64,000 bases of DNA from Macrostomum lignano (taxonomy: Eukaryota), in NCBI GenBank assembly GCA_002269645.1, contig NIVC01001558.1:204374-268373 (forward strand), in the 5' to 3' direction. The notes under the pieces are model-generated. The model saw only the letters and a program-made list of their open reading frames with translations. It was not told the origin of the DNA and searched no databases. Made by a program: the position numbers and the translations under genes. The stretch's first letter is position 1, and the number at the start of each line of letters is the position of its first letter. Shown piece after piece: positions 1-64,000 of the stretch.

Positions 1-2130
<2,130 letters not shown>

Positions 2131-2233
2131 GCCGTTTCTGGGGCAATTCACAGGGTGCACCTGCGGGAAAGACGGGAAAGTGTGCGAGTGTAATGTTATA
2201 AGAATAGAAATTTTTATTACAGGTAGAGACATT

Positions 2234-2580
2234 GGGGGCTGTGTGCACCCTGGCGCACTTTAAGCGACATTGTCACACAACCGGCGAGAGGCATTACTGC
2301 CCATTCCGCCGACTTCCCTGAGCAGGCACACAAGCGCGCGGATACGTACGCAGTCATACGCACAGGCACTCACACAGGAGTGTACAGCGGCCCTAGCTTT
2401 ATTTATCGTTAGGCATGTACACTTCACTGTGCCTTGTGGGCTGGCTCTCAAGGGTGTTAATTGCACGAGCAGAGCCAAGCCGAGATTCCAATTCAGCACC
2501 AAAGTTAATGTGACTGCACTGGGAATCGAGCCTGGGCCGCTGGCAAATCAGAGCGCTGCGCTAGACCACTGGGCTACGGG
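2234..2580 (-). mobile_element. tRNA-derived SINE family B, full-length copy
   Basis: Minus-strand head GTAGCCCAGTGGTCTAG (A-box) ... GGCTCGATTCCC (B-box). The body is near-identical to copies at 57178-57470 and 61128-61389. Confidence 0.85.
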
Positions 2581-4888
2581 CTAAGAATACTCGTAGAAGC
2601 ATTCCCAAATTAAAATCGAAGTACGCTCGTACTTAGTTGCCCTCAATTAAGTAATTAAACAAGGAATCGACCAGCATTTTATCAAAGCATTTCGCATTTC
2701 CTGAGTTGATTTCTTAAATAGGATCAGATCCCTAGGGTTTACAGTCGAGGGACGAGGAAGGAAAATCAGCTGGATTGTTTCAAAGCAACTGGAAAGAGAG
2801 TCGGGTTGGGGGAGAAAAATAGGAAGGAGAAGATCGAGGGCAAAGGCCGGCCATTCTGTGCAGCTCTCAGACGGCATGGCTTTATTCTGAAGCCGGAGCC
2901 TTCCTGGAAGCAGTGGGGTGGAAACGGCTGGAATTGAGGGGGGCGGCTTTCCTGTGAAATGACTTCGGCCGCCTCTTCACTGCACCTCTCAGCTTGTCCT
3001 TTTCTCCCGCTCTCCACTCTTTCTACTTTCATTTTCTCTGCTCTCCATCTCTCTCCCTTCTTCTATCATCCGCAGAAGAAGCTGGGCATGGACCGAGAGC
3101 ATTCTTGAGTCGCCTCTCTCCCCTTCTCCCTCTACTCCTTTCTCTTCTTTGCCTGACCCCCTTTGAAATTCCCGCTAATCCTGGCTGCACTGCTGCACTC
3201 TGGCCTGTCAGGCACACAGCCGCTGCGCACTCGCTAAGAATTTTGTAATGGATGGGAGAAAAAGCATCGGGCTGAACGGCAATTTTTTCTCTCACGCTTT
3301 GCTATTCGAATGGCGTGGCGCCTGAGATGGATGGATAAGACCGCGGCTCGAGTGCGCATTGATTTCTATCGTGCTCAGCTGCGCAGGCCGCGGCGGCTTG
3401 CTGAGCCAAACAGGGAACTCACCGGGTCGAGCGAGTCGAGAGGTGAAGCAAAGGAGGGAAGTTAAGGGGAGGGGGCACTTGGCTAATCTCCGAGCCACCT
3501 GAGGCTGATTGAGTTAGGAAGGAAGCAGCGAGGTCAAAGGCGACTGCAGCGGATTAGCGAGTCCCTTGGGGAGCCTTTTTAATTTTGAGAAAGCTTTGGC
3601 TTTGACAAATTGGCACTAAGACACTCAAATCTGCTTCTCTGCAGCTGGATGAGAATGCTGTTCGGGTTCAAAATCCCCAGATTAATCAATGATTTCTAGG
3701 CACTAAATCACCTGAACTCCAGCATGAAATCTTTATAAAGCTGCCTTGAATCTTGTAAACTCAAATTTGAATCTCAGCTTGAGATAAGCAGCTTTGACTT
3801 TTTTCATCATTTTGTCGATTCAATTTGCTAAAAGCAATCTATGAGTAGCCACTGCAAAGTTCAGATTGTGTGCTTTGGTTAAACAGATTGCACTGGTTGT
3901 GTCAACAATAGCAGGGAAACCCCAGACTCATCCGCAGCTAGAGAGGGCACAGCAAACACAACTGCATTAAATGCGACAAAAAGCACACGGTGTCATCAGT
4001 ACTTGCCTATTTCGATATGCATAACTTCTGCACTGCCTGTATAGCCTGGAAGTGCAGACAAATGGCACTGAGGGTCGGAAGATGCATGGGATCTGCACAC
4101 CCCATTGGAATGCCGGCATTCAATGCACGCACAAGCATACAGCGAATTGTCCGTTTGCCTAATTCCATACTTTGCGCGAATTATTTTATTCCGTGCGCTG
4201 CACAAAGGGGATATTCCCTGATGCGACGGAAAGAGATGGAGAAAGGGAGAGGCAGAAAGGAATGGGGAGGACAGATATGCTGGCCCTCCGTTGCCCTCTC
4301 TCTAATAACTTCCACTAGGCTGCCCAAATGAAAAAGTTAAAAAGTACAGATCCTTGGCATTTCCACGGGCAATTTCCAAAGTCCTTTAGCTATTCTCAAT
4401 AAAATTAATTGAAAATGGAATTCAATTCATCCATAGGATTATAATATTATGGTTGATAAAAATTATAGATAGTTTCTGCCTTAGTAACTTGGTTATGATT
4501 GCTTCGATCTCACGATAAAGAGCACAAACTCTTGGCAGTCTCCTTGAAAAGTATCTAAGTGATTCATTATTTAAAGGCGTCTTTATTAGTGTTCCAAGTT
4601 CAGAATTTTTGCTTCGTCTATTAACTGGGTCAGAAGAAGTCACGCACTGCACACACGCGGGTGTGTTTGCGTTTGTTGGGTTCAAACAACAACGGTTCTG
4701 CTGGGTTATGCAGCATTCGTGTGCAGTTTGGCCTGTAAACTGAAAGTTTGCTCTCTGCCTCAAAACTGATGGTCTGTCTTTTCCATTTGAAGCTCGCTTC
4801 TATGGAAGAGATGCAAATAAAGAACGCTTGTGTCTGTTCCGCGTCGGCAATGGTTTGAATAGCTCTGAGCAGGCTGGATACTCAAAAA

Positions 4889-5337
4889 ACTTCCTTCCTT
4901 CCTTCCTTCCTTCCTTCCTTCCTTCCTTTCTTCCTTCCTTCCTTCCTTCCTTCCCTCCTTCCTTCCTTCCTTCCTTCCTTCCTTCCTTCCTTCCTTCCTT
5001 CCTTCCTTCCTTCCTTCCTTCCTTCCTTCCTTCCTTCCTTCCTTTCTTCCCTCCTTCCTTCCTTTCTTCCTTTTCTCCTTCCTTCCTTCCTTCCTTCCTT
5101 CCTTCCTTCCTTCCTTCCTTCCTTCCTTCCTTCCTTCCTTCCTTCCTTCCTTCCTTCCTTCCTTCCTTCCTTTCTTCCTTCCTTCCTTCCTTCCTTCCTT
5201 TCTTCCTTCCTTCCTTCCTTCCTTCCTTCCTTCCTTCCTTCCTTCCTTCCTTCCTTCCTTCCTTCCTTCCTTCCTTCCTTCCTTCCTTCCTTCCTTCCTT
5301 CCTTCCTTCCTTCCTTCCTTCCTTCCTTCCTTCCATC
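4889..5337 (+). repeat. (TTCC)n microsatellite, ~110 units
   Basis: Directly visible near-perfect tetranucleotide array. Confidence 0.99.
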
Positions 5338-6132
5338 CACAATCAAGTTAGCTTAGCAATCAGTTGCAGTCCTGCGCCTTCACGCTATCCTGAGGTGAAT
5401 ATCCCGCAAGTACGTCTCATTTGCGGCCTTTCTAGGTGACTTCAAAGAAAAAGAAGAAGACTCAAGGAGAAACCAAGCAGAATGCAAGAAAAATGAAATC
5501 GTCGAAGAGAGGCTGTCATTCTGAATTAGTGGTTGTCATGATTGAAGTGGCCATTATATTTGTGCGCAGGACCAGAGCCAATGCAGTCAGCCTCAAGAGT
5601 AGAGCTTTGCTGCAATGTTCTGCAAAAGCAATAGTCAACACAGTCAAGTCAGAGTCATCGTTTTTCTTAGCTCATCTTCGGGCATCTGCTCAGCTGGCAA
5701 AAAGCTTATTAATTATTCAGATCATGAGCTGGGCCGCCGAGTAGCGAAAAAGATGGAGCAACGAACTCTAAATAAAACCGAATTTCATCAACGCATCGCT
5801 TTGCTGTTTTTCCTTATCTGGGGCTTATGGATCTCGAGCGGCAGAAATAGCGAATTAATTAGAGTCGGACTATGTAGGTCTTTACTCGTAAACTGCCTCC
5901 CGGGGCTGACTGCTCAAGCAGAACTGATGAAGCTGCATTGCCGAGCTTGAAATTAACTTATATATCTGTGATAGATTGGTTGGACTTAGCAAACTAAATC
6001 TATACGAAATCTCGCATGAGACGGAGGTTGGGAGAAACGTACAGGAGAAGAACAGTAATTAATACTGACAGGGTGACTTTAACTGTGAGGAGTGTTAATG
6101 TTAAGCCAAATCAAGCAAACCATGCTGTAAAG

Positions 6133-6731
6133 CAGGTGTCGGTAAACTGCGGCCCTCGGGTCCTTTGAAACTTCACAATAGCAGTGCGGGCCCGATCAAG
6201 GTTCGAGTCTCTTCTCAGATCTCTTCTCTTTAATCACCTCTCTCCTTATCATCTCTCCTCTCTCTGCTCTCCTCTCTCCTCTCTCTGCTCTCCTCTCTCA
6301 TCTCTTATCTCTCATCTCTCCTCTTTCTTCTCTTTAATCTCCTCTCTCATCACTCATCTCTCCTCTCTCCTCTCTCCTCTCTCCTCTCTCCTCTCTCCTC
6401 TCTCCTCTCTCTTCTCTTTAAACTCCTCTCTCCTCTCTGCTCTCTCTTCTCTCCTCTCTCCTTTCTCCTCTCTCTTCTCTCTTCTCTCCTCTCTCCTCTC
6501 TTGTCTCTCGTTTCTCTTCTCTCCTCTTTCCTCTCTCCTCTCTCCTCTTCTCTTCTCTCCTCTCTCCTTTCCTATTTAATCTCTCCTCTATTCTCTTTTA
6601 TTCCCCGTCCTCTCCCTTCTTTTTTCTTTCTTCTCTCTTCTCTATTCCTTCTCCTCTCTTCCCTCCTCTGGCCCGCAGTCATGCACTAGGTTCTCTATCT
6701 GGCCTTTGAGGGTAAAAAGAGCCGACCTCTG
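6133..6731. mobile_element. hAT (Charlie-like) MITE with an internal CT-rich microsatellite
   Basis: Termini CAGGTGTCGG...GCCGACCTCTG. Perfect 8-bp TSD CTGTAAAG at 6125-6132 and 6732-6739. CT tract at ~6230-6665. Confidence 0.8.
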
Positions 6732-8483
6732 CTGTAAAGTATAAAGTAAAAAAACTGATTGCGAATTCACTATTGCAGGAATAGTGACAACTGCGGTGTT
6801 ATGAATGGTAATCCCAATAAAACCAACATAGTTGTTCATATCGCTTCTGCCACTGTGCTGCAGTTGCTAGGAGCACTTTTAGTTCAAGCAATGCTTGAAA
6901 AAAGCAGATAGACACGCTTGAAGGGCGAATTAGCTAAATCCCTACTGACCAGTGGCTGGAGGCTGCCGTAGATTGGCACGGGACACAGGAAACCTGCCTG
7001 CCCTGCTGCATGCGGAAATTCTCGCACAACAGAGTCAGTCATTCATTATTGCTCTAAGCTCAACAAACTTTGCTTTTCTTATTTCCCAAAAATAACTTTA
7101 CGACACACAGGCTGCTTTGCAAGCCCGGAAATTGATTGCAGTGATGCGATCTGTCTCAGAATGAGCTTCTTCTATGCTATTCCATCTCCGCTATCCGCGT
7201 GTTCAGTCAAGAAGCAGAAAAGAAAGACGTTGAAGCGAATGATTTGCCTGTCATCCCATATGCAAAAGGTCACTTCGGAGAGGGCGAGATTACACGGACC
7301 TTGAACGAAGTAATTAGCTTGGGGAAAAAACGCGAATCGAGCTGTCGTTTTTTGCCGCAGTATTTCGACCTCCTGCAGACTGAGCTCAGCCTGTTTTGCT
7401 GGGAAAATCTAACTTAGGAAGCAGGTCAGCAGAGCTAGTCGGATGAGTTTGAGAGACACACGCAAAAAAGTTTTGAAGAAGCTATTAGGAAGCGTCAATC
7501 ATTTCTAAAACGCTCTTCAGTGTTCGGGTGTACAGAGCTCTTGTTTTCTTCAGAACTGGTTTACATGATAGAAAGTGTCATTATTCTCATATTTTTCATT
7601 AGCAACAAAAAATTGCCACGACAACTACGAGGCAATGTTGTCAGAAATTGAATCAGGAATCTGTGAGACGTTTTTTCGCGCGCTGCCGTCCAAAATCAAA
7701 CAGCAGAAATTGAATTCCAAGACAATGAATGAGCAAGTAGGTCTTCATTGGGTCACACAATCGATGAGTAGAGTGGAGTAGACTTTGAGCGTGACTGAAG
7801 CTAAGACACTGCCTACTCTCGGAAGCCTTTCGCTTCGATGGGCCTCTCCAGATATCCCTCCACATCTATGCGCCTGTTTAGGAGTTCCAAATCGATTTCC
7901 ATTCGTGTCCACATGCCACTGCCACCTCTATGCTTTACCACAGATGGGGAACAGCAAGGCTCCCAAATCCTCATCCAAACGAGTCCTGGCCTAAATGCGG
8001 CTGAGTTCTGCTGCAAGAGAAAGAAACTTCGAATAAACTATAGAGCGGAAATTGGCAAGCAACTTTTTCAGCACTGCCTCTTTACCCTCTCTACCTTAGT
8101 CGTAGTCAGGATAGACAACTATTCTGTGAAGCATATGGCCAAGCCAATAGAGTTTTGGAGTCATTTCGAACAGAAGCAATGCGAGCGCAGATGCTTGAGA
8201 ACATAGCGGGATCAAAGTAAGAGAGCTCAACTGTAGCACAGCCAGTCTTCGATCGATAATAGACAAGATAGAGCATTAATGAGCATAGTGGATGGCTCTT
8301 GCGATAGTAGACTTACTAGCTGAGAGAGTTCTTCCTGTGTTCCTACCTAGCTCGTATTCATGCCTCAGTAGCCTTGGGGTACGAGAATAGGGACAAACTG
8401 TATCGTATTATAGAAAGGAAATTGCTGGAAGGTAGAACGAATGAATGTGGAGAAAAATCATTATAGCAAATTGAGAATCATAA

Positions 8484-13260
<4,777 letters not shown>

Positions 13261-14968
13261 TCCTTGTGCTCTTTTACCTTGGGGTTGCGATAGGGGCCTC
13301 GCGGCCTATTCGCGGCGCCTGCGCCCCCCGTCAGTAGTAAGTAAGTAACCACCAAAATTGTTGGCTTAAGCTAAAACGGCTATGCATGTGATATACATAC
13401 GGCTTCCGAAATTAATCAGGGATGCCTTGTCTGAAACATGATGCGACACAGGGACTTGATCAGAGCTCACTTCTCTGCACTTTTCATCCCCCCAATCCCC
13501 TGCTCATAAGACTGGCTAAAAATTGAATTTCATCCCGAAATCCAGGGAGAAAGACCTCAAAGGAGACCCGCAAGGAGCTCCCTGGAGGAACGACAGGTCT
13601 TCCTTCATGCATGTAGGTTGCTGATAGAAAATCATAAGCGAAGGATATTGCTATTCGCACACGATGATTTCGATTTGCGAGTATTTGTGTAAATTTTATA
13701 CCAAACGACCGTGAGATGAACGGGAAAAGCTTGGTGAAGCTGGAATAGAAATGCTTGAGCATGATCATAATGGCTACGAAAGCTTGACTCCAGGTGGATT
13801 ATTTTCCATGAACTATCCGGCCAATTTCGCCCCAATGTTAGCAGATTTCATGCACAAAAGCTTGACAGAATGACTCGCCATTCGCCATTTGACACTGGTG
13901 CCACACCAGCTGGCAGAGTAGAGCGACAGGGTTGGGGCACAATTTGCTACAGAAATTTGCCAACCTGAATTGTGCAGTCTTCCTCGCTGATGTGCGTGAG
14001 CCTCTGGCAGACAACTTTGCCGGGATAGCAGTCGGTACTGAGGCCCTCGGCTTGCAGATCTGCAGCCCAAGCTTTAGGCCAGGACCAGAAGCATGTCATG
14101 GGACAGAGGCCAGTAAGCCTAAAATAGAAATCGCGTATGGGAGAAGACTCCGCGCCACCCAGTCTGAGTAGGAATCCCCGCCGCTCTTTTAATTTGCACA
14201 CTTGCCAAGGAAGAGAAGTGGCTTAGTGGGGACCGCACTGCGTCGGAAGGGGGTAGCGCTACTGCTCACTTTAAAGCAAAATTGAGCCGGGGTAGGCGGC
14301 CCCTGGCGAGGAAGGAGGTGCCGTGGAAAGAAGGACAGAGCCGCGGCACTCCCGTTCGTCCGTTAGAGGTGCCCCGAAGCCTTTGCCTACCCGGCCTGCG
14401 GGAGACAAGGATTGGACAAGGAGGAGGAGTTGAAGGCCGATAAAGAGTAGGAAGAGAAGGTTGGTGAAAATATACAGTGCAATGCTCCCTTCCTATCACT
14501 CTTCGTCTCTTTCTCCCCTTGCATTCTCTCCCCTCCTCTCTCCAGATAGTGCACAGGATTGCAGAGGCAAGGGAAGAAAAAGTGGGAAGGAGGGATTTGA
14601 GAAAAACACGGTTTGAGTTGAGCCGATGCATAGGCCGGAGGCGCTTTGGGAGAAATAATTAGAAATGGAGGAGAGAAAAAATTGAAGGCTGCATCTGGTT
14701 TAGCGGATCTATTGTTTCCTAGTGTCCTGTTGCCACTCAGTTTTGTGATTAAATTCCTGTCAGTTCAAGCTATTTCACAATCCTGAAATCCTGAATTATG
14801 ATTGATTAGAAAGGCAGTGAGTTTGAATTCTACTAGAAAACAGGGGCATTATTTACTTAGCTTAGCATGAAACCACGTGCTCAACCTTTAGCAAGCACTC
14901 AGGAACACAGGTTCAATACACCCCTGGATGGGCCACTACTGCCCATACTGCCCAGTGGGCCACTACTA

Positions 14969-15076
14969 CCGCAGCGCGAAAACCCCCGGGGGTTCAGACC
15001 ATAGACTATAGCTTCTGCTGCTCTCAAGCATTAGCAGCAGCAGCTGGTGTCTGTGGCCCAAACCCCGGGGTTTTCG
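14969..15076. mobile_element. Small MITE (~110 bp), copy 1
   Basis: Imperfect ~20-bp TIR GCGCGAAAACCCCCGGGG/CCCCGGGGTTTTCG. Reverse-complement copy at 35556-35669. Confidence 0.65.
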
Positions 15077-17081
15077 GGACCTCGGAGACGGCCCCTAAAT
15101 ATTGTACATTAGTGAACACTGGAGGGACACATCTACGGATACTATAGAATCTGTGCTCAAGGATGTTAGGGGTGCCGAAATTTCCATATCGGATTAAATT
15201 TTTCTAGCATTTCTTTCTACAGTCCTGCAGTGTTCAGGCCCAAGTTCGAAGCTGAATTGAACCAACCTCTGCTTCTGCAAGGGAGACGAGCGCACGCCTT
15301 GCTGATTTTCAGGATTACTCGTACGTCTTTTCAATTGACCGAATTTGAGGAATAGGAGAAGAGGAAATTTCATACAGTCGGGAACTTTCGGAATTGACTG
15401 CTAACGATAACGAACCCGAAGCAGAGTCTGCCTTAAATGCTTATCCGCATTTTGTTAAGAAAAACGGAAATTCGACTATCGAAGTGTTCGTCTTACAGCA
15501 GATTGTTCTCAAAATCGGACAGAAAAACTCGACTTGTTGCTACGCTGCACTCAGCTTTTACGAACAGCTGATTTGACTCGTAGTTCAAAATCTTACCGTC
15601 TCGGGTGGATTCAGCACGGTAGGACTGGGACTGCCGAAGCTTAGTTCAGGATTATTTGTGCTCGCCAAGCAATGCCGATTATCTTTATATAGGTGTCTTC
15701 TTTAACCTCGCATTGGGGTGCCGCACTAGAAGGCAAGCGTGTGTTCTAAACGAGAAGTTTTTTTACAGCGGGCGCTAAAGTGCCAAAGAAGGGTGCTGGC
15801 AAAAGGGCTATACCTCAGAATATATACTTCCAAAGCAAATGTCTGTTTAGACAGACATGTATACATTTGGGTTAAACACAGGAACAGAATTTTGTGCTGC
15901 AACGCTTGCCTGTGTCACAAGGCCATATCGCTCTATTTTTCCTCTATTCGTCCGGCCTTGCTCGTGTCGCGTTGTGCCTTCTCTTTTTTGTTGGCGGGCG
16001 CTTGCCTGTGCACATGCATGCGTGTTTGGCGAAAGGCGGGACCTTGAACAACCAAAGCGCTCGCATGACGCACTACGGGAGACACGGAGAGAGAGAGAGA
16101 GAGAGAACACTCTGAAACGTACGCTGTGTTCTGCTCCTTCTAGCTTCTCTCTTCTAGCCTCCAGTTGTCTCCCCAACCACCCTATGCGCACATCTGTGAG
16201 GGCAGGGGAAGAACAGGATTAAGCCCGTTGCAGCTTAGCGTCTCTCATCTCTATCCTCCATCGTCGTCTCTTCCGCGCAGAAGTATCCTTTTCTTTCAGA
16301 AGATGTGCGTTGGAGCCCAAAGTTTTCGCTGCGCTGTCCTCCTCCACCCGTTGCTCCAATTTCCTTCCCTTACTTCGCTTTCACTTGTCCCTTTTGTACA
16401 TGGGTGATGCCATGCCTATTTATAGCCAGCGCTCCCGCTTATGGTTAGAGTGCTGAAAAATCAGCTGAGGGCAAAGTGGATGGCGTGATTCTAAAAATAG
16501 CTCATATCAAAAAACATTCCAGGTCGGGGCGGGTAAGGCACAGACCAGTGTGGTTTCCTATCTAGTGTGGGCTGCGTTCATTATTAGTATTTGGGCAATA
16601 TGCGACGTGACGCACACGCCAAAACGCTGCGATGCGTGAGTAAGAAAGAAATGAACCACGTTTGTTTACGAAGCTTTTCTATACTATATGAGTACATTAC
16701 TCACATATCAGAGGGCTTTTTTGTGACGACTGGTCTCTCTGATTTGAGGGCAGAAATCAATCTGGACTGGATTGCTTTGAGGGTTCCAGTTGAGTCATAA
16801 AAAGAGCACTAAAAGCCCCTCTGGCTTCTCCTCTGAGTAGCTAGGTTTTCTTGGCCTTCGCAATACCAGCTTTTTAATCTAGAGGGCTTATGGAGGTCTT
16901 ATGGCTATTCGAATTCCTATTGCTGCTAGGAACACAGGAATTTTCGGGCAGATATCAGGTTTGATTGTTTTAATTCTTTAACTCTGAAATTCTTACAGTT
17001 TTAGTGTAACACATGCTATAGTTTAGCCGCAACTCTGAAATGCTTTGAATATGGCATTGAGAATTTAATTCAAAGTCTCAC

Positions 17082-17255
17082 CGTGGTGAAGTTGTTACTT
17101 TGCTCTTCTCCGGATAACTCCTTCCTGCTGTCTTTGCTGCCACCGCCGCCGCCGCCGCCAGGAGGGCTGGTGCCTGACGATGCTGAAGAGTGCCAGAACT
17201 TCAAGAAGTCCAATTTGAACATGCTATTTTGGTCGGGAAGGTGAATCGCGTTCAT
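17082..17255 (-). other. Candidate coding first exon (58 codons, poly-Gly) with a phase-0 donor; possibly a distal STK38 exon
   Basis: ATG at 17255, open frame to ACG|GTGAGA at 17082/17081. Phase matches the STK38 acceptor at 2161/2160. Confidence 0.35.
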
Positions 17256-18157
17256 GTAGGGCTGTAGTTGATCTTGGTAACAATAAATGTGAAGGAAAAT
17301 TCAATGCTAGCTGTATGAGTAGGAAATTATCAAATTTACAATTCTCAAATTTACTTCTATAAGAAAATGGGGTACACACTTCTAACAAAAACAACGCTGC
17401 AGTTTCTTTTTTCTGCTGTCCATTATTTTCTACCGCAGCAGCGTTTCTGCCAGATAAATAGTTTTTTTTAATGTTTTCGCTGTTCTGGTGTTATTAATTC
17501 CACAGCCGAAAAGGCAGATATGCACTGAAAGAGACGTAATGAAAGATAGTCAGTGCAGATGCAGACTTGGCTGCAGGGGCCGCTATTGGAGGGACACTGA
17601 GTGCGCAGAATCACACCACTCACAAAAGGGGGCAGTGGCCTGCGGGCGTGTCACGCGCTTCCAGGCCAGCATAATGAAAATCAAAAAGTAGTTAAAGCCA
17701 CCCTAAAAAATAAAATGCTTGACCGACAGCTCACACAGCTTATTAAGAGGATAATAAATTCCATGGCACGGTGAGATAAATATCGTATGACAGTCTTGTA
17801 AAATATTGCAGGCTGTAGTTGATTGCTGTCTGGTTTAGGGTTCTGATCAAACTGATGGCTAATAGGAAAATTCCATAAAACAAATTAGAATGCGTCCTGG
17901 TAGGAAGTTCTGAGTAAATCCGGCCAGTATGGTAAACATTGATGGCACAGGCATTAATGCAATGACACTCCATTTATGACCCATAAGCTAAGGGTGGCCA
18001 TCACATCACCGGCATTTACCCCGGGATACGTTGTATGCAGCAAGATCTGAAATAATTCTGTGGCCTTGGTTGGCGATGACCTCGCGAGGAAACACGAGTA
18101 AGTCCAGGGCGCTAGGACGCATATTATATTGCATTCGGGAGCTGCTCGATCCAACTA

Positions 18158-18448
18158 GGTGGTTGTAGCCTAGTGGTTAGAGCGTCGGACTCACGACTGA
18201 AAGATCGGGGGTTCGATTCTCGACTCACTCACAACATTGTTAACTCTGCATTGCTTCAATTCACCCAGCTGTAAAATGGGTGCCAGCATTAGCTGGGGTA
18301 ATTGAGGCTGTGTGTGGCGACCCCCCAGTCCTTGGACTGAACAGCCGTACGCAGCCTTCCGATACGCCGTGCAATAAGCTGCGGCGGAGCGGTTAAATGT
18401 AGTCGCACATCGGCCCATTAAGGCAGGTGTAATCAGATATAATTATTA
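18158..18448 (+). mobile_element. CORE-type tRNA-SINE family A
   Basis: A-box TAGCCTAGTGG, B-box GGTTCGATTC, CORE-like ...CACCCAGCTGTAAAATGGG, and (ATT)n-type tail. Confidence 0.85.
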
Positions 18449-20859
18449 CGCTCGTATTATCGATTCGACGCTAAACGGACGGCACCGGGTCGCAGCTTCT
18501 CCGACGCCTTTTACGGTACAATCAAGCGCGACTGATGCAGCCTTCTGTCCTTCTGGGTCTGCGATGACTGCGGATGGCCAGGCATGAGACTACACTGCCC
18601 TGAGTCGCTGGCGCGGCAAGTAATGCGCAGCAATGAACAAGGACGGACGGCTCGCTATGTTGACCAACTACTGACGGACGCTTAATGGAACCAAATAGAA
18701 TAGAAACGTATTCCATTAACCTCAATATTGTGAGACCATCTGACTTTCAAGAAGTACATGTAGTTTCCGAAAATTGATTACCAAAAAACTAAAGTCAAAC
18801 GATTTGTTACTTACCGTTGTCACAGGTGAATTCACCAACGGCTTAGTTGATCAGTTGTGAATGCACAAACTTCCTTCGATTAACGATTGAAAGCTTTTTC
18901 GTGAACTTTCGTTTCGCTAATTATTTTGCATGGGAGTAAAGTTTCATTCTTTCGATTGGTCCTCTCTTGTGGAAGCTTCTTTGAAACTCTGACAAACTAA
19001 TAATGAAATACGCTGACCAACCACTTGCACCCGACCCAACGCTGGTAGAGAGCACAATATAAATGGGCACAATATAGATTAAGCTCAATTAAACAAATAC
19101 ATATAAAACAGATATGCATGTCAAAGCAGAGAGGGGCTGAATTTTACCTGAATGAGGCGCCTGAAACACCTTGAAACCCTACTACAGGCAAGAAACGTGC
19201 AGGAAAACTTTATCGCGTAACTGATCGGAGTATAATGCAACTCCAACCCCGTTCTGCAGTCTGCATGTACATACACATGTGTTTTACGGTTTTTTTCTTC
19301 GCTCAAATCTTCTACGTTGGTTTAGCCGAGTCAGACAGCTACACAGAAACCGGCCGGTTCTACAGCAGTAAATAGTAACCGCTGCGCACGCTTTTAGATA
19401 ATGTATAGTCCAAGCGAACAGTCTGTGTGCTGGTTATGCACTGTCACGTGTCTGCTTCAATTAAGCGTCACATAGTTTGAGCCGCCTACAATATTCGTGC
19501 ATTCACTTTGAACAATGCTTTAATTTACTGAGCAATTGGTTTCCCGTGATTCGACAGGGAATGTAAATTCAACATAAATTATACTTACTGCTTTCGCTTT
19601 GTTCATGTGGCCTGCGCAACCGGTTTTGCGACTAGCAAGTTTGAGGGGTTCGTCAAGCTCTAGCAAAAATCTGAATGAACTTCTTCTCTCTTACACATTT
19701 ATTCCTGCAGAGCGAAATCTTTGTAACGCGATTTAATGGCTATGAGTCTGGCCAAATACATGTAGATTTGTATATTTTGTTGCTAACATTTGCTAACGCT
19801 GAGACCATGCTCGTATACTTAATTAGATCAGGAGTTATGAGCTCCATGTACAAGGTAGTCTAAGCGCCAAAAAATTGAATTTTCGCGCCAATAATCGACA
19901 AGACAGATAAAACACCCCAGCTTCCAGAAATCAAGGACTATTAGAAGTTACCGTCGCATACAACGCTATACAAACTATTGCTTTTGAGAAAGAAATTGAA
20001 TAGCCTCAGAGCAGGATCTAGAGAAGATTTTCTCGCCGATGCCTCTCTTAACGGTTTTAATAATTACATGTACGCTCTCATCTATACCAGGCCATGAGTA
20101 GTAGTTATTGACTGGCGTAAATACGCTCGTATGAATTCGAGTACATGGAATATAGATTTTTACAGAATGGTTACACCAATGCAGAGCTTTTACTCCGCTA
20201 AAACTTTCCTAAAATGCTCAGATGGACAATCGACCGAGTCGACGACTGTGCGACTACTAAGCTACTAACCCAAACCTATGGACTAAGACACCGCCAACCA
20301 AAAAAGTGGAATCAGGGACGGTGCTAGGACCGAGTTCACCCACAATTGCCACCACCCAGCGGACAGGTCCCGGGAGTGCGCGAAAAAAGAATTGGAAAAT
20401 GTTTGGGTTACTACTGAAAAGCGGTCCGAGAGCAGGGGAGACCCAGAAGTCTCGGAAATGGCTTAATTTTGGAGCGAGTCTGGAAGGCTTGTTTCCGAGG
20501 GCGAGACTCCTATCAGGCCACCAGAAAATCTATAGGGCTGCAAGCCACAAGGGTGTCACCTACACAGCTCTATATTGGAGGCCAGGCCAAGGGGTCGGAA
20601 AGGGGCACAAGGAGCAAGAGGACACGGACTCAGCCGGTATATAAGATTTATCAGCCGGCACAATGCTTTTTTACTGCAGATTTTGTCTGCATTGCCTTCC
20701 CAATGCTTATTACATGTAATAAATCTTAGTAAAGAGATATACACGATCAAAACTTTTTGATAGTAACTGCATATCAAATGCATCTTATTTTTTTTGGGGG
20801 GGGGGCTGGGCAATACAGACAGAATCTAGCTGCCAAATGCTGTGTAGGCGCTGCAGTAA

Positions 20860-21050
20860 AAAAGCATTGCGGGCAAACCTCGGAGGGAAAAAACTCCGCG
20901 GGCAATCCACTCGCGGGCAATCCACTCGCGGGTAAATTGCACTGCGGGAAAATCTCCACGGGCAATTCGCTCACGGGCAAAATGCACTGCGGGCAAATCT
21001 CCTGCGCAAATCTCGGCGGGCAATTCGTCTGCGGGCATTTCTCGTGCTCC
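20860..21050. repeat. ~15-bp GCGGGCAA subrepeat array ending ...GTGCTCC (probable single end of a DNA transposon)
   Basis: About 10 degenerate copies visible; no partner end found. Confidence 0.55.
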
Positions 21051-21161
21051 CAGATACATGTACAATCAAGCTGGGATGTCAACTAGCTTACGCGATGTTA
21101 TATGTATAAGCCCAAATTATAGCCTGGACCAAACGGGCTGGTATTCGATTACTATAATTTT

Positions 21162-21495
21162 GGGGTCGCTTCACAAGCCCGAAATTTCACAACCTCGAAA
21201 ACCATTTTAGCAGCAAGTGTCTCTTGAAGATAAACTTGATGAGTGTGAACAGCTGGCCCTGGACTGTGCTCAGCTGCCTGCTAAAATTTTTGAGGTTGTG
21301 AAATTTCGAGCTTGTGAAGTCGCTTGCTAAAATTTTCGAGGATATGAAATTTCGAGCTTATGAAGTTTCGGGTTTGTGAAAGTGGGCTGCTAGAATGGTT
21401 TTCGAGGTTGTGAAATTTCGAGGTTGTGAAATTTCGAGCTTATGAAAGTAACTGGTTTCGAGGTTGTGAAATTTCGAGCTTGTGAAAGCAACCCC
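21162..21495. mobile_element. Fold-back DNA element with GG...CC termini and internal AAATTTCGAG(G/C)TTGTG repeats
   Basis: Left GGGGTCGCTTCACAAGCCCGAAATTTCACAACCTCG is the inverse of right CGAGGTTGTGAAATTTCGAGCTTGTGAAAGCAACCCC. Flanks TAATTTT/TAATGTT look like a degenerate TSD. Confidence 0.65.
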
Positions 21496-23171
21496 TAATG
21501 TTCTGGACTCAGACAAGTAGACGAGTACTAAGAAACGCCAAGACATCCCATCCAACACTAAAAGAAACAACGAATTGGTTTTTTAACGAATAGAGTTATA
21601 CTAAGACGCTGGCAGATTTATACTAAGACGCTACCAGGCCTATACCAATTACCAATTAACATTACCAGTAACAATTATAACATCCAAGAATATTCCTAAA
21701 TAGTGAAAAGCAGGCATAAAATAGCCACGGTTACAACATTATACAGTGGAATTGAAGAAAAACCCAAGTTCAAATTTGGTGTCAGCAGTGTGATCTTTGT
21801 TATAAGACAGAACGATAACACTAGTACCACGGTGGGTTTACCGTCAACTCGTCCTGAGCATTTTCGCCCAGGTCCCTTCGTTTCATGTTTTAATACGAGG
21901 TAATATAACACAAAGGCAAAATACTTTATCCAAAAGTTAAATTGTAATATTTTTATGTCAAACAAGTCTTACTTGCTGCATGTATTTATTTTTTTGTTTT
22001 AAAGCTTAGAAAATTTTAAATTGCATTTTTCTTAAAAACATCAGTTGACCTCTTTCCTGGAAAAGAGGAGTACCAATATGCAGCTTGTTTTTAATTCAGT
22101 ACATACTATTGACTACTCTACATTACATAACGTATTTTTTTAGATCTAAGAACCAAGGGGTCTAGCAGTTCAACTTTAGAGTTTTCATTTCTTTATTATC
22201 AAAAACTACAAGTATCAGTTTTGTGTTGTAATTGTTACTAGCAAATTACGGTGGTTAGTGTGGTTATCTAGAAAGTTACTCTAGGCCTAGTCTTAGCATT
22301 TAGTGATTCCACGACAGGTTTCTTAAACATACCTTTGCCGCCTTGAATATATTACTATAATTTTTATTCTCCATTGTGGTACAATATACAATTCAAGTTA
22401 TAGTATACTCTAGCAGTGTCAGTGTGGGTCTGTAATTCTTAAGATTTATACTATACTGTAACTAATTTCGATAATGTTATGCATGAATCACAATGTGCTC
22501 AAATTACAGTGAGGTAGCCTATACTGCAAACATTTTCTATGAACACATTGTAGCATTCTGATTATTTTGCTCTTAAGTATGCATTTGAAGTTTTCTACCT
22601 TGTCAAGTCCTTGTTTATATACTTTGAATTTGCCCTCTAATCAGTCAAATTAATTGAAGCTCATTTTGAACAATGGTTGAGTTAAAAATGGTTTTAGGAA
22701 TAAATTTTGTATAGGGCCTAGTTTAATCAAAAAAATTGTACTAACTATATTGCTTTAAGAATAATATGCATGCCCAATACCTGGCAAAAAGTCTAGCCAT
22801 GCTATAGTCTAGATTATGCTGGGTGCATCGTGCATGCAAAAAATTGAATAGGCCTAGTTGCAAATGCATACCAAAAAAATTTAGTGCATGCCCATTCTCA
22901 AAAATATGCTGGTGTTGCGACAATAAATGACCTTTTTACATTGTGACAATAAATGACCTTTTTAAGTTGCATAGAATAGACCCTTATTAGCAGATAATTT
23001 GGTTGATTTTTATGCTTTTTTGGCCATACTATTTACAACAAAAAATTGATACATGCAAAGATTTGTTTAAAAGCTTTTTACAAGCTTGAAAAACTAGAAA
23101 GCTTGAAATTTATATATAAAAATTAACTTTTTTCATTTTTACTTCGCAATAACTATTACATGTGATTCTAT

Positions 23172-23828
23172 GGATTACAGTCATTTTGGTGACAAGACGT
23201 TTCAGTGACAGTCCTTTCGGTGACAAGCAAAAGTCATTTCGGTGACAAGAAAAATACAATTTTAGTTATAGCCATTCTGTTTTTAAACAGAAAATTACTT
23301 AGAAAATCTCAAGGGATATTGAGCCTAAAATTTTATATTTTTTTAAACAGTTAAATATTTCTCTATTTAATTTTGTTTATTTACAATTATAGAGTTGCGG
23401 TCTTTTGAATTATGTTTTCCAATTTAAACATGCAAAAGCGTCAACGAGTGAATATCTCTGCCTTTCTCGTGGTCTGCATTTCATGAGGATTCTCTCTAGG
23501 TTTATGGTTTATGTGTGTGAACACTCTGGGACAATTCAAAATGATCTGCACAGGAAGAAAACAATATAATTAGTTTGCTTTCTTTTTTTAAATATATTCT
23601 TTTGATGAAAATTTTTAAATACATTTTGAAACATAAATATTAACAAAATAACTACAACCGAATATTATGAAACGCCTCTTATCACTAAAATAACAATACT
23701 CATGAAATCTTTGATTTTTCATTGAAAATGAAGCGTGTCTATCACAATTGCAACTTGTCACCAAAACGACTATTTGTCACCAAAACGTCTGTCACCGAAA
23801 TGTCTTGTCACCGAAACGACTGGTACCC
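23172..23828. mobile_element. Merlin-like non-autonomous DNA element
   Basis: Perfect 8-bp TSD GATTCTAT (23164-23171, 23829-23836), GG...CC ends, and ~75-bp imperfect TIRs built of GGTGACA subrepeats. Confidence 0.75.
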
Positions 23829-24249
23829 GATTCTATAAAGTGCATGCCAGGTGTGCATGCATACTTTTTTCTTAGGAGTGATGCATGCCAATTGTGCACA
23901 CCTAATTTGGACATGCAAGACCAATGCATCCCCAAATTTTTGGGCATATACTATATGGTCTAGAGTGTTATAGCCATGGCATAGTAAATCATAAAAATGC
24001 AACCCAAAAATAGATAAAAAAAGAGAAAAAAAGAAAAATGGCAAGAGAAAAAATAAAAAAAGTAGAAAAAAAGAAAATGAATAAAAAAATGGAAAAAGTA
24101 AAATCTAATACCATATTGCAGCCAAAGGCAACTAAGTTTCAATTTTTTTTAAAAACTAAGTTGTTTCAGCTAGGTGAAATTTTTAAGTTAGGAATATGTT
24201 CTTAAGAATCTCTATATCTATCAATTAAAACTTTTTAGTTTAGTTTTAT

Positions 24250-27200
24250 TGCAACTTTTTTTATTGTAGAATGTAACATATTAAAATGTATTGTTTTACA
24301 CAATACAATGTTAAAAATTGAAAGTGCAAGCTTTAAATCTCAAGGAATTATAATCATGTCAAATATAGCTTACCTAGCAAAATGTATACAAAAGCATATT
24401 CTTTATAGCAAATGGTTGCTAATATATATCAATTAAGCCATATATTGTCTAAATAGGAGCTTTTTAGGTCTTTGTTATCAGTGAATACATGTGAGTAGCA
24501 TCTTGGATACCTGGCATGCATTATACCATGTTAGAAAACTTGATTAGATTCATTAGATTACTTGAGTCTATAGATATAATCAGGGCTCTTTATTTATCAA
24601 AAGGTGATATGCAAATTTGGAGATTTCATATTAACTATTTTCTAAAAATTAAGTACTTTCTCAATAAATTCAGCTTGATCTATCATTAACTTAGAGTGCT
24701 ATAACAATCTTACTAAAAGCATCTAGCACAATATTCATCTTCTATTATTCTAATGCAGATAGGTTATATGCCATTAGAATGAAAATAGTAGGGTGTACAA
24801 TATTTCCATGCAAGGTCTCAAGTTCAAACAAAGCTGCTCTATATGGCAATTAGAGTCAACTTAGATAGACCACTAGATTCTGGCATAAACTAGAACTCTT
24901 TATGTCCTTGCATAATCCAATTATTTCTTATATTATTTAAAATGTATATACTTCGGCATCTGAATAATCATGCAACTCAATAAATAAAACAAGAACTAGT
25001 GATTCAATGACAGCGAAACCGCATCAGTCTGTAACATAGCATCCCCCAGTACCGATGACAGCATTGCAGTATTCCAGAAGCTTATGCACTTCGGCGGCTA
25101 GGGAACTTTTGTCCAGGCTCTTTGCCTGGTGCAACGTGGCTGCTTCAACCTCGGAATGGTCAGCAAACTGTCTGTGGCACAGGTTGTTCTTCATCCAGCT
25201 GAACAGGAAGCGATCGCACAAGTTGAGGTCTGGACTGTATGGACTTTAAAACAGTGTTCGGATGCTCCTCTTTTCAAAGTTAGTCCCATACAGTCCTGCT
25301 TGCATGCGGTTGGGCATTGTCTCCACTGCCACAGAACTTTGTGTAGGTAAATCGGCTTCGAATGCAAGCAGCGCCACAAATTGCTGGTTTGTTTCAAAAA
25401 TTGGATGATGCGCTCACCATCAACTGTCTCGTGCAGGGCTGTGGCAGAGATAAAAAATCGCTTGTTCAGAGTGAACCCCACAAGCAGCATTGTTTTGCGA
25501 GCGCTGATCTGCTGTTGCACAACCTTAGGACAGTGATCACCACTTGCCATTGCCAACCAGCAGCGATTCTTCTGCTTTGGCACCTGGCCATGGAATGGCA
25601 TCCACGTCTCATCAGCTGTGACCAGTTTGTCCATCATTGCCTGGATTCCCTCCTGATGGAAGATGGAGCAAATTCTGCTTGCACATTGCACACAAGCAGC
25701 CTTTTGCTCTTCACTCAGCTGGTGTGGCACCCAGACGGCCGCTATGTTTCGCAGGCCGAGATCCTGCATGAGGATTTCATGTATGCTCATCTTACCAATT
25801 TCTAACCAGTCAGCCAACTCTCGCACACTTGTCCTGCTGTCCTCCTGCATGAGTTCTCGCACTAGCTCAATCACCTTTGGCATTCTGGTTGTTCTCGCAT
25901 TTCCTCATTTGCTCTCGCTGACATCTGTAGGAGGAACTTGGAACTGCTTGTACCAATGGCAGATTGTTGCTTTATTGGGTGCATCTTCCCCGTGTGCAGC
26001 AAAAAGTTCTCGGTGACAGTCAGCAGCAATGATCTTCAGTTTAAAGCGAGTCAGTGCATAGAATTTAAAATCATTCATTGCTGCCAGCGAAGCTGAGAAG
26101 AAAATTAATCATTATCATTAAGATTTGCGTTGCACTGGGGCTGAGGGTCCCTCGCAAAATTATGCCAATGCTGCTTCTAATGCATGTCTATGGCTGAAAT
26201 AGCATAGTGTGGCAGCTGATGTTTTGTACTTTTATATGCTGCAGCAGTCATTTAAATTTTTGATTGCTTTTTGAGATATATCTCTGCATGATTACCTGGA
26301 CACCCAAAGTAGTACTATAAATCAAAAACAAAGAAATTTATATGTTGGCAAGATTAGCAACTTGCTAAGCCTCATTGGATTGATCCAGAGAATCTAATTA
26401 AAAAAATTAATAGTAGCATCTTTTGATATAATTATTCTTGCATATCAAAATTATCACTATGCTACTGTATTTATAGATAGTTTGGATTAGTTGCAACAGT
26501 TGGCTGTGTAGAAACTGAGGCTATAAGCTATAAATAAGTATAAGATAGGCCACAAAAGCATTTGGTCCTATAAATTTTGACTATAATAGCCAGCATAGTT
26601 TGTACCAACTTGTCTAGGGAATCTTTTGCGAATCCAACTATATATAATCCATTTAGATACAGAGGTGGCTTCATATATATTTTATTAAATATAATTGCAT
26701 AGAAGCATTGTAGTAGTATATATTGCTCTAAATGGGATTGAATAATTTTTTGACAATCATTATCTATGCTAATATTTCCTAGTCTTCTAAGATGCCATTT
26801 CAGTGTAATAGGATAAGGGATACATAAAATGCTTTGGGTAGTACAATAACTGTTGCAACTAGCAAAAAATAATTTAGAAGCTTTTAAAATATCATGGTAT
26901 ATAGCCTATTCTTTTTGATTGAGGGAAACTGAAAGTTGACAAACCAGGAAATATTGGTGAGGATTTCCTTTACATAATTTGCTGCTGGCTTCTAGATAAA
27001 AAATGAATTCATTGGTTGTGTCTAAACCAGCATGTCTAATTTAGTTTTTGATATGACTTGACTATAGATATTATTTTAATTTCATATACAGTTTAAAGTG
27101 TTTTGTTTTATCTATAGACCAAATGAAACTGTGAGACAGGCTTGTGTTTAAAGCTTGCTATGAGAGCTGCAAAAAATAAAAAGAAATAAGAACAAGACCA

Positions 27201-28171
27201 AGAATCTTGGAGCAGTGTAAAGTCAGCTATGATATTAGCACTAATTGAAAACTCCTTGAGCAGATTTAAGTAATCTGAGAATATAACAGTTTTCTATTGC
27301 AATCAGTTGGCTATAATGCTCAAGCCAATATTCAAAGCCCAGAACTTTTGATACACTGATGGGGATATTAAAGCAATATGCATTTATATCAAAAATGTCC
27401 TGAACCACCAAATATGCTTGGATTGTCTAATCTTGAAGATAAGTTTGTTTGAAAAGGGGAAGATGACTATTATAGCTTAATGAGTCTAAAGTGAATTTTT
27501 ATATTCTTAAGATTAGATTAGGAGCCTTTAGAATAAAAGTAGGCTAAGAATTGATTATGTCTGCTTTATTAAATGACTCCAACTCATCTTTAATCTGGCC
27601 ACATTGAATTATATATATACTATGCTGGGTGGCACTCTTTAAATGGCCTACCAAAACACCCCCCTGTGGCCCAAATTATTGGGTTGAATTAGTTGAAAAG
27701 TAAATACCAAAGCTTACAAAGGGTTCAATAAGGCTAAAAATTCTTAAATAAGCTTTATGGCTAACCAAGATATAGTTTAAAAAATACTAGGCAGATGTCT
27801 AGGTTAGGCAAAATGCCTTTAGGTATTTTTTAGGCTAGTGTTTATGATAAATACCCATAAGTTTTGATATATTCTGCAGGAATAGCATATAGGCCAAATA
27901 TATTTACAAATTAATTAAATGAAACTAAAAAGAATTCAGTATCAATTAATTTTATAAAATGGTAGAGCTTAGAGAGTTTTTGACAATAGCAATATATGCT
28001 ACTTATTGTTTCTTTGAAAAACACTTTAGAAATAACTCACATTTAAATTATTGGAAATGGCTTATACCCAAAGCTTATACTCATTAGTTTCTTTGGAAAA
28101 TGTATAAAAAAGCTTTTTTTATCACATTTGTATTTACTATTACATCCTAGGATGCAACAATTTCTTGTCAT
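24250..28171 (-). pseudogene. Decayed THAP-domain P-element-superfamily transposase, interrupted by a mariner
   Basis: THAP start MTRNCCILGC..FIHFPK at 28171. Stop-riddled segments include FNKIYMKP..IVGFAKD (DEIYxKP-like), GPNAFVAYL, LFLIYSTIYILNNIRNNW (HLLKNIRNNW-like) and YNLSALE**KMNIVLDAF. The left boundary is approximate. Confidence 0.7.
24951..26309 (-). mobile_element. Tc1/mariner element (1359 bp) with defective transposase (26078-25024)
   Basis: WVPHQL, TADETW, DNAQPH and PYSPDL motifs. Degenerate ~26-bp TIRs (CTTCGGCATCTGAATAATCATGCA / CTTTGGGTGTCCAGGTAATCATGCA) with TA TSD. Internal stops and frameshifts. Confidence 0.92.
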
Positions 28172-29558
28172 TGTTGCAAACTTTGTATCAAAGATTAAAA
28201 GGTTAGTATTTGCTGTCTTAGTCCAAAGCAAAAAGGTTTCATAATCATAAAATTATTTTGCTTTTAAAAGCTATAAAGCAAAAAAAGTATTAAGCCAAAT
28301 GAGTTCTATGCATGGGATTTCCATCCCCTCTTAAAAAGCCAAACTGGGAATATCCAAATTGGGGATTTTCCATTATTATGCTCATATGGTTCTCGCTTGC
28401 TTGCTTTCCCTTTTATTTATCTATATTTATCTATTCTAAATTGTTAGTGACTTGTGAATATTATTAATGTGTTAATATTTACACTGATTTCCAACAAATA
28501 AATGCAAGTGTAGTGCACCCCATTTTTAAGACAGGCATTGGCAATGGAAATGCAATATAGTTGTAGTTTAAGCCATAAAATGTGGTCTCAAGTTTTTGGC
28601 AAAGCAAAAGTTGCATCTTGTTCCATATTTGGGGTGTCTATTATCTTATTGTTACCATCAATTTTGCAATTTCAATGCTATATACTCATATAACTTGTTT
28701 ATGAGCTATACAAGCAATTCTACATTATTACAATTCATATCATATATTAATGATATCATACATACACAATACCCAATAGATCTAGCCATTTTTCAGCTAG
28801 GAGACAGGATGAGTGACCAAAGAAGTTATATTGCAAAACCAATCAACCAAGCACCAAAGCATTTTAAGGGTATTCAAGCCAAAAGCAATTAAAAACTGAA
28901 TAAAACATGAAAAACATAAAAACATAAAAAGAGGAGAAACCTGCATAAGTGTTTAAAACACTTATGCATTATACACTTATGCAACACTTATACAAATAAA
29001 AAGAGGTACAATTAATAGCTAAAGCTAAAGTGAGAAGATTTAAATTGCATACAAAGCAAAGCTATATAGCAAAAAAGGCTCTCTAGATGGAAAAATAACA
29101 TTTTATAAATAAACTGTTTCACTCAATATAGTAAGATCAAGTTTACAGTGTTGCAAATGTACATGATATCTGACATGGTATGATATACATGTAATCGATT
29201 TTACAATTCCGAGTTTTGTTGATTGTTTCAAATAATTTTTTTCACAGTTCTTAAAGTTCTTATTTTCGAAAAGAGATACACAAACTCCTGAATGTTTTTA
29301 AATTTTATTTACTATTCATTTATAAATCTCTCCTTCACAGTAAAGTGTAAACAAGCTTCGCATTTGACTATGGGTGGTCATAAAATGGTTTTAGTTTTAA
29401 TCGCTTTTGAGAATCTTTCTTTGCATTCTCATAAAACAATATATTGTAATAAAAATTCTGGTTACATTTTTACATTCTTACAGCTTTTATCTGGGCTGAA
29501 CTTGTCTCTGCAGATTCCCTAGCAGCATTTATTATCGCAAGCCAAGGACCAGTAGAAC

Positions 29559-32500
29559 ATGGAGACAGCAGCTGCTAACTCGCCAGGCGGTCGGTTGATG
29601 CCGCCGCCTCGTAATCGCATGATTGTCATCTCCACCGCCCCCGCCTCTGGCTCTCAGTCTGTCTCACAAGCCACTGCGCCCTCCTCCGCTGGCTCAACTG
29701 GCAGCGAAGCTGTCGGCGAGGAGGACAGCGGCTCCGTGTGCAGCTGCGGCAGCGATAGGTGAGCAGTTATTAACGGACCTTATGCTATGCATAAAGTAAT
29801 AGGGGGTTGTAGCCGAGTGGTTAAGAGCGTCGGAATCACGACTTGAAGGTCGGGGTTCGATTCCCGAATCCCGATCCCACAAAAACAATTTGTGTCCTTA
29901 AGCAAGACACTTAACTCTGCATTGCTTCAGTTCACCCAGCTGTAAAATGGGCACTCAGCATTAGCTGGGGTAATTGAGGCTGTGTGTGGCGACCCCCCAG
30001 TCCTTGGACTGAACAGCCGTACGCAGCCTTCAGATACGCTGCGCAGTAGCTCCATTAGGTGTAATCAATTATTAGTATTATGAAGTAATAAAATTCTCGC
30101 GCTAATCTAATCGTGACTTTTTTGCATACTTGTGCCCTCTTTACACTGTATTTCAGCAGCTGATTGCCATAGACCAGGGGTTGGCAAACTTTTTCTACCT
30201 CAAGGGCCAGATAGACAATTCAGCTCATGTCTGCGGGAGGGTGGGATTGGAAAGGAAAGGGAATAGAAGATGAGAGATGAGAGGAGATGCGATAGATAGG
30301 ATGAGAGAGCAAATAAAAGATGAGAGAAAGAAGAGAGGGGTGAGCGGAGAGAGAGAAGAGAGAGGAGAGGGAGAGCTTTGCTATTACTATAAAAAGCGAT
30401 ATCTATGACAAGATAAATTTCCAGAAGCTGCTTTGGACCCCAGATGCCAGATTGGCACTTTATTATTATTTTTTAATCTCAATGCCATTCAGAGAGGCTC
30501 TGGGTAGAGCCGTTGGTACTCTATTTGATTGCTTTTTGTGCAGTTCCTTGTGCTTTCTAGTATTAAAGTTAAAGAAACAATTCATTCTTCAAGAAATATC
30601 CAGCTTTTAGTACATGAAAGATGATAGTTGTCACATCTAGAAATTTACCCCTCTATTATAATAAAAGTTCACACCGGCAGCAGCAGCAGCAACAGCAGAA
30701 GCCTCCACAGAAGCCATGCTGCTGCCGGACCAGAGCGCAGAAGATCCTGGAGGCCGGATACCACCAGGCCCTGCTCGGCTGCGATCAGGAGCCGCCGCAC
30801 AACTGGCAGGCCACCAAAGCCACAGTTAAAGAGCGGGTTGCCTACCTGTTTAACACGCAGTACATGTCGGATGTGACATTTCTAGTTGGCCAGGCGCCAA
30901 ATGAGAAGTCCGTGCCGGCTCATCGATTTGTGCTGTCAATCAGCAGCGCCGTGTTCGACGCCCTGTTGAACGGGCCGCTGGCCGACACTAGCGGCCAGAC
31001 CATTCGGCTGCCTGATGTGGATCCGACCGCGTTCCTGGCCCTGCTGCGCTTCATCTACTCGGACCAGGTAATATTCAAAATTATGGTACTTCCTAATGGT
31101 GAATTGAAAATACTACAGAACCACACACACGCCACACCCCACGCACACAAGCAAAACCACACACGCTCAACCACGCACACACTCAACACCCACGCACACA
31201 GACCCACTCACAAAGCACGCACACCCACACCGACGCACACACATTTGAGAACACACCCCTTGTCTTTTTTCTATACTTTCATCTAAATAATTCACTTCGT
31301 AGGATATTACTTATTCAGACAGCTACCACAGTCAGTAGGTATTGCACTTATTGTCAGCAAACGATTACGCTAAAAGCATGACAATGAGTGTCTTTCCGTC
31401 TTTTTCCGTACGTTTAGCATGTTTGTCGTTGTTCTGTTACTAAAAAGGTTATAAAAGCAATTAAGCAAGTGCTGCTGTACACCCTGTGTGAGCGTGTGCA
31501 TGAGTGTGTGTCTGCGTACAGTATTGGCGAGCTTGTATGTGCTTAGGAGCCAGCGGAATGTGCAGAATTGCTGTCAGCGCTGCTTTTGGGACGATCTCAC
31601 CGAAGGCATTGCGTCATTGAGCCCCATAATTACTATTATTAGTTAGTGCACATAAACTTGGCAATGCTATTGCAACATCTGGTACTATCGATATTTGCGT
31701 TTCCAAGTATGCAGCATATTAGTATAATTTAATCTGCATCGGTTGCAGGTGTGCCTCGACCCGGACTGCGTGATGGCCACGCTGTACGCGGCCAAGAAAT
31801 ACGCAGTGCCAGCTCTGGAGCGCGAGTGCGTTGACTACCTGAAGCGGCACCTGTCTGTTGACAATGCCTTCCTGCTGCTTGGCCAGGCCAGGATGTTTGA
31901 CGAGCCCCAGCTGGCCAGCCTGTGCCTGGAGCTCATTGACCGCAATACGGCCGAGGCTGTCCAGTCAGAAACCTTTGCCGATGTTGATGTTGAGACTCTG
32001 TGCTGCGTGCTGGAACGGGATGGCCTCGCCATCAAGGAATGCGACCTGTTTATGGCGGCTAGGTGAGTCAGAAAGCACTGTGCAGACAGTACTTATTATG
32101 CATAGGCAATTTTCTATAGGCAGCATATGTACCGGTTATGGACGAGCGTACTTGTATATTAGAGTTCAGGGGTAGTGTCTTATCGGTAAACGCGTCTGAC
32201 TGTCGCCCTACGACCTCTCGTTGGATTCCGTTCGCGGCTACATTTATAGCCGGAGGTTGGCAAGCGATTCACACACATGAGGGCCAACCCCCCCCCCAAG
32301 GGGCCACAGAGAGTGCATGCCTGACGATCAGGGCCGTTGTACACCCAATGTGAGCGTTGTGTATGAGTGCGTGCCCTGCGTGGCCTGCGTTGTAACCTAG
32401 TGGTTAGAGCGTTAGACTCACGACTGAAAGGTCGGGGGTTCGATTCTAAGCTGTAACATGGGTACCAGCATTAGCTGGGATAATTAAAGGTGTGTATGGC

Positions 32501-34563
32501 GAACCCCTCCCCCCTCCAGTCCTCCGACTGAACAGCCGTACGCAGCCTTCAGATGCGCCGCGCAATAGCTGCGGCTGAGATGTCGATTGCACATCTGCAC
32601 ATTAGGGCAGGTGCAATCAATTATTATTTATGTGCCTGTGTACAGTATTTGCACGCTTGTGTGTGCTCAGGAGTCAGTGGCTGTGGAGCGATTTCACCGG
32701 AAGCATTGCGTCAGGGTGTCCACAACCCTATTGTGATAATTATTATCATTATTACATTGTAGTTTTGATAGCGTTTCTACTTTGAACAAACTAAATCAGT
32801 TGATAAACAAAAAATCTGCTGCTCATCTCAGGCGCTGGGCAGAGAGCCACTTAGCCAAGGCGGGCGTGTCCTGTACGCCTGAAAATCTCCGACGAGAGCT
32901 CGGCCGCGCGCTGGGCCTCATTCGGTTTCCGCTGATGTCACCGGAAGAGTTCGCGCACTGCGTGGTGCAGAGCCGTGTCCTACTAGACCAAGAGGCTGTC
33001 AGTGTTTTCATGTACTATTACACCAATCCAAAGCCTTGCACGGGGTTCAATGATCAGCCCAGGTGCTCATATGCCGGCAAGGAGCACGTGATTAGCCGGT
33101 TCTGCGCTGTAGAGCAGCGCTGGGGCTACTCCGGCACCAGTGACCGAGTTCGATTCAGCGTCAACCGACGCATTCTGGTGGTCGGATTTGGCCTGTACGG
33201 CTCGATCCATGGTCCGGCCGACTATTCTGTCAAGGTGATTTGCGGCTTGGGGTTTTGTAGTAATAGCAGCTGTGCACTGATTAGCACTGTTGTGGACAGG
33301 GACTAGGGAGTAATGACCTCATTGGATGGGATGTCCTCTATGACTAGCTATAGATAGTGATAGTGATGGCCAGCCATGGACCGCAGGATCCTGGGGTGAT
33401 GGCCAGCCATGGACCGCAGGATCCTGGGGTGATAACCAGCCATGAACTGTATAAGCTTGGGCTGATGACTAGCCATGAACTGTATAAGCTTGGGCTGATG
33501 ACTAGCCATGAACTGTATAAGCTTGGGCTGATGACTAGCCATGAACTGTATAAGCTTGGGCTGATGACTAGCCATGAACTGAAGCTTGGATTGATGACTA
33601 GCCATGAACTGTATAAGCTTGGGCTGATGACTAGCCAGGAACTGAAGCTTGGATTGATGACTAGCCAGGAACTGTATAAGCTTGGGCTGATGACTAGCCA
33701 TGAACTAAAGCTTGGGCTGATGACTAGCCATGAACTGTATAAGCTTGGGCTGATGACTAGCCATGAACTGTATAAACTTGAGCTGATGACTAGCCAGGAA
33801 CTGAAGCTTGGGCTGATGACTAGCCATAAACTAAAGCTTGGGCTGATGACTAGCCAGAAACTGAAGCTTGGGCTGATGACTAGCCATGAACTGTATAAGC
33901 TTGGGCTGATGACTAGCCATGAACTGTATAAGCTTGGGCTGATGACTAGCCATGAACTGTATAAGCTTGGGCTGATGACTAGCCAGGAACTGAAGCTTGG
34001 ATTGATGACTAGCCATGAACTGTATAAGCTTGGGCTGATGACTAGCCATGAACTGTATAAGCTTGGGGTGATGACCAGCCTTGGACCGGAGGACGTTGAG
34101 GAAATATTTTAAAATATACACGTGCTTAATCGATGTTGTTTTGTAAGGCAGTTGAGTTACAATATTTCGATACGCAAGGGCGGTAGACCGAGATGACAGG
34201 CTTATCTGAATGTATAGCCGTACACAACGCCCACACACACATTAACAGGTTGAGATAATACACACGGACAGTGGCCGCCTGCTCGGCTCAAATGACACCG
34301 CTTTCCAATGCGACGGTTCCAATAGTACATTTCGCGTTTGCTTCAAAGAGCCAGTAGAGGTGCTTGAAAATGTCAACTACATGGCGTGCGCCACGCTGAA
34401 GGGGCCGGACAGTTACTACGGCACTAAGGGAGCGCGTAAGATAACTCACGACTCGCCCAGTCACGGCAAGGTGACTTTCCAGTTCTGCTACGCTGCCGGC
34501 AATAACAATGGTACATCTGTGGAGGATGGGCAAATTCCTGAGATCATTTTCTGCTTGCAGTAG
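29559..34563 (+). CDS. BTBD2: BTB/POZ-BACK-PHR protein (BTBD1/BTBD2 orthologue)
   Basis: Exons 29559-29758, 30668-31067, 31749-32062, 32832-33234 and 34249-34563 splice in frame (GT-AG). Motifs: [39 protein letters not shown], and PHR end [17 protein letters not shown]. Confidence 0.93.
29802..30080 (+). mobile_element. CORE-type tRNA-SINE family A (BTBD intron 1)
   Basis: Same head, CORE and tail as 18158-18448. Confidence 0.88.
30175..30450. mobile_element. Second copy of the hAT MITE, opposite orientation, with internal GA tract
   Basis: CAGGGGTTGGCAAACTTTTTCTACCTCAAGGGCCAGATAG is the inverse of 6692-6731. The far end is degenerate and no TSD was seen. Confidence 0.6.
31470..31625 (+). 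mobile_element. Old SINE-B-related fragment
   Basis: GCTGTACACCCTGTGTGAGCGTGTGCATGAGTG... is shared with 32330-32720, 36860-37255 and 57480-57590. Confidence 0.6.
32170..32720 (+). mobile_element. Old SINE-B copy with a nested family-A SINE (32389-32630)
   Basis: The B-type body flanks a complete-headed A copy on both sides. Confidence 0.75.
33363..34090 (+). repeat. 33/30-bp intronic minisatellite (~22 units), BTBD intron 4
   Basis: Unit GATGACTAGCCATGAACTGTATAAGCTTGGGCT plus a 3-bp-shorter variant. More divergent, GC-richer units sit at both edges. Confidence 0.97.
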
Positions 34564-35086
34564 TAGTGCGCGCAAAAAATTCTTTACTAATGTATATTAA
34601 TGTTTACTAAAATATCAGGCGATTATTTGTGATCAACACAGTATTTTCGAATTCGCCACAATATTAATTAGTTTGATTGCTTTTAATCAAAATAGTGTTT
34701 CAAAAGTAACGAAAAGTGTAGGGTAATTATATTGGAATTTTTACCCAGAAATTTTCCTGATATGGGCAGCATCCAACTTCAGTTTAAACTTTACACTATA
34801 TCTTCACGACGCAGCATTGAAGAATAACAGCAGCATTTATTTTTATTGTTCTAAATTTGATAATTGATTGATAGAAACGCAACGCAGCCTGAGATCAGCT
34901 GAGTTGGTTCAAGGGTGCAGCTTCTTCGAGTCGGGGGTTACGGTGCTGGACCAGATTCTACGTAAGACTGAATCGCTGCACGCAGTCGTCACCATCAAAG
35001 AATCCCCCATGGAAGGTATACTCTATGGGGGCGTTGCTGTGGCTCATTTGTAACATCCCATAGTTATAGTAAATACTATAACTTCA

Positions 35087-35387
35087 GGGGGTTGCAGCCT
35101 AGTGGTTATAGCGTCGGTCTCACAACTGAAAGGTCGGGGGTTCGATTACCGATCCCACTGGAACAATTTGCGTCCTTGAGCAAGACACTTAACTCTGCAT
35201 TGCTTCAGTTCACCCAGCTGTAAAATGGGTGCCAGCATTAGCTGGGGTAATTGAGGGTGTGTGTGGCGACCCCCAGTCCTTGGACTGAACAGCCGTACGC
35301 AGCCTTCAGATGCGCCGCGCAATAGCTGCGGCTGAGCTGTCGGTTGCACATCTGGCCATTAGGGCAGGTGTAATCAATTATTATTAT
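35087..35387 (+). mobile_element. CORE-type tRNA-SINE family A, full-length
   Basis: Head, TGTGTCCTTGAGCAAGACACTTAAC-type CORE segment (here TGCGTCC...) and (ATT)n tail. Confidence 0.9.
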
Positions 35388-35555
35388 AGTAAATCCAATT
35401 TGATTAAAAAGATGATTAAAAATCACACCGCTGTGTATCAGTGCTTTTTAGCAATGACGAGTTGATTTTTATTTCCTAAAACCAGTTTTAGCCACCGATT
35501 CTACGATTATATTCCTAGATTTTGTCACTTCAGCATTTGCTAATGTATTTAGCGA

Positions 35556-35669
35556 CCGCCAGCGCGAAAACCCGGGGTTTGGGCCACAGACACCAGCTGC
35601 TGCTGCTAATGCTTGAGCGCAGCAGAAGCTTCAGTCTATGGTCTGAACCCCGAGGTTTTTGCGTTGCGG
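35556..35669. mobile_element. Small MITE, copy 2
   Basis: Reverse complement of 14969-15076, with TIRs CCGCCAGCGCGAAAACCCGGGG / CCCCGAGGTTTTTGCGTTGCGG. Confidence 0.65.
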
Positions 35670-36614
35670 CCAGGCGGCTGCAGTGGCCTTCTAAGTAATA
35701 TATATAGAAGGTGGGGTTTTAGGATCTCAAACGAAACAATTTTCTAGTGGTGCCATGATTGGCTCTTATCAATTGAAGTTTCGTAAAAGTGAAGCCTAAT
35801 AAAAGCACAGATTCAATGATTCTTGACTAACAATCATGCTTCATCAAATTGGCCCCAAGACTATATGCATCACTGATATATACTAAAGCTTTGTGCTGTA
35901 CATATGAGCAGAGTTTCTGGTTAAAATTTTTAAGTGGATAAGTTTGTCAAGTCGTAAGCTAATCGTAAGAGAACGAATAGAATGCTCTTCGTCAGCTAAG
36001 GGTTGTAGATCTGCCTCTGTGTTTGTGTGTACATAAATACTTTAATTTTATGTTGCTATGCTATTCAATTAACATTGCTAGCGCTTTCTTGATTCATTCA
36101 CGTCTCTGTGAGGCTCCTTTCATTAGTACGGTACTTTTTTGTCTGTAGAAAGTTATTTGTATCAAATCCTTGCTGTGTATTGATTACTGTTGATTGCTTG
36201 AAAAAGTTGAACTTGTGAATCTCAGTTATGATCTGTTTGAATTATTTTTGCTACAATAAACTAGCTATAGTAGTTTTGTCCATTGTCCCAGCTTTTCCAA
36301 TTGAAGCTTGGCTTTAACTCTGGCTGTAACTCTTTAGTTATTGTATAGACTTATTGTGTTGTAAATATATATGAGCATTCTGCATATGATGCTGCAACTT
36401 TAGCACTTGTACTGCTGTTTGACATTTGCTTCCTTTTTGACTCAATGCAGATGTGATATAGGTTGTCTAGTGCGGGGAGTAGCTCGTGGGAACAGGTTAA
36501 TGGAGGGTGTCATCTTTATAGGGTAGTAGATTGCCTTAGGGCTGTTTATTAGTGTGCAATGCTAATTTAGCGTGAATCCCGGACATTGCAGGCTGCCGGC
36601 TGTGGCTCGCGTGC

Positions 36615-39600
36615 ATGAGGATCCAGATATTCGGCGCCAGCGCCGAGACCAGCTCGCTACTGGTTGAACCGGCTGCCCAGCTTAGCCAGCTGCTGGCACA
36701 GTTGTCAGCCACTGCTGGTGTACAGCTCAGCGACTATTTCAGGTACATCAGAGATGGTGTTTTTTGCAATGTCCAGATAGGCGCCACGACCCCAGGTTCA
36801 CAACCATGAGGACCAACCCTCCAAGGCACAGGGAACGTACATGCCTGTCGATTAGAAAGTTGGGGCCGCTGTACACCCTGTGTGAGCGTGTGTGTGAGTG
36901 CGTGCCCTCCATGGCCTAGTGGTTGTAGCGTCGGATTCACGACTTAAAGGTCTGGGGTTCGATTCCCGGTCCCACAAAAACAGTTTGTGTCGTTAAGCAA
37001 GACACTTGACTCTGCATTGCTTCAGTTCACCCAGCTGTAATTAATGGGTGCCAGCATTAGCTGGGGTAATTGAGGGTGCGTGTGGCGACCCCCCAGTCCT
37101 TGGACTGAACAGCCGTACGCAGCCTTCAGATGCGCCTCGCAATAGCTGCGGCTGAGCTGTCGGTTGCACACCTACCCATTGAGCGTGTGCATGAGTGCGT
37201 GCCTGCGTACAGTATTGGAGCGCTTTTATGTACTCAGGAGTCAGTGAAATGGGCGCTGGTTGTGGCTGATGTCGCCGGCAGCAGTCTTATTGACAAAAAT
37301 TCACATTGCTACCCGTCTAATCAAGGTGCGAAGACGAGGACGGCGATTTGGTGACTGTACGGGACGATAACGATCTTCATCAGCTGATTGAGTACAACCA
37401 GGTGGTGCGGTTCCACTGCAGCCAGCAGGGTTGCGTGTCTGTTCAACAGCAGGCGCCGCCGCAGCCAACGCAGACTCCGCTACCGGCTCCGTGGATTTCT
37501 GGGGCGCCGAGCTCCCTGTCTCCGCCAACTCCGCCGTTTTCAACGCACCTGTCTCCGATGCAGGTGCGGCTGGCTTTTTCAAGTTAAAACAAGCTGTAGG
37601 AAGCGCTGTTGGATTCTCATTTTCAAGTTAAAACAAGCTGTAGGAAGCGCTGTTAGATTCTCATTTTCAAGTTAAAACAAGCTGTAGGAAGCGCTGTTAG
37701 ATTCTCATTTTCAAGTTAAAACAAGCTGTAGGAAGCGCTGTTAGATTCTCATTTTCAAGTTAAAACAAGCTGTAGGAAGCGCTGTTAGATTCTCATTTTC
37801 AAGTTAAAACAAGCTGTAGGAAGCGCTGTTAGATTCTCATTTTCTAGTTAAAACAAGCTGTAGGAAGCGCTGTTAGATTCTCATTTTCAAGTTAAAACAA
37901 GCTGTAGGAAGCGCTGTTGGATTCTCATTTTCAAGTTAAAACAAGCTATAGGAAGCGCTGTTGGATTCTCATTTTCAAGTTAAAACAAGCTGTAGGAAGC
38001 GCTGTTAGATTCTCATTTTCAAGTTAAAACAAGCTGTAGGAAGCGCTGTTAGATTCTCATTTTCAAGTTAAAACAAGCTGTAGGAAGCGCTGTTGGATTC
38101 TCATTTTCAAATTAAAACAAGCTGTAGGAAGCGCTGTTAGATTCTCATTTTCAAGTTAAAACAAGCTGTAGGAAGCGCTGTTAGATTCTCATTTTCAAGT
38201 TAAAACAAGCTGTAGGAAGCGCTGTTAGATTCTCATTTTCAAGTTAAAACAAGCTGTAGGAAGCGCTGTTAGATTCTTATTTTCTAGTTAAAACAAGCTG
38301 TAGGAAGCGCTGTTAGATTCTCATTTTCAAGTTAAAACAAGCTGTAGGAAGCGCTGTTAGATTCTCATTTTCTAGTTAAAACAAGCTGTAGGAAGCGCTG
38401 TTAGATTCTCATTTTCAAGTTAAAACAAGCTGTAGGAAGCGCTGTTAGATTCTCATTTTCAAGTTAAAACAAGCTGTAGGAAGCGCTGTTAGATTCTCAT
38501 TTTCAAGTTAAAACAAGCTGTAGGAAGCGCTGTTAGATTCTCATTTTCTAGTTAAAACAAGCTGTAGGAAGCGCTGTTAGATTCTCATTTTCTAGTTAAA
38601 ACAAGCTGTAGGAAGCGCTGTTGGATTCTCATTTTCAAGTTAAAACAAGCTGTAGGAAGCGCTGTTGGATTCTCATTTTCTAGTTAAAACAAGCTGTAGG
38701 AAGCGCTGTTGGATTCTCATTTTCAAGTTAAAACAAGCTGTAGGAAGCGCTGTTAGATTCTCATTTTCAAGTTAAAACAAGCTGTAGGAAGCGCTGTTAG
38801 ATTCTCATTTTCAAGTTAAAACAAGCTGTAGGAAGCGCTGTTAGATTCTCATTTTCAAGTTAAAACAAGCTGTAGGAAGCGCTGTTAGATTCTCATTTTC
38901 AAGTTAAAACAAGCTGTAGGAAGCGCTGTTAGATTCTCATTTTCAAGTTAAAACAAGCTGTAGGAAGCGCTGTTAGATTCTCATTTTCAAGTTAAAACAA
39001 GCTGTAGGAAGCGCTGTTAGATTCTCATTTTCTAGTTAAAACAAGCTGTAGGAAGCGCTGTTAGATTCTCATTTTCTAGTTAAAACAAGCTGTAGGAAGC
39101 ACTCTTAGATTCTCATTTTCTAGTTAAAACAAGCTGTAGGAAGCGCTCTTAGATTCTCATTTTCTAGTTAAAACAAGCTGTAGGAAGCACTGTAAGATTC
39201 TCATATCATAGACTGCAACAACACAATGTTAATAGTGAATAAGCTAAAGTACATGATTGTTAGAGATATTGACAGGGTCACTTTGCTAAATAAGCTTCCT
39301 GTATTATCTCTGTGTATGTACACAGGTACACGATTAGCAGGTTTTATAAATGGAATCTTTGTATGATTAATGGTCAACAAATCCTGGCTTTAGCCTTCGC
39401 TCCGCACTGCCCTTTTGCCATCCCTTCAGTCCGGCAGCTGTGCAGCGGCAACTGGCGCGCCAGGCGGCAACGCGCCCCTGTCGCCCAAGCAATTCGCCTA
39501 CGGCCAGGTGATCGGGCGGGGCCAGTTCGGCATTGTCTATCGGGCGGTGCAGTTATCCAGCGGCAAGCCTGTGGCCATCAAGTGCATCGACCTTGAGATG

Positions 39601-42600
39601 GACGAGGCCTTCCACTCCAGAATCCAGATTGAGCTGGAGATTCTGGCCAACTGCTCATCGCCTTACATTATCGCCTATCTGGGCGCTTTCTTTGTGGAAA
39701 ACACCATTCACGTGTGCACAGACTGGATGGATGGCGGGTCTTTGGACAAGTACGGCCGGCTGCCGGAGCAGATTCTCGGTGAGTGTGGGTCCGCATCCCA
39801 CAACTGACAGTCCCCATTCCACAGCTGACAGTCCCCATCCCAAAACTGACAGTCCCCATCCCACAGCTGACAGTCCCCATTCCACAACTGACAGTCCCCA
39901 TTCCACAACTGAGAGTCCCCATTCCACAGCTGGCAGTCCCCATTCCACAACTGACAGTCCCCATTCCACAGCTGACAGTCCTCATCCCACAACTGAGAGT
40001 CCGCATCCCACAACTGAGAGTCCTCATCTCACAGCTGGCAGTCCCCATTCCACAACTGACAGTCCCCATCCCACAACTGAGAGTCCCCATTCCACAGCTG
40101 GCAGTCCCCATTCCACAACTGACAGTCCCCATTCCACAACTGAGAGTCCCCATCCCACAACTGACAGTCCCCATCCCACAACCGACAGTCCCCATTCCAC
40201 AACCGACAGTCCCCATTCCACAACCGACAGTCCCCATTCCACAACCGACAGTCCCCATTCCACAACTGACAGTCCCCATTCCAGAGCTGACAATCACCAT
40301 CTAAAGTCTAGATTCCGCAGCTAAACCAATACCAATTTACACAGGTTTCGTCTGTCGCTGCGTTGTTGACGGCCTTCGCTACCTGTGGGGCAAGGGCGTC
40401 ATGCACAGAGACGTGAAGACCGCCAACATCCTTGTGAATAGTGCCGGCGATGTGAAACTGTGCGACTTCGGCCTGGCAATCCAGCTGAAGAGCTCCATCG
40501 CCCTGTCCTACTGCGGCACCAGCGCCTACATGTCCCCTGAGCGCATCATGGGCATGGAGTACAGAGTCCATTCCGACGTTTGGAGTCTGGGCATCACCCT
40601 ATTTGAGCTGGCCACGGGCTCGCTGCCCTTCCCGGTTGGCCAGGGTCTGTCTGGCCCGATGCTCATTGCGCAGGCTGTAGTTGGAGGGCCGGCGCCCCGT
40701 TTATCGGCCGCGGAGTTCTCTGCTGACCTGATACAGTTTGTAGATGCCTGGTGAGCCATCCGCAGTTGGCAGCTCCGGCCTTGTGCTCCTCTGCCCCTAT
40801 GTTGGCTGTCATTCCATCTGCTCCCCAGTTGAGACTGCCATTCCCGCCTTGGTCCTCAGGAGAAGTGCCACTCCCGCCTTGGTCCTCAGGAGAAGTGCCA
40901 CTCCCGCCTTGGTCCTCAGGGAAAGTGCCATTCCCGCCTTGGTCCTCAGGGGAAGTGCCACTCCCGCCTTGGTCCTCAGGAGAAGTGCCACTCCCGCCTT
41001 GGTCCTCAGGGAAAGTGCCATTCCCGCCTTGGTCCTCAGGGAAAGTGCCACTCCCGCCTTGGTCCTCAGGAGAAGTGCCACTCCCGCCTTGGTCCTCAGG
41101 GAAAGTGCCATTCCCGCCTTGGTCCTCAGGGGAAGTGCCACTCCCGCCCTAGGTCCTCAGGTTAAAGTGCCACTCCCGCCTTGGTCCTCAGGAGAAGTGC
41201 CACTCCCGCCTTGGTCCTCAGGGAAAGTGCCACTCCCGCCTTGGTCCTCAGGAGAAGTGCCACTCCCGCCTTGGTCCTCAGGGAAAGTGCCACTCCCGCC
41301 TTGGTCCTCAGGGGAAGTGCCACTCCCGCCCTAGGGTCCTCAGGTTAAAGTGCCACTCCCGCCTTGGTCCTCAGGGAAAGTGCCACTCCCGCCTTGGTCC
41401 TCAGGGGAAGTGCCACTCCCGCCCTAGGGTCCTCAGGTTAAAGTGCCACTCCCGCCTTGGTCCTCAGGTTAAAGTGCCACTCCCGCCTTGGTCCTCAGGG
41501 AAAGTGCCACTCCCGCCTTGGTCCTCAGGGGAAGTGCCATTCCCGCCTTGGTCCTCAGGGGAAGTGCCATTCCCGCCTTGGTCCTCAGGAGAAGTGCCAC
41601 TCCCGCCTTGGTCCTCAGGAGAAGTGCCACTCCCGCCTTGGTCCTCAGGAGAAGTGCCATTCCCGCCTTGGTCCTCAGGGAAAGTGCCACTCCCGCCTTG
41701 GTCCTCAGGGGAAGTGCCATTCCCGCCTTGGTCCTCAGGGAAAGTGCCACTCCCGCCTTGGTCCTCAGGAGAAGTGCCACTCCCGCCTTGGTCCTCAGGA
41801 GAAGTGCCACTCCCGCCTTGGTCCTCAGGAGAAGTGCCTTTCCCGCCTCGGTCCTCAGGTGAAACTGCCATTCCCATCTGATCCGCAGGTAAAACTGCCA
41901 TTCCCATCTGATCCTGAGGTGAAACTGGCGATTCCCATCTGGTCCTGAGGTGAAACTGGCCATTCCCATCTGGTCCTGAGGTGAAACTGGCCATTCCCAT
42001 CTGGTCCTTAGGTGAAACTGACCATTCCCATCTGGTCCTGAGGTGAAACTGGCCATTCCCATCTGGTCCTGAGGTGAAACTGGCCATTCCCATCTGGTCC
42101 TTAGGTGAAACTGACCATTCCCATCTGGTCCTGAGGTGAAACTGGCCATTCCCATCTGGTCCTGAGGTGAAACTGGCCATTCCCATCTGGTCCTGAGGTG
42201 AAACTGACCATTCCCATCTGGTCCTGAGGTGAAACTGGCCATTCCCATCTGGTCCTGAGGTGAAACTGGCCATTCCCATCTGGTCCTGAGGTGAAACTGA
42301 CCATTCCCATCTGGTCCTGAGGTGAAACTGGCCATTCCCATCTGGTCCTTAGGTGAAACTGACCATTCCCATCTGGTCCTTAGGTGAAACTGACCATTCC
42401 CATCTGGTCCTGAGGTGAAACTGGCCATTCCCATCTGGTCCTGAGGTGAAACTGGCCATTCCCATCTGGTCCTGAGGTGAAACTGGCCATTCCCATCTGG
42501 TCCTTAGGTGAAACTGACCATTCCCATCTGGTCCTGAGGTGAAACTGGCCATTCCCATCTGGTCCTGAGGTGAAACTGACCATTCCCATCTGGTCCTGAG

Positions 42601-42889
42601 GTGAAGCTACCGTTCCTTTCTGGTCCTGAGGTTCCATTCTGTATTGTAAAACAAATCATCGCGTGTGATAGGATTGCTTGATTTTGATAAACATCGGCCT
42701 GACATGTCAGCTGATTATTGCCAAAACCAATGCAGCCTACAGAAAGAACCGGAGAGGCGGCCCAGCCCAGTGTCTATAGTTGGCATGCGGTTCTACACTC
42801 TGTACTCTGGCGACCAGCGCGACCCGCTGTCTCGCTGGCTGCGGTCCAAGCAGTCTGAAATGCTGCGAGCTGCTGCCGCTGCTTCTTGA
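36615..42889 (+). CDS. MAP2K5: Dual-specificity MAP kinase kinase 5 (MEK5)
   Basis: Exons 36615-36742, 37326-37563, 39430-39778, 40345-40750 and 42736-42889 splice in frame. PB1 acidic motif CEDEDGDLVTVRDD; GRGQFG, HRDVK, DFG; activation loop SSIALSYCGT; MDGGSL. Confidence 0.92.
36800..37255 (+). mobile_element. Old SINE-B copy with a nested family-A SINE (36911-37180), MAP2K5 intron 1
   Basis: The A copy is flanked by a ~23-bp near-duplication GAGCGTGTG(TG/CA)TGAGTGCGTGCC. Confidence 0.8.
37572..39205 (+). repeat. 44-bp intronic minisatellite (~37 units), MAP2K5 intron 2
   Basis: Unit TTTTC(A/T)AGTTAAAACAAGCTGTAGGAAGCGCTGTTAGATTCTCA. Confidence 0.98.
39790..40290 (+). repeat. 21-bp intronic minisatellite (~24 units), MAP2K5 intron 3
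   Basis: Unit CCACAACTGACAGTCCCCATT. Confidence 0.97.
40830..42630 (+). repeat. Bipartite 30-bp/31-bp intronic minisatellite, MAP2K5 intron 4
   Basis: 30-bp unit ACTCCCGCCTTGGTCCTCAGGAGAAGTGCC to ~41860, then the 31-bp unit ATTCCCATCTGGTCCTGAGGTGAAACTGGCC. Confidence 0.97.
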
Positions 42890-43624
42890 AAACTTTGTTT
42901 GTTAATAGCGACTTCGCGTGTACGAGCAAAATTCGTTTTCTAATTTGTAATTTGCTTTTGCGTTTGCCGATTCTAAACCTTTTGGCTGCTAATTAGTGAA
43001 TTGCTCTATTCATTCTCCTGATGATGTCGGTATTTGCTCAGATTTGCTATTTATTAGTAATACCTCTACTGAATAGTATTTCACTGCGCTGTATATGCAA
43101 ACATTCCATTTATACTGAGCTAATGTTGGCTTCTTATAATAACCATGCTAATCAGCGTTTTTCTGTGCTGATCTGTATAAAGTTTGCTCAAAAGTCAAGC
43201 TCAAAAATTCCCAGAAATTATGGCGTCAAGCATTCCGAAGTTCGATAATGCGACTTTTTTTATCAAATGGCGCGATGAAAGGAAAGGCAGGTGAAAGTTG
43301 GAGCTGAATGAAATTTACCGTGTGAGAAAATCTGTAGCTGGGAAGAGATAGATATCTGTTTCGTTTAGACCTGTACCTTACCTTGCTTTTTCTGTTCAGT
43401 TTGCCGTGTCAAATATAAATATAAGAGTATATACATTCCTTGTACTTCTCGATTCGTTGCTTTGTCATTATTTTAACTCGTGTACATGCACTTAATATGT
43501 ACTTTACTGAGTCGAAATGCAAGTTCTAATGTTGAGTTTATTATCGCATTAGTGAGAGAATTTATTATCTACTAAGACAATTGCATGTATACACACGTGT
43601 AATTCGACTATTATTAAATCTAGC

Positions 43625-43638
43625 GTTTCCATGGTAAC
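43625..43638. promoter_or_regulatory. RFX X-box GTTTCCATGGTAAC upstream of ANKS3
   Basis: Matches the X-box consensus GTHNYYATRRNAAC and lies ~120 bp upstream of the ATG at 43760 of a ciliary gene. Confidence 0.7.
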
Positions 43639-43759
43639 CATAAGAAGCATTCTGACCATTCCGCAGCCGGGGCCAGCGCTGCAAAGCTCGGCCAATTCCG
43701 ACTCGGGAATTGGGGGCTGCGGAGGGACGGCCAGGTCACGTGACACTGCCACATCCAGG

Positions 43760-45805
43760 ATGCAGGACGGACAGCAGCCGCCGTACTGGACGGTGGAGAA
43801 CGAAGTCTGCCTCAGCGAGCCAATGGACGCCTGCACCGCTGCCAGCTTGGGTGATTGTGAGTATCTAGACCAGGCCGTGACGGATGGCCGGCTGCCTGCG
43901 GCCGCTCTGGGCAAAGCGAACAGAAGCGGCTGGACTCCTCTGATGTACGCAGCTTACTTGGGTCACGACAGTCTGGTGAGTGTGACTCCCTTTTATGAAT
44001 CGTGGCTAAAGGTTCAAAGCTCCATCAGAGAGACTCATTGGGATTTAGGGATTTATTGGGATTACAAGCCGTAGGCCCAAAGGCAAAGGGATTCTTTTTT
44101 TCTAGAAATTCCTTTTGCGCGGCACATCGAGGGCTGCGTACGGCTGTTCAGTCCAAGGACTGGGGGTCGCCACACACACCCTCAATTACCCCAGCTAATA
44201 CTGACACCCATTTTACAGCTGGGGGTGAACTGAAGCAATGCAGAGTTAAGTGTCTTGCTCAAGGACGCAAATTGTTCCAGTGGGATCGGGAATCGAACCC
44301 CGGCCTTTCAGTCGTGAGTCCGACGCTCTAATCACTAGGCTACAACCCTTAATGCAATGTATATATCAATGTAACAGTTATACCCTCCAGAGCACTGTGG
44401 CCTTGACTTTCTCATTGCCAGGCATGTATAAACTGTGCCATGAAGGTTAGCTCTCGAGCTTCCATGCTTAAAAAAAGTCAGTTGTATATTAGAAGATTCT
44501 CAGATATTCCCTATGCCCAACTTTCGCATTAAAGGTGAAGCTGCTGCTAGAAAAGTACGGCACTCATGTGGGCGACACCGCGGACAAACGGCGGCGCACA
44601 GCTCTGATGCTGGCCTGCAGCTGCGGTCATCGAAGCGCTGTGACTATTTTAGCAACCGCTTCCTACTCCGGCCCAGATCCCGACCCGATAGATTCAGACG
44701 GGCACAATGCCGCCATGCACTGCGTTCTGTTTGGCCAGCGCGACTGCTTGGAGGACCTGCTGCTGTGCTGGCAGCGGAAGCGCTCGCTGTGCGGATTGCT
44801 GCATCTGCGCCAGGCTGTACTGGGCGGGCACACGGCCACCACGCAGCTACTGTTGGAGAAGCTGTTCTGCGGTGAACTGTTAGAATTAGCCGGCTTTTCA
44901 ATCAATCAGCAGCCGGCCAGCATTGAAGCCGTGTTTTCTGAGCTGAAGCTGAACAAATATGCTCACCTGTTTGAGGGAATGCCGATGCAAGACTTTCTGC
45001 AGCTTACGGAAGAGCAGGTTATTAATGCTTGTTAACTGGTCTTTTGATGAAGCGTCACTTCTCCCGGTTCAAAGGATAGAGCGATATTTTCCTCGGGTCG
45101 TTTGATTTAGCACCGCTACCTCTCATGGATCCTTTAATGTAACGCCGCTACCCCTATCCCGGATCCTTTGATGTAACGCCGCTACCCCTATCCCGGATCC
45201 TTTGATATAGCGCCGCTACCCCTATCCCGGATCCTTTGATGTAGCCTACCCCTATCCCGGATCCTTTGATGTAGTGCCACCACCCCTATCCGGGATCCTT
45301 TGATGTAGTGCCACCACCCCTATCCGGGATCCTTTGATGTAGTGCCGCTAGCCATATTTTCGATGCCACTGTCGCATCGAGTTTACTTTCCATGAACGTC
45401 TGTTTCTAATGGGATGAAATAGATTCTATGCGAGACTCTGAAACAATGAGAATTTAAATTTGTTTATTTCCAACTCCCTCACAGATAGTGGCTAGAGGCC
45501 TGACGCTAATCGGGCCCAAGCGTAAACTAGTGAACCATCTTACCCAGCTGAGGGCCAATCAGCCCGCGCCTACACCGGCTGTTGAGGCTGAGCAACCGCA
45601 ACCGCGCCAAGCGTCAAGCGCTGACAGGGCAGACAGCATCCAGCAGGCTAAAGATTGCGTAAAACTATTAGAAGACATTTGCATCAATCTAACCGATGAG
45701 CTTGGCAAAAGTACTCAACCGGCTAATGTGCAAATTTGGTTGCATAAGCTAAGGAAGAAGACTGTTGAGCTGCAGACTCATTTGGAACGGGTGTCAAACA
45801 CTTAA
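43760..45805 (+). CDS. ANKS3: Ankyrin repeat and SAM domain protein 3
   Basis: Exons 43760-43975, 44535-45017 and 45485-45805. Ankyrin GWTPLMYAAYLGHD and TALMLACSCG; SAM ..GLTLIGPKRK; C-terminal helical region. The start could be further upstream (frame open from 43631). Confidence 0.85.
44116..44348 (-). mobile_element. CORE-type tRNA-SINE family A (ANKS3 intron 1)
   Basis: Reverse complement of the family-A head and CORE. Confidence 0.88.
45125..45350 (+). repeat. 34-bp intronic minisatellite (~7 units), ANKS3 intron 2
   Basis: Unit GGATCCTTTGATGTAACGCCGCTACCCCTATCCC. Confidence 0.93.
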
Positions 45806-46367
45806 TGCTGCACCTACGTCTATAATTGATAACTGGAGTTGCCCATAGCTGTAATTATTTTGCTTAGCATGTTTAATCACTGATCTCCCTGTTGCATCTT
45901 AGATGTCTGGTGCTTTCCTTGGACTGTTTCTAGATGGTCTCCACTAACTGAAGCGTCTAACGCTTGTTAAACAGCTTTGCCCTGCATGTATCGCATTTTT
46001 TTAGTGCGTCAGTGTTAGATCAACCTCTATATTCTCATGTGCATCTGCACCTGTAATGCCAATATATAGCGCCAGTATTTTCAATTCCAATCCCCGCTAC
46101 TTTTGCTATTTTTAAATCTGTTTTTATCATGTTATGCCTACAGATACCTGAATAACTAACTAGATATGTCACACGCAAAAATGCCTTCATTCACTCTTTT
46201 CAGTAGCAAAATTAGCGTTGGTTGCGTGGATATCTGGCTTTTTACAAGCAAACCCATTCATTAAATTAGCATCCGTTTGAAACTGCACCCAAATCCAGTG
46301 CGTGTGCATAACTAGCAAAAAAGAAAAAAGGCGTGGACCAGACAGGCAGATAAACAGTTTGGCTGAC

Positions 46368-46655
46368 CTCTCTCCTTACTGTTCTCTCATTGGCTGAGCT
46401 AGATTGGGCCTGCCCCTAGGCAGAGTTTCGTCCGTCTGAATTTGATCTCTCTCCTTACTGCTCTCTCATTGGCTGAGCTAGATTGGGCCTGCCCCTAGGC
46501 AGAGTTTCGTCCGTCTGAATTTGATCTCTCTCCTTACTGCTCTCTCATTGGCTGAGCTAGATTGGGCCTGCCCCTAGGCAGAGTTTCGTCCGTCTGAATT
46601 TGACTTCTTTTCTCGCTGTTCGCTCATTGGCTGAGCTAGATTGGGCCTGCTCATG
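46368..46655 (+). repeat. 79-bp tandem repeat (~3.6 units) with two ATTGG (CCAAT) boxes per unit
   Basis: TCTCCTTACT starts at 46371, 46450 and 46529. Each unit contains CATTGGCTGAGCTAGATTGGGC. Confidence 0.9.
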
Positions 46656-47262
46656 TAGACTGCATTTTGTCCGTCTTGCGTTCACTTGTGTTCATCGAGT
46701 TAATGCTTGACACGATCCACGAACCCCGAGGAAGGAAATGAAATTTTAGCTGCAGCATTAAATTTAGCTGACACAGCGCAATAAACTACTGAAAACAAAG
46801 AATTAGGCGCTCTACTTTTTTTACAAATTTAATTGCGAGTGACATGTCTAGTTATCCTACCTAGTATCATCTCTGGTTCTACCTAGCTAATTGAATATCT
46901 GTCGAATTTTTCCCAGGTAAAGAACTTTACAATGCTTCTAGGTAGATCTGGGTGGCTGAATGTGCTTGTAGTGTTTATATTTTACTGCACATACGAGCTA
47001 AAATACTTTATGCGCTGTTGTCACCGTACACATGGCTGTTTACAATGTCGTAAGCTGAAGTATTATCCGAAGCTTTAGCTATTCTGCTGCTAAAATTATA
47101 TACATCTGCTCTACTGGAAGGACTTGTAGTCCGTGTCAGATTATAATGAGCTATTTTTTATTGGCATTGATTTCGTTCAGTTTACAGTTGTAAATATATG
47201 TTACTTTGCTTGTTGCTAGGGCTAAAAAACTTGCCTAACCACCAATAGTTTGTTCCTTGCAG

Positions 47263-48039
47263 TCAACTAACGGCGCAGGCGGTCAGCTTCGCGAGCCCGA
47301 ATGGCTGGTGAGGCTGCAGGCGGTGTCCCGGGGCTATTTGTTTCGGCGCCGACTCAACGATGCTAACCGGTACTACTTTGAGCTGGCCTGCGAGGCTGAC
47401 GGCGACGTCAGGGCTGCCGCCGCTGTCGCCGCTGCCGGCTGTCGCCAGTGGACTTCCCAATGGCAGCGTCAGAAAAAAGCTGAAGCGCAGGCTAAACTAG
47501 AAGCTGAAGCGCAGGCTAAACTAGAGGCTGAAGCGCAGGCTAAACTAGAGGCTGAAGCGCAGGCTAAACTAGAGGCTGAAGCGCAGGCTAAACTAGAAGC
47601 TGAAGCGCAGGCTAAACTAGAGGCTGAAGCGCAGGCTAAACTAGAAGCTGAAGCGCAGGCTAAACTAGAAGCTCAAGCTAAACTAGAAGCTGAAGCGCAG
47701 GCTAAACTAGAGGCTAAAGCGCAGGCTAAACTAGAGGCTGAAGCGCAGGCTAAACTAGAGGCTGAAGCGCAGGCTGACCTGGAGGCAGAAGCGGATGTCA
47801 AACTCGATGCCAGCACTCAGTACGACCCGGGCATTGCGGAAGTCGCAACAGAGACAGGCCAGCGAAAAGATGTTGACGCGGAAGTTGATGAAGAAAGCGT
47901 GAGCTGTTTAGACGAGTCGGCTCTATCCGGGTTGCGACAGCAGCTGCACTGGGAGCTGGTGTGGCTGGACCAGGCCATCGCCAGTAGGCGCCACTTCTTG
48001 CGCTTCCGCCGGCTGGCTGGCCAGGCTGGGCAGCAGTAG
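47263..48039 (+). CDS. IQCC: IQ domain-containing protein C-like; no in-frame Met in the exon
   Basis: IQ motif LQAVSRGYLFRR and C-terminal ELVWLDQAIASRR..L, both as in IQCC. Acceptor TTTGTTCCTTGCAG at 47249-47262. Internal (AKLEAEAQ)n repeat. Confidence 0.75.
   Translation, partial: STNGAGGQLREPEWLVRLQAVSRGYLFRRRLNDANRYYFELACEADGDVRAAAAVAAAGCRQWTSQWQRQKKAEAQAKLEAEAQAKLEAEAQAKLEAEAQAKLEAEAQAKLEAEAQAKLEAEAQAKLEAEAQAKLEAQAKLEAEAQAKLEAKAQAKLEAEAQAKLEAEAQADLEAEADVKLDASTQYDPGIAEVATETGQRKDVDAEVDEESVSCLDESALSGLRQQLHWELVWLDQAIASRRHFLRFRRLAGQAGQQ
47479..47790 (+). repeat. 24-bp coding tandem repeat (~12-13 units) within IQCC
   Basis: Unit GCTGAAGCGCAGGCTAAACTAGA(A/G). Confidence 0.95.
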
Positions 48040-48861
48040 CAGCTCTGCGCAACTTCCCAATTATACGCAGTTTGTTTTACTGCTTTTGCCCTGATATTTT
48101 CGTATTTTGGATATTTCTGCGCAGGCCGCAGCTTGAGTTATGCGATACTCGTACTCTACTGAGTGTAAATATATATATCTTTTCTGCTTGTTATTTTTCA
48201 TCCGGATGTGTCAATAAACACGGCATAGCTTAACTTTTGAATTTCAACTTTTAGATTGATAATAACATGTTTCTCCGACTTTATGTTATGTTAAAGAGAT
48301 AGAAAACGAACTAAAGTAGGTTGAATATACGAGAGGCTTTGTCCGGAAAGCTCAGACACTCTAAAGTCAAGAGCAGAAACACGGTTCTTCTCGTATATTT
48401 TGGTCATGCTTTAAAAGCAAATTTAAGCTTCTGCCGCAACCTCCGCACTTCCCAGTTATCACGGCAGCCGGTTTCTTTCCCGCAATTTATGCCCCAACAG
48501 GGGTCATTTAGAGGACAAAGGTCAGGCGCAGTCTCTTCCAGGGTCTTTCAAGGCAGTGCTTTTTTGATGCGATTGACGTGAGGGATGCTCAAGCGATGGG
48601 AGAGAAGTTTGTCGCTACAGGTGGAGAGTGAGACCGAGTTGAAAGACAACAATTTGATTCTTAAAGACGAATAATCGCTTTTTATATTGCTTGTTACTTT
48701 CACTGCAACTATCTGTTGTTTTTCCAAGCATAACTTTTTGTATGGAATGACCAAAATATGCGAGCTTGAAGCGTCAGAACTTTTCCGGACAGTTGTTATC
48801 AACAGACAATGAAAATATAATTCATGCCCGTAACTCGCAACTGCCTATCAGCGATCACGTG

Positions 48862-49778
48862 ATGCCGCTTGACCGCTACCGCAATACAGCCTTGGTTGAT
48901 GGCATCGATGTGCGCGCCCTGCCGCTGGCTGGCGACTGCCCGGCCCCAGCTAGCGAAGGCAAACAGCAGCAGCAGCAGCAGCAGCAGCACTGGTTTCAGC
49001 GCCGTCTAGTCCAAGACACTGTCGGGTCCGGCTATGTAGAATTTGGCGACACCAAAGTCCTGTGCTCAGTGCACGGCCCAATGGAGCCCAAGCGGTCTGT
49101 ATTGACTGATGCAGGCGCTGAGCAGTCTCGAGCCCAGCTGCAGGTGTATTACAAATTGGCACCATTTGCCTCTCATCAAGCTGGCCGAGTTTCTTACCTG
49201 CCCGACGAAACTGAGAGACGCGCGGCCAGCTTTCTACAGGTGAGATCTTTATTCTTGATTGGAATTTTACTTTGCACTCTTTACTCTATAAGTCTCTATC
49301 GTAATTGTGTGCTCAAATATTAACCGACTTTACTCAGGACACTCTGGCACCATCGCTGCGGCTGGATCGGCTGCCCAAGTCGCGCATCGAGCTGCACTGC
49401 TTGGTGCTGGAGGACGCCGGCTGTTGCCTAGCAACCGCCGTTAATTGCGCCTGCCTAGCTCTGGTGGATGCCGGCCTAGAGATGTACGACTTGGTTACAG
49501 CGGCCACTGTCTGCCGGCCTGTTGGCGCCACCGACTGGCAGCTGGAGGTCGGCGACGGCTCGAACAGCGGCGGCAGCAGCTCGGTGACTCTGGCCTACAT
49601 GCGCAGCCTGCGCCAGGTGGCCGGCATGCTGGTTGAGGCTGCCGAGCCGCTGCAGCCCAGAGAGGTCAGTGCCGCATGCCGGATTTGCGAGGATCCGTGC
49701 AAGATGACGCACAGCAGTCTGCGCCAGTTTCTGCTGGACTGCCTGCCGGCTGACGACAGGACGGCAAAGATTGCGTAA
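48862..49778 (+). CDS. EXOSC6: Exosome complex component MTR3 (RNase PH fold)
   Basis: Exons 48862-49239 and 49338-49778. Motifs GSGYVEFGDTKVLCSVHGP, LAPFA, LPKSRIELHCLVLEDAG and LALVDAGLEMYDLV. Confidence 0.88.
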
Positions 49779-50125
49779 TCTTTGAATGCCCAATGACAGT
49801 CTGGCTTTTGCATTTCTGCTATGCACTCATAGTATGCCAATGCGTACTGTTGCTAAATAGGGTCACCGTAGACTTTAAAAGGAAGATATGACCCTCTTTG
49901 TCGCATTGACAGTTGATGGGCATAAATAAACATTGCAACAATATTTATAGTTTCTTTGCATGAATTTTTTGCCTTAATAAATTGGAAATTTTTTCTTTAT
50001 TTAAGTATTTTTGCCTGTATTGTGAATATCTGGGTTTAAGTTGATTTTATTCTTCGAAATTGCTTTGCTGCTTATTTGGCATTCTAAGCTCTTCTCACTG
50101 ACTGGTTCGCGATAAATCACAGCGC

Positions 50126-53100
50126 ATGTCCGCCACGGAGCCGCCAGAGGAGCAGGCGCACGATGTTCTGCCAGGTAGCCGCGACTCTGGCCAGGCAGGC
50201 GGCCTCGTTGTGCGCAGCGGCGCCGGCGCCCGCCCGCTGGCTAACACCGAGGCCACAGGCGGCCTGGCCGCTGGCGGCATCCAGTTCAAGAAGCCAGCCG
50301 ACCGTCAGCCGCCACCGCAGTCCTCGCGGCCGTCGCTGCTCGGATTGGACAAGCTGGCGGCCCGGAAGCGCGAGGAAGCCGCCGCCGCAGCAGCAGCTGG
50401 CCCGGCCGCTAAAAAGTACCGCGAGCTGCGCCCAGAAACGCCAGCCTCGCAGCGGTCCGATATCGCCGACATCCCGCGCCCGGAGCTGAAGGCGCCGCGC
50501 CGGCAGGAGCGCGGGATCGTTGCTGCCAGATCCTCTTCTGGCGGCGGCGGCGGCGGCGGCGGCGGCAGCCGCTCGGAACGGAGGCGCCGCTACGACGAGT
50601 GGGAGCGAGACACGTCCACGCGCCGGGAGGCGGACGATTCGGGCTCGCCCTACTACCGGACCCCAAAGCATCTGAGCGCCAATGAGGCGACTCCATCGCG
50701 TGAGAATTGGGATGTCGAAAGCAGGGCCGGCGAAGGCGGCAGAGGCTCATTCGAATACACCCCGATGCCAACGCCGACTTACAAGCGCGACTACCGCAGT
50801 CGGGATCGTCGGAGAGGTACCGACAGCATTGCCGGCAGCGAGCGTCGGCGAGATCAGCTTGATAACGAAGACTGGGAGCAGGAGCAGAAGCGGCTCGACA
50901 GGTAAATAATCATTGATTCAAGCGATACCGTGACAAGCATAGCTAAAAAGACGTTGCAAATAACTCTATAGTGACTCTAGCGACTCTTGTGACTTTTAAC
51001 GACACAAAAGCGTCTAATCAGACGAAGAGGCGATTGTTGCGACACAAGCGCGTCACGTCAGTTGTAGAATCGTGAAAGTGTCGGTCCAGAATCGTTATAC
51101 TGTCTCCCCAGAGTCACTAGAGTCGCCCCAAAGTCACTAGAGTCGCCCCAGAGTCACTAGAGCCGCCTCAGAGTCACTAGAGCCGCCCCAAAGTCACTAG
51201 AGTCGCCCCAGAGTCACTAGAGTCGCCTCAGAGTCACTAGAGTCGCCTCAGAGTCACTAGAGTCGCCCCAGAGTCACTAGAGCCGCCTCAGAGTCACTAG
51301 AGCCGCCCCAGAGTCACTAGAGTCGGCCCAGAGTCACTAGAGTCGCCCCAGAGTCACTAGAGTCGCCCCAGAGTCACTAGAGTCGCCCCAGAGTCACTAG
51401 AGTCGCCCCAGAGTCACTAGAGTCGCCCCAGAGTCACTAGAGTCGCCCCAGAGTCACTAGAGTCGCCCCAGAGTCACTACAGTTGCCCCAGAGTCACTAG
51501 AGTCGCCCGCCCCAGAGTCACTAGAGTCGCCCCAGAGTCACTAGAGTCGCCCCAGAGTCACTAGAGTCGCCCCAGAGTCACTAGAGTCGCCTCAGAGTCA
51601 CTAGAGTCGCCTCAGAGTCACTAGAGCCGCCTCAGAGTCACTAGAGCCGCCCCAGAGTCACTAGAGTCGGCCCAGAGTCACTAGAGTCGCCCCAGAGTCA
51701 CTAGAGTCGCCCCAGAGTCACTAGAGTCGCCCCAGAGTCACTAGAGTCGCCCCAGAGTCACTAGAGTTGCCCCAGAGTCACTAGAGTCGCCCAGAGTCAC
51801 TAGAGTCGCCCCAGAGTCACTACAGTTGCCCCAGAGTCACTAGAGTCGCCCGCCCCAGAGTCACTAGAGTCGCCCCAGAGTCACTAGAGTCGCCCCAGAG
51901 TCACTAGAGTCGCCCCAGAGTCACTAGAGTCGCCCCAGAGTCACTAGAGTCGCCTCAGAGTCACTAGAGTCGCCTCAGAGTCACTAGAGTCGCCCCAGAG
52001 TCACTAGAGCCGCCTCAGAGTCACTAGAGCCGCCCCAGAGTCACTAGAGTCGGCCCAGAGTCACTAGAGTCGCCCCAGAGTCACTAGAGTCGCCCCAGAG
52101 TCACTAGAGTCGCCCCAGAGTCACTAGAGTCGCCCCAGAGTCACTAGAGTTGCCCCAGAGTCACTAGAGTCGCCCAGAGTCACTAGAGTCGCCCCAGAGT
52201 CACTACAGTTGCCCCAGAGTCACTAGAGTCGCCCGCCCCAGAGTCACTAGAGTCGCCCCAGAGTCACTAGAGTCGCCCCAGAGTCACTAGAGTCGCCCCA
52301 GAGTCACTAGAGTCGCCTCAGAGTCACTAGAGTCGCCTCAGAGTCACTAGAGCCGCCTCAGAGTCACTAGAGCCGCCCCAGAGTCACTAGAGTCGGCCCA
52401 GAGTCACTAGAGTCGCCCCAGAGTCACTAGAGTCGCCCCAGAGTCACTAGAGTCGCCCCAGAGTCACTAGAGTTGCCCCAGAGTCACTAGAGTCGCCCAG
52501 AGTCACTAGAGTCGCCCCAGAGTCACTACAGTTGCCCCAGAGTCACTAGAGTCGCCCGCCCCAGAGTCACTAGAGTCGCCCCAGAGTCACTAGAGTCGCC
52601 CCAGAGTCACTAGAGTCGCCCCAGAGTCACTAGAGTCGCCTCAGAGTCACTAGAGTCGCCCCAGAGACACTAGAGTCGCCCCAGAGTCACTAGAGTCGGC
52701 CCAGAGTCACTAGAGTCGGCCCAGAGTCACTAGAGTCGCCCCAGAGTCACTAGAGTCGGCCCAGAGTCACTAGAGTCGCCCCAGAGACACTAGAGTCGCC
52801 CCAGAGTCACTAGAGTCGCCCCAGAGTCACTAGAGTCGCCCCAGAGTCACTAGAGTTGCCCCAGAGTCACTAGAGTCGCCCAGAGTCACTAGAGTCGCCC
52901 CAGAGTCACTACAGTTGCCCCAGAGTCACTAGAGTCGCCCGCCCCAGAGTCACTAGAGTCGCCCCAGAGTCACTAGAGTCGCCCCAGAGTCACTAGAGTC
53001 GCCCCAGAGTCACTAGAGTCGCCCCAGAGTCACTAGAGTCGCCTCAGAGTCACTAGAGTCGCCTCAGAGTCACTAGAGTCGCCCCAGAGTCACTAGAGCC

Positions 53101-56100
53101 GCCTCAGAGTCACTAGAGCCGCCCCAGAGTCACTAGAGTCGGCCCAGAGTCACTAGAGTCGCCCCAGAGTCACTAGAGTCGCCCCAGAGTCACTAGAGTC
53201 GCCCCAGAGTCACTAGAGTCGCCCCAGAGTCACTAGAGTTGCCCCAGAGTCACTAGAGTCGCCCAGAGTCACTAGAGTCGCCCCAGAGTCACTACAGTTG
53301 CCCCAGAGTCACTAGAGTCGCCCGCCCCAGAGTCACTAGAGTCGCCCCAGAGTCACTAGAGTCGCCCCAGAGTCACTAGAGTCGCCCCAGAGTCACTAGA
53401 GTCGCCCCAGAGTCACTAGAGTCGCCCCAGAGTCACTAGAGTCGCCCCAGAGTCACTAGAGTCGCCCCAGAGTCACTAGAGTCGCCCCAGAGTCACTAGA
53501 GTCGCCCCAGAGTCACTAGAGTCGCCCCAGAGTCACTAGAGTCGCCCCAGAGTCACTAGAGTCGCCCGCCCCAGAGTCACTAGAGTCGCCCCAGAGTCAC
53601 TAGAGTCGCCCCAGAGTCACTAGAGTCGCCCCAGAGTCACTAGAGTCGCCCCAGAGTCACTAGAGTCGCCCCAGAGTCACTAGAGTCGCCCCAGAGTCAC
53701 TAGAGTCGCCCCAGAGTCACTAGAGTCGCCCCAGAGTCACTAGAGTCGCCCCAGAGTCACTAGAGTCGCCCCAGAGTCACTAGAGTCGCCCCAGAGTCAC
53801 TAGAGTCGCCCCAGAGTCACTAGAGTCGCCCCAGAGTCACTAGAGTCGCCCCAGAGTCACTAGAGGCGCCCCAGAGTCACTAGAGTCGCCCCAGAGACAC
53901 TAGAGTCGCCCCAGAGTCACTAGAGTCGCCTCAGAGTCACTAGAGTCGCCCCAGAGACACTAGAGTCGCCCCAGAGTCACTAGAGTCGGCCCAGAGTCAC
54001 TAGAGTCGGCCCAGAGTCACTAGAGTCGCCCCAGAGTCACTAGAGTCGCCCCAGAGTCACTAGAGTCGCCCCAGAGACACTAGAGTCGCCCCAGAGTCAC
54101 TAGAGTCGCCCCAGAGACACTAGAGTCGCCCCAGAGTCACTAGAGTCGCCCCAGAGTCACTAGAGTCGCCCCAGAGTCACTAGAGTCGCCCCAGAGTCAC
54201 TAGAGTCGCCCCAGAGTCACAGTCACAAAGACGCTTAAAAGTGCTTTTTGGGTGATTAACGACTTTTTGGCAATTTTTACCGTGACTTTTCATCGTTTTA
54301 GAGTCGTTTAGAGTCATTTATTTTCTATTTTACTCGTGCCTACCGGTATGTCATCTGCAATGACTCTGAAACGACTGGGACGCTTCTTGCCCTAGGTACC
54401 GTTTTTATCGGTGATAGCCTGATTCCAATGCAGCTGGATTTCCGGATTTGCTAATTTGCCCGCAGGCAGTGGTACCAAATGGACGAGGGCTTCGACGACG
54501 AGAATAATCCATTCCCGGACGTGTCGCAGGAATACGTTGAGAAGCGCGAGCGGGAATTGCGCAAACAGCAGCAACAGCAGCGCAAGTGTCGCTCGGCGGC
54601 GGCGCAGCAGACTCAGAAGGACAACGTGGCCTGGGAGGAGAACCGAATGCTCCGATCGGGCGTGGTGCAAAAGACTCAGCTGGATGAGGATCTTGTAAGT
54701 GATTCATAGTCAAGCGCCAATGACAAGCCAGATTCATAGTTAAGCGCCAATGACAAGCCAGATTTATAGTTAAACACCAATGACAAGCCAGATTCATAAT
54801 TAGGCGCCAATGACAAGCCAGATTCATAGTCAAGCGCCAATGACAAGCCAGATTCATAGTCAAGCGCCAATGACAAGCCAGATTCATAGTCAAGCGCCAA
54901 TGACAAGCCAGATTCATAGTTAAGCGCCAATGACAAGCCAGATTCATAGTCAAGCGCCAATGACAAGCCAGATTCATAGTCAAGCGCCAATGACAAGCCA
55001 GATTCATAGTTAAGCGCCAATGACAAGCCAGATTCATAGTCAAGCGCCAATGACAAGCCAGATTCATAGTCAAGCGCCAATGACAAGCCAGATTCATAGT
55101 CAAGCGCCAATGACAAGCCAGATTCATAGTCAAGCACCAATGACAAGCCAGATTCATAGTCAAGCGCCAATGACAAGCCAGATTCATAGTCAAGCGCCAA
55201 TGACAAGCCAGATTCATAGTTAAGCGCCAATGACAAGCCAGATTTATAGTTAAACACCAATGACAAGCCAGATTCATAGTCAAGCGCCAATGACAAGCCA
55301 GATTCATAGTCAAGCGCCAATGACAAGCCAGATTCATAGTTAGGCGCCAATGACAAGCCAGATTCATAGTTAGGCGCCAATGACAAGCCAGATTCATAAT
55401 TAGGCGCCAATGACAAGCCAGATTCATAGTCAAGCGCCAATGACAAGCCAGATTCATAGTTAAGCGCCAATGACAAGCCAGATTTATAGTTAAACACCAA
55501 TGACAAGCCAGATTCATAATTAGGCGCCAATGACAAGCCAGATTCATAGTCAAGCGCCAATGACAAGCCGGATTCATAGTTAGGCGCCAATGACAAGCCA
55601 GATTCATAGTTAAGCGCCAATGACAAGCCAGATTTATAGTTAAACACCAATGACAAGCCAGATTCATAATTAGGCGCCAATGGCAAGCCAGATTCATAGT
55701 CAAGCGCCAATGACAAGCCGGATTCAGAGTTAGGCGCCAATGACAAGCCAGATTCATAGTTAAGCGCCAATAACCGAACTTCAGGACGATGAAATCGGCG
55801 CCCGCGTGCACCTGTTGGTGCGCAACATTGTGCCGCCCTTCCTGGACGGCCGTATCGTGTTCACCAGGCAGCCGGAGCCGGTCGTCCCCGTGCGCGACCC
55901 CACCAGCGACATGGCCATGGTGTGCAAGAACGGCTCGGCGCTTGTCCGGTCTTGGCGCGAGCAGCGCGAACGACGCCGAGCTCAAAAGAAGGAGTGGCAG
56001 CTGGCCGGCACCAGAATTGGCGACATCATGGGCGTCAAGCGGCCTGAGGAAGCCGAGCGCGAGGAGCACCTTGGCGGTGATGAAGGCGGCGACGGCCGTT

Positions 56101-59100
56101 CCAGTCACACATTCCGCGACAAGATGCTTGCTGATGACAGTTCAGCCTCGAGGACTCCGGAAGCCGCTAAAGCTGCATTCGCTAAACTGCAGCGTCAGCG
56201 CAAATGCTTGCCAGTGTTTGCTGTGCGACACAAGCTGCTCAGAATTATCCGCGACCATCCCATTGTTGTGAGTATGCCAAATGTCTGTCAATATTTTTAA
56301 ATAGTATTATGACCTGCTATTACAAAAATCGCGTAAAATTTATAGAGCTTTATATGCTTATTGGAAACTCTGAAGGCCAGATATTGGCAATTTAACTTAA
56401 ATTGCCCTTGATTTGAACTCTGATGATGATAAACCATTGGTTTGAGCCTGCAGGTGATAGTAGGCGAGACCGGCTGCGGCAAGACCACGCAGCTGACTCA
56501 GTACCTGCACGAAGAGGGCTACACCAAGTTCGGCATGATCGGCTGCACACAGCCTCGCCGAGTGGCCGCAATGAGCGTTGCTAAGCGCGTTGCCGAGGAG
56601 TTCGGCACCGAACTCGGCCAGAAAGTCGGCTACTCGATCCGCTTCGAGGACTGCACGGGACCGGACACGCTCATCAAGTACATGACAGACGGTATCCTGC
56701 TGCGCGAGTCTCTCAGGGAGCCGGACCTGGACCACTACGCCTGCCTCATCCTGGATGAAGCTCACGAGCGCTCGCTCAGCACTGACGTTTTGCTAGGCCT
56801 GCTGCGCGAGATTGTGCGCCGGCGCAACGACCTTCGACTGATTGTTACCAGCGCTACAATGGACGCTGGCAAGTTCTCAGCTTTCTTTGGCGATGTGCCA
56901 GTGTTTGAGATACCCGGCCGCACCTACCCGGTTGATGTGCTGTTCTCAAAGACTCCAGTGGAAGACTATGTTGATGCGGCAGTGAAGCAGGTTGTACAGG
57001 TGAGTGTGGGATCTGGCTGCGTCTGCTTTGCTGTCGCTTGTGCTTCTAAATTGCCTGTGTACCACAAATGAATGAACCTTAAGCAGTATAGAGTTTGGCT
57101 GAGTCCAGTACCCGGTCTAACATTGTTTTCCCCGAGTCTAGTAGCAATTAGACACTGTTTCTGTTTAGGGAGGGCCTTAGCCCAGCGCGGCGCTCTGATG
57201 TGCCAGCGATCCAGTCTCAATTCCAAGTTCAGCCATTAATTTGGCTCTGCTCGTGCAATTAACGGCCTTGAGGGCCAATCCCCAAGGCACAGTGAAGTGT
57301 ACATGCCTAACGATAAATAAAGTTAGGGCCTCTGTACACTCCTGTGTGAGTGTGTGCCTGTGCGTATGACTGCGTACGTATCCGCGCGCTTGTGTGCCTG
57401 TTCAGGGAAGTCGGCGGAATGGGCAGTAATGCCTCTCGCCGGTTGTGTGACAATGTCGCTTAAAGTGCGATTCGCAAATATGAGGGCCAACTTCCAAGAC
57501 TCAGAGTGTACATGATTGACGATGAGAAAGTTCGGGGCTGCTGTACACCCTGGGTGAGCTTGTGCCCGCGTGTATGCGATCATAAGCATAGGTATGATAA
57601 TTGCTACTCAAACTTAGCAATTGTAACCAACCTGCTCAGGTGCACATCGGCTGCGCCCCCGGTGACATCCTGGTGTTCATGCCCGGCCAAGAAGACATTG
57701 AAGTCACCTGCGAGAAGATCAAGGAACGCCTTGACGATCTGGAATCCGCCCCGGAGCTGACGGTGCTGCCAATTTACTCGCAGCTGCCGGCGGACCTGCA
57801 GGCGAAGATCTTTCAGAAGGCGCCAGAAGGTGTGCGCAAATGCGTGGTTGCCACCAACATTGCTGAGACTTCGCTCACTGTTGACGGGATCTGCTACGTT
57901 ATTGACCCCGGTTACTGCAAGTTGAAGGTGTTCAATCCTAAGATTGGCATGGACGCGCTGCAGGTGGGGTTATAGTCTTGTTTTCATCTTTTTTCATTTA
58001 GTTTTGCATCTGGATGTTAATTGTAATGCACAGAAGACATGTTGATCTATCTATAATTGATTCAATAGATGAAATCTAATTGATTTTATTGACCTGTATT
58101 TTAATTCGTACCGGTATATTCTCTTGCATCCTGTCATTCACCCGGATCTCCTCTCTGATCCGGGGTCATTCACCCAGATCTCCTCTCATCCGGGGGGTCA
58201 TTCACCCGGATCCCCTCTCTGATCCGGGGTCATTAACCCGGATCTCCTCTCTGGTTGTGTCATTCACCCAAATCTCCTCTTTGACCCGGGGTCATTCACC
58301 CGGATCCCCTCTCTGATCCAGGGTCATTCACCCGGATCTCCTCTCTGATCTGGTGTCATTCACCCGGATCTCCTCTCTGATCTGGTGTCATTCACCCGGA
58401 TCTCCTCTCTGATCTGGTGTCATTCACCCGGATCCCCTCTCTGATGGGGTCATTCGACATGAGGTCAGGCCAAAATGTGAATAACATTCGCAGAACTCTG
58501 CCATCGCCAGGTGTTCCCAGTCAGCCAGGCCAACGCCAAGCAGCGCAGCGGTCGAGCTGGCCGCACCCAGAGTGGCCAGTGCTACCGGCTTTACACTATG
58601 CGCCAATTCAACGAGGAAATGCTACTAGCCAGCGTGCCGGAGATTCAGCGCACCAACCTGGCCAATGTTGTGCTGCTGCTGAAGTCACTTGGCGTTCAGG
58701 ACCTCATGACGTTCGGCTTCATGGACCCGCCGCCGCAGGACAATATCCTGCAGTCCATGTACCAGTTGTGGCTGCTGGGCGCTTTGGACAACACAGGCGG
58801 TCTCACCCGGCTCGGCAGGCAGATGGTGGAGTTCCCGCTGGACCCGGCTCTGTCCAAGATGCTCATTACAAGCATTGAGATGGGCTGCAGCGAGGAGATT
58901 CTCACAGTTGTGAGCATGCTCAGCGTGCCGTCTGTCTTCTACCGGCCCAAGGGTCGCGAGGAAGACTCTGACGCTCAGCGAGAGAAATTTCAGGTCAGGC
59001 ATGGAATATTTTTTCTGTAAATAACTGTTAAAATAAAATAAAAATTTGTTTGATTTTTTAAAATAACATGCCTTTTCGAGTTTTTGCACCAAAACTGAAA

Positions 59101-60278
59101 TCCTAACACCTAGGCTTTTTGCTAAAGGTCTTCTAATGTACTTTTATTGGCAAGGTGGGTTGGGAAATTAATTTGTCCGTGCGTCGAATCGAGCCCAGGC
59201 TCTTTGGCGCGAAAGACAGGACTTGCTGAGCAGTATTCATACCCGCATAATACTAACGGGGGTTGTAGCCTAGTGGTTAGAGCGTCGGTGTCACGACTGA
59301 AAGGTCGGGGGTTCGATTCTCGAACCACTCGAAACAATTTGTGTCCTTGAGCAAGACACTTAACTCTGCATTGCTTCAGTTCATCCAGCTGTAAAATGGG
59401 TGCCAGCATTAGCTGGGGTAATTGAGGGTGTGTGTGGCGACCCCCAGTCGTGGGACTGAACAGCCGTACGCAGCCTTCAGATGTGCCGCGCAATAGCTGC
59501 GGCTGAGCTGTCGGTTGCACATCTGACCCAATTGGGGCAGGTGTAATCAATTGTCATTTTTTCAAACAGTGTTTATGCATTCCGAGATTCACCTTCACTC
59601 ACGCAGGTGCCCGAATCGGACCACATGACGCTGCTGAATGTGTACAACCTGTGGCGCCGGGCTGGCTACTCCAAGTCCTGGTGCACCGACCATTTTATCC
59701 ACGCCAAGTCGATGCTGAAGGCGCGCGAAGTCCGCCAGCAGCTGAAGGAGATCATGGAGCAGCAGAAGATGCCGCTAAAGTCCTGTCGCGGCGACTGGGA
59801 TCCGGCCAGGAAGTGCGTCTGCTCGGCCTTCTTCCACCAGGCCTGCCGCATCAAGGGCCTCGGCCAATACGTGAACCTGCGCACCGGGATGCCGTGCCAC
59901 CTGCACCCCACCGCCGCGCTCTACTCCATGGGAGTCACGCCGGATTATGTAGTCTACCACGAGCTGATCATGACCAGCAAGGAGTTCATGCAGTGCGTCA
60001 CGGCCGTGGAGGCCGAGTGGCTGGCCGAGATGGGCCCGATGTTCTACTCGCTGAAGGACCAGACAAAGTCTCGGGCGGAGCGGCGCCGCGAGGAGGTGCA
60101 GGAGCTCGGCAAGATGGAGCGGGAGATGCAGGAGGCGGAGACGGCTATGCGGCAGCGCGCCGAGGAGGCCGCCGATGCCGATGCCGCCGTGACCGCCTCC
60201 GCTCGCCAGCGCATCGCCACGCCGGGCCTGTTCGGCCAGCGGTCGGAGCGCAGGCGGCCGCACACTTTCGACTTTTGA
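50126..60278 (+). CDS. DHX38: DEAH-box splicing helicase PRP16
   Basis: Exons 50126-50901, 54466-54694, 55785-56267, 56454-56999, 57640-57963, 58511-58993 and 59607-60278 all splice in frame. Motifs [33 protein letters not shown] and QRSGRAGR. Confidence 0.97.
51110..54220 (+). repeat. 20-bp intronic satellite (~155 units) with higher-order structure, DHX38 intron 1
   Basis: Unit CAGAGTCACTAGAGTCGCCC with recurring blocks of variant monomers. Confidence 0.98.
54702..55772 (+). repeat. 30-bp intronic minisatellite (~35 units), DHX38 intron 2
   Basis: Unit GATTCATAGTCAAGCGCCAATGACAAGCCA. Confidence 0.98.
57178..57590 (+). mobile_element. SINE family B young copy (57178-57470) followed by an old B fragment (57480-57590)
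   Basis: Reverse complement of 2234-2580 with a degenerate head, followed in tandem by the older variant body. Confidence 0.8.
58130..58445 (+). repeat. ~32-bp intronic minisatellite (~10 units), DHX38 intron 5
   Basis: Unit GTCATTCACCCGGATCTCCTCTCTGATC(T/C)GG(T/G). Confidence 0.93.
59258..59552 (+). mobile_element. CORE-type tRNA-SINE family A (DHX38 intron 6)
   Basis: Full head, CORE and tail. Confidence 0.9.
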
Positions 60279-61127
60279 TGATTAGGGCCAGTGCTGGTGC
60301 AGCGATGGCAACCCAAGCCTTTGTTGGCCTCTCTGAGGCTTTGGAAAAATGCGTTTATTAATATAAGTGAAAAACTATTACATGCCATTTGTCTCTAGTG
60401 CTTCATTGAATTGCGTATTGTATATTTTTCATATTTATTCAGTGCTTGGTTTGGTATTTTACATTCATGTATAATAAAATCACACACTGCACTGTCTAGA
60501 TCCTCTAAGTTTGAGTGCTCAATCCAGCTGCTTTGGTTTGAAGATTCTATTATCAATGAGATTTATAGTGCTTTTATTACTCGTAGTTAGTTCTAGAGGA
60601 GCTTTTGAGCCCTACGCCACAAAATAAGACGGAAATATAAAGCGAATGGAACCAGGGGCCGCGGCGCGCGATAGTCAGACGCATTTGCCGCTGAGCTGCT
60701 CTGCCCCCCGGCTAAAAACCAGTTTACATTACTGTTAGTAGCTCTGCGAATGGAAAGGTAATTCCTGTGGGAAAGGCTCCAAAAAATCTTATAAACCATC
60801 CTTACGTAGTTACCCCTCTGAATCGTTATTAATATCTTAACATTAGTGACTTAGTCAGACAACTTTCAGCTGTATCGGGATATATCGACTCAGAAAATCC
60901 TAATAAACTGCAACCCCATTATTCCATAGATCGAACCTAAAGTTCGCCCTGACAACACACGGGTCATTCTTAATTGAACACTAGCATCTTAAGGCCTATC
61001 TTTGGCAAGTTAGCATTACAGTGATCATGGCCATCAAATATAGCGAACTGTTAGTATAACATCTCCGTGATGGCATCATCAGGAAAAGTTATTGGCTCTC
61101 ATACGTGTATCTTTTTTATCAGAGGCA

Positions 61128-61389
61128 GGGAGCTGTGTGCACCCTGGCGCACTTTAGCCGACATTGTCACACAACCGGCGAGAGGCATTACTGCCCATTC
61201 CGCCGACTCCCCTGAGCAGGCACACAAGCGCGCGGATACGTACGCAGTCATTCGCACAGGCACACACTCACACAGGAGTGTACAGCGGCCCTAACTTTAT
61301 TTATCGTTAGGCATGTACATTTCACTGCGCCTTGGGGGGAGGGGGGGTTGGCCCTGAAGGCCGTTAATTGCAGGAGCAGAGCCAAGCCA
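61128..61389 (-). mobile_element. SINE family B, lacking the tRNA head
   Basis: Near-identical to 2234-2480. Confidence 0.85.
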
Positions 61390-62230
61390 TCCCAGACATC
61401 TCAAATAGTCACTCCCAGCTGCAAAAACAGCCTGACAACGACTTACAAGCCAGATTTGTAAAAATTGGTCATCCCAAAAAGTTGGTGAGGGATAAAAGTC
61501 AAAAAGAACCGCAAGCACGCATTTTTGTTAGTTCATTTTCACAGCTGATATATATAGATTCAAAATACTAATACTCGTATTTTAAACTTGCAATGCAACT
61601 CATTCAAAGGGCCGCGAATTTCTCTTTTCTAGATTCTGAACTTTCTTGCAAGATGCGACTGTATTCGCACCTGTCTTTGTACTTCAGCTACGAAATTGTC
61701 TGCATCAGAAAGATTCGGGTCACCCAAAAAGCTTTGCTTGTCAGAATCTGGGCTCTACTGAGAGTCTGCGCTCAGAATTGTATTGTAGGCTAAGCTGTTA
61801 ACAAGCCCAGGGGGTAGACAGGCAGTTCAGCTGTCAAACTGCTCAAGCAGCAAAGCACAACTTAGCAACAAAAAAAGTTGAATTGCTTGCACGCGTGCAT
61901 TGTGAGTGGCTGCGGGGTAGAGAGAGGGTAGGTCACATGCTGTACGCAATTCTCTTCGCTGATGCCTGAGCACAGGTATTGTTCTCTGACAGCGACCCCT
62001 CCCCCTGTTTGATGCATTCTGCAAGCTGTGCACAGTGCCGCATGCGCAGCACACTATTGTCGGCTTGAACAAGTTGCAGTCTTCTCTCTCACTGAGAGAC
62101 TGCTCAATTTAGAGGCTGCAGGGGCTGAGGACCAAGCAAGAGCACTGGAGAAATAGAAAAGCTGCGGCAAAGCAGGTTTGTCTAATTTTCCGTTCACCCT
62201 GATCTGACAGCCCCGCATTTTACTAATCCA

Positions 62231-63629
62231 ATGTTCGCACGGCCGCTTCTGCTGCTGCTGCTGCTTGGCACCGGCCTGACCGCCGCCTCGGGGCCCAAGA
62301 AGACCATCTACGACGGCCTGCTGCGACACCTGTTCGAGAATGACACCCTGCCATATAGGCCTGGCGCCATGCCAATCTGTGAGCCTGGAGGCAAGCTGCA
62401 CGTCAATCAGGACATGCTGCTGCTCCAACTGTTCGACCTTGACGAGCCCACGCAGATGCTCACCGTAGATGTGTGGGTTGAGTCCATCTGGAAGGACTGC
62501 CGTCTCAACTGGGACCCGGCCAAGTTTGGCGGCATCGACAACTTCGCTATCAAAGCCTCGGAGATCTGGTTCCCGGATCTGCTGTTCTTCGAGTCGCTGC
62601 ACGGCAACTTCGAAGAGGGCATGTTCATCTACGGCGAAGCCACCGCCAGGATCTTCAGCGATGGGTCTGTGCAGCTCGCACGCAGGCCGTGTTTAAGGTA
62701 GGTTTAACCTGATTAATCATTAAGAATTGAATTGAATTTCAAATCATTTTACCACTCGGTGAACCCACTGCAGATCTTCTGCCGAGTGGACATTTCCAGC
62801 TTCCCGTACGACAGCCAGCAGTGCAACATCACGTTCAGCTCGTGGACCAAGGACGCGTCCACCTTCGTGCTGACTAAGAAGCCATCCGACGAGTCCTCAT
62901 CCGATGACCACGCCTTTCAGAGCGCCAGCAACGGCGAATGGCAGGTGGAGGGCTTCCCTCATTCAACACGATCTCCAGCCGCCAAGTTGGCGTGGATGAG
63001 TCGGGCGGCCGGTCCCGGGACTACACGGAGGTCGTGTTCCAGTTGCGTCTGAAGCGGAAGTACCTGTTCTACCAGGCCTACATGCTGTTCCCCTGCATCC
63101 TGCTCACCTGGCTCACGCTGTTCGTGTTCCTCCTGCCGGCTGAGAGCGGCGAGAAGATGGGTTACGTAACTACAATCCTGCTTTCCTTGTTCGTGTTCCT
63201 GCTTTTAGTAGCAGACAACATTCCTCGGTCCGGGGACTCCATACCAACTGTTGGTGTGTACTTTTGTCTTGCCATCGCTTTGGTGAGCCTGGCCAACGTG
63301 AAGGCTGTGATCAGCTACAACATCTCGCTGAAGGGCCGCGATTTCTGCATGCCGAGGAACCTGAAGTGGCTTCTGTCGCGCAGCCGCTTCGTGGGTCTCC
63401 GGCTGGGCCGCGGCGCCTGCCAACCGAAGAGTCGCCAGCACCGGACGAAGGCGGCGGAGCAGCTTCATCGGAGGCCAAGGAGAAGCTGAATGGGACTTCA
63501 GATGGTCACAGTAAGCAGGACGAGAACCAGTGGCGCTACCTTGGTATCATGCTGGATCGCATCTTCTTCATTGTGTACTTCTTTGTCAACCTGGCGGTCA
63601 CCATCTGGATCCTGAGCTGTGGCGAATGA
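62231..63629 (+). CDS. Cys-loop ligand-gated ion channel subunit (nAChR non-alpha/5-HT3-like, cation-type); three -1 frameshifts as assembled
   Basis: Signal peptide, WxD, WFPD, Cys-loop CRVDISSFPYDSQQC (C-x13-C), M1-M2 PAESGEK and M4 DRIFFIVY. Intron 62698-62773. Frame breaks at ~62683, ~62957 and ~63410. Confidence 0.85.
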
Positions 63630-64000
63630 GCCGACTGAGAATGCTTTCAGTAAACTGGCTCAGCACCGATGATCCATCTTGATTACTAATTATTCTCGCT
63701 CTCGGTCTACTTGATTGGGGCGCCGTAGATTCCTTCAATAAGCTACTCGTGTTAAACGTCACTGCCTAAGCCTAGGCCTGCCAAGGCACTCTTAACATCT
63801 CCCAGTCTCAATTGTCTCACAATCTCCATTAAAGCCCATATTTTGTCAACCTCACGGTCATAGATTGTATTGACAATCTTTATAGTTGAATGTTGCAGAT
63901 TAAGCTGTATTAAAATCAGATTTAGACCTAAAATATATCAGCACTCTGAAAGCAAGAAGTCCCAAGTTTTTTGCCAACGTCGACAGTGCAGCTTTTGTCA

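What the first reader, a model, noticed from the sequence alone, without database searches (positions are those of the whole stretch)
47230..48039. IQCC ORF has no methionine: start codon possibly supplied by the spliced leader
The ~258-codon exon encodes the whole IQCC architecture yet contains no Met. It begins at a textbook acceptor (branch CCTAAC ~47234, TTTGTTCCTTGCAG|TCA) in phase 0. The three nearest upstream donor-like sites (46917, 46942, 47050) give no in-frame ATG. Flatworm SL exons are known to end in AUG that can initiate translation (shown in Schistosoma). SL addition here would give M-STNGAGG..., with the IQ motif near the N-terminus as in other IQCCs. This depends on the host being a flatworm.
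Basis: partly seen in the sequence, partly recalled or inferred. Interest (0 to 1): 0.72.

Follow-up and report, generated by a model that had tools for sequence, protein, structure and literature searches.

The report
Flatworm gene borrowing its start codon
A conserved IQCC-like gene of the flatworm Macrostomum lignano has no ATG of its own and most likely takes its start codon from the trans-spliced leader, a mechanism already known in flatworms, so this is a clean new example and not a new kind of thing.

Summary
The window is the last 64 kb of Macrostomum lignano contig NIVC01001558.1 (100% identity). The ORF at 47263-48039 has 258 codons and no Met. An in-frame TAA lies 9 codons upstream, and the ORF begins in phase 0 right after TTTGTTCCTTGCAG. 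It has the IQCC layout: an N-terminal IQ motif and a C-terminal ELLWxQQAIxSR motif. GenBank lists it and two paralogs as 'partial'. One paralog's CDS starts exactly at the first base after the acceptor.

The M. lignano spliced leader (SL, 35 nt) ends in ATG. The published trans-acceptor motif [T/C]TNCAG fits (TTGCAG). The gene carries the same transcriptional-unit name as the two genes downstream. SL addition would give M-STNGAGG... in frame, from the only in-frame AUG of that mRNA.

One supporting claim is wrong. The donor at 47050 (GTC|GTAAGC) is the only consensus donor in the 1.4-kb intergenic region, and it has an in-frame ATG at 47032 (MAVYNV). A cis-spliced mini-exon remains a real rival.

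SL-supplied initiator AUGs are established for Schistosoma and acknowledged for Macrostomum, so interest is modest.

The parts
47234..47239 (+). Putative branch site CCTAAC. It contains the in-frame stop TAA (47236-47238) that closes the ORF upstream.
   Evidence: Sequence read directly. The branch function is inferred only.
47249..47262 (+). Polypyrimidine tract and 3' splice acceptor TTTGTTCCTTGCAG. Proposed SL trans-splice acceptor.
   Evidence: TTGCAG fits the M. lignano trans-acceptor motif [T/C]TNCAG (PMC8629364). The paralog CDS (PAA60234.1) starts at the next base.
47263..48039 (+). Single coding exon of the IQCC-like gene BOX15_Mlig006780g2: 258 codons without Met, plus TAG.
   Evidence: GenBank PAA66443.1 'partial'.
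47314..47355 (+). IQ motif LQAVSRGYLFRRRL (residues 18-31).
   Evidence: Pfam IQ is weak (E=0.03). Q19, A20, R23, G24, L26, R28 and L31 (numbered in P0004) are invariant in the alignment with IQCC relatives. Coordinates.
47479..47793 (+). In-frame tandem repeat, 24 nt x 13.4 copies (EAEAQAKL).
   Evidence: The array contains no GT, so the 210-nt 'intron' implied by the GenBank CDS cannot be a canonical GT-AG intron.
47932..48015 (+). C-terminal IQCC signature LRQQLHWELVWLDQAIASRRHFLRFRRL.
48213..48218 (+). AATAAA, the likely poly(A) signal of the IQCC-like mRNA.
   Evidence: It is the only AATAAA/ATTAAA between the stop codon and the next gene.
47032..47049 (+). Rival element: possible cis-spliced mini-exon coding end, ATG GCT GTT TAC AAT GTC (MAVYNV), in phase 0 with the acceptor.
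47050..47055 (+). Rival element: donor GTAAGC, the only GT[AG]AG in 45806-47235. The intron would be 47050-47262 (213 nt).

Best explanation
The IQCC-like gene of Macrostomum lignano (BOX15_Mlig006780g2) is a single-exon gene in a same-strand, operon-like gene row. Its pre-mRNA is SL trans-spliced at TTTGTTCCTTGCAG|TCA (47262|47263). The 35-nt leader CGGTCTCTTACTGCGAAGACTCAATTTATTGCATG supplies the cap, the whole 5' UTR and, with its last three bases, the initiator AUG. Translation then reads M-STNGAGGQLREPEWLVRLQAVSRGYLF... through 258 genomic codons.

Shown here: the host identity, the ORF with no Met, the acceptor and its phase, the in-frame join, and the IQCC homology.

Taken from the literature: the SL sequence, the trans-acceptor motif, the way the annotation pipeline sets 5' ends, and the use of the flatworm SL AUG as an initiator.

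Inferred: that this particular acceptor receives the SL, and that ribosomes start at the SL AUG on this mRNA.
For: 1. The window equals NIVC01001558.1 of M. lignano at 100% identity over 20,768 nt. The protein is PAA66443.1.
2. The SL ends in ATG (PMC8629364). All reported flatworm SLs do (PMC12582326).
3. TTGCAG matches the trans-acceptor motif [T/C]TNCAG.
4. SL plus exon gives an uninterrupted ORF from the SL ATG at nt 33-35. There is no other in-frame ATG, and the out-of-frame ATGs give at most 46 codons.
5. All three paralog models are '5' partial'. The L001 CDS starts at the first base after AG. The 9-nt offset in the other two copies coincides with SNPs inside the first 9 nt.
6. The annotation pipeline trims the SL and cuts transcriptional units at SL-read peaks (PMC5730564).
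7. The gene is g2 of unit Mlig006780, with RNase PH as g3 and the helicase as g4. In a paralogous contig, g7-g10 are one unit that includes the upstream Ank-SAM gene.
8. The neighbouring Ank-SAM model also starts directly after a CAG acceptor.
9. In S. mansoni the SL AUG is in frame in 28% of trans-spliced mRNAs and is required by more than 40 cDNAs (Cheng 2006, as cited in PMC9851317). Wiberg 2023 calls the Macrostomum SL's final ATG a translation start codon (PMC10468722).
10. IQCC relatives carry only about 15-25 residues before the IQ motif. SL-Met gives 17.
Against: No read or cDNA with the SL|TCAACTAAC junction was seen. The tools hold no M. lignano RNA data, and two junction scans of metagenome contigs found nothing.

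A consensus donor at 47050 with an in-frame ATG at 47032 offers an ordinary cis-spliced start.

The pipeline's boundaries are not infallible. The RNase PH model starts just after a genomic mimic of the SL 3' end, with no AG present.

The SL AUG context is weak (U at -3, U at +4).

The paralogs are about 99% identical, so conservation cannot discriminate.
Confidence: 0.72

Rival explanations
1. The gene has an ordinary cis-spliced first exon. Transcription starts shortly upstream of 47032. ATG 47032 opens MAVYNV. The donor GTC|GTAAGC at 47050 is joined to the same acceptor by removal of a 213-nt intron, giving MAVYNVSTNGAGG.... This could be the sole route, or an isoform that shares the acceptor with SL trans-splicing.
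For: The donor at 47050 is the only GT[AG]AG in 45806-47235, and it is in phase 0 with an open ATG. Only 10 of 80 GT sites in that interval (12.5%) have this property. Parasitic flatworms share acceptors widely between cis- and trans-splicing (PMC12582326). A non-coding unit 'g1' (and g15 in L003) appears to lie upstream of the IQCC model; this is inferred from gene numbering.
Against: No public model contains MAVYNV. The searches found only the three 5'-partial proteins. One model starts exactly at the acceptor. Upstream ATGs at 47010, 46960 and 46932 would be out-of-frame uAUGs unless the transcription start lies within about 21 nt of 47032. A 12.5% coincidence is not rare.
Confidence: 0.15
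2. The mRNA starts at or near the acceptor without using an SL AUG, and is translated from a near-cognate codon (CTG 47305, GTG 47308, CTG 47314). Alternatively, it is not translated at all and the locus is a decaying gene copy.
For: In-frame CTG and GTG codons exist at codons 15, 16 and 18. The IQCC homology is weak (E=1.9e-3 in the database search).
Against: Those codons lie inside or just before the IQ motif, so initiation there would truncate it. Three copies keep a 258-codon open frame and all the invariant IQCC residues. An AUG supplied by the SL is the simpler route in this organism.
Confidence: 0.05
3. The exon is a downstream exon of a larger gene. For example, it could be cis-spliced from the phase-0 donor at 45018 of the upstream Ank-SAM gene, giving an Ank-IQCC fusion protein.
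For: Ank-SAM exons 1 and 2 are 309 and 483 nt, so the donor at 45018 is in phase 0 and would join 47263 in frame. In one paralogous contig the two genes share a transcriptional-unit name.
Against: The annotation separates the genes in all three copies. IQCC relatives are stand-alone proteins with the IQ motif near the N-terminus. AATAAA at 46780 lies between the two genes. Phase agreement is a 1-in-3 coincidence.
Confidence: 0.03

Closest known systems
Schistosoma mansoni mRNAs that use the SL 3'-terminal AUG as initiator methionine (Cheng, Cohen, Ndegwa and Davis, J Biol Chem 2006; read here only through PMC9851317 and PMC12582326)
   Same: It is a flatworm SL ending in AUG. The recipient ORF is in frame with that AUG and has no AUG of its own upstream of the conserved part. 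The SL provides the cap, the 5' UTR and the start codon.
   Different: The species and SL differ (a free-living macrostomid with a 35-nt SL). Here the whole 258-codon ORF lacks Met, not just its 5' part. Translation from the SL AUG is not shown for this gene.
slORFs: ORFs created by SL addition in nematodes, Oikopleura and trypanosomes (slORFfinder, PMC9851317)
   Same: The start codon is contributed by the leader and is therefore missed by genome-based annotation.
   Different: Those cases mostly use near-cognate NUG codons within the SL and often create alternative or overlapping ORFs. Here a true AUG would open the gene's main, conserved ORF.
Macrostomum genome annotation practice (Wiberg et al. 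2023, PMC10468722; Wudarski et al. 2017, PMC5730564)
   Same: The authors state that the SL likely contains the final ATG as a translation start codon. They kept it on reads to avoid annotation problems. The 2017 pipeline trimmed the SL, which explains 'partial' models such as this one.
   Different: Neither paper, in the passages my term searches returned, singles out this gene or counts genes that depend wholly on the SL AUG.
Vertebrate and invertebrate IQCC (IQ domain-containing protein C)
   Same: There is an N-terminal IQ motif about 20 residues from the start, a variable middle, and a C-terminal ELLW(L/V)QQAI(A)SRK-type motif. 19 columns are invariant in a six-protein alignment.
   Different: Overall identity is 22-32%. 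The middle region is replaced by an EAEAQAKL tandem repeat. The genomic copy has no start codon.

Membership tests
Flatworm genes whose initiator AUG is supplied by the spliced leader | The host has an SL RNA whose exon ends in AUG. | tested here: met
   The host was identified as M. lignano. The SL is CGGTCTCTTACTGCGAAGACTCAATTTATTGCATG (PMC8629364). No SL gene lies in the window itself, as expected for a trans-acting RNA.
Flatworm genes whose initiator AUG is supplied by the spliced leader | The SL is joined to the acceptor at the 5' end of the ORF exon, shown by SL-junction reads or cDNA. | not testable with these tools
   The evidence is indirect only. The acceptor fits [T/C]TNCAG. The 5'-partial CDS of a paralog starts at the first base after AG. 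The pipeline cuts at SL sites. Junction scans found nothing in a collection that does not hold the relevant data.
Flatworm genes whose initiator AUG is supplied by the spliced leader | The SL AUG is in frame with the conserved ORF, with no intervening stop. | tested here: met
   In-silico SL plus exon gives MSTNGAGGQLREPEWLVRLQAV....
Flatworm genes whose initiator AUG is supplied by the spliced leader | The mature trans-spliced mRNA has no other usable in-frame AUG. | tested here: met
   There is no Met in 258 codons, and the out-of-frame ATGs open at most 46 codons.
Flatworm genes whose initiator AUG is supplied by the spliced leader | No cis-spliced upstream exon provides an in-frame AUG. 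| tested here: inconclusive
   A candidate exists by sequence: ATG 47032 with the donor at 47050. It is absent from all public protein models found.
Flatworm genes whose initiator AUG is supplied by the spliced leader | Translation starts at the SL AUG (N-terminal peptide, ribosome profiling or a reporter). | not testable with these tools
   No proteomic or Ribo-seq data are accessible here.
IQCC (IQ domain-containing protein C) | An IQ motif lies near the N-terminus. | tested here: met
   The Pfam IQ hit is below its cut-off (E=0.03, residues 16-31). However, Q19, A20, R23, G24, L26, R28 and L31 are invariant against five IQCC relatives.
IQCC (IQ domain-containing protein C) | A C-terminal ELLWxQQAIxSR(K/R)xxL motif is present, collinear with the IQ motif. 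| tested here: met
   BLASTP against Crotalus IQCC gives E=1e-08 across both motifs. The invariant columns are E161, L162, W164, Q167, A168, I169, S171, R172 and L176.
IQCC (IQ domain-containing protein C) | Database searches recover IQCC proteins as the nearest non-self relatives. | tested here: met
   The only non-Macrostomum hit in the word-index search is named IQCC (E=1.9e-3). The exhaustive search returns seven proteins matching the C-terminal motif region (P0032, 34, 35, 44, 45, 50, 51; E 1e-5 to 1e-3), all with IQCC-type IQ and ELLW motifs. They sit among many hits to the repeat alone.
M. lignano operon / polycistronic transcriptional unit | Same-strand neighbours are assigned to one transcriptional unit, lie close together, and the downstream genes are SL trans-spliced. 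| tested here: inconclusive
   IQCC, RNase PH and the helicase are g2, g3 and g4 of Mlig006780; in a paralog, g7-g10 include Ank-SAM. CDS-to-CDS gaps are 789 and 347 nt. Trans-splicing of each gene was not observed directly.

The most novel reading that the evidence does not exclude
The acceptor at 47263 is used in two ways. SL trans-splicing and cis-splicing from the 47032-47049 mini-exon each deliver their own AUG in phase 0. The gene would then make two N-terminal isoforms (M-STNG... and MAVYNV-STNG...) from an exon with no Met codon of its own. The choice between its own promoter and operon/SL expression would decide which isoform is made. After removal of the initiator Met (the next residue is Ser), the SL form would be a protein with no methionine at all.
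Probability: 0.12. Interest if true: 0.45.

Novelty: new member of a known kind. Interest (0 to 1): 0.3.

Why it matters
It is an unusually clean case of a gene that cannot be translated into its conserved protein from genomic sequence alone, because the start codon lies in a trans-acting RNA.

In practice it explains why GenBank lists this gene and its paralogs as 'partial'. It also shows that SL-trimming pipelines systematically produce start-less models in Macrostomum.

Counting such ORFs (no Met, phase 0) would give a lower bound on obligate SL-dependent translation in a transgenic flatworm model, where the mechanism could be tested directly. It adds no new principle beyond what was shown for Schistosoma in 2006.

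Tried and rejected
- SL RNA gene in the window. There was no match to the SL 3' 21-mer with up to 3 mismatches and no Rfam family. The best local SL alignments (scores 20-25) fall within the range of shuffled-SL maxima (20-27). The SL therefore comes from elsewhere.
- Direct junction evidence. SL|exon and mini-exon|exon patterns were scanned in metagenome contigs, with 0 hits each. This is uninformative, because that collection holds no M. lignano RNA.
- Gene identifiers. Mlig006780 and Mlig016491 were not found in the paper library or in the supplements held.
- Papers. Wasik 2015 and Cheng 2006 are not held.
- Conservation among the three paralogous loci. They are about 99% identical in the exon, intron and intergenic DNA, so this does not discriminate.
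- Other acceptors. The AG at 47247-48 lies too close to the putative branch site, and by my frame arithmetic it is out of frame. By the same arithmetic, the AG at 47277-78 is out of frame. The AG at 47285-86 is in frame but has no pyrimidine tract (sequence).
- The 210-nt 'intron' in the GenBank CDS. It was rejected as real because the repeat array contains no GT.
- A fossil SL upstream of RNase PH. The similarity is too weak to be significant (score 11-16).
- Structure prediction was not run, because it would not bear on the start-codon question.

Full report
**What is in the sequence**

The + strand ORF from 47263 to the TAG at 48037-48039 has 258 sense codons and no ATG in frame. The frame is closed by TAA at 47236-47238, inside the putative branch site CCTAAC at 47234-47239. 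The exon is preceded by TTTGTTCCTTGCAG (47249-47262), so TCA at 47263 is codon position 1. The seven ATGs inside the exon are all out of frame and open ORFs of only 4-46 codons. A 24-nt tandem repeat (13.4 copies, EAEAQAKL) occupies 47479-47793. Outside the repeat there are 153 residues. At 1.5-2.5% Met, the chance that these contain none is about 2-10%. That is unusual but not remarkable by itself.

**Whose genome it is**

A protein search returned three near-identical GenBank proteins of Macrostomum lignano. All are flagged 'partial': PAA66443.1 (BOX15_Mlig006780g2), PAA60186.1 and PAA60234.1. The locus around PAA66443.1 matches window 37272-58039 at 100.000% identity over 20,768 nt. The window ends where contig NIVC01001558.1 of assembly GCA_002269645.1 (Mlig_3_7) ends.

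**What the protein is**

The only non-Macrostomum hit in the word-index search is a protein named IQ domain-containing protein C (E=1.9e-3). Pairwise BLASTP gives E=1e-08 and spans both ends of the protein. An exhaustive HMMER search returned many hits to the repeat alone. It also returned seven proteins that match the C-terminal region and have IQCC-type IQ and ELLW motifs. In a six-protein alignment the IQ motif (Q19, A20, R23, G24, L26, R28, L31) and the C-terminal motif (E161, L162, W164, Q167, A168, I169, S171, R172, L176) are invariant. The relatives carry about 15-25 residues before the IQ motif. The ORF is therefore an essentially complete IQCC-like protein that lacks only its start codon.

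**What is known about the leader**

- M. lignano has one 35-nt SL, CGGTCTCTTACTGCGAAGACTCAATTTATTGCATG. About 30% of its genes are trans-spliced, and the motif at trans-acceptors is [T/C]TNCAG (PMC8629364). The acceptor here reads TTGCAG.
- All reported flatworm SLs end in ATG (PMC12582326).
- In S. mansoni that AUG is in frame in 28% of trans-spliced mRNAs, and more than 40 cDNAs need it (Cheng et al. 2006, as cited in PMC9851317).
[quoted passage not shown] They left it on reads to avoid annotation problems (PMC10468722).

**Evidence that this acceptor takes the SL (indirect)**

- The Mlig_3_7 annotation trimmed SL sequences from transcripts and reads. It cut transcriptional units at SL-read peaks, and ORFs were then called with TransDecoder (PMC5730564).
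- In paralog L001 the 5'-partial CDS starts at the first base after the AG. Eight open codons lie upstream of the acceptor, so this means the transcript model begins within 3 nt of the acceptor.
- In the window's own copy and in L003 the CDS starts 9 nt later. The three copies differ from one another only inside those 9 nt: TCAACTAAC, TCAACTAGC and TCAAATAAC. I infer that a single SL-trimmed transcript was mapped to all three copies and lost its mismatched end on two of them.
- I rebuilt the neighbouring CDSs and looked them up. On this contig, IQCC, RNase PH and a DHX38-like helicase are g2, g3 and g4 of unit Mlig006780. In the L001 contig, Ank-SAM, IQCC, RNase PH and the helicase are g7-g10 of one unit. 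All are on the + strand with short spacers. This is the layout of an M. lignano polycistron, whose internal genes need the SL.
- The Ank-SAM model is also 5'-partial and starts directly after CATTCCGCAG (43667).
- Joining the SL to 47263 in silico gives MSTNGAGGQLREPEWLVRLQAV... from the leader's ATG.

I listed every GT between the Ank-SAM stop (45805) and the acceptor. For each, I asked whether an ATG reaches it in phase 0 without a stop. Ten of 80 do. Only one site in the interval matches the cis-donor consensus GT[AG]AG. That site is GTC|GTAAGC at 47050, and it is one of the ten. ATG 47032, GCT GTT TAC AAT GTC, then the donor. Splicing to 47263 reads MAVYNVSTNGAGG....

Points against this exon being the main route:
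- No public protein contains it.
- One model starts exactly at the acceptor.
- Out-of-frame ATGs at 47010, 46960 and 46932 would precede it unless transcription starts within about 21 nt of it.

A 12.5% coincidence is not rare, but the exon cannot be excluded. Flatworms often share acceptors between cis- and trans-splicing.

**A caution about the annotation**

The RNase PH model starts 2 nt after genomic AATATAAT(T/G)CATG. This sequence resembles the SL 3' end (11 of 13 positions in two paralogs), and there is no AG at that position. This boundary is probably a trimming artefact. The IQCC and Ank-SAM boundaries differ from it in that they sit on canonical acceptors.

**Other readings**

- Near-cognate initiation at CTG or GTG (codons 15-18) would cut into the IQ motif.
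- An in-frame Ank-IQCC fusion from the phase-0 donor at 45018 is formally possible, but nothing supports it.

**Verdict**

The SL-supplied start codon is the best explanation (about 0.72). The cis mini-exon is the main rival (about 0.15), alone or alongside the SL route. The mechanism is already established in flatworms and acknowledged for this genus. This is a new, tidy member of a known kind and a useful annotation fix, not a discovery of principle.

Noticed in passing
window 47479-47793 (and GenBank CDS 47272-48039): The GenBank protein has 185 aa, but the genomic ORF has 258 codons. The CDS span implies a 210-nt 'intron' inside the 24-nt repeat array, which contains no GT at all. The short protein is probably an artefact of mapping a repeat-collapsed transcript. 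The paralogs imply 192-nt gaps.
   Followed up: partly
window 43631-43675: The upstream Ank-SAM gene (PAA66442.1, 'partial', 370 aa) has its CDS starting at 43667, directly after CATTCCGCAG in phase 0. An in-frame genomic ATG at 43631 lies in what would be the outron, and the first in-frame Met after the acceptor is codon 32. An SL AUG would be in frame here too, so this is a second candidate in the same window.
   Followed up: partly
window 48814-48862: The RNase PH gene model (PAA66444.1, 'partial') starts at 48829. This is 2 nt after genomic AATATAATTCATG (AATATAATGCATG in two paralogs), which mimics the SL 3' end AATTTATTGCATG. There is no AG at that position, so it is probably a false SL-trim boundary. 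The real start is likely ATG 48862 (MPLDRY...).
   Followed up: partly
window 50112-50131: The helicase gene reads ATAAATCACAG|CGC ATG TCC. If the SL were added at this CAG, its AUG would be in frame two codons upstream of the annotated ATG at 50126 (M-R-M-S...). No evidence of trans-splicing here was examined.
   Followed up: no
window 47263-47271; L001 10001-10009; L003 9992-10000: The three paralogous copies differ at two positions within the first 9 nt of the exon (STN, STS, SNN), against about 1% divergence elsewhere. This coincides with the 9-nt shift of the annotated CDS start in two copies.
   Followed up: partly
window 40000-42632, 45094-45357, 46364-46650, 51102-54000 and beyond: There are large tandem arrays between and inside genes: 21-nt x14, 30-nt x34, 31-nt x25, 34-nt x8, 79-nt x3.6, and a 20-nt unit in about 144 copies inside the helicase gene span. 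They inflate the intergenic and intron distances of this operon-like row, as described for M. lignano operons.
   Followed up: no
window 37272-60278: Older UniProt models fuse neighbouring genes: an 808-aa 'MAP2K' that includes Ank-SAM, and a 1472-aa 'RNA helicase' whose length suggests RNase PH plus the helicase. This shows how polycistronic units mislead gene predictors.
   Followed up: no
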